Assembly: GCA_030390025.1 (NCBI GenBank)
Contig: CM059432.1
Location: forward strand, 71,674,001-71,738,000
Source: Squalus acanthias
Lineage: Eukaryota
DNA length: 64,000 nucleotides
Direction of reading: 5' to 3'
Of the stretch, positions 1 to 64,000 are shown piece after piece. The position numbers and the translations under genes were made by a program. The first letter of the stretch is position 1, and the number at the start of each line of letters is the position of its first letter. The notes below the pieces were generated by a model, which did not search any database, was not told the DNA's origin, and saw only the letters and a list, made by a program, of their open reading frames with translations.

Positions 1-2560
1 TCCAGGTGTGGCCTCACCAAGGCCCTGTACAACTGCAGCATCACCTCCCTACTCCTGTACTCAAATCCCCTTACTATGAAGGCCATCATTCCGTTTGCTT
101 TCTTGACTGCCTGCTGCACTTGCATTCCCACCTTCAGTGACTGATGTACCATGACGCCCAGGTCTCGTTGCACCTCCCCTTTCCCTAATCTGCCACCATT
201 CAGGTAATAGTCCGCCTCTCTATTTTTACCACCAAAGTGGATAACCTCACATTTATCCACATTGTACTTCATCTGCCATACATTTGCCCATTCACCCAAC
301 CTGTCCAAGTCACTCTGTAGCCTCCTAGCATCCTCCTCATTGTTCACACTGCCTCCCAATTTAGTGTCATCCGCAAATTTGGAGATATTACATTTAATCC
401 CTTCGTCCAAATCATTAATATATAATGTAAACAGCTGGGGTCCCAGCACCGAACCCTGCGGTACCCCGCTGGTCACTGCCTGCCATTCTGAAAAGTACCC
501 ATTTACTCCTACTCTTTGTTTCCTGTGTGCCAACCAGTTCTCAATCCACGTCAACACATTACCCCCAATCCCATGTGCTTTAACTTTGCTCACCAATCTC
601 TTGTGTGGGACCTTGTCGAAGGCCTTCTGAAAGTCCAAATACACCACATCTACTGGTTCCCCCCTGTCCACCCTATTGGAAACATCCTCAAAAAATTCCA
701 GAAGATTTGTCAAGCATGATTTCCCTTTCACAAATCCATGCTGACTTGGACCTATCATGTCGCCACTTTCCAAATGGTCTGTTATGACATCTTTAATAAT
801 TGCTTCCATCATTTTACCCACGACCGATGTCAGGCTGACCGGTCTATAATTCCCTGCTTTCTCCCTCCCTCCTTTTTTAAAAAGAGGGGTTACATTGGCC
901 ACCCTCCACTCCATCGGAACTGATCCAGAGTCTAAGGAATGTTGGAAAATGATCGTCAATGCATCCACTATTTCCAAGGCCACCTCCTTAAGTACTCTGG
1001 GATGCAGACCATCAGGCCCCGGGGATTTTTCAGCCTTCAGTCCCATCAATTTCCCCAATACCTTTTCCCGACTAATAAGGATTTCCCTCAGCTCCTCCCT
1101 CTTACCAGATCCTCTGACCCCTTTTATTTCCGGCAGGTTGTGTGTGTCCTCCACAGTAAACACCGAACCAAAGTACTTGTTCAATTGATCTGCCATTTCC
1201 TTGTTCCCCATTACGACTTGCCCTGTTTCCGACTGCAGGGGACCTACGTTTGTTTTTACTAACCTCTTTCTTTTTACATATTTATAGAAGCTTTTGCAGT
1301 CCATTTTAATGTTCTCTGCAAGCTTCCTTTCATATTTTATTTTCCCTGCCCTAATCAAACCCTTCGTCCTCCTTTGCTGAGTTTTGAAGTTCTCCCAGTC
1401 CCCGGGTTTGCTGCTACTTCTGGCCAATTTGTATGCAACTTCCTTGGTTTTAATACTATCCCTGATTTCCCTTGTTAGCCATGGTTGAGCCACCTTCCCT
1501 TTTTTATTTTTACGCCAGACCGGGATGTACAATTGTTGTAGTTCATCCATGCGATCTCTAAATGTCTGCCATTGCCCTTCCACTGATAGCCCCTTAAATA
1601 TCGCTTGCCAATTTAACCTCGCCAATTCACGCCTCATACCCTCAAAGTTGCCCTTATTTAAGTTCTGGACCATGGTCTCTGACTTAACTGTTTCCTTCTC
1701 CATCCTAATGTAGAACTCCACCATACTATGGTCACTCTTCCCCAGGGGGCCTCGTACCACAAGATTGCTGATTAGTCCTTCCTCATTACACAACACCCAG
1801 TCCAGGATGGCCTCCCCTCGAGTTGGTTCCTCAACATATTGGTTTAGGAAACCATCCCTTAAACACTCCAGGAAATCCTCCTCCACCGTATTGCTTCCAG
1901 TTTGAGTAGCCCAATCTATATGCATATTAAAGTCACCCATGATAACTGCCGTGCCTTTTTTGCACGCACCTCTGATTTCCTGTTTCATACCCTCCCCCAC
2001 CTCACCACTGCTGTTTGGAGGTCTGTACACAACTCCCACTAACGTTTTCTGCCCTTTGGTGTTCTGCAGCTCAACCCATATTGATTCCACATCCTCCAAG
2101 CTGATGTCCTTCCTAGCTATTGCATTAATCTCCTCTTTAACCAGCAATGCTACCCCACCCCCTTTTCCTTTTATTCTATCCTTTCTGAATGTTGAATACC
2201 CCTGGATGTTCAGTTCCCAGCCTTGATTGTTCTGGAGCCACGTCTCTGTAATCCCAATCACATCGTATCCGTTAACATCTATTTGCACAGTCAATTCATC
2301 CACCTTATTACGGATACTCCTTGCATTAAGACACAGAGCCTTTAGGCTTATTTTATTAACATCCTTTGTCCTTTTAGACTTATGATTTAGTATGGCCCTT
2401 TGTGTTTCTTGCCTTTGTTTACTCGGCCTTCCCCTATTGTTTCTCACCCTTCTAACATTTGTTTCTGACTGCATATTACTTCCCCCTGTTTCGCTACATA
2501 GTTTCCCCTTCCCCTGCCATATTAGTTTAAATCCTCCCGAACTGCTTTAGCAAATATTAC
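1..2560 (-). mobile_element. CR1 LINE (copy A): end of ORF1 plus ORF2 (APE endonuclease + RT), running off the left edge
   Basis: The minus strand reads CLNARSIRNKVDEL..ITETWLQ near 2330-2230, then RT motifs (QHGF, KAFDKVPH, GVPQGSVLGP, FADD) toward position 1. The ORF1 stop context TTTAAACTAA lies at ~2522-2531. Confidence 0.93.
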
Positions 2561-5500
2561 CCCCTACATTCATATCGAAATCATTAATGTACACTACAAA
2601 CAGCAAAGGACCCAACACCGATCCCTGTGGTACACCACTGGACACAGGCTTCCAGTCACAAAGACAACCTTCAACCATCACCCTCTGCCTCCTGCCACTA
2701 AGCCAATTTTGGATCCAATGTGCCAAGTTGCCCTGGATCCCATGGGCTTTTATCTTCTTGACCAGTCTCCCATGCGGGACTTTGTCAAAAGCCTTACTGA
2801 AGTCCATGTAAACCACATCAACTGCACTACCCTCATCCACACACCTAATCACCCCCTCAAAAAATTCAATAAAATTGGTCAGACATGATTTCCCCCTGAC
2901 AAAGCCATGCTGACTATCCTTGATTAATCCTTGCCTCTCCAAGTGGAGACTAATTCTGTCCCTCAGAATTTTTTCCAATAATTTCCCTACCACTGATGTT
3001 AGGCTCACTGGCCTGTAATTCCCTGGTTTATCCCTACTACCCTTCTTGAATAATGGTACTACGTTAGCTGTTCTCCAATCCTCTGGCACCTCCCCTGTGG
3101 CCAGAGAGGTTCTGAAAATTTGTGTCAGAGCCCCTGCAATCTCCTCCCTTGCCTCACACAGCAGCCTGGGATACATCTCGTCTGGGCCTGGGGATTTATC
3201 CACTTTTAAGCCCGCTAAAACCTCTAGTACCTCCTCCCTCTCAATACTAATTTGTTCCAGTATATCACAATCCCCCTGCCTGATTTCTATGCCTACATCG
3301 TCCTTCTCCATAGTGAACACAGATGCAAAATATTCATTTAAAACCTCACCTACATCTTCCGGCTCAACACACAGATTGCCACTTTGGTCCCTAATGGGCC
3401 CTACTCTTTCCCTGGTTATCCTCTTGCCCTTAATATACCTATAAAACACCTTGGGATTTTCCTTTATTTTGCTCGCCAGTGTTTTTTCATGCCCCCTCTT
3501 GGCTCTCCTAATTTCTTTTTTAAGTACCCCCCTGCACTTTCTATACTCCTCTAGGGCTGTCACTGTTTTTAGTCCTTTGTATCTGCCAAAAGCCTCCCTT
3601 TTTTTCCTACTCCATTCTTGTATATCCCTTGACATCCAGGGTTCCCTGGGCTTGTTGGTCCCACCCTTGACCTTTACGGGAACATGTTGGCGTTGTACTC
3701 GCTCTATTTCCTTTCTGAAAGACTCCCACTGCTCTGATGTGGATTTTCCTACAAGTAGCTGATCCCAGTCCACTTTGGCCAGATCCTGCCTTATCATATT
3801 AAAATCGGCCTTCCCCCAATTTAGACCCTTTATTTCCAGTCCATCTTTGTCCTTTTCCATGACTACCTTAAATCTCACCAAATTATGGTCACTGTCACCA
3901 AAATGCTCTCCTACTGACACTTCCACCACTTGCCCGGCTACATTCCCTAGAATTAGGTCCAATACCGCCCCCTCTCTTGTAGGAATTTCTACATGCTGGC
4001 TCAAAAAGCTCTCCTGGATGCACTTTAAGAATTCCGCACCCTCTAAGCCTTTCACACTCTGACTATCCCAGTTAATATTGGGGAAGTTGAAATCCCCTAC
4101 TATTATTACCCTATTATTTCTACACTTCTCTGAGATTTGCCTACATATCTGTTCCTCTATCTCCCCCTGACTGTTTGGGGGCCTATAGTACACTCCCAGC
4201 AAAGTGCTTGCCCCCTTTTTGTTTTTAAGTTCTACCCATATGGCCTCATTAGAGGAACCTGCTAAGATATCATCCCTCCTTACAGCAGTAATTGACTCCT
4301 TGATTAATATTGCAACACCCCCTCCTCTTTTACACCCCCCTCTGCCTCGCCTGAAGATTCTATACCCTGGAATATTGAGTTGCCAGTCCTGTCCCTCCCT
4401 CAACCATGTCTCTGTGATAGCAACAATATCATACTCCCATGTGTTCATCAACACCTTCAATTCATGTGCCTTCCTTGCAAGACTCCTTGCATTAAAATAA
4501 ATGCCATCCAGCCTTGCCATACTCCCTTGTGCCATTACATATTTGCTCTGCCTTCCAGGCTGACTTGTTTTTTCCTCTATATTTGGCTGTGCATCACCCC
4601 CTACTATAGCTCCACTCCGTATCCCATCCCCCTGCCAAATTAGTTTAAACCCCCCCCAACAACACTAGCAAACCTCCCCGCAAGGATGTTGGTCCCGTTC
4701 TGGTTCAGGTGCAACCCGTCCGACTTGTACAGGTCCCACCTTCCCCAGAAGCAGACCCAGTGATCCAGGAAACTAAAGCCCTCCCTCCTGCACCAACTCT
4801 TTAGCCACGCATTCATCTGCTCTATCCTCTTATTCCTATACTCACTAGCACGTGGCACCGGGAGTAATCCAGAGATTACAACCTTTGAGGTCCTGCTTTT
4901 TAATCTGCGACCTACCTCCCTAAATTCTTGTTGCAGGACCTCATCCCTCTTTCTACCCATGTCGTTGGTACCAATGTGAACCACGCCCTCTGACTGTTCA
5001 CCCTCCCCCTTCAGAATTCCCTGCAGCCTTGACCCTGGCACCAGGAAGGCAACATAACATCCTGGAGTCACGTCTGCGGCCACAGAAACGTCTATCTGTT
5101 CCCCTTACGATAGAATCCCCTATCACTATTGCTCTCCCACTCTTTTTCCTCCCCTCCTGTGCAGCTGAGCCACTCATAGTGCCATGGTCTTGGGTCTTGC
5201 TGCATTCCCCTGAGAAACCATCTCCCCCAACAGTATCCAAAACGGAAAATCTGTCAGAGAGGGAGATGGACCCAGGGAACTCCTGCACTACCTTCCTAGT
5301 TCTTTTACTCTGTCTGGCGGTCACCCATTCCCTGTCTGCCTGTGCACTCTTTACCTCGTTAAACATGCTATCCACGAAGATCTCAACTTCGCAGATGCTC
5401 CACAGTGACTCCAGCCGCAGCTCCAGCTCCGAAACGCGGATTTCAAGTAGCTGCAGCTGGAGACACTTCCTGCACATGTGTTCGCCCTGGACACCAAAAG

Positions 5501-5580
5501 TGTCCCTGACTTCCCACATAGCACAGGAGGAGCACTCCACGCTGCCAAGCTGCCCTGCCATGTCCTACCCTTAATTTACT
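2561..5580 (-). mobile_element. CR1 LINE (copy B): frameshifted ORF1 and ORF2 cut off in RT by copy A
   Basis: ORF 2547-4535 encodes APE + RT up to INDFDMNVGG, where copy A begins. ORF1 pieces are at 4998-5561 and 4640-5083. Confidence 0.93.
4640..5561 (-). pseudogene. CR1 ORF1p: zinc finger + coiled coil + SGNH esterase, with a frameshift near 5030
   Basis: CSSC..CRKC, leucine heptads, and the SGNH blocks IGDS, HIGTND and DGLH, split across two frames. Confidence 0.88.
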
Positions 5581-5768
5581 CTCTTTGATCTGCCTGTTCT
5601 GCATGGTTCCGGCGGTCGTTAGGTGTACGTGCACAAACCCCTTTACAAATATGGTGACTGGTGCACTTCCCATTGGAAGTGTGCGGCCGCATTGTGGATG
5701 CCATTTTCGACCTTTAGGAGGCTTCATGGCACCCAAAAAACGGGCGCTACAGAGCCCAATTTAGCCCC
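5581..5768. mobile_element. Terminal remnant of a Harbinger-type MITE
   Basis: GC-rich segment ending AATTTAGCCCC, which matches the GGGG-N-AAATT terminus type seen in other MITEs here. Confidence 0.45.
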
Positions 5769-6807
5769 TGCAGAGTCTAAACCATAAAGTATAAACCAGT
5801 AATTATAAATTAGATTTAAATTACATACAGAAAGTGAAATAAAGATTGGGAAAGACAAATGGGAATAAGAGAGAGAGAGAGAAGTAAAAAATATTTTCTT
5901 TTTTTTAAAATCCCCAACGCTAATTAACTACTGAAGGAATGAGACTCCACATTTGTAAAATTAAATTTTCAGGGCCAGAGAGGTTGTTTGGCAGTAATTA
6001 TCACGTATCATGTCATTAAAAATTAATTTACTCCTGAATGCACCAACCCTAACATTTTCTGGCGTGTTTAATGGGTAACTAGTGGGTAAGTACCCGAACT
6101 TCATGCGTTGCATGTCTTTCAATGCCGAGTCAATTGGCGGTTCTGTTAAAGCGCAGACTGTGGAGGAGTAGGGTAACTCGGACTGCATTGAGCACAGGCT
6201 TTCCGGCAGGGTTCCCAGTGCAACAAGCATTTAGGTGTGTACACCCATCAGCCTTCTTCTGTAGCCTGGCTCATTGAAGTCCTCATCTGTGTCCTCTGCA
6301 GCAGAACTAGTGTGCGACCATGCCCACCAGCGAACTGGCACCTGCACTATCCTTTCCCCCATCCTGGCTCCTACACACTTGTTCCTGGTAGTTCACCATG
6401 TGCAGATCCCTCCTCTATCCTATCCTCTAAAATATGTGGAGTCTCAGTATCTAAGCTGGTGGCTGCCACTGTGAAATTGAGTGATGGTGTCTCTTCATCT
6501 TCACTTTCTTCTTCCTGTTCCTCTACTGCCTGGGCAGGTTCCAGTTCTTGAGTATCTGAAATGAATATTACAGTGCTGGAGAGAGAGGATGTGACTATTA
6601 CAGTGCTGGAGAGGGAGGATGTCCTGGAGGAGTCAAGGACAGAATCTATTTGTTTAGAGTTGAGAAACAATAGAGGTGCAATTACACTAGTTGGTGTATT
6701 CTATAGGCCAACAACTAGTGGGAAGGATAGAGAGGAGCAAATTTGCAGGGAAATTACAGAAAGGTGCAAGAATTATAGAGTAGAGTTAATGGGGGACTTC
6801 AATTATC

Positions 6808-9461
6808 ATAAGAACATAAGAACATAAGAAATAGGAGCAGGAGTAGGCCAATCGGCCCCTCGAGCCTGCTCCGCCATTCAATAAGATCATGGCTGATCTG
6901 ATCCTAACCGCCAATCTACTATCTACTATCACAGAACCATCTCCTGCATCTAACAGAATTGCACACACGAAATAGGAGCAGAATCAGGCTACACGGTCCC
7001 TGGGCCCGCTCCACTACCCACAGGGCCATGACCGATCCGAACCTAGACTCATGTCCAAATTCCTGCCCGCTCCCCGTAACCCTTAATGCCCTTTACTTCT
7101 AGGAAACTGTCTATTTCTGTTTTAAATTTATTTAATGATGTAGCTTCTACAGCTTTTTGTGGCAGCATATTCCATGGACCTACCACCCTCTGAGTGAAGT
7201 AGTTCCTCCTCATCTCAGTTTTGAAAGAGCAGCCCCTTATTCTAAGACTATGTCCCCTAGTTCTAGTCTCACCCGTCATCGGGAACATCCTCCCCGCATC
7301 CACCCGATCCAACCCCTTCACAATCTTATATGTTTCAACAAGATCGCCTCTCATTCTTCTGAACTCCAATGAGTAGAGTCCCAATCTACCCAACCTCTCC
7401 TCATATGACCACCCCCTCATCCCCGGGATTAACCGAGTGAACCTTCTTTGTACTGCCTCGAGAGCAAGGATGTCTTTCCTTAAGTAAGGACACCAAAACT
7501 GTATGCAGTATTCCAGGTGCGGTCTCACCAATACCTTGTACAACTGAAGCAATACCTCCCTATTTTTATATTCTATCCCCCTAGCAATGAAAGCCAACAT
7601 TCCATTTGCCTTCTTAATCACTTGCTGCACCTGCATACTAACCTTTTGAGTTTCGTGCACCAGGACCCCCAGATCCCTTTGCACTTTAGTACTCTCCAGT
7701 TTCTTGCCATTAAGATAATAAATTGCTCTAGGATTTTTCCTGCCAAAGTGCATCACCTCACACTTTCCAGTGTTGTATTCCATCTGCCAAATCTCTGCCC
7801 ACTTACTTAGCCTGTTTATGTCCCCTTGCAGGTTTTTTATGTCCTCCTCACTCACTACTTTCCCTCCCATCTTAGTATCATCTGCAAATTTTGATATGTT
7901 ACACTTGGTCCCTTCCTCCAAATCGTTAATATAGATTGTAAAGAGTTGGGGACCCAGCACTGACCCCTGTGGAACACCACTAGTTACTGATTGCCAGTCT
8001 GAGAATGAACCATTTATCCCAACTCTTTGCTTTCTGTTAGATAGCCAATCCTCTATCCATGCCAGAATATTACCCCCAATCCCGTGATTTTTTACCTTAA
8101 GCAATAATCTTTTGTGTGGCACCTTGTCAAATGCCTTTTGGAAGTCTAAATACACTACGTCCACTGGTTCCCCTTTATCCACTCTATATGTTACTTCCTC
8201 AAAGAACTCCAGCAAATTTGTCAAACATGACTTCCCCTTCGTAAAACCATGCTGACTTTGTCCTATTAAATTATGATTATCCAAATGTCCTGTTACTGTT
8301 TCCTTAATAATGGACTCCAAAATTTTACCTACCACAGATGTTAGGCTAACCGGTCTATAGTTACCAGCCTTCTGTCTACTGCCCTTTTTAAATAAGGGTG
8401 TTACATTAGCAGTTTTCCAGTCTGCCGGGACCTTAGCAGAATCCAGGGAGTTTTGAAAAATTATTACCAATGCATCCACAATCCCTACCGCCACTTCCTT
8501 CAAGACTCTAGGATGTAAGCCATCAGGTCCAGGTGATTTATCCGCCTTGAGTCCCATTATTTTACCGAGTACCACTTCCTTAGTGGTTTTGATCGTGTTT
8601 AGCTCCTCTCCCCCTATAGCCCCCTGTTTGTCCAGTGTTGGGATATTCTTAGTGTCCTCTACTGTAAAGACTGATACAAAATATTCATTCAGTGTTTTTG
8701 CCATCTCCATATTTCCCACCATTAATTTCCCGGTCTCATCCTCTAAGGGACCAACATTTACTTTAGCCACCCTTTTTCTTTTTATATAACTATAAAAACT
8801 CTTACTATCTGTTTTTATATTTTTTGCTAATTTACTTTCATAATCTATCTTCCCTTTCTTAATCAATCTTTTTGTTATTTTTTGCTGCCTTTTAAAGTTT
8901 TCCCAATCCTCTGTCCTCCCACTAGATTTCGCTACCTTATATGCCCTTGTTTTTAGTCGAATACTATCCTTAATTTCTTTACTTAGCCACGGATGACTGT
9001 CCTTTCTTTTACACCCTTTTCTTTTCAGTGGAATATATTTTTTTTGGAAGTTGTAAAATAACTCCTTGAATGTACACCACTGATCATGTGTCGTCTTACC
9101 CTTTAATCTATTTTCCCAATCCACTCTACTCAATTCCGCTCGCATACCTTCATAGTCACCTTTATTCAAGCTTAGCACGCTTGTTTGAGATCCAACCTTC
9201 TCACCCTCTAATTGAATATGGAATTCAACCATGTTATGGTCACTCATTCCAAGGGGATCCTTTACTAGGACATTTTTAATTAATCCTGTCTCGTTACACA
9301 GGACCAGATCTAAGGTTGCTTGCCCCCTGGTCGGTTCAGTTACATACTGCTCAAGAAACCCATCCCTTATACACTCAATGAACTCATTCTCAAGGCAGCC
9401 CTGCCCCATTTGATTTGTCCAATTAATATGATAGTTAAAATCCCCCATAATTATAGATGTT
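6808..9461 (-). mobile_element. 5'-truncated CR1 LINE (copy D) with an uninterrupted 799-aa ORF2 remnant
   Basis: ORF 7049-9448. (TCTTATGT)n tail at 6808-6830. Host copy C rejoins as GDFNY|PNIDW. Confidence 0.95.
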
Positions 9462-10646
9462 CCTAATATAGACTGGGATAGTAATAGTGTAAAAGGCAGA
9501 GAGGGGGAAGAATTTCTTAAGTGTGTTCAGGAGAACTTTCTTGATCAGTACATTTCCAGCCCAACGAAGAAGGAGGCATTGCTGGATCTGGTTCAGGGGA
9601 ATGAGGTGGGTCAAGTGGAGCAAGTGTCAGTAGGGGAAAATTTAGGGAACAGTGATCATAGTATCATAAGGTTTAGATTAGTTATGGAAAAGGAAAAGGA
9701 GCAATCTAGAGTAAAAATACTTAATTGTAGGAGGACCAATTTCAGTGGGTTGAGAACGGATCTGGCCTGGTTAAATTGGAATCAAAGATTGGCAGGCAAA
9801 AATGTAATCAAACAATGGGCTGCCTTTAAAGAGGGGATGGTTCGGGTACAGTTGAGGTACATTTCCACGAAGGGGAAAGGTAGGGCAACCAAAGCCAGAG
9901 CTTCCTGGATGACAAAAGAGATAGAGAGTAAGATGAAGCAGAAAAAGGGGCTGTATGACCGATGTCAGGTTGAGAATACAAGTAAGAACCAGGCTGAATA
10001 AAGAAAGTTCAGAGGGCAAGTGAAAAAGGACATAAGAGGGGCAAAGAGAGAGTATGAGAATAGACTGGCAGCTAACGTAAAAGGTAATCCAAAAGTCTTC
10101 TATAGGCATATAAATAGTAAACAGGTAGTAAGAGGAGGGGTGGGGCCAATTAAGGACCAAAAAGGAGACCTACACATGGAGGCAGAGGGCATGGCTGAGG
10201 TACTAAATGAATACTTTGCATCTGTCTTTACCAAGGAAGAAGATGCTGCCAAAGTCATCATGAAAGAGGAGGTTGTTGAGATACTGGATGGGCTAAAAAT
10301 TGATAAAGAGGAGGTACTAGAAAGTCTGGCTGTACTTAAAGTAGATAAGTCACCAGGACCGGATGGGATGCAGATAGGATGCTGGGGGAGGTAAGGATGG
10401 AAATTGCGGAGGTACTGGCGAAAATATTCCGATCCTCCTTAGATACGGGGGTGGTGCCAGGGGACTGGAGAATTGCAAATGTTAAACCCTTGTTCAAAAA
10501 AGGGTGTAAGGATAAGCCCAGCAACTACAGACCAGTCAGTTTAAATTCGGTAGTGGGGAAGCTTTTAGAAATGATAATCCGGGAAAACATTAACAGTCAC
10601 TTGGATTAATTAAGAAAAGTCAGCATGGATTTGTCAAAGGCAAATT

Positions 10647-11539
10647 GGGGGAGAAATTCAGTATCGCCCCATTTGGGGCGCAATTATCGGCCGGGCGCAA
10701 AGATTAGCGCCTGGCGCTAATTATCGCCACCGACTGCAAACTTGACTTTTATCGACCCTGGAGGTGATTGGAGCGCTAAATCAGGCGCTTCACACCTGTC
10801 TTAAGGCGCAAAGGCTGAGGAGCGAGGCGCTACCTCAGAGCGCTGGCGAAGCTCATGTAATGTCAGTCAGCAATGGAACACACACACAATGGCATGGGCC
10901 AGTTCTTAAAGGGGATGGTTGATCTTGCTTTCCATCCACATCCTGCACATTGCAGCCTTGAATCTCGGCCTGGAGAGACTTGCACATCAAATGTGCTGGA
11001 AAGAACAATGGAGAGTACCAGGCAAAGAGCTCAGAGTGCAGCCCCCACAATCTCTTCTAAATCGATGCAAGGAATGGCAAATCAAAATGAACCTGCAAAG
11101 TGCTGCTCAGTACCCAAAACTCCTTCACACAACGTTGAATCTCTCCAGAAGTCTCTCTCTCTCTCTCTCAGAATGCGTAGTTCAAAAATGGCACCAACAA
11201 TAAAAGGCAGGAAGCAGTCACCTTTAAATAGCGCTCCCCCTTTCCCTTCATGACTGCAGAACGCTCCCCTCAACCTGTCGTTGCTAGCGTCAGGCGGTAA
11301 GGCAGGGGGCGCCACTCAATATCCGCTCCGGGGCGATACCGGGGCGTTGCGCACTCGACTGACGTCACGATCTGCCGGCGCAGGAGATCGTGGCGGTAGT
11401 GTTTAGCGCTGCCGCAAAATGTCTAGTTAATTTCGCGAGCGGCACAAACTTCGCCGCGCCTGGGCGCTAGATGCTTTGCGCCCCATTAGCGCCCTCTTAA
11501 GGCGCTAACGGGAGGTGCAACCAACTGAATTTTTCCCCC
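10647..11539. mobile_element. 893-bp Harbinger-type MITE (family M1, copy 1)
   Basis: TIR GGGGGAGAAATTCAGT / ACTGAATTTTTCCCCC (1 mismatch in 16). TSD ATT at 10644-10646 and 11540-11542. It interrupts CR1 RT at QHGFVKGK|LCLINL. Confidence 0.92.
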
Positions 11540-12951
11540 ATTGTGTTTAATTAACTTGATTGAGTTTTTTGATGAGGTAACAGAGAGAGTTGATGAGGGT
11601 AATGTAGTTGATGTGGTGTACATGGACTTCCAAAATGCATTTGATAAAGTGCTACATAATAGACTTGCCAGCAAAGTGGAAGCCCATGGAATAAAAGGGA
11701 CAGTGGCAGCATCGATACGAAATTGGCTAAGTGACAGGAAACAGAGAGTAGCGGTGAATGGTTGTTTTTCGGACTGGAGGAAGTTATACAGTGGTGTTCC
11801 CCAGGGGTCGGTACTAGGACCACTGTATTTCTTGATATATATTAATGACTTGGACATGGGTGTACAGGGCACAATTCCAAAAGTTGCAGATGACACAAAA
11901 CTTGGAAGTATAGTGAACAGTGAGGAGGATAGTGATAGACTTCAAGAGGACGTAGATAGGCTGGTGGAATGGGCGAACACGTGGCAGATGAAATTTAACA
12001 CAGCAAAGTGCGAAGTGATACATTTTGGTAGGAAGAACAAGAAGAGGCAATATAAACTAAAGGGTACAATTCTAAAGGGGTTGCAGGAACAGAAAGACCT
12101 GGGGGTACATGTGCACAAATCATTGAAGGTGTCAGGGCAGGTTGAGAAAGTGGTTAAAAAAGCATATGGGATCCTGGGCTTCATAAATAGAGGCATAGAG
12201 TACAAAAGCAAGGAAGTTATGATGGGCCTTTATAAAATATTGTTTCGACCTCAACTGGAGTATTGTGTTCAATTCTGGGCACCGCACTTTAGTAAAGATG
12301 TGAAGGCCTTAGAGAGGGTGCAGAAAAGACTTACAAGAATGGTTCCAGGGATGAGGGACTTCAGTTATATGAGTAGACTGGAGAAGCTGGGGTTGTTCTC
12401 CTTAGAGCAGAGAAGATTGAGAGGAGATTTGATAGAAGTGTTCAAAATCATGAGGGGTCTAGACAGAGTAGACAGAGAGAAACTGTTCCCATTGGCGCAA
12501 GGGTCGAGAACCAGAGGACACAGATTTAAGGTGATTGGCAGAAGAACCAAAGGTGACATGAGGAAAAACTTTTTTACTCAGCGAGTGGTTAGGATCTGGA
12601 ATGCACTGGTTGAGAGGGTGGTGGAGGCAGATTCAATCATGGCTTTCAAAAGGGAATTAGGTAATTACCTGAACGAAAAAAAATTGCAGGGCTATGGGGA
12701 AAGGGCGGGGGAGTGGGACTAGCTGAAGTGCTCTTGAAGAGAGCCGGCATGGGCTCGACGGGCTGAATAGCCTCCTTCTGTGCTGTAACCATTCTAGGAT
12801 TCTATGAAAAAGGGACAAGAGTTTGGGTTGTGGTGAGAGGAGAAGAGAAATTAAGAAGTCCATGCTTACATCCTCTGCAGCTTCTCAGTCAGAAGAGATT
12901 GCTGGATGAGGATAAGTGGGATGAGAGAAGAAGGATTAGGTATGTGGATAC

Positions 12952-13617
12952 CCTCATCATCAATTGCTTCAGCCCTGCCGGTGGCCATGGCCTCAGCAAT
13001 GCCCCTTCCGATGATGGCCAGCACTGCCTCCTCCACAGGGGTTAAAACATGCAAGCGCGCCTCTCCCCCTCCAGTTAATTCCTGCTGCCTGCTGTTATGT
13101 GCCACCTTCTCCTGCAAGAAAGAGGGAAGTGTGTCAGTGAGTGTCATGCAATATGTTTGGGTGATGTGGCTGTCATAATTGACTAGCTGCTAGTGTTTGC
13201 GAGCTGTGAGATGTGGGTGTGAGGCTTGCAACAGTGCTAAGTGTGTGAGGGTGAGGTAAAGCATATGAATTATAGGGTTGTGTCCTGATTGATAGAGATT
13301 GTTGATAAATGGGTGATGGGGGGTAGTGAATTGAGCAGTGGATGAGGCTAGGGGTACAGTTGGTAGGATATTGCATTTGAAGATAAACTCACTCACCTTG
13401 ACAACTCGTGTGAGATCATTAAACTTCTTCCTACACTGCATCCAGGTTCTTGCAGCTATACACCTGGCATTGACCTCCGCCGTTATCTCTTCCCACTGCA
13501 TCCTGAGCATGTGTCTGGAGGATACAGGACATTTCTCTTCCGTTCCACCTCTTCCACCAAGACCTCCAGTGCAGTGTCTGAAAACCTTGGTGCGCACTCT
13601 CTACTATTTTCAGCCAT
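12952..13617 (-). pseudogene. Harbinger Myb/SANT (NAIF1/MSANTD-like) DNA-binding protein, exons 1-2, frameshifted
   Basis: MAENSRECAPRFSDTALEVLVEEV..WEEITAEVNA..RTWMQCRKKFNDLTRVVK, donor AAG|GTGAGT at 13396, acceptor TTGCAG at 13112, then EKVAHNSRQQELTGGG..LTPVEEAVLAIIG, donor at 12951. Confidence 0.8.
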
Positions 13618-14279
13618 TGTTGAATCTTCCACAGCATACTTGAAAATACTCGCAGCACCTCCAGCAGCCACAATGTACCTCCCCTTTAAGAGGTGCAGGC
13701 TAGTCCTTGGCACTCGTGATATCGGGCCCCCTGCTGATGTGTGCAGCCAATGAACAGCGCGGGAAGCGCTGGTTGCACGCAGTAATCATTTAAAACATAG
13801 ACAGCACGAATTTGACATCCTGTCTGCATCGCATTCAAAGACCGCTGGTTAATCGGTTATCCAATTTGACCCCCTGCGTGTCTCAGTGAGGATTCTTCAA
13901 TCTGATTGGTTGATGAGCCTTGCTGTTTTTTGCCCAGCTCACAGATGCCACAGATCCCCTGTAGAGGGCGCCGTGCTGGATCAGACGCCAATTAGAGCAA
14001 GTCTCTGCTCAAAAGCCCGTGAAAACTCTGTGGGCAGCTGTCAGCGAGGTGAACGCCAAGCACCATTCCTTCGCCGCTGACCACAATCCGGGCCAATATC
14101 TGGGCCAAAATATTTTCACTTTCTGAAACACTTTTTAAACTACTCTCCTAAGTGTTAAGCATTTAGTTACATTTTCTTTAGCTTTGGAGTTACATTTCAT
14201 AGAAAATCATATTTTCTTTTCCAAACCTTTCTCCCCATTTCTCTTGACTCTCATATTGTTTCCACTCTACTAACAGCCT

Positions 14280-14485
14280 TCCAGTACCCAGCCTAGGCCA
14301 TTCCTCAGCCATGAGCTATTCGCAGGCTGTCTTGTCGTCACACATGTGCTACCAGCAGGATAGCAAATCTGTAGCTGAAGGTCACTGAAATCATTTTTAG
14401 TGTTCCATTGCTGATCCAGCTAACTTAACACAGACCAGGGATCCAACCTAATGCTTTCCTTATCACTGTGGCTCAGTACCATCAG
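14280..14485 (-). mobile_element. Old tRNA-derived SINE remnant
   Basis: The minus strand reads TGGTACTGAGCCAC..GGTTGGATCCCTGGTCTGTGTTAAGTTAGCTG, the same family as 15240, 48790 and 49940. Confidence 0.5.
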
Positions 14486-14553
14486 GGAGCTCTGAATACA
14501 ATATTAATACATAATTAAAACATTTTCTAATAATGCAATTTGCAAAAGATAAT

Positions 14554-14632
14554 GGGGATGAATTTCCGTAGGTTTTCTGCGGTTCTTCCACTGAAGTAAT
14601 GAGTGAGAGGAGCCCTGCGAATATTCACCCCT
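14554..14632. mobile_element. 79-bp hairpin mini-MITE
   Basis: Imperfect ~20-bp TIRs GGGGATGAATTTCCGTAGG / CCTGCGAATATTCACCCCT, flanked by AAT on both sides. Confidence 0.65.
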
Positions 14633-15239
14633 AATGTTGCCCCGCAGAGTTAATTATGCTCACTGACTTACATCCCATGGAAAGAAGCACATGAAAGGAA
14701 AGCTGCTGTTAAACAAAGCTTTTACTGCTTACATCCAGTCAACATGTCTCAAATTAGCTGATATGAATAGCACTGAGTGAAATGGTACATCAACAAATTG
14801 AGCAATTTGCAATTCAAACTAATTATCTGTGGCAATTAGGAAAAATCTAAGGCGTTACTATGGTATTGGTTCTACACCACAATAGACGATACAACAGATG
14901 TATGTTTTGGGAGTAGACTGCCTAAAGATTTATTTTACTGTTCAAGTGCACTTTCCCATAATGTACACCCAGAGTGTATATACTTTTTCATTAAAAGGGA
15001 ACTGAACAATAATTAATATCACAAGTGAGCTGAAAGAACACTTACTGTTATAGACATATGTTCTGCTCAGCTGTGTAAGGTTAATGCTGCTAGAAATTGT
15101 AAACAGACTAATTTTGTGATGACTAAAGCAAGTCTGCACTTTTGTTTTCAAATGCAATGGTCTCACTGGGAAACAACAGCTCTGAAAATCTTTCTTCTTC
15201 CAAGAAAACCTGAGAAAGAAGGCTGTTCAATGACCAAAG

Positions 15240-15560
15240 TGGATCAACACTGACCCATGCAGACTAGGAAGATCCCAAGTTTGACCTCCTGGTCAGTGCT
15301 GAATTACCTGGTATCAACTGAGGCAATAATGGAAGTGCTGCAATTGCCACTATCCGCACACTAGGGAAGGGAAACAAATCAACCAAAGGTCCTGTGCCTG
15401 CTGGCTATCCAATGATTCCTACTGGAATGTGCACACATGCTGATATTATGCAAAGATAGGATTGGGCTTGCCCCCAACATTCACTGTCTAAGTTCACGCA
15501 TGAAGATTAGCCATTCAAAGCAATGCACTAGAAGACTGCTGGCACACATAGAATTGTATG
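15240..15560 (+). mobile_element. Old tRNA-derived SINE
   Basis: AGACTAGGAAGATCCCAAGTTTGA..GTGCTGAATTACCTG..GCTATCCAATGA..CACTGTCTAAGTTCAC is colinear with the copies at 48790-49110 and 49940-50260. Confidence 0.55.
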
Positions 15561-16513
15561 GTATTAGTCACATTGTTATGAGAGGAGAGGAGAAATTATG
15601 GAAAAGTGGAAAAAGCATAAATAGAGAACCTGAGAAAGGATTCTTTACAGTAAGAAATTTCTGCTCATAGAAAGGTCCTGAGCAAGAAGTTTCCTTTCTA
15701 CCACCATCGCTATTACAAAGAAGCTGATATATGTTTCAGATCTTGCATTCAAATAATAATAGTATTCTTGAGGTTTTGAACACCAGCAGCAAAACCAATT
15801 TCTGCAGACTGACAGGGTTTCCACAAGTGCAAGGGGCAATTGACAGAATGCATGTGGCAAAGCCCCATATGACAATCTGCTCAATTTCATGAACAGGAAA
15901 GCCTTTCATTCCATTAATGTGGAAATAGTATGCGAAGCTAATCACCTTATTCTGCACATGAATGACCAATAACAAAGAAGCTGCCAGTACACTTTCATCA
16001 TGCAACAATCTACCAGACCAGCCCTGAGGACTCAAAGCCACTCCGGAATCTTCAATATTCTTACATTTACTAAGAAACTGGCTAGTGTACGGCAATGAAA
16101 CTAATAAATGGTTCAGTATAGCTTTTTTAAGTCATTTTCAGTGACTTAAAATCAGGTTACTCACAGGTGGTGAACTAAACACTCTTATTAAAAATGCTTA
16201 TTTTTTGTGATAAACCCATTTTCAGCTGTATTTATAAAACTGCACCAAGTTACCACTCTTAAATACACCAATTAATATTTTTTAATACAAGGGGAAAATA
16301 TATAAACAATTCTGTCTGTTACACTGCTCGATTGCGCTGGTAAATGATTTTTATTTTTTTTATTTTAGAAGGCAGTTCCCCTTTAAGGGACCACACTGCT
16401 TTGTAAAATACCAGCTTTGCTTTAAGAGAAGGCTGTTCTTACTGCAGTGACACTATGGTCATGCTACATTGGGCCTCCTGCTGAGATTACTGCCCGAAAT
16501 CCGGCCTTGCACA

Positions 16514-19500
16514 ATTTTTTTTTATTCGTTTATGGGATGTGGGCGTCACTGGCAAGGCCAGCATTTATTGCCCATCCCTAATTGCCCTTGAGAAGGTGGT
16601 GGTGAGCCACCTTCTTGAACCGCTGCAGTCCATGTAATGAAGGTACTTCCACAGTGCTGTTAGGTAGGGAGTTACAGGATTTTGACGCAGCGACGATGAA
16701 GGGTCGGCGATATACTTTTAAGTCAGGATAGTGTGTGACTTAGAGGGGAACTTGGAGGGGGTGGTGTTCCCATGCGCCTGCTGCCCTTGTCCTTCTAGGT
16801 GGAAGAGGTCGCGGGTTTAGAAGGTGCTGCACAAGAAGCCTTGGCGAGTTGCTGCAGTGCATCTTCTAGATGGTACACACTACAGTCACGGTACGCCAGT
16901 GGTGGAGGGAGTGAATGTTTAAGGTGGTGGATGGGGTGCCAATCAAGCGGGCTGATTTGTCCTGGATGGTGTCGAGCTTCTTGAGTGTTGTTGGAGCTGC
17001 ACTCATCTAGGCAAGTGGAGAGTATTCCATCACGCTCCTTACTTGTGCCTTGTAGATGGTAGAAAGGCTTTGGGGAGTCAGGAGGTGAGACACTCACTGC
17101 AGAATACCTAGCCTCTGACCTGCTCTTGTTGCCACAGTATTTATGTGGATGGTCCAGTTAAGTTTCTGGTCAGTGGTGAACCCCAGGATGTTGATGGTGG
17201 GAGATTCGGCGATGGTAATGCCACTGAATGTCAAGGGGCAGTGGTTAGACTCTCGCTTTTTGGAGATAGTCATTGCCTGGCACTTCTGTGGCGCGAATGT
17301 TACCTGCCACTTATCAGCCCAAGCCTAAATGTCGTCCAGGTCTTCTTGCATGCGGGCATGGACTACTTCATTATCTGAGGAGTTGTGAATGGCACTGAAC
17401 ACTGTGCAGTCATCAGCGAACATCCCAATTTCTGACCTTATGTTGGAGGGAAGGTCATTGATGAAGCAGCTGAAGATGGTTGGGCCTAGGACACTGCCCT
17501 GAGGAACTCCTGCAGCGATGTCCTGGGGCTGAGATGATTGGCTATCAATCACCACAGCTATCTTCCTTTGTGCTCGGTATGACTCCAGCCAGTGGAGAGT
17601 TTTCCCCCTGATTCCCATTGACTTCAGTTTTTCTAGGGCTCCTTCATGCCACACTCGGTCAAATGCTGCCTTGATGTCTAGGGCAGGCACTCTCACCTCA
17701 CCTCTGGAATTCAGCTCCTTTGTCCATGTTTGGACCAAGACTATAATGAGGTCAGGAGCCGAGTGGTTTTGGCGGAACCCAAACTGGGCATCAGTGAGCA
17801 GGTTATTGGTGAGTAAGTGCCGCTTGATAGCACTGTCGATGACACCTTCCATCACTTTGCTGATGATTGAGAGTAGACTGATGGGACGGTAATTGGCTGG
17901 ATTGGATTTGTCCTGCATATTGTGGACAGGACATACCTGGGCAGTTTTCCACATTGTCGGAGAGTTGCCAGTGCTGTAGCTGTACAGGAACAGCTTGGCT
18001 AGAGGCATGGCTAGTTCTGGAGCACAAGTCTTCAGCACGATAGTTGGGATGTTGTCAGGACCCATAGCCTTTGCTGTGTCCAGTGCACTCAGCCATTTCT
18101 TGATATCACGTGGAGTGAATCGAATTGGCTGAAGACTGGCTTCTGTGATGGTGGGATCCTCAGGAGTAGGCCAATATGGATCATCCACTCGGAACTTCTG
18201 GCTGAAGATGGTTGCAAATGCTTCAACCATGTCTTTTGCACTCACGTGCTGGGCTCCACCATCATTGAGGATGGGGATATTCATGGAGCCTCCTCCTCCC
18301 GTTAGTTGTTTAATGGTCCACCACCATTCATGACTGGAAGTGGCAGGACTGCAGAGCTTTGATCTGATCCCTTGATTGTGAGATCGCTTAGCCCTGTCTA
18401 TAGCATGCTGCTTCCACTTTTTAGCATGCATGTAGTCCTGTGTTGTAGCTTCTCCAGGTTGGCACCTCATTTTTAGGTACGCCTGGTGCTGCTCCTGGCA
18501 TGCTCTTCTACACTTCTTATTGACCAGGGTTGGTCCCTGGCTTGATGGTAATGGTAGAGTGAGGGATATGCCGGGCCATGAGGTTACAGATTGTGGTGAA
18601 ATACAATTCTGCTGCTGCTGATGGCCCACAGCGCCTCATGGATGCCCAGTTTTGAGCTGCTATATCTGCTCTGAATCTATCCCTATTAGCACAGTGGTAG
18701 TGCCACACAACCCGATGGAGGGTGTCCTCAGTGTTAAGACGGGACTTTGTCTCCACAATGACTGTGCGGTGGTCACTGCTACCAATACCGTCATGGACAG
18801 ATGCATCTGCGACAGGTAGGTTGGTGAGGACGAGGTCAAGTAGGTTTTTCCCTCGTGTTGGTTCTCTCACCACCTGTCGTAGGCCCAGACTGGCAGCTAT
18901 GTCCATCAGGACTTAGCCAGCTCAGTCAGTAGTGGTGCTACTGAGCCACTCTTGGTGATGGACATTGAAGTCCCCCACCCAGAGTACATTCTGTGCCTTT
19001 GCTACTCTCAGTGCTTCTTCCAAGTGGTGTTCAACATGGAGGAGTACTGATTCATCAGCTGAGGGAGGGTAGTAGGTGGTAATCAGTAGAAGGTTTCCTT
19101 GCCCATGCTTGACCTTGAAGCCATGAGACTTCATGGGGTCCGGAGTCAATGTTGAGGACTCCTAGGGCCACTCCTTCCCGACTGTATACCACTGTGCCGC
19201 CACCTCTGGTGGGTCTGCCCTGCCGGTGGGACAGGACATACCCAGGGATGGTGATGAAGGAGTTTGGAACATTGGCTGAAAGGTATGATTCTGTGAGTAT
19301 GACTATGTCAGGCTGTTGCTTGACTAGTCTGTGGGACAGCTCTCCCAATTTTGGCACAAGTCCCCAGATGTTGGTGAGGAGGACTTTACAGGGTTGACTG
19401 GGCTGGGTGTGCCATTGCCGTGTCCGTAGCTGGTGCCGAGGTTGATGCCAGGTTGTCTGTCCAGTTTCATTCTTATTATTTTGTTTCGTAGCAGTTTGTT

Positions 19501-19555
19501 ACAACTAAATGGCTTGCTAGGCCAATTCAGAGGGAAGTTAAGAGTCAGTTAAGAG
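16514..19555 (-). mobile_element. Near full-length poly(A)-tailed LINE (family Z; CR1-group, possibly Zenon-like), with stops and frameshifts
   Basis: APE (LTESYL, GGGTVVY, VGDFN, LDLVLTN, SDH) and RT (QFGFR, LDIKAAFDRVWH, GVPQGSVLGP, FADD) across ORFs 19357 to 16795. AATAAA-A(n) tail at 16514-16525. Confidence 0.88.
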
Positions 19556-20387
19556 TAAACAGTGAGTGTAGCGCTGCTCTAATGTTAATTAGCAAGCAGC
19601 ACCAATATACTGGTGCTGCCAGCGCTATTAATTTCAGCAGCCGTTAACTGCGGCCCACCGTGCCACCGGCAGGTTTCCAGCACTCTCGAATTTCTAGGCC
19701 ATTCAAACTCAACCAAGGTCCCACTGAAGATATGTTATTGAGGTGCTGCAACTTGATGGTGTGCAGAACAATCATATGATTCAGTATATCAGGAGTTTAA
19801 AACATGGATAATCACCATTAAAATCTGCGAAGGACAAGGAATAAATAAGGTAAAGACCCAAACTGTAGCAATGTGCTATGATTCTACTGTACCAGGCACT
19901 GAGGACAATGGGTCAATTTAAACCTGCCCTGGAGCACATGCTTACCTTTTCAAGTCACTTCATAATGCACGTGATGTTTAAGTGCATGCACAGAAGCAGT
20001 ACATCAGGATGCATTATGGGGTCATTTCAGCTGACTCCCAATCAGCTGGTTTCCAGCCCTTGTGCCAACACCATGAACAGGGGCAGGAGAAGCTGGTCGA
20101 CTGCATGAAAAATAGACAGTTGGCAACTGTGTATTTTGACTGTTCCTTTAGTATAACCTCAAGACGTATTTTTCTATGTCTCACGGTAATCATTTAATGT
20201 TAAAAGTTCATATTCATGAATAGGAATGAAGAAGGGATGGAAGATAAACCAAAAGAACAGAGCAGAGTGAGAGATACAGTGAAGAGAGAGAAATGTCCCA
20301 ATGCACTTCACAGATGCATAATCAAAAAAAAATGGATGTCCAGCCAAAGAAGAAGATATTAGGAGTGACCAAAGGCTTGGTCAAAGA

Positions 20388-20522
20388 CAAAAGCAAAATA
20401 CTGCGGATGCTGGAAATCTGAAATAAAAACAGAAAACGTTGGAAATACTCAGCAGGTCAGGCAGCATCTGTGGAGCGAGAAACAGAATTACCGTTTCAGG
20501 TCAATAACCTTTCGTCAATTGA
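20388..20522 (-). mobile_element. Penelope-type terminal repeat fragment with a degenerate hammerhead
   Basis: 12-bp duplication CTTGGTCAAAGA on both sides. Near-copy of 20701-20841. Confidence 0.7.
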
Positions 20523-20700
20523 CTTGGTCAAAGAGGTGGTTTTACAAAGAGGATCTTAAAGGAAGAGAGGGAGGTGGAAAGGCAGCGAAGTTTAGGGAGG
20601 GAATTCTGGAGCTTGGATCCAAGGCGGCTAATGGCATGGGCACCAATGGTGGGGTGAAGGGACAGGTATGCTCAATAGGTCAGTTAGTTAAATGGACAAT

Positions 20701-20841
20701 AGCAAAATACTGCGGATGCTGGAAATCTGAAATAACAGCAGAAAATGTTGGAAACACTCAGCAGGTCAGGCAGCATCGTGGAGAGAGAAACAGAGTTAAC
20801 GTTTCAGGTCGATGACCCTTCGTCAGAACTGGAACAGAACT
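20701..20841 (-). mobile_element. Penelope-type terminal repeat fragment
   Basis: 14-bp duplication GTTAAATGGACAAT at 20687-20700 and 20842-20855. Contains a hammerhead core. Confidence 0.72.
20794..20830 (-). ncRNA. Minimal type I hammerhead ribozyme motif
   Basis: The minus strand reads AGTT-CTGACGA-AGGGTCATCGACCT-GAAAC-GTT-AACT: CUGANGA and GAAA cores, stem II GGTC/GACC, palindromic AACGTT stem III and 4-bp stem I. Confidence 0.7.
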
Positions 20842-22695
20842 GGTTAAATGGACAATTTGGAGGAGGGATTGTAGCACTGGAGGAGGTTACAGACCTAGGG
20901 AGGGGCAAAGTCATAGAAAGATTTAAACACAAGGATGAGAGTTTTAAATTTGAAGCGTAGGGGACCTGAAACCAATGTAGATCAGTGAGAAAAGGGATGA
21001 TGGCTGAGCAGGACCTGTTGTGGGTAGGATATAAGCAACAGAGTTTTGAATGATCTGAAGCTTAAGGAGGGTGGAGAAGAAAGGCTGGCCAGGAGAGCAT
21101 TGGAATAGTTGAATCTGGAGGTGACAAAGGTGTGGATGAGAGTTTCGGCAGAAGATGAGATGTAATAGAAGCAGAGGAGGGAAATATTAGAGGTGGAAAT
21201 AGGCAGTCTTTGTGATGGAAATGATATAGGGTCAGAAGCTCAACTCAGGGTCAAATGGGATGCTAAGGTTGCAAACAATCTGGTTCAGCCTGAGACATTG
21301 ACTGGGGCGGGGGATGGATTTTGAAGCAGAAGCCAAAGATGATGGTTTTGGTCTTCTCAATATTTAGCTGGAGAACAGTACAGCTCATCCAAGACTGGAT
21401 GTGCAACAACCACTTTAACAGTACAGATGCAGTGGAAAGCTCGAAAAAGGTGAGGAAGAGGTAGAGCTGGGTGTTATCAGCGCATATGCAAACTAGCACT
21501 AATAAAGGAATTAAGCAACATTCTTCAGCATGGTATTCTTTGAATTTTTTTAACTACTACTGTGACAATAGACCAGCTTTGTCTTTCACTTCAGTTGACA
21601 TGTGAGAGAACATTTGATTTTATCGTTCAAGGATAGACAGCAGCTAGTTTATGCTTGTGTGAGTGGCTTGTTACGGTTGTCAATGCAATTACACTCATGC
21701 TGTATCTTCCACTCAGTAAATGACCACAGACTTCAAAAACATTGTTTTGAATTCTTTTATGATACTGATTATTAGTCAGTTAAGCAGCATAATTTTTCAA
21801 AATTAAACTAAATTAACCATCTCAAAATACATGTAATCAACAGAAATCTGTTTATTAAAAATAATTTTATGGATTTAATGCATTCACTATCCTAGAAATA
21901 AGATCCTTCTTTTTTCCCATTCCTTAAAATAAAATTGATGACTAAATAGTGTAGAATTATGTAAAAACAGGGCTACTTGACAAACCTCCTCTAGGGCACT
22001 GCTTTATGAAAGCTTGCTGCCTCTCTGTGATTTTATTTGGAACTACAGCAGGGAGTCATGCAGCTTAAAACATTTTTAGGAATAGGAAAAGGTCACTAAA
22101 CCCAGCAAGCTCATGCCTTTTTCATAGATTAACCTCGCTTTCTTGCATGTCCCTCAAGCCCTTTTCTTTCCAGAAACACATTTTAACAAAGTTAGTGTCC
22201 ATCATCTATCTGAGAGTATGTATTCCTTTCATACATTCCTGAATTTAAGAAAAATATATACTTGTTTCAATTTAAATCAGGGAACCATACACATTTTAAT
22301 TTGATGTTATATCATCACATAAAATTTGCCTACACTGAATTATGATCAAAATTCAAATTCAAAAATTCAGAAATACCTTTCCAAAAATCCCTGGCTTGTA
22401 AATGTCAGGGAATAGAACATTTTGCATCTTGGACACCCAGTGTTAGCATCAAGCACTCTCGGGTTAGTTATGGTTGTGTTAGATGTAGAGTAAAGCTCCC
22501 TGTATTCCGCTTCAATGTTTCAACACCAACCTCAGAATAGCAGCCTCTACTGGTCGACTGTGACATTTTCCATCTCCCACATCACTCTCCAGTGATCTCA
22601 CTAAAGAAGATTGCCAGCTTTTTGTTGCGTCATATCCTGATAGAAAGTGGACAACCCTTACACCCAGAAGACAAGACTTTCATCCAATCGGCACA

Positions 22696-25340
22696 GCAAC
22701 AACAACAACTTGCATTTATATAGCACCTTCAATGTAGTAAAACGTCCTAAGGCGCATCACAAGAGTGTTATCAAACAAAATCTGACACCGAGACACATAA
22801 GGAGATATTAGGGCAGATGACCAAAAGCTTGGTCAAAGAGATAGGTTTTAAAGAGCGTCTTAAAGGAGGAAAGAGAAGCAGAGAGGTTTAGGGAGGGAAT
22901 TCCAGAGCTTAGGGTCCAGGCAGCTGAAGGCACGGCCGCCAATGGTGGAGTGATTAAAATCAGGGATGTGCAAGTGGCCAGAATTGGAGGAGCGCAGGTA
23001 TCTCGGAGGGTTGTACGGCTGGAGGAGGATACAGAGATAGGAATGGGCGAGGCCATGGAAGGATTTGAAAACAAAGATGAGAATTTTAAAATCGAGGCAT
23101 TGCTTAACCGGGAGCCAATGTAGGTCAGCGAGCACAGGGGTGATCGGTGAACGGAACTTGGTGCGAGTTATGATATGGGCAGCAGAGTTTTGGATGACCT
23201 TAAATTTATGGAGGGTGGCAAATGGGAAGCCAGCCAGGAGTGCATTGAAATAGTCTAGAGGTAACAAAGGCATGGATGAGAGTTTCAGCAGCAGTTGAGC
23301 TGGGGCAGGGCGGAGTCAGACGATGTTACGGAGGTGGAAATAGGCAGTCTTAGTGATGGCGCGGATATGTGGTTGGAAGCTTATCTCGGGGTTAAATGCG
23401 TCATAAGGTTACGAACAGTCTGTTTCAGCCTCAGACAGTTGCCAGGGAGAGAGAGATGGAGTCGCTGGCTAGGGAACGGAGTTTGGGCCGGGGACTCAAG
23501 ACAATGGCTTTGCTCTTCCCAATATTTAGTTGGAGGAAATTTCTGCTCATCCAGTACTGGATGTCGGACAAGCAGTCTGACAATTTAGAGACAGTGGAGG
23601 GGTCGAGAGAAATGGTGGTAAGGTAGAGCTGGGTGTCGTCAGCATACATGCATGCTAAACAGTCGAAGCAGCATGCTTTAGACAGAGCTAAGTGATCCCA
23701 CAAACAACGGATCAGATCAAAGCTCTGCAGTCCTGCCACATCCAGTTGTGAATGGTGGTGGACCATTAAACAACTAACGGGAGGAGGAGGCTCCATGAAT
23801 ATCCCCATCCTCAATGATGGTGGAGCCCAGCACGTGAGTGCAGAAGGCAAGGCTGAAGCATTTGCAACTATCTTCAGCCAGAAGTGCCGAGTGGATCATT
23901 CATCTCGGCCTCCTCCGGAGGTCGCCACCATCACAGAAGCCAGTCGTCAGCCAATTCGATTCACACCACGTGATATCAACAAATGGTTGAGCACACTGGA
24001 TAAAGCAAAGGCTATGGGCCCCAACAACATGCCAGCTGTCGCGCTGAAGACTTGAGCTCCAGACCTAGCCGCGCCTCTAGCCAAGCTGTTCCAGTACAGC
24101 TACAACACTGACATGCGTGTCAGCTGTGGCTCAGTTGGTAACACGCTGATTATTACACAGTGTTCAGTTCCATTCGCAACTCCTTGGCTAATGAAGCAGT
24201 CCGTGCCTGCATGCAGCAAGACCTGGACGACATTCAGGCTTGGGTTGATAAGTGGCAAGTAATATTCGCACCACACAAGTGCCAGGCAGTGACTATCTCC
24301 AACAAGAGAGAGTCTGACCACTGCCCCTTGACATTCAATGACATTACCATCGCCAATTCCCCCACCATCAACATCCTGTGGGTCACTATTGACCAGAAAC
24401 TTAACTGGACCAGCCACATAAATACTGTGACTACAACAGCAGGTCAGAGGCTAGGTATTCTGCAGTGATTATCTCACCTCCAGACTCCCCAAAGCCTTTC
24501 CACCATTTACAAGGCACAAGTCAGAAGTGTGATGGAATACTTTCCACTTGCCTGGATGAGTGCAGCTCCAACAACACTCAAGAAGCTCAACACCATTCAG
24601 GACAAAGCAGCCCACATGATTGGCACCCCATCCAGCACCTTAAACATTCACTCCCTCCACCAGTGGTCCACCGTGGCTGCAGTGTGTACCATCTACAAGA
24701 TGCACTGCTTCTTCGACAGCACCTCCCAAACCTGCGACCTCTACCACCTAGATGGACAAGGGCAGCAGACGCATGGGAACACCACCACCTCCAGTTTCCC
24801 TCCAAGTCACACACCATCCTGACTTGGAAATATATCGCCGTTCCTTCATTAAAATCCTGGAACTCCCTCCTGATCAGCACTATAGGAGTACCTTCACCGC
24901 ACGGACTGCAGCGGTTCAAGTAGGCAACTCACCGCCACCTTCTAAAGGGCAATTAGAGATGGGAAATAAATGCTGGCCTTGCCAGCGATGTCCAGATCCC
25001 ATTAGCGAATACAAAAAACATGTGAAAACTGACGCTGTGTTTTCGGATGATGTCGCCGAGGGGCAGCATGTTGATGAGTAATAGGAGGGGGCCAAGGATA
25101 GATCCTTGGGGGACACTAGAGTAATGGTGCAAGAGCGGGAAGAGAAGCCATTGCAGGTGGTTCTCTGGCTACGACTGGATAAGTGAGAATGGAACCAGGC
25201 GAGTGCAGTCCCACCCAGCTGTACAACGGTGGAGAGGCTTTGGAGGAGGATGGTGTGGTCAACCATGTCAAAGGCTGCAGACAGGTCGAGAAGAATGAGG
25301 AGGGATAATTTACGACTGTCACAGTCACATAGGACGTCAT
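22696..25340 (-). mobile_element. L2 LINE 3' part, interrupted at 23651-25017
   Basis: [25 protein letters not shown] and LHWLPV motifs. (TTG)n tail at ~22696-22710. ACATG is duplicated around the insert. Confidence 0.88.
23651..25017 (+). mobile_element. Family Z LINE fragment with an internal deletion, inserted in L2
   Basis: Colinear with 16514-19555, with an A-tail at ~25013-25018. The RT core is missing near 24110-24145. Confidence 0.85.
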
Positions 25341-25420
25341 AGGATGGCACGGGTTGAATTTGAACGCAGATCCCAGAAGTGAAAGGCCAGTGATTAACCT
25401 ACTGTATCACTTATCCTTGC
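25340..25420 (-). mobile_element. tRNA-derived SINE head remnant
   Basis: The minus strand reads ..CACTGGCCTTTCACTTCTGGGATCTGCGTTCAAATTCAACCC, with a B-box-like GTTCAAAT. Confidence 0.45.
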
Positions 25421-25925
25421 GGTGCTCATTTTCACCTGGAACAGATTTCTAGGTAGGGCAGTCAAGTTAAAAACCATGGAATCATTTGAAGTTGCTTTAA
25501 TATTGGACATGGTGGTGACTCTTAACTCACAGGCCAGGCCTCAAGCAGCCAGAACCTTTACCAGATCTTCTCAGCTGTCAGCCTTAGCAACACATTTACT
25601 TCCAGCTTGTTGTTGGCTGCATGAGACTGCTGGTCAAGTGCTGGCAGCACTAATGTCAATAAACCCAACATAAAAACAACTAAAGCTGCATTTAGGGGAT
25701 AATTTTAACCCCCCATAAACAGGTGGTTTTGAGTCAGGTGAGAAGTAAAAATGTTAAAAATTTCAAACAGGAACCCAACCACCTTGAATCCAACCATTTC
25801 CACTTTTAATGGAGGTGGGATGAGGGACGAACTGGCTGATGCCTCTACTGCCCGTGAATATCTTTCTCCTCAGAGCCAAAGGCAAAGTGGTAGAACTTGC
25901 AGCACATCATGATCCTCACAACTTT

Positions 25926-28003
25926 ATAAGAACATAAGAACATAAGAATTAGGAGCAGGAGTAGGCCATTTGGCCCCTCGAACCTGTTTCGCCATTCAAT
26001 AAGATCATGGCTGATCTTCTACCTCAACTCCACTTTCCTGCACTATCCCCATATCCCTTGATTCCCTTAATATTCAAAAATCTATCGATCTCTGTCTTGA
26101 ATATATTCAACGACTGAGCCTCCATAGCCCTCTGGGGTAGAGAATTCCAAAGATTCACCACCCTCTTGAGTGAAGAAATTTCTCCTCATCTCAGTCCTAA
26201 ATGGCCCCTTATTCTGAGACTGTGACCCCTGGTTCTAGACTTCCCAGCCAGGGGAAACATCCTCCCTGCATCGACCCTGTCAAGCCCTGTAAGAATTTTG
26301 TATGTTTCAATGAGATTCTTCTAAACTCTAGAGAATATAGGCCGAGTCTACTCAATCTCTCCTCATAGGACAATCCCTCCATCCTAGGAACCAGTCTGGT
26401 GAACCTTCGTTGCACTCTGTCTATGGCAAGTATACCCTTCCTTACGTAAGGAGACCAAAACTGTACACAATACTCCAAATCCAGGGGATTTATCGGCTTT
26501 CAGTCCCATTAATTTCTCCAGTACTACATTTTACTAATACTAATATCTTTCAGTTCCTCATTCTCGCTAGACCCTTGGTTGTCCACTATTTCCGGGAAGT
26601 TTTTTGTGTCTTCTTCCGTGAAGACAGACACAAAGTATTTGTTTAATTTCCCTGCCATTTCCTTATTCCCCAGTGTAATTTCTCCTGTCTCAGCCTGTAA
26701 GGGACCCACATTTACTTTCGCTAATCTTTCCCTTTTTACATACTTATAGAAGCTTTTACAGTCTGTTTTTATGTCTCTTGCTAGTTTACTCTCATTCTAT
26801 TTTCCCTGTCTTTATCAATTTCTTGGTCCTCCTTTGCTGAATTCTAAAATCCTCCCAATCCTCAGGCTTACTACTCTTTTTGGCAGCATTATAAGCCTCT
26901 TCCTGTAATCTAATACTATCTTTAACTTTTCTTGTTAGCCACGGTTGGACCACTTTTCCTGTGGGGTTTTTGAGCCTTAAAGGAACGTATATTTATTGTA
27001 AATTATGGATTAATTCTTTAAATGCTGGCCATTGCTCGTCCACTGTCATACCTTTTAATGTAGTTTCCCAATCGACCGTAGCCAACTCACCCCTCATACC
27101 TATGTAGTTTGCTTTGTTTAGATTTAAGGCCCTAGTTTCAGATTTAACTAAGTCACTTTCAAACTTAATATAAAATTCTATCATATTATGGTCACTCTTC
27201 CCTAAAGGCCACTTTACTACAAGGTTATTAATTAACCCTTTCTCATTGCATAATACTAGATCTAAAATAGCCTGTTCCCTAGTTGGTTCCTCAATATACT
27301 GATCTATAAAACTATCTTGCATACATTCCATGAATTCATCCTCCACACTATTACTGCAAATTTGGTTTGCCCAGTCTGTATGTAGATTAAAGTCCCCATG
27401 TTTACTGTATTACCCTTGTTACATGCACCTCTAATTTCCTGATTTATACTCTGCCCTACATTACAACTACTGTTTGGGGGCCTATAAACAACTCCCCCCA
27501 ATGTTTTCTGCCCCTTGCTATTCCTTAGCTCCACCCAAACTGATACTACTTCTTGAGCTAAGATCCTTTTTCTCTACTGTCTTTATCCCATCCTTTATTA
27601 TCAGGGCTACCCCTCCTCCTTTCCCATTTCACCTATCCCTTCTAAAAATTATGTATCCTGGAATATTTAGTTCCCAACCTTTGCAACCACGTCTCCATTA
27701 TGGCTATTAGATCAAACCTGTTAATTTCTATCTGTGCTATTAATTCATCTATTTTGTTGCAAATGCTTCGTGCATTCAGATATAGTGCCTTAAGCTTTGA
27801 CTTATTTCTATTTTTCCCTGCTGTCACCTTAGTCACTGATGCCTTATTACCTTTGTTACTCTCTCTGTCCCTTCTTGACCCACTCTGCTTATTTTTACCC
27901 AAAACTCTACTCTGCTCTAGAGCCTTAACACTTCTCTCGCTGCTTTTAAATTTACTTTTTCCTGAATCCTCCCACCACCACCCACCCCCCTTCATTAGTT
28001 TAA
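25926..28003 (-). mobile_element. CR1 LINE with most of RT deleted (junction ~26478)
   Basis: APE motifs (LYLNARS, ETWL, VYRPPN, SDH). DKSPG is joined directly to LEYCVQFW. (TCTTATGT)n tail at 25926-25950. Confidence 0.88.
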
Positions 28004-28370
28004 TGATGAAGCTGCAGAGAGCTGGAGGAAGACCAGGAAGGACACATGCCATGGTCAGTCATGTAGAACATCACTGACTTTCACCAGGATAATCAGATTA
28101 ACTTACAATAATCAGATACCAAAACCATGTAACTAGGAACCAATTAGATGCCCGAATCATGTTGTACTGTCATTTCTGATTAGTTACTTTTGTGATGAAT
28201 TGACCACATTTTACCAAAAAAATTTCAGCATCAAGAACTGCCATAACAGCTCTCACTTCCTCCCTCAGCTAAACAAGTACTCCCTGGCTCAAAATATCAG
28301 GTGAAAACTGCAACTTTATTCTGTCGAATAGTGGGAGAACGGATTATAATGCTTAATGTATATACATATA

Positions 28371-30560
28371 TTTTTTTATTCGTTTATGAGATCAGGGCGT
28401 CGCTGGCAATGCCAGCATTTATTGCCCATCCCTAGTTGCCCTTGAGAAGGTGGTGGTGAGCTGCCTTCTTGAACCGCTGCAGTCCGTGTGATGAAGGTAC
28501 TCCCACAGTGTTGTTAGGTAGGGAGCTCAAGGATTTTGACCCATCGACGATGAAGGATCGGCGATATACTTCTAAGTCAGGATGGTGTGTGACTTGGAGG
28601 GGAACTTGCAGGTGGTGGTGTTCCCATGCGCCTGCTGCCCTTGTCCTTCTAGGTGGAAGAGGTCGCAGGTTTGGGAGGTGCTGCCGAAGAAGCCTTGGCG
28701 AGTTGCTGCAATGCATCTTGTAGATGGTACACACTGCAGCCACAGTACGCCGGTGGTGGAGGGAGTGAATGTTTAAGGTGGTGGATGGGGTGCCAATCAA
28801 GCGGGCTGCTTTGTCCTGGAGGGTGACTAGTTCTTGAGTGTTGTTGGAGCTGTACTCATCCAAGCAAGTGGAGAGTATTCCATCACACTCCTTACTTGTG
28901 CCTTGTAGATGGTGGAAAGGCTTTGGGGAGTCAGGAGGTGAGACACTCGCCGCAGAATACCTAGCCTCTGACCTGCTCTTGTTGCCACAGTATTTATGTG
29001 GCTGGTCCAGTTAAGTTTCTGGTTAATGGTGACCCCCAGGATGTTGATAGTGGGGGATTCAGCGATGGTAATGCCATTGAATGTCAAGGGGAGGTGGTTA
29101 GACTCTTGCTTGTTGGAGATAGTCATTGCCTGGCACTTCTGTGGCGTGAATGTTACCTGCCACTTATCAGCCCAAGTCTGAACGTCGTCCAGGTCTTGTT
29201 GCATGCGGGCATGGACTGCTTCATTATCTGTGGAGCTGCGAATGGCGCTGAACACTGTGCAATCATCAGCGAACATCCCATTTCTGACCTTATGTTGAAG
29301 GGAAGGTCATTGATGAAGCAGCTGAAGATGGTTGGGCCGAGAACACTGCCCTGAGGAACTCCTGCAGCGATGTCCTGGGGCTGTGATGATTGACCTTCAA
29401 ACACCACAACCATCTTCCTTTGTACTAGGTATGACTCCAGCCAGTGGAGCGTTTTCCCCCTGATTCCCATTGACTTCAGTTTTACTAGGGCTCCTTGATG
29501 CCAGACTCGGTCAAATGCTGCCTTGATGTCAAGGGCAGTCACTCTCACCTCACCTCTGGAATTCAGCTCCTTTGTCCATGTTTGGACCAAGGCTGTAATG
29601 AGGTCGGGAGCCAAGTGGTCTTGGCGGAATCCAAAGTGGGCATCAGTGAGCAGGTTATTGGTGAGTAATTGCCGCTTGATAGCACTGTCGATGACACCTT
29701 CCATCACTTTGCTGATGATTGAGAGTAGACTGATGGGGCGGTAATTGGCTGGGTTGGATTTGTCCTGCTTTTTGTGGACAGGACATACCTGGGCAGTTTT
29801 CCACATTGTCGGATAGATGCCAGTGTTGTAGCTGTACTGGAGCAGCTTGGCTAGAGTTGCGGCTAGTTCTGGAGCACAAGCCTTCAGCACGATAGCCGGG
29901 ATGTTTTCAGGGCCCATAGCTTTTGCTGTATCCAGTGCGCTCAGCCGTTTCTTGATATCACGTGGAGTAAATCGAATTAGCTGAAGAATAGCTTCTGTGA
30001 TGGTGGGGACCTCGGGAGTAGGCCGATATGGATCATCCACTCGGCACTTCTAGCTGAAGTTGGTTGCAAACGCTTCAGCCCTGTCTTTTGCACTCACGTG
30101 CTGGGCTCCACCATCATTGAGGATGGGGATATTCTTGGAGCCTCCTCCTCCCATTAGTTGTTTAATGGTCCACCACCATTCATGATTGGATGTGGCAGGA
30201 CTGCAGAGCTTTGATCTGATCCGTTGATTGTGGGATCGCTTAGCCCTGTCTATAGCATGCTGCTTCCGCTTTTTAGCATGCATGTAGTCCTGTGTTGCAG
30301 CTTCCCCAGGTTGGCACCTCATTTTTAGGTACGCCTGGTGCTGCTTATGGCATGCTCTTCTACACTCGTTGTTGAACCAGGGTTGGTCCCCTGGCTTGGT
30401 GGTAATGGTAGAGTGAGGGATATGCCGGGCCATGAGGTTACAGATTGTGGTGGAATACAATTCTGCTGCTGCTGATGGCCCACAGCACCTCATGGATGCC
30501 CAGTTTTGAGCTGTTAGATCTGTTCTGAATCTATCCCATTTAGCACGGTGGTTGTGCCAC
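28371..30560 (-). mobile_element. 5'-truncated family Z LINE
   Basis: RT ORFs 29153-30040 and 28827-29276, highly similar to the 16514 copy. A-tail at 28371-28377. Confidence 0.9.
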
Positions 30561-30565
30561 TCCAT

Positions 30566-31452
30566 GGGGGAGAAATTCAGTATCGACCCATTTGGGGCGC
30601 AATTATCGGCCGGGCGCAAAGATAAGCGCCTGCCGTTAATTATCGCCTCCGACTGCAAACTTGACTTTTATCGACCCTGGAGGTGATTGGAGTGCTAAAT
30701 CAGGCGCTTCACACCTGTCTTAAGGCGCAAAGGCCAAGGAGCGAGGCGTTACCTCAGAGCCTTGGTGAAGCTCATGTGATGTCAGTCAGCAATGGAACAG
30801 ACACACAATGGCGCCGACCAGTTCTTAAAGGGGAGGGTTGGTCTTGATTTCCATCCACATCCTGTTCATTGCAGCCTTGAATCTCAGCCTGGAGAGACCT
30901 GTACATCAAATCTGCTGGAAAGAACAATGGCAAGGCCCAGGGAAAGATCTCAGAGTGCAGCCCCAACAGTCTCTTCTAAATCGATACAAGGAAGGGAAAA
31001 TCAAAATGAACCTGCAAAGTGCTGCTCAGTACCCAAAACTCCTTCACACAGCGTTGAATCTCTCCAGGTGTCTCTCTCTCTCAGAATGCGTGGTTCAAAA
31101 ATGACACCAACAATAAAAGGCAGGAAGTGGTCGCCTTTAAATAGCGCTCCCCCAGTCCCTTCCTGACTGCAAAACACTCCCCTCAACCTGTCGTTGCTAG
31201 CAGCAGGCGGTAAGGCAGAGGGTGCCACTCAATATCCGCTCCGGGGCGCTACCGGGGCGTTGCGCACTCGACTGACGTCACGATCTGCCGGCGCAGGAGA
31301 TCGTGGCGGTAGTGTTTAGCACCACCGCAAAATGTCTAGTTAATTTCGCGAGCGGCGCAAACATCGCCGCGCCCGGGTGCTAGTTGCTTTGCGCCCCATT
31401 AGCGCCCTCTTAAGGCGCTAACGGGAGGCGCAACCAACTGAATTTCCCCCCC
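30566..31452. mobile_element. 887-bp Harbinger-type MITE (family M1, copy 2), no matching TSD
   Basis: Colinear end to end with 10647-11539 and has the same TIRs. The flanks CAT and AAG differ. Confidence 0.9.
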
Positions 31453-32280
31453 AAGTTCTTCTCCAGCCGCAAGGAGATATCTTTAACCCTGGCACCGGGC
31501 AGGCAACACAACTTTCAGAACTCTCGGTCGCGGCTGCAGAGAACAGTATCTATCCCCCTGACTATACAATCCCCTACCACAACTACATTCCCTTTCACTC
31601 CCCCCACTTGAATGGCCTCCTGCACCATGGTGCCATGGTCAGCTTGCTCATCCATCCTACAGGCTTTTCCCTCAACCACACAGGCAGCAAGAACCTCATA
31701 CCTGTTGGACAAGGGCAAAGGCTGAGACTCCTCCAGCACTGCACCTGGGGTCCCCTTACCTGCCTGAGTTGCAGTCACACCGTCCTGTCCCTGACCACTA
31801 ACCAGACCTGTACCACTACCTAACCTAAGGGGTGTGACTGCCTCCTGGATCAAAGTGTCCAGGTAACTCTCCCCATCCCTGATGCCCCGCAATGTCTGCA
31901 CCTCAGACTCCAGCTCAAAAACTCTGAGCTGAAGTTCCTCAAGACGCAGGCACTTACTGCAAACATGGTTATCCGGGATCACAATGCTCTCCACAAACTC
32001 CCACATGCTGCAGTTGCGGCACACCACCTGCACTGCCATCCCTATATGACCTTGATTTATTTAATTACATTTGTGATTAAGTAACTTAGTTTACAGTGTA
32101 GTTTCCTGACTACTTACTTGATCTAGATTAAGTTAAGGGTACTGAAATTAAATATCTACTTGTAACACAAAGCACTACAAGTAGTGTAGTCAAAAATCAA
32201 CAACTCCTTCCCACTCTTTTCCGAATTCCCACTCTTTCCAAATTCCCAACCAAAGCACTCTTCTCAAGTCCACTCAGTTT
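31453..32280 (-). mobile_element. CR1 5' UTR and ORF1 N-terminal half
   Basis: ORF 31515-32039: CRNC..CSKC, coiled coil, LSNRYEVL, VVVGD, then CCLPGARVKD up to the MITE. Confidence 0.82.
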
Positions 32281-32702
32281 ATATTACAGAACCTACCCAG
32301 ACCATTACAGGCACTTGAAGCATGCCGTCAGAATTGCGATGTTGTGGTCTATGATACTCTAGTAGCAGAATAGATCTGCTTATGTGGTGCTCATCTGGTG
32401 TCCTGGGAAAGCAAGCATTTACTTGCATGATGCAATGATACTGATCATAAACAAGCTGGATATTGAGCAAGTGGAATCTTTTCCTGTTCAAGTAGATGAT
32501 AGAACTGATTAAAGGACCACGTATGGTCTCATGGGCCAATTCTAGGACACCTTGCTCTGTGGAGAATTCTGCCACTCAGGAAAATTGCAGTGGCTTGACA
32601 TGCTGTCACTGGCTATCCATAGGAAGGTGATGAACAGATTTGCTGATTGACTAAGGCTACTGATGTCTCCAGAGGCAGCCTCAAATTACCTTGTAACATA
32701 AT

Positions 32703-33463
32703 GGGGCAGAAATTAGGCTCGCCACGGGTGAGTATGCACTATGTACTCACCCGTGGACGGAACGAAAGTGTCGGTTTCTTGCATGCACTGCGCATGCGCG
32801 GGAAACCGGCACTTACGTTCCCCTGAAGGTTCAGAGGTCAAACGCGCACGCCGGAGGGCCAGCGTGTTCGCCTCGCACTTCAGGTTTTTTTTACAGGTTC
32901 CTCCGTGAGGGTAAGCACGGAGAAGATACACATTGAAAAAGGAGGCGCAAGGCCTTCTTTTAACAAGGTAAGTGTTGATTTTATTAAAAGTTAAACATTT
33001 TTTTCACAGATTTATCTTTTTTAATTACTGTAAAGAAAGGTAAGTTTAGTTTTAACCCCGTTAAAAAGTGTAATTAATTTTTTCAAAAATTTAAATTTTT
33101 GTTTGAAATAGTTAATTAATGTAATTTATAGTTATTTTAAAAATGTGATGTTTTTAAAAAAAATTATTTGTAGTTTTAGGGATGTTTTGGGGCCGATCTG
33201 TATTCATAGATTTGACAGGAAGACCTGTGAAATCTATGAATGAAAGATGGTCTGCTGCCATTGGCTCTCCATGGCCCACGTGATCCCAGGGGACGCATCG
33301 CACTAACTGCGCCCCTGGGATACGCAAGCACTGCACGCCGGCAGTTGGAGGAGGCCCAGGACCCGAATTCCCCGCGGGCCCAGAGGTCAACGGCTGGCGC
33401 GGTAGGTAGGTGCGTGCGCGATCCTTGCACCCGCGGGAAGCCAGGGAGCTGAATTTCTGGCCC
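32703..33463. mobile_element. 761-bp hairpin-rich MITE (family M2, copy a)
   Basis: TIR GGGGCAGAAATTAGGCTC / GAGCTGAATTTCTGGCCC. TSD AAT at 32700-32702 and 33464-33466. Confidence 0.88.
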
Positions 33464-33579
33464 AATAGTTCAGCCAATGGAGCTCAGGTGTTAGCTTGTG
33501 GTATTATTCATTGATGGTTTCCCTTGTGAAGGCAGTCTCAGCAAACAGTGCTCCTGTGTCAGCTTTAGGTAGGAACAAT

Positions 33580-36560
33580 TTGAGGGGCTAATCTTGTCAA
33601 CCTCCTTCTGGTCCCTCCCAGCTCTGACCCTTTGGACCCTGCCAGTGGATCGGCTAACATCGCCCCTCTGCATTTCCCTTCAAAATGTACGTTCACTTAT
33701 GAATAAGGGCCTTGCCATCCATGAGCTTATTGTGGACGATCATATTGACAACATGGCCTTGATGGAGACATGGTTGAGGGGTGATGACACCTTTCCCCTT
33801 AATGAAGCTTCCCTGCCTGGCTATACTTTCCAGCATTTGCCCTGCTCAAACCACCGCGGTGGTGGTGTAGCCCTTATCTCTAAATCACTACTTTTGTTCT
33901 GTCTGCCTATTCCTCTGGCAACTTCTCCTCCTTTGAGCATCTCACCTTGTTCCACCCCTCATGTCTCTCTTTTAAAATCCTTGTTCTGTATCGCCCACCC
34001 AAGTATCACACCAAGTTTCTCACTGAAATATCTTCTCTGCTTTCCTCCCTCTGTCTCTGCACTGAGTGACTTCGCATCCTTGGTGATTTCAACCTCCACC
34101 TCAACTCTTCTTGCTCTCTCTCCTCTGAGTTTACTACCCTTCTTTCCTCCCTTAATCTCTCCCTCCCATATAAACGCTCCTACCCATATACACGGCCACC
34201 CTCTCGATCTTGTCAGCTCACGTGGCCTCGCCACTCCCACCATAACTATCACTGATAAGGCAATCTCTGATCATTTCCTTATATCCCTCTCTACCCAAAT
34301 TCCCCTTCCCCTCCCAATCCCATTTCTTGCTGTGTCCGCCCCTGGAAAAAAAGCTCTCCCTTAAGTCCCTTACCACTGCACTTTCAAATTCCCAACTAGC
34401 TAGCCTTTGGCCTACAATTATTCATGACATTTCTGCAGCTACTGATCTGCTAAATCACACCCTCTCCACCACCTTTGATGGTCTTGTCCCCATTAAAACC
34501 ATTACATTCTCTCACTCTAGTCATTTTCCCTGTATATCCTTCAACTCCGCTGCCTTAAGTCCAAGGGACGCAGATTTGAACGTCTTTGGTGGACAACTGG
34601 TTTAACCATCCATCACTAGATATGGCTGGATCACAAAGTATTATTGGGTCCTGCTCTCCATCGCTAAAATTGCCCACTATTCTAAGATCATCCAGATTAT
34701 CCAAGATGTCCTTGCAAACTATCACCCCATCTCAAACCTCCCTTTTCTCTCCAAAGTCCTTGAACGTGTTGTCGCCTCCCAAATCTGTGCCCATCTTTCC
34801 CGGAACACCATGTTTGAATCCCTCCAATCTTGTTTCTGCCCCTGCCACAGTATTCAAACAGCTCTTACCAAAGTCAAAAATGACATCCTAGTTGACTGTG
34901 ACAAAGGTAAACTATCCCTCCTCGACCTGTCTGCAGCCTTTGACAAAGTTGACTACACAATTCTGCTTCAACACCCCTCCACAGTCGTCCAGCTGGATGG
35001 GACTGCACTCGCCTGGTTTCATTCTTATCTTTCCAGTCATGGCCAAAGAATCACATACAATGGCTTCTCTTCCCTCCTGCACCGTTACGTCTAGTGTCCC
35101 CCAAGAATCTATCCTTGGCCCCCTCCTATTTCTCATCTACATGTTGCCGCTCGGCGACATCATCCGACGACACAGCATCATTTTCCACATGTACGCTGAT
35201 GATACACAGCTCTACCTCATCTCCACCTCTCTCGACCCTTCCACCGTCTCTAAACTGTCAGACTGCTTGTCCAACATCTAGTATTGAATGAGCAGAAATT
35301 TCCTCCAATTAAATATCAGGAAAACCGGAGCCATTGTCTTCAGTCCACGCCACAAACTCCATTCCCTTTCCACCGACTCCATCCCTTTCCCTGGCAACTG
35401 TCTGAGGCTGAACCAGTCTGTTTGCAACCTTGGTGTTATATTTGACCCCGAGGTGAGCTTCCTACCTCATATCAACGTCATCACTAAGACCGCCTATTTC
35501 CACCTTCATAACATCGCCCGCCTCCGCCCTTGCCTCAGCTCATCTGCTGCTGAAACCCTCATCCATGCCTTTGTTACATCTAGACTTTACTATACCAACG
35601 CACTCCTGGCTGGCCTCCCTCGTTCTATACTCCATAGACTTGAGGTCATCCAAAACTCTGCTGCCCATGTCCTAACTCCCACCAAGTCCCGCTCACCCAT
35701 CTCCTGTGCTCGCTGACCTTCATTAGCTTCCAATTAAGCAATGTCTCGATTTTAAAATTTTCATCTTTGTTTTCAAATCCCTCCATGGCATTGTCCCTCC
35801 CTATCTCTTGTAAGAAATCGTGAATTGGAGGAAATAACTTGGGACAAAAAAGTCTCTTCAGTCTGGTGTTAGAATAACTGGATAGACGCTTAGAATTTGC
35901 TTATGTTCTTGGTTCCCTGTGAATGTTATAACATTCTGCACCGTGGCGGTGCCCTTGTTTCCAGACAAGCTGTCTGCTGTTTGTGTGCTAGAAAGGTTGT
36001 TGACTGTATCTTTGATAATCTACTCTAGCACAGACGGTGAAGGGAAGGGAAGAGCTGTTTGTGCACGCCCAGCCATCTGTCCAATCCGGACTGATACCAG
36101 CTGCTTGTCCCGGTCGTATGTCTAATATATCTATCTTGATTGCGTGTCGTACTTAACTTAAACTACCGCTCTTTAATAAAATGCCTTACAACTCCTAAGA
36201 CCCTTTGGGTAATCTGTGTGTGACCTGTGATCAAAATCTTACACTCTAATCTCCAGCTCTACAATCCCCCTAGATTTCTATGCTCTGCCAATTCTGGCCT
36301 CTTGAGCATTCCCAATTTTAATCGCTCCACCATTGGCGGCCATACCTTCTGCTGCCTAGGTTCTTAGATCTGGAATTCCCTCCCTAAACCCCCTTTGCCT
36401 CTCTACCTCTCTTTCCTCCTTTTAGACGCTCCTTAAAACCCATCTGCCCCAATATCTCCATATATGGCTCGGTGTTAAATTTTGTTTGATAATACTCCTG
36501 TGAAATGCCTTGGGATGTTTTACTACATTAAAGTACTATATAAATGCAAGTTGTTGTTAG
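33580..36560 (+). mobile_element. L2 LINE (APE to 3' tail, with internal deletions), interrupted by a solo LTR
   Basis: [35 protein letters not shown] and MYADDTQLY motifs. Tail ATAAATGCAAGTTGTTGTT at ~36540-36558. Confidence 0.88.
35809..36243 (+). mobile_element. 435-bp solo LTR
   Basis: Termini TGTAAGA...TCTTACA. 4-bp TSD CTCT at 35805-35808 and 36244-36247. AATAAA at 36175. Confidence 0.85.
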
Positions 36561-37795
36561 GTAGGACCACATTGGTCTCTATATTTTGGACTGGGGGAAC
36601 AGTCAGATGAGTAATTGTGATGCTTGAACTGCCTGTCCTCCCTCTACTCCTCAAAAAAAAGGTATAGAGTTATTCCCAATGGAAAACCCACTGAATTTGT
36701 TTGGGGAAGGGATGAAAAAATTAAGCCCCACACCAGAAGACACAAAGTTACATTTTGAAGTCAATGGCAAAAAAAACTGGGGCAATAAATCAACTTTTTA
36801 AAAAGTAAGGATTTTACAAGACTATTTGCAGTACCTACTGTGGCTCTTTAAATTTACTTCTACCTTTTAATTCATCTCCAGCAATGCTGGATGGCTATTA
36901 TGTAGGGACATAGAAACATATCCGGGAAATTCGATAAGGCCCAAAAACAGGCGGGGGCAACGCGGGTCAAGATTTGCTCGTGCCCGATTAGAAAGCGCAG
37001 GCAGCTTGTTAATTTGGTGCTGCCTGCTAATTTAAATGATTTTAGCACACAGCCCAGTGACTATTGTGCTCCTGACAGGCTGTGCGCTCAGCAGGAGATG
37101 CAAGGTCGTGTCACTGGAGTGATGCTGCATTTCCTAAAGCAAGGCTATTAGTTTTGAAGGCAGTCTCTAGCCCTTAAAGGTGAACTGCCCTCTGAAAAAA
37201 AATTTAAACCATTCAAAACTAGGCGGTCTGCAGCTTTAAAGCTGAATTGTCTTCTGCACAAAAAATGGTAAAAGTGCTTCAACACTAACACAGATGGTTC
37301 AACGATCCAGGGAAAGGGCACCCAGGGTCTCGCACGCAGCACTCCAGCTTTGTGCATGGGATCAACACTGGAAGAGAGGCCCTCCAGAAAGAAGGATATG
37401 GGACCACAATGTCAAGGCCACCGTTGGCAGCAATGTCACCCCCAGGACCTGGCTCTAATGCCCAAAGAAGTTTCATGACCTTAGACCAGTGGTCAAGGTC
37501 AGTGAATGCATCTTCAAAAGTCATCTCCTACCAACTGCACCACGAGCCTCACGCATTGCACAATGCATGACCCCCCGCCCCCCCATCACTCATCTACCAA
37601 CAATGTCTACCAAACATGTGGCACACCTCACATTCCTAGCTTCATCTCACCCCCTTAGCGGAGACGGTGCTGGCCATTCTTGGAAGGGGCATGGCTGAGC
37701 CTTGGGCCAGCGACTGAAAGAATACAAGATGCTGGTATCCTCATACGTTATCCCCCTTCTCACATCTCACAATCTCTTCTGATGTACAAGCTACA

Positions 37796-40766
37796 AATAT
37801 ATTCCACTGAGAAGAAAAGAGTGTAAAAGAAAAGACAGTCATCCGTGGCTAAGTAAAGAAATTAAGGATAGTATTCAACTAAAAACAAGGGCATATAAGG
37901 TAGCCAAATCTAGTGGGAGGATAGAGGATTGGGAAAACTTTAAAAGACAGCAAAAAATAACAAAAAGATTGATTAAGAAAGGGAAGATAGATTATGAAAG
38001 TAAATTAGCAAAAAATATAAAAACAGATAGTAAGAGTTTTTATAGTTATATAAAAAGAAAAAGGGTGGCTAAAGTAAATGTTGGTCCCTTAGAGGGTGAG
38101 ACCAGGAAATTAATGGTGGGAAATATGGAGATGGCAAATACACTGAATGACTATTTTGTATCAGTCTTTACAGTAGAGGACACTAAGAATATCCCAACAC
38201 TGGACAAACAGGGGGCTATAGGTGGGGGGGGGGGGGGGGGAGGAGCTAAACACGATCAAAATCACTAAGGAAGTGGCACTCGTTAAAATAATGGGACTCA
38301 AGGTGGATAAATCACCTGGACCTGATGGCTTACATCCTAGGGTCTTGAGGGAAGTGGCGGTAGGGATTGTGGATGCATTGGTAATAATTTTCCAAAACTC
38401 CCTGGACTCAGCAAAGATCCCGGCAGACTGGAAAACTGCTAATGTAACACCCTTATTTAAAAAGGGCAGTAGACAGAAGGCTGGAAACTATAGACTGGTT
38501 AGCCTAACATCTGTGGTAGGTAAAATTTTGGAGTCCATTATTAAGGAGACAGTAACAGGACATTTGGATAATCATAATTTAATAGGACAAAGTCAGCATG
38601 GTTTTATGAAGGGGAAGTCATGTTTGACAAATTTGCTGGAGTTCTTTGAGGAAGTAACATACAGGGTGAATAAAGGGGAACCAGTGGATGTGGTGTATTT
38701 AGACTTCCAAAAGGCATTTGACAAGGTACCACACAAAAGATTATTGCTTAAGATAAAAAATCACGGGATTGGGGGTAATATTCTGGCATGGATAGAGGAT
38801 TGGCTATCTAACAGAAGGCAGAGAGTTGGGATAAATGGTTAATTCTCAGACTGGCAATCAGTAACTAGTGGTGTTCCGCAGGGGTCAGTGCTGGGTCCCC
38901 AACTCTTTACAATCTATATTAACGATTTGGAGGAGGGGACCGAGTGTAACATATCAAAGTTTGCAGATGATACTAAGATGAGAGGGAAAGTAGTGAGTGA
39001 GGAGGACATAAAAAATCTGCAAGGGGACAGAGACAGGCTAAGTAAGTGGGCAGAGATTTGGCAGATGGAATACAATACTGGAAAGTGTGAGGTTATGCAC
39101 TTTGGCAGGAAAAATAGTAGAGCAAGTTAATGGCCCAAAAATTAGTGCCGCTACGCGAGAGTACGCACTGCGTACTCTCGCGTATTCTGTCTCCAATTGC
39201 CGGTTTTCTGCATGCACTGTGCATGCGCTGAAAACCGGCACTTGGTGAATGGAAAAGGGGGCGGGTCCTAGGTGAACCGCGTGCGCGCTACAGGCTGCGC
39301 GCACGCTGTGCACTTAGTGGTTTCAACGCGCAGGTAAGTACGGAAGATTCTACACATAAAAAAAGGAGTAAGACCCACTTTTAACAAGGTAAGTAGTGAA
39401 TTAAGTATTATTTTGAATTTTTTTTAACAGGTATATCTTTTTTAGAGACTTTAAAGACAGGTAAGTTTATTTTTATAACTTTTTAAAAGATTTTAAATTT
39501 TTTCAAAAATTTAATTTAATTTTTTATTTAAAATTTATTTAACTATACTTATTTTATTAATGTGATGGTTTTTTTTTAATTTAATTGAGGTTTAGCGGTT
39601 CTTTTGGGGGGCTATAGTATTCATAACTTTCACAGCACTTATGTGAAAGTTATGAATGGAAGATGGTGTGCTGCCATTGGCTCTAACTGAGTCACGTGAT
39701 CCCACAGCTCGCACGAATTAACTACGCCGGTGGGATACGCAAGCCCAGCACAGCAGCTGTCCAGAACATCAAGTTCGTGCGAGCTGGAACTGAAAAAGCC
39801 AACGCGGAGTGAGAGATCGCGGGGAGGCCTTACCCTCGCACGAAGGCTTCCTCACGAATTTTTGGGCCATTATCTTAATGGCAAGAAACTGGAAAGTACT
39901 GAAGTACAAAGGGATCTGGGGGTCCTGGTGCACAAAACTCAAAAGGTTAGTATGCAGGTGCAGCAAGTGATTAAGAAGGCCAATGGAATGTTGGCTTTCA
40001 TTGCTAGGGGGATAGAATATAAAAATAGGGAGGTATTGCTTCAGTTGTACAAGGTATTGGTGAGACCGCACCTGGAATACTGCATACAGTTTTGGTGTCC
40101 ATACTTAAGAAAAGACATACTTGCTCTCGAGTCAGTACAAAGAAGGTTCACTCGGTTAATCCCGGGGATGAGGGGATGGACATATGAGGAGAGGTTGGGT
40201 AGATTGGGACTCTACTCATTGGAGTTCAGAAGAATGAGAGGCGATCTTATTGAAACATATAAGATTGTGAAGGGGTTGGATCAGGTGGATGCGGGGAGGA
40301 TGTTCCCGATGATGGGTGAAACTAGAACTAGGGGGCATAGTCTTAGAATAAGGGGCTGCTCTTTCAAAACTGAGATGAGAAGGAACTACTTCACTCAGAG
40401 GGTGGTAGGTCCATGGAATATGCTGCCCCAAAAAGCTGTAGAAGCTACATCATTACATAAATTTAAAACAGAAATAGACAGTTTCCTGGAAGTAAAGGGA
40501 ATTCAGGGTTACGGGGAGCGGGCAGGAATTTGGACATGAGTCTAGGTTCGGATCGGTCATGGCCCTGTGGGTAGCGGAGCGGGCCCAGGAGCCGTGTAGC
40601 CTGATCCTGCTCCTATTTCGTGTGTCCAATTCTGTTAGATTCAGGAGATGGTTCTGTGATAGTAGATTGGCGGTTAGGATCAGATCAGCCATGATCTTAT
40701 TGAATGGCGGAGCAGGCTCGAGGGGCCAATTGGCCTACTCCTGCTCCTATTTCTTATGTTCTTATG
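37796..40766 (+). mobile_element. 5'-truncated CR1 LINE (copy E), same subfamily as copy D, interrupted by a MITE
   Basis: Translations nearly identical to ORF 7049-9448. Frameshift at a G-run ~38224-38240. (TCTTATGT)n tail. Confidence 0.93.
39132..39868. mobile_element. 737-bp hairpin-rich MITE (family M2, copy b)
   Basis: TIR GGCCCAAAAATTAGTG / CACGAATTTTTGGGCC. Flanks AAT/ATT (TSD with one mismatch). Comparison with copy D gives the empty site ..AGAGCAA-TTATTATCTT. Confidence 0.9.
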
Positions 40767-41859
40767 GTGCAAGCATGCACCTCTGCTTTCCCGCCCTCCC
40801 CTCACCAGAACCTTAAAGGTAGACTTGTGCCTTCCTCATTTCAGACACTTAAGAAATCCAGCCTGCCCAGCCAGTAGTTGACCAAGAAGAGGGAGAGAAG
40901 AATGAAGAAACACCATCACACAATTTTACACTCCCAGCCACCAGCTCTTCAATGTCGTCCTGCAAGGCCATCTGCAGCCTTCCACCAGCTATGCAGCAGC
41001 CATTGGGGTAGCACTGTGTAACATCACTAGGATAGGCAATAGCACACACAAGACAGTCACTAACCGAATACCTAAGGGTAATATTGGATGCATATATGGA
41101 TAAAGTTGGATTGGAAAGCTTGCTTTGTGGTGGCTTTTATTTCAGCATTATGGCCAAGAGGGCGCTGTAATGGTCAGTAACATAAGGAAGGTAAGGTGTG
41201 GGACTAATGTTGAAAGGGGAATTGGAGTTGTGTTCAGTGGTACTGCAGATGATTTGATCCCAGATACCCTGGCCAGAAAGGGACTATCTGAGTTGCCTCC
41301 TTCCTTCCTCTTCCCTCTGCGAGCAGCTTGTCCCCTTTGCTGCCTCTGCTTCATCTCCATGTGATGTTGCAGCCCAAGGGGGAACAACTACAGCACCCAG
41401 GACTGTGAGCAAGTGGCGTTCTCAGAGGCCTTCCTTTAACATCCAAAGCCTTGCTAGCGTCCGGCAACACTCCTTGCACACTAGCAACTTTTTTAATGTG
41501 CTGCACCAAGTCACTACTCCAATAAAATGTAAAAAAATCCAAAAGCTGAAATCGAAACTTACTTGAAAGATGTGTGTCCCTTTAAGAAGTGCTGGCAGGA
41601 TATCTACAGTACTGCTGCAGTGCTTTGGAGGGCAGTATGGAGAGCAGCGACGTCCAAAATTGCAGTCGTGCGTCAGTTCAGGCATTGCACGCCAATTGAG
41701 GTCATGATCTGCATATTTACATGCGAGAGGTGAGCACAGGCAATGGCAGAGCTAACAACCTCTCCAAACTGGTCATTGTCGTGTTCCACGCCAGGAGTGG
41801 GCCGAAGTGAGGCTTTTCAACAAAACTGGCTTTAACGGCCAAGCAGCCATAGCTTACAA

Positions 41860-43020
41860 CACTGAAGGAGGCCATTTAGCACATTGTTTCTGTGCTGACT
41901 CTATTCTATGCTAGAGCAATCTGAAATGAATCCCACTGCTCCACTCTCCCCAGAGCCCTGTATCTTTCTCTGCTTCAAATGTCTATCCAACTTTTCCTTA
42001 AAAGATGAAATGGGCTCTGCCTCAACCATCCCAACTCCAGCAGCCCTCTGTGTAAAGACATTTCTAACCTCTCTCCTCACTCTCTTACTGATAATTTTAA
42101 ACTGATGGCACCTTGTCACTGACTCTCCAGTTTTTAAACATTTTTAAAACCTCTACTTAATCTCTTAGTCTTCTCAGCTCCATTGGAAATAGTCTCAATA
42201 TCTCAGGGGGTCTCCTCATAACCATAGTTTCTCAAACCTGGCATCATCCTGTTGAATCTAAGCTATATGCGCTACACAGCTTTAATGTCCTTTCTTTAAA
42301 TCAGGTACCCAAAACTGCGCAAAGTACTCTAACTGTGGCTTATTCAATGGTTTGTACAAATTTATTATTTCTTTATATTTATACTTTGTGCCCCTATTTA
42401 TAAAACCCAAAATGCTGTTGGCCTTTCTTTTATGGCTTTATCTACCATCACACTCACTTTCAAGAAATAATATATTTGAACCTCCGGGTCCCTCTGTTCA
42501 TCCACACTCCTCAGTATCTTTCCATTAAGTGTATATTCCTCATTTTCACCCAAAAATGTATTACCTCACACTTATCCACATTAAATTCCATCTTCCACCT
42601 ATTTGCCCATTCTGCCATGTCTTCCCAAAGAATTTTATAATTCTCTTTTGATTATCAAACCTCCTACCTTTGTGTTATCAGCTAATTTTGAGATTGTATT
42701 CCCTATATCCACATCCAAATCACGTATAGATGCAGAAAACAAAAATTGACCCAGGACTGATCCCTGGGATACATCACTTGAAAGCCTTCTCCAATCTGAA
42801 CAACTTCCACTTCCCTATCTCTCTGTTTCCTATCTAGAAACCAACTTTCAATCCATCCCTCTACATTTCCTTATACTATATGCCTGATTTTGTCTAACAA
42901 GTCTCTTGTGAGACACCTTATTGAACACCTTCTGAAAATCCATATAAACTACATCTACTACATTCCCTTCATTTGGCCAGTTACTGCTTCAAAAAAGATT
43001 CCATCAAGTTAGTCAAACGT
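41860..43020 (-). mobile_element. Old, degenerate CR1 3' region
   Basis: RNVFTQR..FKEKLD.HLK plus decayed RT motifs between 42300 and 43020. Confidence 0.7.
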
Positions 43021-43394
43021 GACTTGCCTTTAACAAAGATGTTGGATATCTTTCATTAACCCACGTTGACCATTTCCCCCCCCCCAAACCACAGGTATTG
43101 GGGGAAAAAATTAGTTTTAAGTGTAGTGCGTTAAAGCATAGCGTATTTACTCGTTTTTTAAAAAAAGGTAATTTATGCAGTTTTCCGGAGACTTCAGGGC
43201 TCTTCAAAGCAGGAGAACCCTACAGAAATTTACCCCCTCTCAATGTGGCTGGCTGCCAGGAAATGGAGATTTAAAAAAAAAATGACCTGCCATTAAATTC
43301 AGCAGGACCTCTGAGTTACCCACATTTCCCAGCCGCTATGACAACCCCCTCCCCACCCCGGTAAATATCGGGGCCATAGTGTACTGCCCCACCA

Positions 43395-45330
43395 AAAATT
43401 CTGTATCCTTGCAACCGATACTATCTCCCCTCCCTAGCCACTGTCTCAGGCTGAACTAGACTGTTTGCAACCTTTGCGCCTGTTCAACCGAGCTGAGCTT
43501 CTAATCTCATATACTCTCTACCACAAAGCCCATCTATGCCCACCTCCTTAGAATCCCTCCTACTTCAGCCCAACTGCTGCTGAAACCCTCATTCATGCAT
43601 TTGGCACCTCCAAACTTGATTACTCCAGTGCTTTCCTGGATGAAATTCATAAACTTCAGCTAGTCCAATACTCTGCATCCCATATCATATCCCACATCGT
43701 CACAATCACTAATTGCACCGGTCCTCACTGACCTACTTTGGCCCCCAGTTCCTCAAATTTAAATTCTCATCCTGGTGTTTAAATCCCTCCATCACCTCAT
43801 TCTCCATTTTTCTGTAACCTCCTCTTGTGAAGGAACCTTACTATATAACCTTTTTAGAAAAATATACTATATAAGATAAATACACTATAGCCTTTTTAGA
43901 AAAATACACTATATAACTTTTTTAAAGGAAGGCATGGCAAGCTGGATTTGGAAATCCTACCTTCTGAAAGAATTCTGGCCTCGTTGAGATAAGACTGTGG
44001 TTAACCCTGAAGAGTACCTTATAAGGAACTCTATCTTATAAATTCTTTGGAACATGACAAACTGGGTTTAGAAATTTAGAAACCTAACTATGAAATAGCT
44101 ATGAAAGAATTCTGGCTATTGAAATAGGACAAGTTGTTGACCCTGAATAAGTAACCTTATTGAAACAGAAGAATGGGTGAGCCCGAATGGGTAACCTTAT
44201 TAAAATAAGACAATGGTCAGCCCTGGATGAATGATCTTGATTAAAACCTCTTGAGAATGACATGATGTAAGGTACATCTGCCCTTTGCCCACATATGGTA
44301 AACTCCCAATAGCTATTGATGATGAACAGGCAGTAAGAATTTCAGTAGGTCAGCTAAAAGATGATTAGTGATAATTAACTTGGATTAACAGAAACCTTAT
44401 GAAAAACCAACTGAAAAAGGGGTATAAATATTGGGAGTCTCGAATGAGATAATCAGACTCGCTTTAATCGGGCAAATCGATTCTCAACTACAGGGGGCGG
44501 CTCTGTAGTTCTTCACTCTTTTGTAACTCGGGGATTGAAGGTAACTGCTACCTTGATACTTGATGGATATCCTGTAATAGACAAGTTTAAGAACGGTAAT
44601 ACTGTGGCGAAATTAAGATTTAGAAGTAGGATTCTCTGTAAGGAAGAAGATTGTATTTTTTCTTTTTAAAACTGTTAACGTTGCGATTGACTGATTCGCC
44701 AACTGTAAATTGCATGTCGTTTTTTAAAATAAATCTCTATATATTTTTAGAATTGTCTCATAAGTCTTCTGCATCAATAACTCGTGAACCCAATCTTTGT
44801 ACACTCTTTGGTGAAGAGTTACAATTTCTGAAGGAAATCTCCGGACCCTCATAATATCCGGGACTTTACTGTCTGGCTAAACTTATTAAAAGTGCTATCT
44901 GGAGGACGGTAACATTCTCAGGTTGTTTCTTTCCTTTAGGGAGAGGTAGCCCGGACTTTTAGACCCAGTTAAGCGTCTTTAGGATTCGGCTACCTCAACC
45001 TTTAGTTGAAGGTGAACATCTGAGAAATATGCCTGATCCGGGATAGCCCCAAAGGGGCTAGGACAAGTAAAAATCCTTTCACTCTAACCCTACAATTCCA
45101 CTCCCCCATACTTTCTATTTCTCTTGAGCATCTCACTCTCCCTTCACCCATCAATGGAGTCTATGCCTTCAGCTGCCTAGGCACAATTCTCCGGAATTCC
45201 TCCCTGAACCCATCCACCTCCTTTTTTAAGATTCGCCTTAAAACCAACCTATTTGACCAAACTTTTGGTCATCCCTTCTAAGGCTTGGTATGAGGCATTA
45301 AAAGCATCATATAAATACAAGTTGTTTTTG
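43395..45330 (+). mobile_element. Old L2 3' region interrupted by an LTR element
   Basis: GCTGAAACCCTCATTCATGC and AAATCCCTCCAT on the left, CCTATTTGACCAA and ATAAATACAAGTTGTT on the right; homologous to the L2 at 35300-36560. Confidence 0.75.
43826..45081 (+). mobile_element. 1256-bp solo LTR (ERV or LTR retrotransposon)
   Basis: TG...CA ends with TGTGAAGGA / TCCTTTCA. TSD CTCT at 43822-43825 and 45082-45085. Tandem repeats in the 5' half, TATAAATA at 44423, AATAAA at 44728. Confidence 0.8.
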
Positions 45331-47199
45331 TTATCATAATGCATTACATAATACAGCAATGTCAATGTTGTAGGACTATTTTTTTTGCAATGTTCTTGGA
45401 CACCACATGTAATACAAAAAATATCAAAATCCAGTTAAAATGTAATCTTCTTCAGACCACTTCCTTTCAAAAAGTGCAGCACAAATGTAAAACTTTAAAT
45501 TGCTGTTTAAATAATCTATATAGGCTCTTTTATTAAAAACATGTTACAAAAACATTGAATATACTATTTCCATAGGTTGCATGTGTCATTTATGGCAACA
45601 AACTGCACCTAAAATTAGATTTTGTTGATTCTGCACAGATGCAAGCAGCATATCCATTCACAGTGAGTTCTAAATCTTTAATTATGGAGTATCAAGCCTG
45701 CTTGCAAATGTCTTAGAGAGATAAAAATACAGATACAGTTTAAAAATGCAACATCCAGCCTATATGGAATTTATAGCAACTGACTTCATGCATTTGGGTA
45801 AATAATTTGTAATTTTTAAAGAATTTAATTGGTGAAAATTTGGTGAGACAAAACTCACAATGATTTATTGTAAAATGATAAATTTTAATAGTGATTTGGG
45901 CAATATCTATGATAACAGCACCTAACTATGCCATCCTGATTCTGTGACTGCAGTAAGAACATTTTCTATATAACTTCTGAGGCAACATTTTTCCATGTTT
46001 CAGTAAATGCTTCTAAACACATTTCCTTCACAAATAAAACCTTATTCTAATGCGTAAAGTCATGTTCATAATCATCACAACAGTCAGTTAGGATACAAGA
46101 CTTCTCCCCACACTCTACTTAACAGCAACACGCAACAGAACACAGCGATTTCAAAACACAGTTTAATATAGTTATTAAAATGCCAGAGAAAATTAAACCC
46201 ACTAAACCTCCTGTCATCTTTGTACAGTTCACATCCTGCTTGTTGTGAGCTTAAATTCTCCTTTATTTCTCAAGATGCTTTTTTGTCATTATGCTTAGAT
46301 TCTATATACATAATTACTAAAACCCGGCTGTTAACTGACCCATATCCAGTTGAAAGGGTTGTACTCTCTACACTTAGATGGGTATTGAATAAGTATTGAT
46401 TTTATTCTTCATTAAGTCTGTTTAGCACCTATAGTACGTTGTGTGTGCAATCTATGGGTTCTGTTATATTAATGCAACAATTAATAGATCTAATTAATTA
46501 CCTTTTCTCTATGGCAAGGAAGAATTGAAAAACTGTTGAATAAATGCTAATCAGATTTAGTTATTACAGCAGTTATAAGGATTTTTGTTTGAGTGTAATA
46601 AGTGTAATTATACACAAGTTATAAATATCAGGAGAGGGGTTTATGTTGATACACATTTCACAAAGGCTAGGTTGCAAAATCAATCTCCAAGTATGAAAAG
46701 CATCACAGTGAAATACAGACATAATCCATAATATGGTGAAAGCCAACTTTTATCGATGTCTCTTTTAAACATTCATTAAAAAACCTTCATTGCACAGTAC
46801 TAAAGACTGCTTATGCTCCTGTATATTTCCATGAGCAAAGAGACTTAACACAGGATAGATTACAGCATTTGTATAGTTACATATAGGACAACATTTTAGT
46901 ACTAGCTTCCTTATCCTGATTATAAAATAATGCAAGGATTCTAATATTAGGGCAATATCTCTAAGAATTAAAGCTGAATGATAATTCATATAGATCTGAA
47001 AAATTGACTAGCTACTGCAGAGTGCACAATAATACAGTACTCTAAAGTGCAATATGCAATGTTTCTGATCTAAAAGGGTCCTTATTTCAAATCACTTTCC
47101 TGAAACAAAATCTAGAAAATTCAGTCATTTTCATAGTCATAAATGGTCTATTTTGAATGTCAGATGCTGATCCCTACTTGGAACTGAATTATAAAACTC

Positions 47200-47470
47200 A
47201 AAACTCTTGAAAGGTGGCAAGAGTTATAGGAGGTATACAAGACACTAAGCAGAATAGAAAAGGTAAATCATGACTGCAGGACATTGGGGAGTAAGTACAA
47301 ACGAGTAAAGGCAAGTGCAGGACTGATGTGAGGAAGCACTTCTTCATGTAAAGAGTGATTAAAACCTGGAATGGTTCTATGGGTAGATTGTGGAGGAAAG
47401 ATTCTGGGGTCATTCAACAAGCTGTGATTGGAAAGCGGAATCATAGGTTTCTATGGAAGAATGGCCTTGT
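47200..47470 (+). mobile_element. Very old CR1 3' fragment
   Basis: GTGAGGAAGCACTTCTTCA..AGAGTGATTAAAACCTGGAATG, i.e. RKHFF..RVIKTWN. Confidence 0.55.
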
Positions 47471-48789
47471 TCATATATCAGTGTGGGCAACCTCTCATGT
47501 ATTTCCAATGTCCTCTCAACATGTTTCAAGTATTTTCTTTAACAAAGCAATGTTTATTTTTTTTGATTATTTAAAGAAACCTTTTTATTTCACTAATACT
47601 GAATTAAGATTCCTTTTAAAGATTGAAAGCTAGCATTAACAGCGACAGATATTTGTTATCTTTATGTAAACACAACTAATATGTTCATTTAAAAAAAAAA
47701 GAAAACCTGTGCACCTTCAGCAAGGGGATCCAGACTGCTTGGTACTTCTATTTTAGATGGAAGCTATACTTCTGGTGCTTTGACTGTCTTATAGTTAACA
47801 TGTGTTTAATCCATGGTTGCGGAGGTGGTGAGAATTAGGAAAGGATTTTGCGATAGTAAATTGATGCATCTAGTCACTGCTAGTGGCAAGAACTGTTCTA
47901 GTCGGAGTATCTTAGGCAGTCCCCATGTTCCTGGGGGACAGGACCTGTAGATAGAACAATTCATCCGAAGGGACCTCAATGTTGGTTATTGTCTTTGTAG
48001 TATTCTGGATTGCTGGCCAGAGTTGTTGTATCTCAGGCCTGACCAAATGATGTGAAGGCGTGTGCCAGTTTGGCTGCATCCTTTCCAGCATTCACCAGAC
48101 AGCGACAGGTAAAATTAGTGAAGCTAATGCACAGGATGATGGTGTACAAGTTTGAGTTGGTCCTCATACATTTTACTGCAAGTGGTAGTTGGGTTTGTTC
48201 TCAAATTTTCCTCCTTTCTTGCACAACTGCACAAGTGACCAAACCCAATAAAGCCCCAGAAATGATAGGATAGCTCCTGCGCATCTGTGTCCACGTATTA
48301 TCCCCTATGTAGCTGCCCAAACCCTTGTGTACAAACACTTAACATGTTTGCTCAAAATCCTTTGTCTGCATATATGTACACATGCACATATACATATAGC
48401 AGCTTAGTTGAAGAAATGCAGATGATACCCTTTCAAAAATTGACATCTATGTTGATGAAATTGTAAGGTGTTTCCTGTAGCTCTCAGTACCTAAAAGGAA
48501 ACCACATCTATATTTACAATAGAGATATTAGGGTTCAGCAAACTCAATCAAACAATTTTAGTTATGTACTCACCAGAGCCGAGAAAAAAACAAGTCTGTA
48601 TTGGTGAAATATTCCTATTTAAGCCAATAGTCATTAATAGTTCCGGAGTCACGAATCATTTCGCTTTTTCCACTTAAGTCAGGAAATTGCCTTTTAGACA
48701 TGGAGAACAATTTCCCCTTCTCCAATTTCACTACCCTTTTTTTCTCCCCCACTTATCACCCTGGCGTTGAGTTCTTCCTGGGATACAGT

Positions 48790-49110
48790 TCCACAGTACC
48801 TTACTAAAATTACTTATTCATGTGAGCCTTGATAAAGTGTCCACATGATTTTCTACCACTGGTGCCTAACAGCAGATTCGGATGATGTTCCCACGAGTGC
48901 CACACATGCACACTTCCAGAAGGGGGGCACTGGATGGTGATAGATAGTGTGAAACCAAACTATGTCCCCTCCCTAACACTGAGCCACTAAGGCCAATTAC
49001 AATGTCCCCCAACTCTGGTCTAGTTGAAATCAGGTAACTCAGTACAGCAGGGGGAACAAACCTGGGACCCTCTGGTCTGGATATCTCTCAAAGAGTTTTG
49101 AGCCATCCAG
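48790..49110 (-). mobile_element. Old tRNA-derived SINE
   Basis: The minus strand reads GATGGCTCA..CAGACCAGAGGGTCCCAGGTTTG..CTGAGTTACCTGATTTCA..CATCCAGTGCCCCCTTCTGGAAGTG. Confidence 0.55.
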
Positions 49111-49939
49111 AAGGCTTAGATGTGAACAACTTTTATCAATGACATACTCAAAACTAAAAATATTTAAGTCTGTTATATAATCTGGACAAGTGCTTTTTTC
49201 AAACTGCAGAGAACTTGTTAAGTTATTAATAAAAATCAGTATGACAATGCAACCCTTGCAAATAGGAGAGCTGCAAATTGAAGCACTTTCTACTTTGTGT
49301 TCTTACACAGCTTAAGAACTCAAGTTAGAGCTCTTTAAGAATAAGAACAAATGAAAATAAATATTTTATGTAAGAAGCCTTAAAAATAGCTTGAGCTGAA
49401 TTAAATTATATTTTACAGCAATAGCACACAAAATGAAAGCATTACTCCTAATGACACCAATATGCCCATCTACATAGAAGAACTAGACCAGTGAATAATT
49501 TCCAGCATCCGTAGTATTTTGCTTTTGTATCAGTGAATAATTATGTAGCTTTGCCTGAAAGCACAAATAGTATACAGACAGGAACACAGAGTAAGAATAT
49601 AACCAAAGCAGTAACAAAGTCAAAAAACAAGATTTGCTGCATTAAGCTAGAAGTTTACATTACTACTAGAAGAACAATAGCAACGTTCAGATCAGTTAAT
49701 TTAGATCTTCAAAAATTCCCAGTACACGCACTCAGAACCTTTTGATTCAAATTCCAATCCTTCCATCTTTGCACCTGTTTTTGCAGTTGTTCCTTCAATG
49801 TTTACTTTCAACATCTATTCAAAGATAAAAAATTGTGCTTGAACTGCAAGGTGCATCCATATTAGAGTTTTTTTTAAATAAAAAACAATTACCGCAGGTC
49901 TCAGTTTTTAATCTTGATTTAAAACGATCCCTGGTGAAT

Positions 49940-50260
49940 GCCCTTGATGGCTTAGTGGGTAATGCATCACCTAAAATGGTACTGAGCCATATGTATGTAG
50001 CATGAGGTATAAGGTTCAATCCCCAGTCTGCCGAGTTGGCTGATTTTCATTCGGGCAGTAGTAGGGGTTCTACAGCTGGTTTCAAAGTTCAAGTAGGATT
50101 CCTGCTCCTATTCACTACCCAGTGGCCCCTGCTGAAAGTGTTGAATAGTCTGTCACTCACTATCAAGGCTCACCCACAAAGACTGGCCATTTGAGCAAGG
50201 TACCCGAGGGTTGTCAACACTTGTGGAATCAATCATAAAACACCACAAGTCAGTGCCTTC
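49940..50260 (+). mobile_element. Old tRNA-derived SINE
   Basis: GATGGCTTAGTGGG (A-box-like), GGTTCAATCCC (B-box-like), then ACCCAGTGGCCCCTGCTGAAAGTG..CACTATCAAGGCTCAC. Confidence 0.6.
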
Positions 50261-51065
50261 AGAAGAAGTTTGGGGGGGGGGGGGGACACAGAAAAATCCC
50301 CAGTATCCTAACGCCATCCTACCCGATGTGCTCACATGTCTAATCATTCATTATTGCCTAGCTAGGACATGCTAAATGTTCAATAATATTTTAAATAAAG
50401 CAGTAGTGCTGTAATATATATGGCAGGTTCAATTCAAATATGACTATTCACAATTTTATGCTAGAATTTAGAAATTGAAAGAAAAAAATACATTGGTTAA
50501 CAGTTCAGTAATGGACGCCTAAATGAGCGTTTACTCATTTACACAAAGCTATGGGTTATGTGTTGTAGTGCCATAAGAAAGGAACTGATTTCTCTATATG
50601 GTTACTTTCAATTCCTGTTTTTGTAAAGAGGTCATTAAAAAAGAGAATATTCCAGTTTTTATTTTAACAGTATACCTCATCCTATCTGAGTTAGAAGGAG
50701 AAAAAAAATCTAGTTCTTAAACAGTAGCTTAGACTATCAGCTGAATGTAATGGAACTTGGTTCCATAATTCTGCGGCCATAAGTTATTAACTTAAACATT
50801 TTATAAACATTCACATTAACACATTAAACTTGGCTAAAGTTCATACAAAACAAATAATACTGTTTTATCAGCCCAAACCTGCAATTTTGAAATCAGGATT
50901 AGTTCTACTGAAACCTAGTTTCTTGCTCTACAATGCCATCCACACCTAAACTCGTCTTCACACACATAAATCAGCATGATTCCAACCGAACGAGGATAAA
51001 AGTTAATTTGTACCAATTATGGACACTTTTTTTGCTTTTACATTGAAACGGTGAGTTGGGAATCT

Positions 51066-51340
51066 CTACTCGGTTTTAATGGATTTCAAATCTGGCAGCT
51101 TCTCAAGCAACATTTTGTGGGCAACACCAATACTAGCAACAATTCCACCTTCATTCAACTCAGTATCAGTATAATCAATAGCCTTTCCTTGGAGAGTTGT
51201 CATTTGACCACCAAGTGCTTCCAAAAGGGCATTGCCAGCACAGATGTCCCACTTCTTGATATTAGTTACATGAAGGTACACATCAGCATGGTCAGGCTGT
51301 TTATCATCAGGTATATTCAGCAGGGACAGCACTTTATAAC
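51066..51340 (-). CDS. BPNT2: Golgi-resident PAP 3'-phosphatase (IMPAD1/gPAPP), last coding exon
   Basis: Acceptor [47 protein letters not shown] then TAG at 51068-51066. Confidence 0.96.
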
Positions 51341-52036
51341 CTACAAAAAATACAAGATGTTGGTAAATTTTCTTTAGCAAAAAATTGAAATGAACTCAAG
51401 AAATTCAAGATGTAATAAAAAGGCCCCAGTTCTCAATGGTTTGGATTTTGCTTCATTTTTCTTAGGCCAGTAGTTTTGAACATTTGCCCAGTATGATGTC
51501 CATATCTCCAAGTTCTGGATCATATACATCAATACTACATCTTAACTATATCAGTATTTGCACAGCTTTCATGTTACAATTCTTAAGTATCATACAAAAC
51601 AGTATTCAAAAGCCACCAGCAACCCTCCCAAAAAAGGTAAAAAGGAATAGGATGTTGAGCGATGAAGCAATAACGTACTTCAAATGTAGTGTTCACACTT
51701 GGCTGTCAGAGTTTCTGGAGACCACTGTCAACTAACAGAGTGATCACGTTGAACCCCTGTGGAACATGCCTGTGAAGTTTGTTCAGATTTGTGGTGCCAA
51801 TGAAGGATCTGATCACCATTATCCTCTTTGAACAATGAAACTACAAGAACAAAACCACTCATCTCCTGTTGTTTTCATTACTAACTTTTCACTAAATGAA
51901 TTATCACTTGTTATCTATGGAGTGAATACGAGAGAAATTTTTAATAATTTAAGTCCCAGACTATTATAATGAATTACAATAAACTGTGTAAAATAAAGAC
52001 TTAAAAAAAGAATCTGTATTTTCCACCTAATCTTAC

Positions 52037-52198
52037 CTGCCCCTCCGGCTTCTCTAATGTCACTGTCATTTCCAAATGCCTTTTGGGCAAATGCTTTCCC
52101 TGCGCCTGTATGTGACCGGGAAATTATAATTTTGGGGTCCTTCTCGTTGTATGATTTACGCATGCTCACATTTGATCCTCCGTGTACCATTGCCCATG
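52037..52198 (-). CDS. BPNT2: BPNT2 internal exon (162 nt)
   Basis: CTGACAG|CA TGG..; [24 protein letters not shown]; donor GTAAGA. Phase is compatible with both neighbours. Confidence 0.96.
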
Positions 52199-52854
52199 CT
52201 GTCAGACAGAAAAAGAATTACCATTAAGACAACCATACAATTCTACTTTCTATTTTGTTGCATAATGGCTTTTTAAATATTTAGAAATTTAAAACATATT
52301 GTTGACTTAATTGCACATATATGCCCATCTCTTGGACATTTTATTAATTTGCCGGCATGCTTAAAATATTTAATTTACCCACTGAGAGCAGAGTTCTGAG
52401 TAGGTTTGTAATCTGGGAATGGTACCTACAATTCTACAAATATGACAGGGAGGGATAAAATTAAAAATCGAAAAAATGAAAAATTGAAAAAAAATTACAC
52501 AATAAATTGAGCGAGTGAGAGAGAGTGAGGGCAAGAGAGAAAAAGTTTCAAGTGCGACTCCACATCAGAGCTGAGGACTGTTTGATTAAGGTCACACCTG
52601 AAACCTTAACCCAACTTATTCTCCCAGATCAACCTTCTGTGATGTTCAAACATTTTGTTTTTATAATGCAAGGGAAGGGAGCTGCGAGAGGAGTCAATAA
52701 ATAAGTGAACAAAGAATACATAAACAAGACTATTTTGAAGAAATTATGACAGCAAAAGCAAGAAAAATAAGAAAAAATGAATAATAGGAAGACAGCAAAA
52801 AAGGATGTTAAAATAACAAGCAATGAACTCTTCTAGACTGATTTTTGAGATATA

Positions 52855-53351
52855 CAGGAAACTCTTTGTATCCGGCACTGACGGGACCGGCGTGGTGCCG
52901 GTTGATCAAAAGTTCCGGATAACGGAGAGTTATATCTACCGAGGCTACTTTTAACAAACAAAAATAAAAAAATCAAGAAATGTGCAGTATACAGTATTTG
53001 GGTACTCACCTACAGAATATTGTGTTAAATGGATGGTGGAAGATGCTTGATTAAGTACAGTACTGCCAGTTGAGGGTAATCCATAACTCTTTAATTACTT
53101 AACAGTAAGTGAGACTCCCGGCAGCGCGGGAGAATCAGACTCCTGTTACTGCAGTGTTCGGACTTCCGACAGCGCCAGGAGGCCGAGTAGTGGCACTTTG
53201 GAGAACTACCCCCACTGACTAACTCGGCGTTCGCGGGAGACTCAGACTCGGCAACATTGCCGGTTATTTGAGAGGCGTTTTCGGAGTATGATTTTTGCCG
53301 GTTAAGAGAGAATTCCGGATATTTAGGTGCCAGTTAAACAAGAGTTTCCTG
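52855..53351. mobile_element. 497-bp Tc1/mariner-pogo-type MITE in a BPNT2 intron
   Basis: TA|CAGGAAACTCTT ... AAGAGTTTCCTG|TA: 12-bp perfect TIR that extends imperfectly to GGCAC, with a TA TSD. Confidence 0.85.
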
Positions 53352-53367
53352 TAATTGCTTTCCATAC

Positions 53368-53463
53368 CTGTAAAATCAGCAAATGGCTTATGTATTACTC
53401 CAATCACTGGTTTTCCATTCACGGCCACGCACACCATAGTGGTGACATAATGTAAAAGTTTTT
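53368..53463 (-). CDS. BPNT2: BPNT2 internal exon (96 nt)
   Basis: TGTGCAG|; [31 protein letters not shown]; donor CAG|GTATGG. Confidence 0.96.
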
Positions 53464-54491
53464 CTGCACAAGAGACAAAAAAAAAAACACAATGATAAGC
53501 TATCCATATTTTTCTTTTGTGCTGCAATGCATTTCAATTTTGAATTCCAATTTTGTTCCACTGCCGGTTAATTTTCCCTTTTCTTTGAAAGGCAACGCTG
53601 GAGATATTCAAATTAGGTCTCAAGGTTACAAATGCAGCGTCGGATTCCAGAACAAGCCGATAAAGCTCACTCGAGTTTCAGGAGAACTGGAGCTCACACC
53701 TGCCTAAAGATTTTCCATGTAAAGTAATCAAACTCCTTTCTGAACCTCACACAAATTCATACTTAACTTTCTCAGTCCTATAAAAACTTTACTCGGACTG
53801 TTGTAACATGGAAATCAGTACTAGAAATATTTGACTTATTCAAGTAGCAGTAGATTGAAAATCTTATATAATTAATGAATTTGATTAGGTGGATGTCTGA
53901 AGCAGGGTTCCATGTGATTATGAACTGCTGTAAAGCCTATGATAGATGTACTGTTTCAGTCAGGCAATGGAACCTCTGGTGTCCTGCAGAACAAAAGCTG
54001 CTGTGACATTATAAAAATAAGTCCAATTTCAGAAATTATACTTGTAACATATACTGGATGCAATGTGTTATTCTGTATACTGTAATCTGTAGAAATTAGT
54101 GGTTCCTACCTTCTTGCCACATTTGACATACTGTTTTGGCTTTCATTTTGCTAGTGGTGTGCATTGCATTGCAGACTGGATAGATAATTAGTTCCCATAT
54201 GATTAAGCCAGAGGTGATTAGATGCGTGGTTGCATGGGGAATTATTTCAATGCCTGATATAACTTCTGCATATCACTGTGCAAATAATTAGTTCAAAGGT
54301 GTGTCTTTATTATAGCTTTCAGCATCTTACAGCTGGTCCCATGTTTACAGATGGCATCACTAAGGTGTGGCATCTACATAGGAAGTAATCAAGGATGGAG
54401 CCTTGATGCACGGTGGAGGTGACTGTGCAAGTATGGGAGAAGAAACCATTGCAGATGTGCTTGCTGTACTGGGACAGGTCGAAGTGGAATT

Positions 54492-56390
54492 CTGGGGTAG
54501 AGAATTCTAAAGATTCACCACTATCTGAGTAAAGAAATTTCTCCACATCTCAGTCCTAAATGGCTGACCCCTTATTCTGAGACTGTGACCCCTGGTTCTA
54601 GACTCCCCAGCCAGGGGAAACACCCTCCCTGTATCTACCCTGTCAAGCCCTGTAAGAATGTTGTATGTTTCAATGAGATCACCTCTCATTCTTCTGAACT
54701 CCAGAGAAGATAGGCCGAGTCTACTCAATACCTCCTCACAGGACAATCCCCCCATCCCAGGAACCAGTCTGGTGAACCTTTGTTGCACTCCCTCTATGGC
54801 AAGTATATCCTTCCTTAGGGAAGGAGACCAAAACTGTACACAATACTCCAGGTGTGGTCTCAGCAGGGCCCGTGATAATTGCAGTAAGACGTCTTTACTC
54901 TTATACTCAAATCCTCTTGTAATAAAGGCCAACATACCATTTACTTTCCTAATTGCTTGCTGTACCTGCATGTTAACTTTCAGTGATTTGTGTACAAGGA
55001 CACCCAGGTCCCTCTGAGCGCCAACATTTCCCAATCTCTCACCATTTAAAAAATATTCTGCTTCTCTATTTTTCTTATTAAAGTGGATAACTTCACATTT
55101 CTCCTCCATTTGCCATGTTCTTGCCCACTCACTTAGCCTGTCTATATCCCCTTGAAGCCTCCTTGCATCCTCCTCACAACTTACATTCCCACCTAGCTTT
55201 GTATCATCAGCAAACTTGGATATATTACATTTGGTGCCCTCATCCAAATCATTGATGTAGATTGTGAATAGCTGAGGTCCAAGCACTGATCCTTGCGGTA
55301 CCCCACTAGTTACAGCCTGCCAACCCAAAAATGGCCCGTTTATTCCTACTCTCTATTTTCTGTCCGTTAACCAATCCGCTAGTATATTACCCCCAATCCC
55401 ATGAGCCCTAATTTTGTTTAATAACCTCTTGTGTGGCACCTTATCGAATGCCTTCTGAAAATCCAAACACACCACATCCACTGATTCCCCCTTATCTATT
55501 CTGCTAGTTACAACTTCAAGAAACTCTAACAGATTTGTCAAACACGATTTCCCTTTCATAAATCCGTGTTGACTCTGCCCAATCCTATTATTATTTTCTA
55601 AGTACCCTGTTACCATGTCCTTAAATAGATTCTAGCATTTTCCCTACTACTGATGTCAGACTAACTGGTCTGTAGTTCCCCGTTTTCTTTCTCCCTCCTT
55701 TCTTAAATAGTGGGGTTACATTTGCTACCTTCCAATGCGCGGAAACCATTCTAGAATCTATGGAATTTTGGAAAATGACAACCAATGCATCCACTATCTC
55801 TATAGCCACCTCTTTCAAAACCCTAGGATGTAGGCCATCAGGTCCAGGGGATTTATCAGCTTTCAGTCCCATTAATTTCTCCAGTATTATTTTTTTTACT
55901 AATACTAATTTCTTTCAGTTCCTCATTCTCGCTAGATCCTCCAGTTTCGCCAGGAAGTTTTTTGCGTCTTCTTCCGTGAAGACAGATGCAAAGTATTTGT
56001 TTAATTTCTCTGCCATTTCCTTATTCCCCACTATAATTTCTCCTGTCTCAGCCTGAAAGGGATCCACATTTATTTTCCCTAATCTTTTCCTTTTTACATA
56101 CCTATAGAGGCTGTCACGGTCTGTTTTTATGTATCTCGCTAGTTTACTCTCATATTCTATTTTCCTTTTCTTTATCAATTTCTTGGTCCTCCTTTGCTGA
56201 ATTCTAAAATCCTCCCAATCCTCAGGCTTACTACTCTTTTTGGCAACATTATAAGCCTCGTCCTTTGATCTGATACTATCTTTAACTTCTCTTGTTAGCC
56301 ACGGTGGGAACCACTTTTCCCATGGGGTTATTGTGCCTTAAAGGAATGTATATTTGTTATAAATTATGTATTAATTCTTTAAATGCTAAC
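54492..56390 (-). mobile_element. CR1 ORF2 fragment (RT), frameshifted
   Basis: ORFs 54507-55328, 55353-55616, 55621-55872 and 55915-56178 carry CR1 RT motifs. Confidence 0.9.
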
Positions 56391-56539
56391 CAGGGAGAAT
56401 GGGATCCCGTAGGCCCTGTCGAATTTAACAGCAGGACATGATTTGAATAGGAAGCCTCGGTTTCCCACCCGCACCCAGCCAGATCGAGAGGCTGGCTGGA
56501 TCCAGGTGGGTAGGCCTGCGGCACTAGGCCGCACAGAGG

Positions 56540-57380
56540 AGGGAGGGGAGGGATTGCATGGGGGCCAGGGTCGGGCGGAGGCAGGGGGGGGGGTTCTGAA
56601 AAGATCGGGGTCGGCCTGGTGGAGCAAGGTTGGGGGGAAATCACGACAAGATCAGGGTCAGCTTGGAAGAGCAGGGGAGGGATTGCAAAAAGATCAAGGT
56701 TGACCTGGAGGAGAGGGGGGCGCAAAAATAATCGGGGGTCAGCCTGGAAGAGCCAGGGGCGGGAAATCGCAAGTAGATTGGGGTCAGTCTGGAGGAGCTG
56801 GGGCTGGGGGGCGGGGGGGGGGGAGGGATCCCGAGACCACGAAAAAAATCGGGGGACAGCTCACTCTCTCCACCACCGGCGTATCGTGGCTGCAGTGTGT
56901 ACCATCTACAAGATGCACTGCAGCAACTCGCCAAAGCCTCTTCTGCAGCAGCTCTCAAACCCACGACCTCTTCCACCTAGAAGGACAAGGGCAGCAGGCG
57001 CATGGGAACACCACCACCTCCAAGTCACACACCATCCTGACTTGGAAATATATCGCCGATCCTTCATCGTCGCTGGGTCAAAATCCTGGAACTCCCTACC
57101 TAACAGCACTGTGGGAGTACCTTCACCACACGGACTGCAGCGATTCAAGGCGGCTCACCACCACCTTCTCAAGGGCAATTAGGGATGGGAAATAAATGCT
57201 GGCCTTGCCAGCGACGCCCACATCCCATGAACGAATTTTTAAAAAGCCTGGAGGAGCAGGGGTTGGGGTGGGGGATGCGAAAAGATCGGGGTCAGCAGGT
57301 GGGGCATTGCGAAAAGGTCGGGGGCGGTGGGGGGAATCACAGAAAGATCGGGGTCGGCCTGTAGGAGTAGGGGTAGATTG
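56540..57380 (+). repeat. G-rich degenerate minisatellite (~40-bp unit AAAGATCGGGGTCRGCCTGG...), probably a MITE interior
   Basis: The unit recurs at roughly 56600, 56650, 56690, 56730, 56775, 57280 and 57345, and is interrupted by a family Z fragment. Confidence 0.65.
56861..57245 (+). mobile_element. Family Z LINE 3' end
   Basis: HSLHHRRIVAAVCTIYKMHC..HHHLLKGN plus the family 3' UTR. Confidence 0.85.
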
Positions 57381-57839
57381 CGAAAACTCCAAGTTTACAT
57401 CCTGCAAAAACAAGCAGACAACGGTACAGCAAGGGAAAAGCGGAGGGCAAGCTAATCTCTGAACTCACCGAGATCAACAGACTTTTTTGCCTAACTGTAC
57501 ACCTCACTGCACAGGAAATATCATACCAGCTTGCCAAGCTTTCCTTCTCATAAGGACTCCCTAGTCTCAGCCAAGCAGCAATATCAAGCCCTCAATCTGG
57601 CATGGCCCCCTTGATGGCTACCCAACTGTCGGGGAATTCTACTGAGCTGACACGCCTCTGCTGAAATTATTTAATCACATTGAAGTAACAAGCTGCTTCT
57701 TTCAAGACTGCCACATTAATACACATCTGCTTATCTTGGATTCATATCCCTGTTCGAATGGACGATAAAGGACTGGACTGGAAGTGTCGCCCCAGGCATA
57801 GCTCATGCCACGCAAATAAGATTCATATGATGCTACCAC

Positions 57840-58040
57840 TCAGGCGACATCAGACACCCAAGTCATGAATTGCACCACTGCAACTGAACCAACAACCTTG
57901 CCCTAGTGCTCTCACTAGACAGAGAAGGCATTTGACTGGGTGGAGTGGGAATTCTTGTGAATTAAATTCTACACTCGAGCCCCACATCTGCTGTATGCAC
58001 CAATGCCCCCAGGTCTCCAACACTCTCCTTCCACCAGAGA
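57840..58040 (+). mobile_element. Ancient L1/Tx1-like RT remnant
   Basis: CTCACTAGACAGAGAAGGCATTTGACTGGGTGGAGTGG translates SLDREKAFDWVEW, matching the L1 motif SLDAEKAFDRVEW. Confidence 0.55.
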
Positions 58041-58079
58041 ATAGACACAGGTGTTTTTCATCTCCCATTCTCTTGGCTT

Positions 58080-58512
58080 TAACATAATATAAGAAACAGG
58101 TGCATTAGTAGGCCATATGGCCCCTCAAACCTGCTCAGCCATTCAATAAGATCATGGCTGATCTTTGACCTCAACTCCACTTTCCCTGCCTGATCTCCAT
58201 ATCTCTTGATTCTGCTAGAGTCCAAAAATCTATCTATCTCAACCTTGAATATACACAACGACTGAGCCTCCATAGCCCTCTGGAGTTGAGAATTCCAAAG
58301 ATTCACAACCCTCTGAGTGAAGAAATTTCTCCTCATCTCAGTCCTAAATGGCCAATCCCTTATCCTAAGACTATGCCCCCTCGTTCCAGCCAGGGAAACA
58401 GCCTTGCTGCATTTACCCTGTCAAGCCCTCTCAGAATCTTTATTGTTTCAATGAGATCACCTCTCATTCTCCTAAATTCCAGAGAGTATAGGCCCATTCT
58501 ACTCAATCTTCT
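58080..58512 (-). mobile_element. CR1 3' fragment
   Basis: MRRNFFTQRVVNLWN..FKVEIDRFL plus a CR1 3' UTR. Confidence 0.85.
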
Positions 58513-59311
58513 CCTGCCTGCAACCCTGCTTTCAGTCTCATTCTCCCAATTTAATAAAATATAATCTATTCCTGATGCCTAGCCTCACTTTTCTCCCTCA
58601 TTCCCTGCAGAACTTAAGTGTTTGTTCACCAGTGAAGATGGCAGATGGTGTGTCGTGGAAGAACATGATCACGGCAGGAACCACAAACATGACAGACAAG
58701 CTGGGGCTGGCAAATTACATGCAGCAGGACTCTGTCCAATACTGGACTAGTTTAGCAAGCTGCCAAGTAAACAAGCAAAATACATTTTATTTTACATTCT
58801 GCGCAGGTAGTAAGTGGCAGAGAGCAACCGCTCCCTCTCTTTTTAAAAGTCCTGGTTCTGCTTTTTCTTTTTTCCCGAAGCTTCTTTCATTTTTCGTATC
58901 TCCATTTTCCAATGATTTTTCTGTCAGCTCCTTTTTAGCCCATTCTGTGCTTTTTCTCTTTCCCTACTTTTTTTTTTTAAAAACCCCATTCTGCTTCATA
59001 AGACTTTTACCAAGCTGAAATGAATTTTTAAAAGAACAGTTCTCAAAATCTATATTGCTTTAAAACAGTGTGTCCTCCAATTCCCATGAATAGCAACATG
59101 GGAGATCTACAATTAAAAATCTTGTACATAACAGCCACTTCCTATCCACAAACCTTACTTCCTGCCGTCACAATTTTTGTCAAAAGATTACAATGTAAAA
59201 ATTGTATGTCAACATTTATAATGGCAATTTTTCTATGCGAACTGTTCTCTGTCACAATGTAGTTGCAGGCTCTGGCCACTAGATGGCATGGAGGCTTAAG
59301 TCTCCCAACAG

Positions 59312-59465
59312 CCACCTAGAATTTCCACGGGGTTTCTCCTGATCATCTACTGAAACTACGTTGGAAGATCAGCAGGAACCCAGAGACATGGCCATTGTTC
59401 TACTGGGGGGGTTTCCAGTGAAGTTTGACAGATGATCGTGAGAGCGCCTTTGGAAATTCTACCCC
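59312..59465. mobile_element. Short degenerate MITE
   Basis: TAGAATTTCCA ... TGGAAATTCTACCCC inverted ends with internal palindromes. Confidence 0.5.
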
Positions 59466-60851
59466 TGTATTTCCAAGTTGTTCTGAATGTCCCTTTCCTT
59501 TTCACAGGAAATTTATTGCTTTAAATTTTATCTTTCTATTTTTCTTCCATAAATTTATTTTGATTTATTCCTGCTCTCATCCTTTGTGTCGCCCTCCTGG
59601 AGTATGCAGCCATCTTCCCTCTTCCAGTTCCTCTTTACCCCACTGGTCTCCCCCTTGCCACAGTCAAGGTCTCGAACATTCCCAGTACCTGGCCTCCTCT
59701 TTTCTTCACTGTCTTGCTGTTCAGCATACGCCTCTGCCCTGAGTCTTCTTATCTCTCTCCTGGTCGCTGCACAATATCACTCCCATTTCTCCCTTTGCAG
59801 CCTTGCCACTAAACCTGCAGCTGTGCGAATTGCATTCTTCACTTGATTTTCGAGCCCAATACCATACATTGCCCCCTATCCGAGACCTCACCTCCTCTTT
59901 CCTCCTTCCCAGCACTCTGCCAACACGCAGCAATCCATTTTCAAAGGACCCATAGCACTATCATTTCTCTATAATGCTATAACCACTTTAACAACAAATT
60001 GCTGCTTCCTAGCTTAGTACTAGGAATCAACTTTTAAAATATGCTATGAGTGGAATGGGGCAACAAGTCTCGGCTCCAACCTCAATCCCATCCCACAACT
60101 TTCTACAGCTGAGGTTCTATCCCATCATCACCCTCAGCCTCTGCTGTCATCTTGGCTCAGACCCAGCCCTACTCCTCTTACTTCCCAACACTAAGCTCAC
60201 CAACTCCCACCCCACACACCCACCCTAAACCATTTCCCTATCCCTCATACCACACAATACTTACCAATTCCCAAGATGACTGCCCATTTCTTCCCACCTC
60301 TAGCAGGATCCATTTCCAACCAGCATTCCACATACTCCACCAGAAAATTCATCCTATGCCCACGCTCCCTCCTGACAGTAGCAACCTGAAGCCCAAAAAC
60401 AACCTACCAGCTCTCGGCACGATCCTAGCCCACCTAATGCCCTACAACTCAAAATACTTCCTTTCCTGACACAAACCCAATATCTCCCACCTTAAAAGAC
60501 AGAAATACAACCAAAAGATGACATGAAATAAACAGACAGGTGGAGAGAGATGAGGGGGAAGGGACGAGAGAGACACACACGCACACACAGTAGACACGAG
60601 AGGAAAAAGACAGAACGTATTCTCTGACTTACCATGATCAATGCTACAGATAATCCACCAGTTAAAAAAAATCAATGTAGAACCTAAATCACACATTATA
60701 AGGGCCTGATTTTCATACATGCAGTTCAGAATACTACAGTGGCCTTAAATAATTCTGATCAACAATTACTACTTTATTAGTGTATATCATTGTATTTAAT
60801 TTCCAGGCAAAATATTACCAGACACACCAAATGCAATAATAGATATCATAC

Positions 60852-61014
60852 CTGTATATTCCAGGGTGGCATCAAGCGGATCAATCCAGATTGTAATGCT
60901 GTCAGAAGAGACTTCTTCAGTCGTGGTCGCCTTGTCCAGGATTTCCTTTGGAATTGCATGATCCCATGAAGCAATCTCTGGTGTGGTACCAATATCCCGT
61001 TCTTCAGAGAACAC
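60852..61014 (-). CDS. BPNT2: BPNT2 exon (163 nt) with the metal-binding DPLDAT motif
   Basis: CATTAG|GTG TTC TCT GAA GAA; VFSEE..ITIWIDPLDATLEYT; donor CAG|GTATGA. Confidence 0.96.
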
Positions 61015-61192
61015 CTAATGCAAAAGTCACAGCAATTTCCATGAGATTCATTTGGCTGTCAATTTCCAATGCCTTGCAAGGTGTGCTATTCCGTTACAGC
61101 ATGTAACAAAGTAGAACCTAATATTATCACATTTCATATCTATGGTACTTCAGTTCAAGTCACATTATTCAAATGCAGGGGATGTTATTAAA

Positions 61193-63440
61193 AGAACATA
61201 AGAAATAAGAGCAGCAATAGGCCATACGGCCCCTCGAGCCTGCTCCGCCATTCAATAAGATCATGGCTGATCATCAACCTCAACTCCACTTTCCCTTGAT
61301 TCCCCTGGAGTCCAAAAATCTATCTATCTCAGCCTTGAATATACTCAAAGACTCAGCATTCACAGCCCTCTGGGGCAGAGAATTCCAAACATTCACAACC
61401 CTCTGAGTGAAGATATCCCTCCTCATCTCGGTCTTAAATGGCCGCCCCTTATCCTGAGACTATGCCCCCTAGTTCTCGGCACTCCAGCCAGGGGAAACAA
61501 CCTCTCAGCATCAACCCTGTCAATCCCCTTCAGAATCTTGTATGTTTCAATGAGATCACCTCTCATTCTTCTAAACTCCAGGGAGTATAGGCCCATTTTA
61601 CACAATCTCTCATCATAGGACAGCTCTCTTATTCCAGGAATCAATCTAGTGAACCTTTGTTACACCACCTCCAAGGCAAGTATATCCTTCCTTAGATAAG
61701 GAGACCAAAACTGTGCACAGTACTCCAGGTGTGGTCTCACCAAGGCCCTGTACAATTGTAGCAAGACTTCCTTACTCTTATACTTCAACCCCCTTGCAAT
61801 AAAGGCCAACATGCCATTTGCCTTCCTTATTGCTTGCTGTACCTGCATGCTAGCTTTGTGTTTCTTGCACGAGGACACCAAGATGGTTGTGATGATTGAA
61901 GGTCAATCATCACAGCCCCAGGACATCGCTGCAGGAGTTCCTCAGGGCAGTGTCCAAGGCCCAACCATCTTCAGCTGCTTCATCAATGACCTTCCCTCCA
62001 ACATAAGGTCAGAAATGGGGATGTTCGCTGATGATTGCACAGTGTTCAGCGCCATTCACAACCCCTCAGATAATGAAGTAGTCCATGCCCGCATGCAACA
62101 AGGCCTGGACGACGTTAAGGCTTGGGCTGATAAGTGGCAGGTAACATTCGCGCCACAGAAATGCCAGGCAATAACTATCTCCAACAAGCGAAATTCTAAC
62201 CACTTCCCCTTGACATTCAACGGCATTACCATCGCCGAATCCCCCACCATCAACATCCTGGGGGGGGGTCACCATTGACCAGAAACTTAACTGGACCAGC
62301 CACATAAATACTGTGGCAACAAGCAGGTCAGAGGCTAGGTATTCTGCGGCAAGTGTCTCACCTCCTTACTCCCCGAAGCCTTTCCACCATCTACAAGGCA
62401 CAAGTAAGGAGTATGATGGAATACTCTTCACTTGCCTGGATGAGTGCAGCTCCAACAACACTCAAGAAGCTCGACACCATCCAGGACAAAGCAGCCCGCT
62501 TGATTGGCACCCCATCCACCACCTTAAACATTCACTCCCTCCACCACCGGCGTACCGTGGCTGCAGTGTGTACCATCTACAAGATGCACTGCAGCAACTT
62601 GCCAAGGCTTCTTCGGCAGCACCTCCCAAACCCGCGACCTCTTCCACCTAGAAGGACAAGGGCAGCAGGCGCATGGGAACACCACCACCTGCAAGTTCCC
62701 CTCCAAGTCACACACCATCCTGACTTAGAAGTATATCGCCGATCCTTCATCGTCGATGGGTCAAAATCCTTGAACTCCCTACCTAACAGCACTGTGGGAG
62801 TACCTTCACCACACGGACGGCAGCGGTTCAAGAAGGCAGTTCACCACCACCTTCTCAAGGGCAACTAGGGATGGGCAATAAATGCTGGCCTTGCCAGCGA
62901 CACCCAGATCCCATAAGTGAATAAAAAAAAACACCCAACTCTCTCTGAACATCTGAAAGTTTCTCACCATTTAAAAAATATTCTGTTTTTCTATTCTTTC
63001 TACCAAAGTGAATAACCTCACATTTCCCTACATTATACTCCATCTGCCACCTTACTGCCCACTCACTTAGTCTATCTATATCCCTTTGCAGATTGTGTGT
63101 GTTCTCCTCACATCTTACTGTCCCACCTAGCTTTGTATCATCAGCAAACTTGGATACATTACACTCGGTCCCTTCATCTGGGTCATTAATATGGATTGTA
63201 AATAGCTGAGGCCCCAACACTGATCCTTGCGGCACCCCACTAGTTACAGCCTGCCAACCTGAAAAAGATCCGTTTATCCCTACTCTGTTTTCTGTCCATT
63301 AACCAATCCTCGATCCATGCTACTATATTACCCCCAACCCCATGAGCTCTAATCTTGTGTAATAACCTTTTATGTGGCACCTTATCGAATGCCTTTTGGA
63401 AATCCAAATATACTACATCCACTGGTTCCCCTTTATCTAG
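61193..63440 (-). mobile_element. CR1 3' region interrupted by a family Z LINE
   Basis: RT pieces at 63240-63422, 62855-63235, 61660-61881 and 61423-61644. Tail at ~61193-61205. ACACC lies on both sides of the insert. Confidence 0.88.
61881..62931 (+). mobile_element. 5'-truncated family Z LINE
   Basis: GVPQGSVQGP..FADD..HHHLLKGN, then AATAAAAAAAAA. Confidence 0.9.
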
Positions 63441-63479
63441 GTAAACAAAGTTCCGCTATGGCTGAATGGGTAAATTATT

Positions 63480-64000
63480 ATTTTTTTGATATTCGTTCCT
63501 AGGATGTGTGCATCACTGACAAGGCCAGCATTTACTGCCCATCCCTAATTGCCCTCGAGAAGGTGGTGGTGAGCCGCCTTCTTGAACCGCTGCAGTCCGT
63601 GTGGTGAAGGTACACCCACAGTGCTATTAGGTAGGGAGTTCCAGGATTTTGACCCAGCGACGATGAAGGATCGGCGATATACTTCCAAGTCAGCATGGTG
63701 TGTAACTTGGAGGTGATGGTGTTCCCATGCACCTGCTGCCCTTGTCCTTCTAGGTGGCAGAGGCCGTGGGTTTAGGAGGTGCTGTCGAAGAAGCCATGGC
63801 GAGTTGCTGCAGTGCGTCTTGTAGATGGTACACACTGCAGCCACAGTGTGCCAGTGGCGGAGGGAGTGAATGATTTTTTAAGGTGGTGGATGGGGTGTCA
63901 ATCAAGCGGGCTGCTTTGTCCTGGATGGTGTCGAGCTTCTTGAGCGTTGTTGGAGCTGAACTCATCCAGGCAAGTGGAGAGTATTCCAACACACTCCTGA
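63480..64000 (-). mobile_element. Family Z LINE 3' end, continuing past the right edge
   Basis: ORFs 63545-63844 and 63750-63992 match the family. T-run at 63481-63487. Confidence 0.88.

Follow-up and report, generated by a model that had tools for sequence, protein, structure and literature searches.

The matched base-pair changes in the hairpins of two Harbinger MITEs, M2a and M2b, are best explained (probability roughly 0.55) by occasional re-copying of one arm from the other (template switching), together with arms that are likely kept as paired double-stranded DNA binding sites. Both elements lie in the window, the whole 64,000-nt stretch of Squalus acanthias DNA that was analysed. The coordinates of M2a and M2b and every stem quoted in an earlier note on this DNA, including CGGTTTC..GAAACCG, were present in the sequence. 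The features are listed by window position; where no strand is given, none is assigned.

32703–33463, forward strand: M2a, a 761-bp non-autonomous Harbinger element of subfamily 1 (of 15 sampled), 96.3% identical to its own subfamily consensus
32700–32702, forward strand: M2a left target-site duplication, AAT (right copy AAT at 33464–33466)
32703–32714, forward strand: M2a left TIR, approximately 12 bp, imperfect (right TIR at 33452–33463)
32722–32756: M2a H1, an inverted pair of an 11-bp half-site with a 7-nt spacer, 22 nt from the end, common to autonomous elements; as a hairpin, 13 bp with a 9-nt loop
32768–32812: M2a H2, inner palindrome at 32781–32797, common to autonomous elements
32844–32869: M2a H2b region, where pairing is weak and shifted; the distant family does not conserve it
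33202–33241: M2a H3, a MITE-only hairpin; loop 33220–33223 runs inverted to that of the subfamily, and 33229 carries a private mismatch
33244–33282: M2a conserved non-stem block with promoter-like motifs
33283–33321: M2a H4, 10-bp stem
39132–39868, forward strand: M2b, a 737-bp non-autonomous Harbinger element of subfamily 8
39129–39131, forward strand: M2b left flank, AAT; right flank 39869–39871 is ATT, as is the empty site
39152–39184: M2b H1, perfect 16-bp arms with a 1-nt loop
39197–39241: M2b H2, inner palindrome at 39210–39226
39279–39306: M2b H2b, 10-bp arms
39619–39657: M2b H3, perfect 16-bp arms
39699–39736: M2b H4, 7-bp arms
37795–40667, forward strand: host LINE copy split by M2b, with RT-like frames (label read from the translation)

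M2a and M2b both belong to the non-autonomous PIF/Harbinger elements. Family members were 677–772 bp long, lacked a transposase, carried TIRs and formed homogeneous subfamilies (15 clusters out of 117 sampled copies) at high copy number, as in MITEs; exact matches to a core sequence across the whole genome gave at least 28,509 copies. An exact 3-bp target-site duplication with the consensus AWT flanked 81 of 128 copies, and in these 128 copies a palindromic bias extended beyond the duplication, to approximately 7 bp on each side. Such a target preference wider than the duplication is described for PIF/Harbinger elements in the available part of PMC2836001. The TIRs of approximately 12 bp were common to the MITEs and to autonomous partners of 4.5–4.7 kb, which have their ends in common with the MITEs and encode a DDE_Tnp_4 transposase and a Myb/SANT protein (loci L161 and L166; PF13359, E 2e-43; PF13873, E 4e-11 to 4e-14). 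Positions 1–112 of M2b shared 89–96% identity with the 5' end of most scored transposase-bearing loci. M2a and M2b were 69.6% identical over 641 aligned columns, and their subfamily consensuses 70%. To judge from 39 other scored copies at 96–98% identity, M2b is a young insertion; an uninterrupted relative of its host LINE (96–97%) lies on the opposite strand at 6921–9040. Among the papers listed by a literature search, none described the family or MITE hairpins that covary, and the family may already be named in Repbase or Dfam.

The base changes claimed in the earlier note were recovered: three double substitutions between the two copies of H1, two adjacent ones in H3, and the exchange of ATCCCAG/CTGGGAT in M2a for ATCCCAC/GTGGGAT in M2b. 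A third double change in H3, G-C versus C-G, is masked in M2a by the private mismatch. The covariation also held across subfamilies and exceeded controls. Among 11 subfamilies, 12 stem pairs varied on both sides, and 10 of these showed at least two Watson-Crick types against a null mean of 2.76, a result matched in 1 of 10,000 draws; one H3 pair showed four Watson-Crick types. In master lineages, 10 of 21 variable pairs were compensated. For H3 and H4 in 20 real copies, 30 cells changed on both sides, compared with 9.9 after shuffling (0/500) and 1–8 after sliding, a control that ignores relatedness. Folding z-scores on both strands, calculated from six subfamily consensuses with 30 shuffles each, were −5 to −11 in the 5' block, −2.5 to −9 in the 3' block and approximately 0 in the AT-rich middle, and the consensus folded equally on the two strands (−154.9 versus −154.7).

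The earlier reading that structure rather than sequence is maintained therefore stands in one half only: pairing was kept beyond chance across subfamilies, but the arm sequence was conserved too, with 43 of 64 stem pairs invariant in the 11 subfamilies. Variable columns made up 33 of 128 in the stems, compared with 182 of 308 GC columns outside them, the former figure being partly ascertained since the same subfamilies served to define the stems; parsimony steps were 0.34 and 1.10, respectively. A distant family, which took no part in stem definition and was thus out of sample, gave a similar picture: four of five stems (H2, H2in, H3 and H4) were 84–94% identical, versus 56% in neighbouring non-stem columns, and the AT-rich middle was also fairly conserved (78%). 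In this family H3 paired at 12–14 of 15 positions, some of the pairs being new, the adjoining AAGATGG block was lost and H2b was replaced by a new hairpin.

Spacing was likewise preserved at the 5' end. The first 185 columns were gap-free among the 11 consensuses, and the autonomous 5' ends were in register with the MITEs (12 of 13 gap-free over the first 150 columns). H1 and H2 are inherited with the autonomous Harbinger ends at identical spacing. The loop length of H3 varied, and a BLAST search for H3 and H4 in 20 transposase-bearing loci gave no match besides neighbouring MITE copies. In 15 of 15 elements scanned, the H1 half-site recurred 39 nt from the right end; its overall recurrence (p 0.035–0.73) did not exceed shuffles in 12 of the 15, and the half-site was rejected as a dispersed repeat. 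A homology between the AT-rich middle and autonomous elements was also dropped, as only 3 of 16 alignments exceeded the best of 30 block shuffles, a marginal result.

Mismatch states in amplified subfamilies, most of them non-wobble, comprised 3 G·T, 7 A·C and 11 others (strand p=0.34). Pairing is dispensable for amplification. The central H1 pair was mismatched in 18 of the first 50 loci listed of 3,059, and 12 of these mismatches were non-wobble on either strand.

Arm-to-arm copying left direct footprints at the DNA level. Template-switch mutation is known to produce multi-base compensation, stem extension and loop inversion (PMC8794818). Among 61 listed loci of subfamily 6, 39 were perfect and 20 carried a triple mismatch; 2 were one-step intermediates and none was two-step. 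A single copy (L231) showed a reciprocal three-base arm conversion. The H3 loop of M2a, a point absent from the earlier note, reads as the reverse complement of the loop typical of its subfamily, and this inversion was found in three copies genome-wide including M2a, at least two of them apparently independent. In subfamilies 3, 4 and 14, moreover, the H1 spacer approximates the reverse complement of the spacer in other subfamilies.

The footprints were rare in resident copies. One-sided private breaks numbered 108 in 6,696 pair observations (approximately 1–1.6% per pair), compared with arm-copying events at approximately 0.1% per hairpin, based on 3 inverted loops versus 2,673 matches with any 4-nt loop and on 1 conversion versus an estimated 670 three-mismatch copies. 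In resident copies, arm copying thus lags decay by approximately 100-fold and is too slow to hold the stems neutrally, so transposing lineages need either a higher rate or selection for symmetry. After insertion, stems decayed at an approximately neutral rate (0.5% versus 0.78% at non-CpG and 1.9% versus 1.7% at CpG positions), so they are not maintained by the host. The idea that resident copies often repair themselves was rejected: of five double changes seen, three fell at CpG pairs and two reproduced states found in other subfamilies. When one H3 pair was searched genome-wide for double changes, three matches were returned, two compensated and one not, a count without a denominator; the same search on an 'invariant' H1 pair turned up a sister family instead.

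We hypothesized that the Myb/SANT protein and host promoter factors would bind the half-sites and that how well each element transposes would be the target of selection. Drift would affect tolerated positions in one arm, and the change would then be copied to the other. Arm copying is probably raised during the repair synthesis that accompanies transposition, where its rate is assumed, and the same synthesis may swap end segments between MITE and autonomous subfamilies. A Myb-like protein binds a subterminal 9-bp motif in Harbinger3_DR, according to the available part of PMC9710019.

It is unlikely that the hairpins have no job at all, being born by template switching and persisting through mutational self-repair alone. 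The arm-copying footprints, the new hairpin in place of H2b and the near-neutral decay of inserted stems would suit such an origin, but neutral homogenisation keeps arms alike without slowing their divergence, and the arms diverged far less than their neighbours; the measured repair also fell approximately 100-fold short of decay. Arm copying at the rate of resident copies could not by itself hold the stems, and for this reason a DNA-level structural role of the MITE-only H3 and H4 is retained as an alternative. Here the hairpins, above all these two, would extrude as cruciform or single-strand stems in excision, gap repair or replication and help copying, and the rare variants made symmetric again would be favoured in active elements. 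This has a modest chance of being correct. The difference in rate between master lineages and resident copies speaks for it, as do the varying loop length, the equal strands, which suit a cruciform, the H3 pair with four Watson-Crick types, which looks like structure, and the pairing of H3, partly by new pairs, in a family so diverged outside the stems and lacking AAGATGG. The available part of PMC9921582 reports that mobility of mPing, a Harbinger MITE, is modulated by internal sequences; the words 'hairpin' and 'palindrom' are absent from that part. However, subfamilies with three H3 mismatches or a non-wobble H1 mismatch reached hundreds of copies, most arm positions never change, which indicates that sequence matters, and the fetched autonomous elements move without H3. 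More specifically, and at rather low odds, H3 and H4 could fold in transposition or gap repair and raise copying, active lineages restoring pairs far faster than resident copies; their symmetry would then be under selection, as a structural cis-element of a kind not found for Harbinger elements in the literature searched.

Selection for RNA stems, with the element working as a structured RNA or small-RNA source, is highly improbable. Covariation and strong folding are expected of such an RNA, and near subfamilies (nearly) invariantly keep three GGTAAG donor-like motifs and the promoter-like motifs of the 33244–33282 block, which we take to be YY1, CCAAT and E-box motifs. Against it, there was neither a strand bias nor a G·U excess, and 6 of 11 compensatory types were transversions without a wobble intermediate. 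Two of the three donor-like motifs were missing from the distant family, which weakened splice-like motifs as a conserved feature, and no genomic copy was found that joins the third motif to H3 (one candidate intron removed). Cut-and-paste elements, furthermore, are not copied through RNA. An Rfam search of 32000–40500 gave no match at E<=1, and the RNA role proposed in the earlier note was left without support.

Re-copying of arms kept as binding sites can be compared with several known systems. IS200/IS605 elements and Helitrons are single-strand transposons with functional hairpins; they rely on HUH enzymes, lack TIRs and leave no duplication of this kind. The present family resembles them in its subterminal hairpins with compensatory changes; unlike them, it bears TIRs, makes a 3-bp duplication and depends on a partner of the DDE type, features that set it outside the HUH transposons. 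It shares the 3-bp duplication, wider target preference, short TIRs and a partner with a DDE transposase and a Myb-like protein with non-autonomous PIF/Harbinger elements (Tourist-like MITEs, mPing and zebrafish Harbinger3N_DR), as described in the available parts of PMC2836001 and PMC9710019. In contrast to those, the target is AWT rather than TTA/TAA, and five or six internal covarying palindromes form a chain. One-step multi-base compensation, stem extension and loop inversion match template-switch mutation as reported for RNA genes with selected structure (Monttinen & Loytynoja 2022, PMC8794818), whereas here a DNA transposon is concerned, and a single genome offers thousands of copies in which to count the events. 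Covariation, usually taken as proof of RNA structure, can arise in DNA through arm-to-arm copying, and this family, with tens of thousands of copies, allows such copying to be counted. The rate gap between resident and active lineages poses the question of whether repair synthesis in transposition is prone to template switching or symmetry is selected.

A separate observation concerned the target sites. In 37 of 128 copies the middle base differed between the two target duplications, as if it had been carried from the donor site. For mPing, a staggered cut through the duplication, with flanking bases moving with the element, is described in the available parts of Gilbert 2015 (PMC4561436) and Liu 2024 (PMC11254759). 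That carry-over is known from yeast assays and Cas-targeted insertion; the discordant duplications in these natural insertions provide genome-scale support for donor-site base carry-over by Harbinger elements.

The two MITEs examined are Harbinger elements, located, like all quoted stems, where an earlier note had placed them (forward-strand coordinates):

32703..33463, M2a, non-autonomous Harbinger MITE, 761 bp
39132..39868, M2b, non-autonomous Harbinger MITE, 737 bp

Their internal hairpins are designated, from 5' to 3', H1, H2 (with an inner palindrome), H2b, H3 and H4. M2a and M2b were 69.6% identical (641 aligned columns). Compared with shuffles, the GC-rich ends folded much more strongly on both strands; the AT-rich middle did not. 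GGTAAG occurred three times in M2a (32910, 32967, 33039) and M2b (39333, 39388, 39460), with like spacing in near subfamilies, and only the third was retained in a distant sister family; these motifs resemble either splice donors or reiterated binding sites. LINE-type repeat debris made up most of the window, and broken endonuclease/RT-like frames of this type (33573–35716 and 37783–40539) flanked both MITEs.

The paired substitutions noted between the stems of M2a and M2b proved to extend across subfamilies. The alignment comprised 117 full-length copies (119 extracted, two dropped for faulty extraction), about half being best matches to M2a and M2b and the remainder mostly from the first 70 core matches on contig C1. 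They formed 15 clusters, hereafter numbered subfamilies, 11 with at least two copies. Of 64 stem pairs, 43 were invariant, nine varied on one side and 12 on both. At least two Watson-Crick types were present in 10 of these 12, against a mean of 2.76 when partners were taken from variable non-stem columns (10 was attained in 1 of 10,000 draws). A pair counter applied to 20 real copies concurred with covariation, its shuffle control ignoring relatedness.

In the 3.7 Gb genome searched, the 28-base MITE core had 28,509 exact matches and the H1 pattern 24,185 loci. The 3-bp target duplication was exact in 81 of 128 full-length copies, usually reading AAT or ATT, and was nested within a wider palindromic target. 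A profile search for the transposase domain PF13359 (DDE_Tnp_4) gave 150 scored matches, with open frames mostly near 385–392 aa. In most of the 30 transposase loci taken, the element end matched the first 112 bases of M2b at 89–95%, and longer fetches revealed autonomous elements of 4.5–4.7 kb in which the transposase and a Myb/SANT protein are encoded on opposite strands. For Harbinger3_DR, the Myb-like protein is reported to bind a subterminal 9-bp motif (PMC9710019, PMC2836001). H1 and H2 had identical offsets in MITEs and autonomous elements, the ends of M2a resembling those of loci L161/L162 and those of M2b L164–L169 and L178. BLAST against the 20 transposase-bearing loci that were fetched gave no match to H3 or H4 outside neighbouring MITE copies. 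Since end variants were common to particular pairs of MITE and autonomous subfamilies, they are read as probable exchanges of ends. Mosaic MITE subfamilies (L072, L073, L068, L084 and others), some with a right or left end of autonomous type, suggest that such exchange was frequent. At L167 and L168, MITE copies or fragments abutted autonomous Harbinger ends, apparently having used those elements' duplications as targets. Stop-free transposase frames (384–392 aa) were numerous genome-wide in the profile search, and Harbinger elements may have been recently active. Loci L170, L172–L175 and L180 included another autonomous family, distinguished by its ends. The last 160 bases of L164–L169 bore palindromes of their own, with compensatory changes between subfamilies.

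The earlier claim that structure rather than sequence is maintained held for pairing, but arm sequence was conserved too: 33 of 128 stem columns varied, compared with 182 of 308 neighbouring non-stem columns. Because the stems had been defined on the subfamilies compared, a distant sister family served as an out-of-sample check (six of 10 copies; four lacked the 3' part or had it rearranged). Identity to subfamily 2 was 84% in H2, 94% in inner H2, 85% in H3 and 90% in H4, versus 56% outside stems, and thus sequence was conserved as well as pairing; the figures for H2b and the AT-rich middle were 50% and 78%. The sister family (L219, L221, L222, L224, L225) had the same layout, had lost H2b and carried a new hairpin after H2 with arms TTGACAG, a word also found in H3. 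The first 185 columns of the 11 consensuses were gap-free, as phased protein sites would give.

Covariation and the strong fold of the GC-rich ends would also be expected of a structured RNA, which the earlier note had considered. However, both strands folded alike, amplified subfamilies showed 21 mismatch states, mostly non-wobble (3 G·T, 7 A·C, 11 others), transversions made up six of 11 compensatory types, and an Rfam search of the M2a/M2b region returned no matching family. One central H1 pair was mismatched in 18 of the first 50 among 3,059 loci (by hand count, 11 T·C/G·A, 6 C·A/T·G, 1 C·C), so pairing there was unneeded for amplification. Stems of inserted copies decayed at the pace of other sequence; the constraint therefore lies on elements still active rather than on copies resident in the host.

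Footprints of template-switch mutation, as described in PMC8794818, include arm conversion, loop inversion and stem extension. The two arms of H3 in subfamily 6 disagreed at three places; to judge from sister subfamilies 5 and 9, the mismatched left arm is nearer the ancestral state. Among 61 loci (from the first 100 of 3,339 matches), the left arm exactly mirrored the right in 39, all three mismatches were retained in 20, two were one step off and none two steps. A single copy (L231) carried the reverse conversion. The H3 loop of M2a (33220–33223) was inverted, M2a being one of three such copies found genome-wide, which look like at least two independent events; none occurred among the first 100 of 2,673 matches with any 4-nt loop. 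The H1 spacer of subfamilies 3, 4 and 14 was nearly the reverse complement of that in other subfamilies, and H1 reached further outward in subfamilies 11–13. One-copy deletions or a short inversion began within H1, H2 or H3 at L084, L077, L204, L210, L220 and L222, possibly by hairpin-induced rearrangement.

The hairpin covariation is thus a real feature of an ordinary element class, and the symmetry of variable pairs would largely result from an already described mutational process at paired sites that are conserved: changes would arise in one arm and then be copied to the other by template switching. One quantitative gap exists. In resident copies, arm copying amounted to about 0.1% per hairpin (from three and one events, the denominator estimated among matches listed), and one-sided breaks to 108 of 6,696 pair observations, or 16–26% per 16-bp hairpin. 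Over a subfamily tree of 0.84 substitutions per site, such copying cannot hold the stems, yet about half of the variable pairs were compensated in master lineages. We prefer much commoner switching during transposition-linked repair; frequent switching is also what the mosaic ends suggest. Selection on arm symmetry itself is less preferred; its best candidate is H3, which is MITE-only, has a variable loop and remains paired in the distant family though the adjacent AAGATGG block is gone. The mobility of mPing is reported to depend partly on internal sequence (PMC9921582). Among the papers listed by the literature searches, none described this MITE family.

In 37 of the 128 copies the left and right duplications had different middle bases, and the corresponding counts for the two outer bases were 14 and 15; discordant flanks included AAT/ATT (13) and ATT/AAT (6). 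M2b had AAT on the left (39129–39131), ATT on the right (39869–39871) and ATT in the empty site. A homologous empty site was available for 46 copies, of which 12 had discordant flanks: seven carried a canonical AWT on the side unlike the target, one was ambiguous and four resembled later mutation. The middle-base discordance fits donor bases carried along with the element, as proposed and observed for mPing in PMC4561436 and PMC11254759, and the duplications here would be natural instances.
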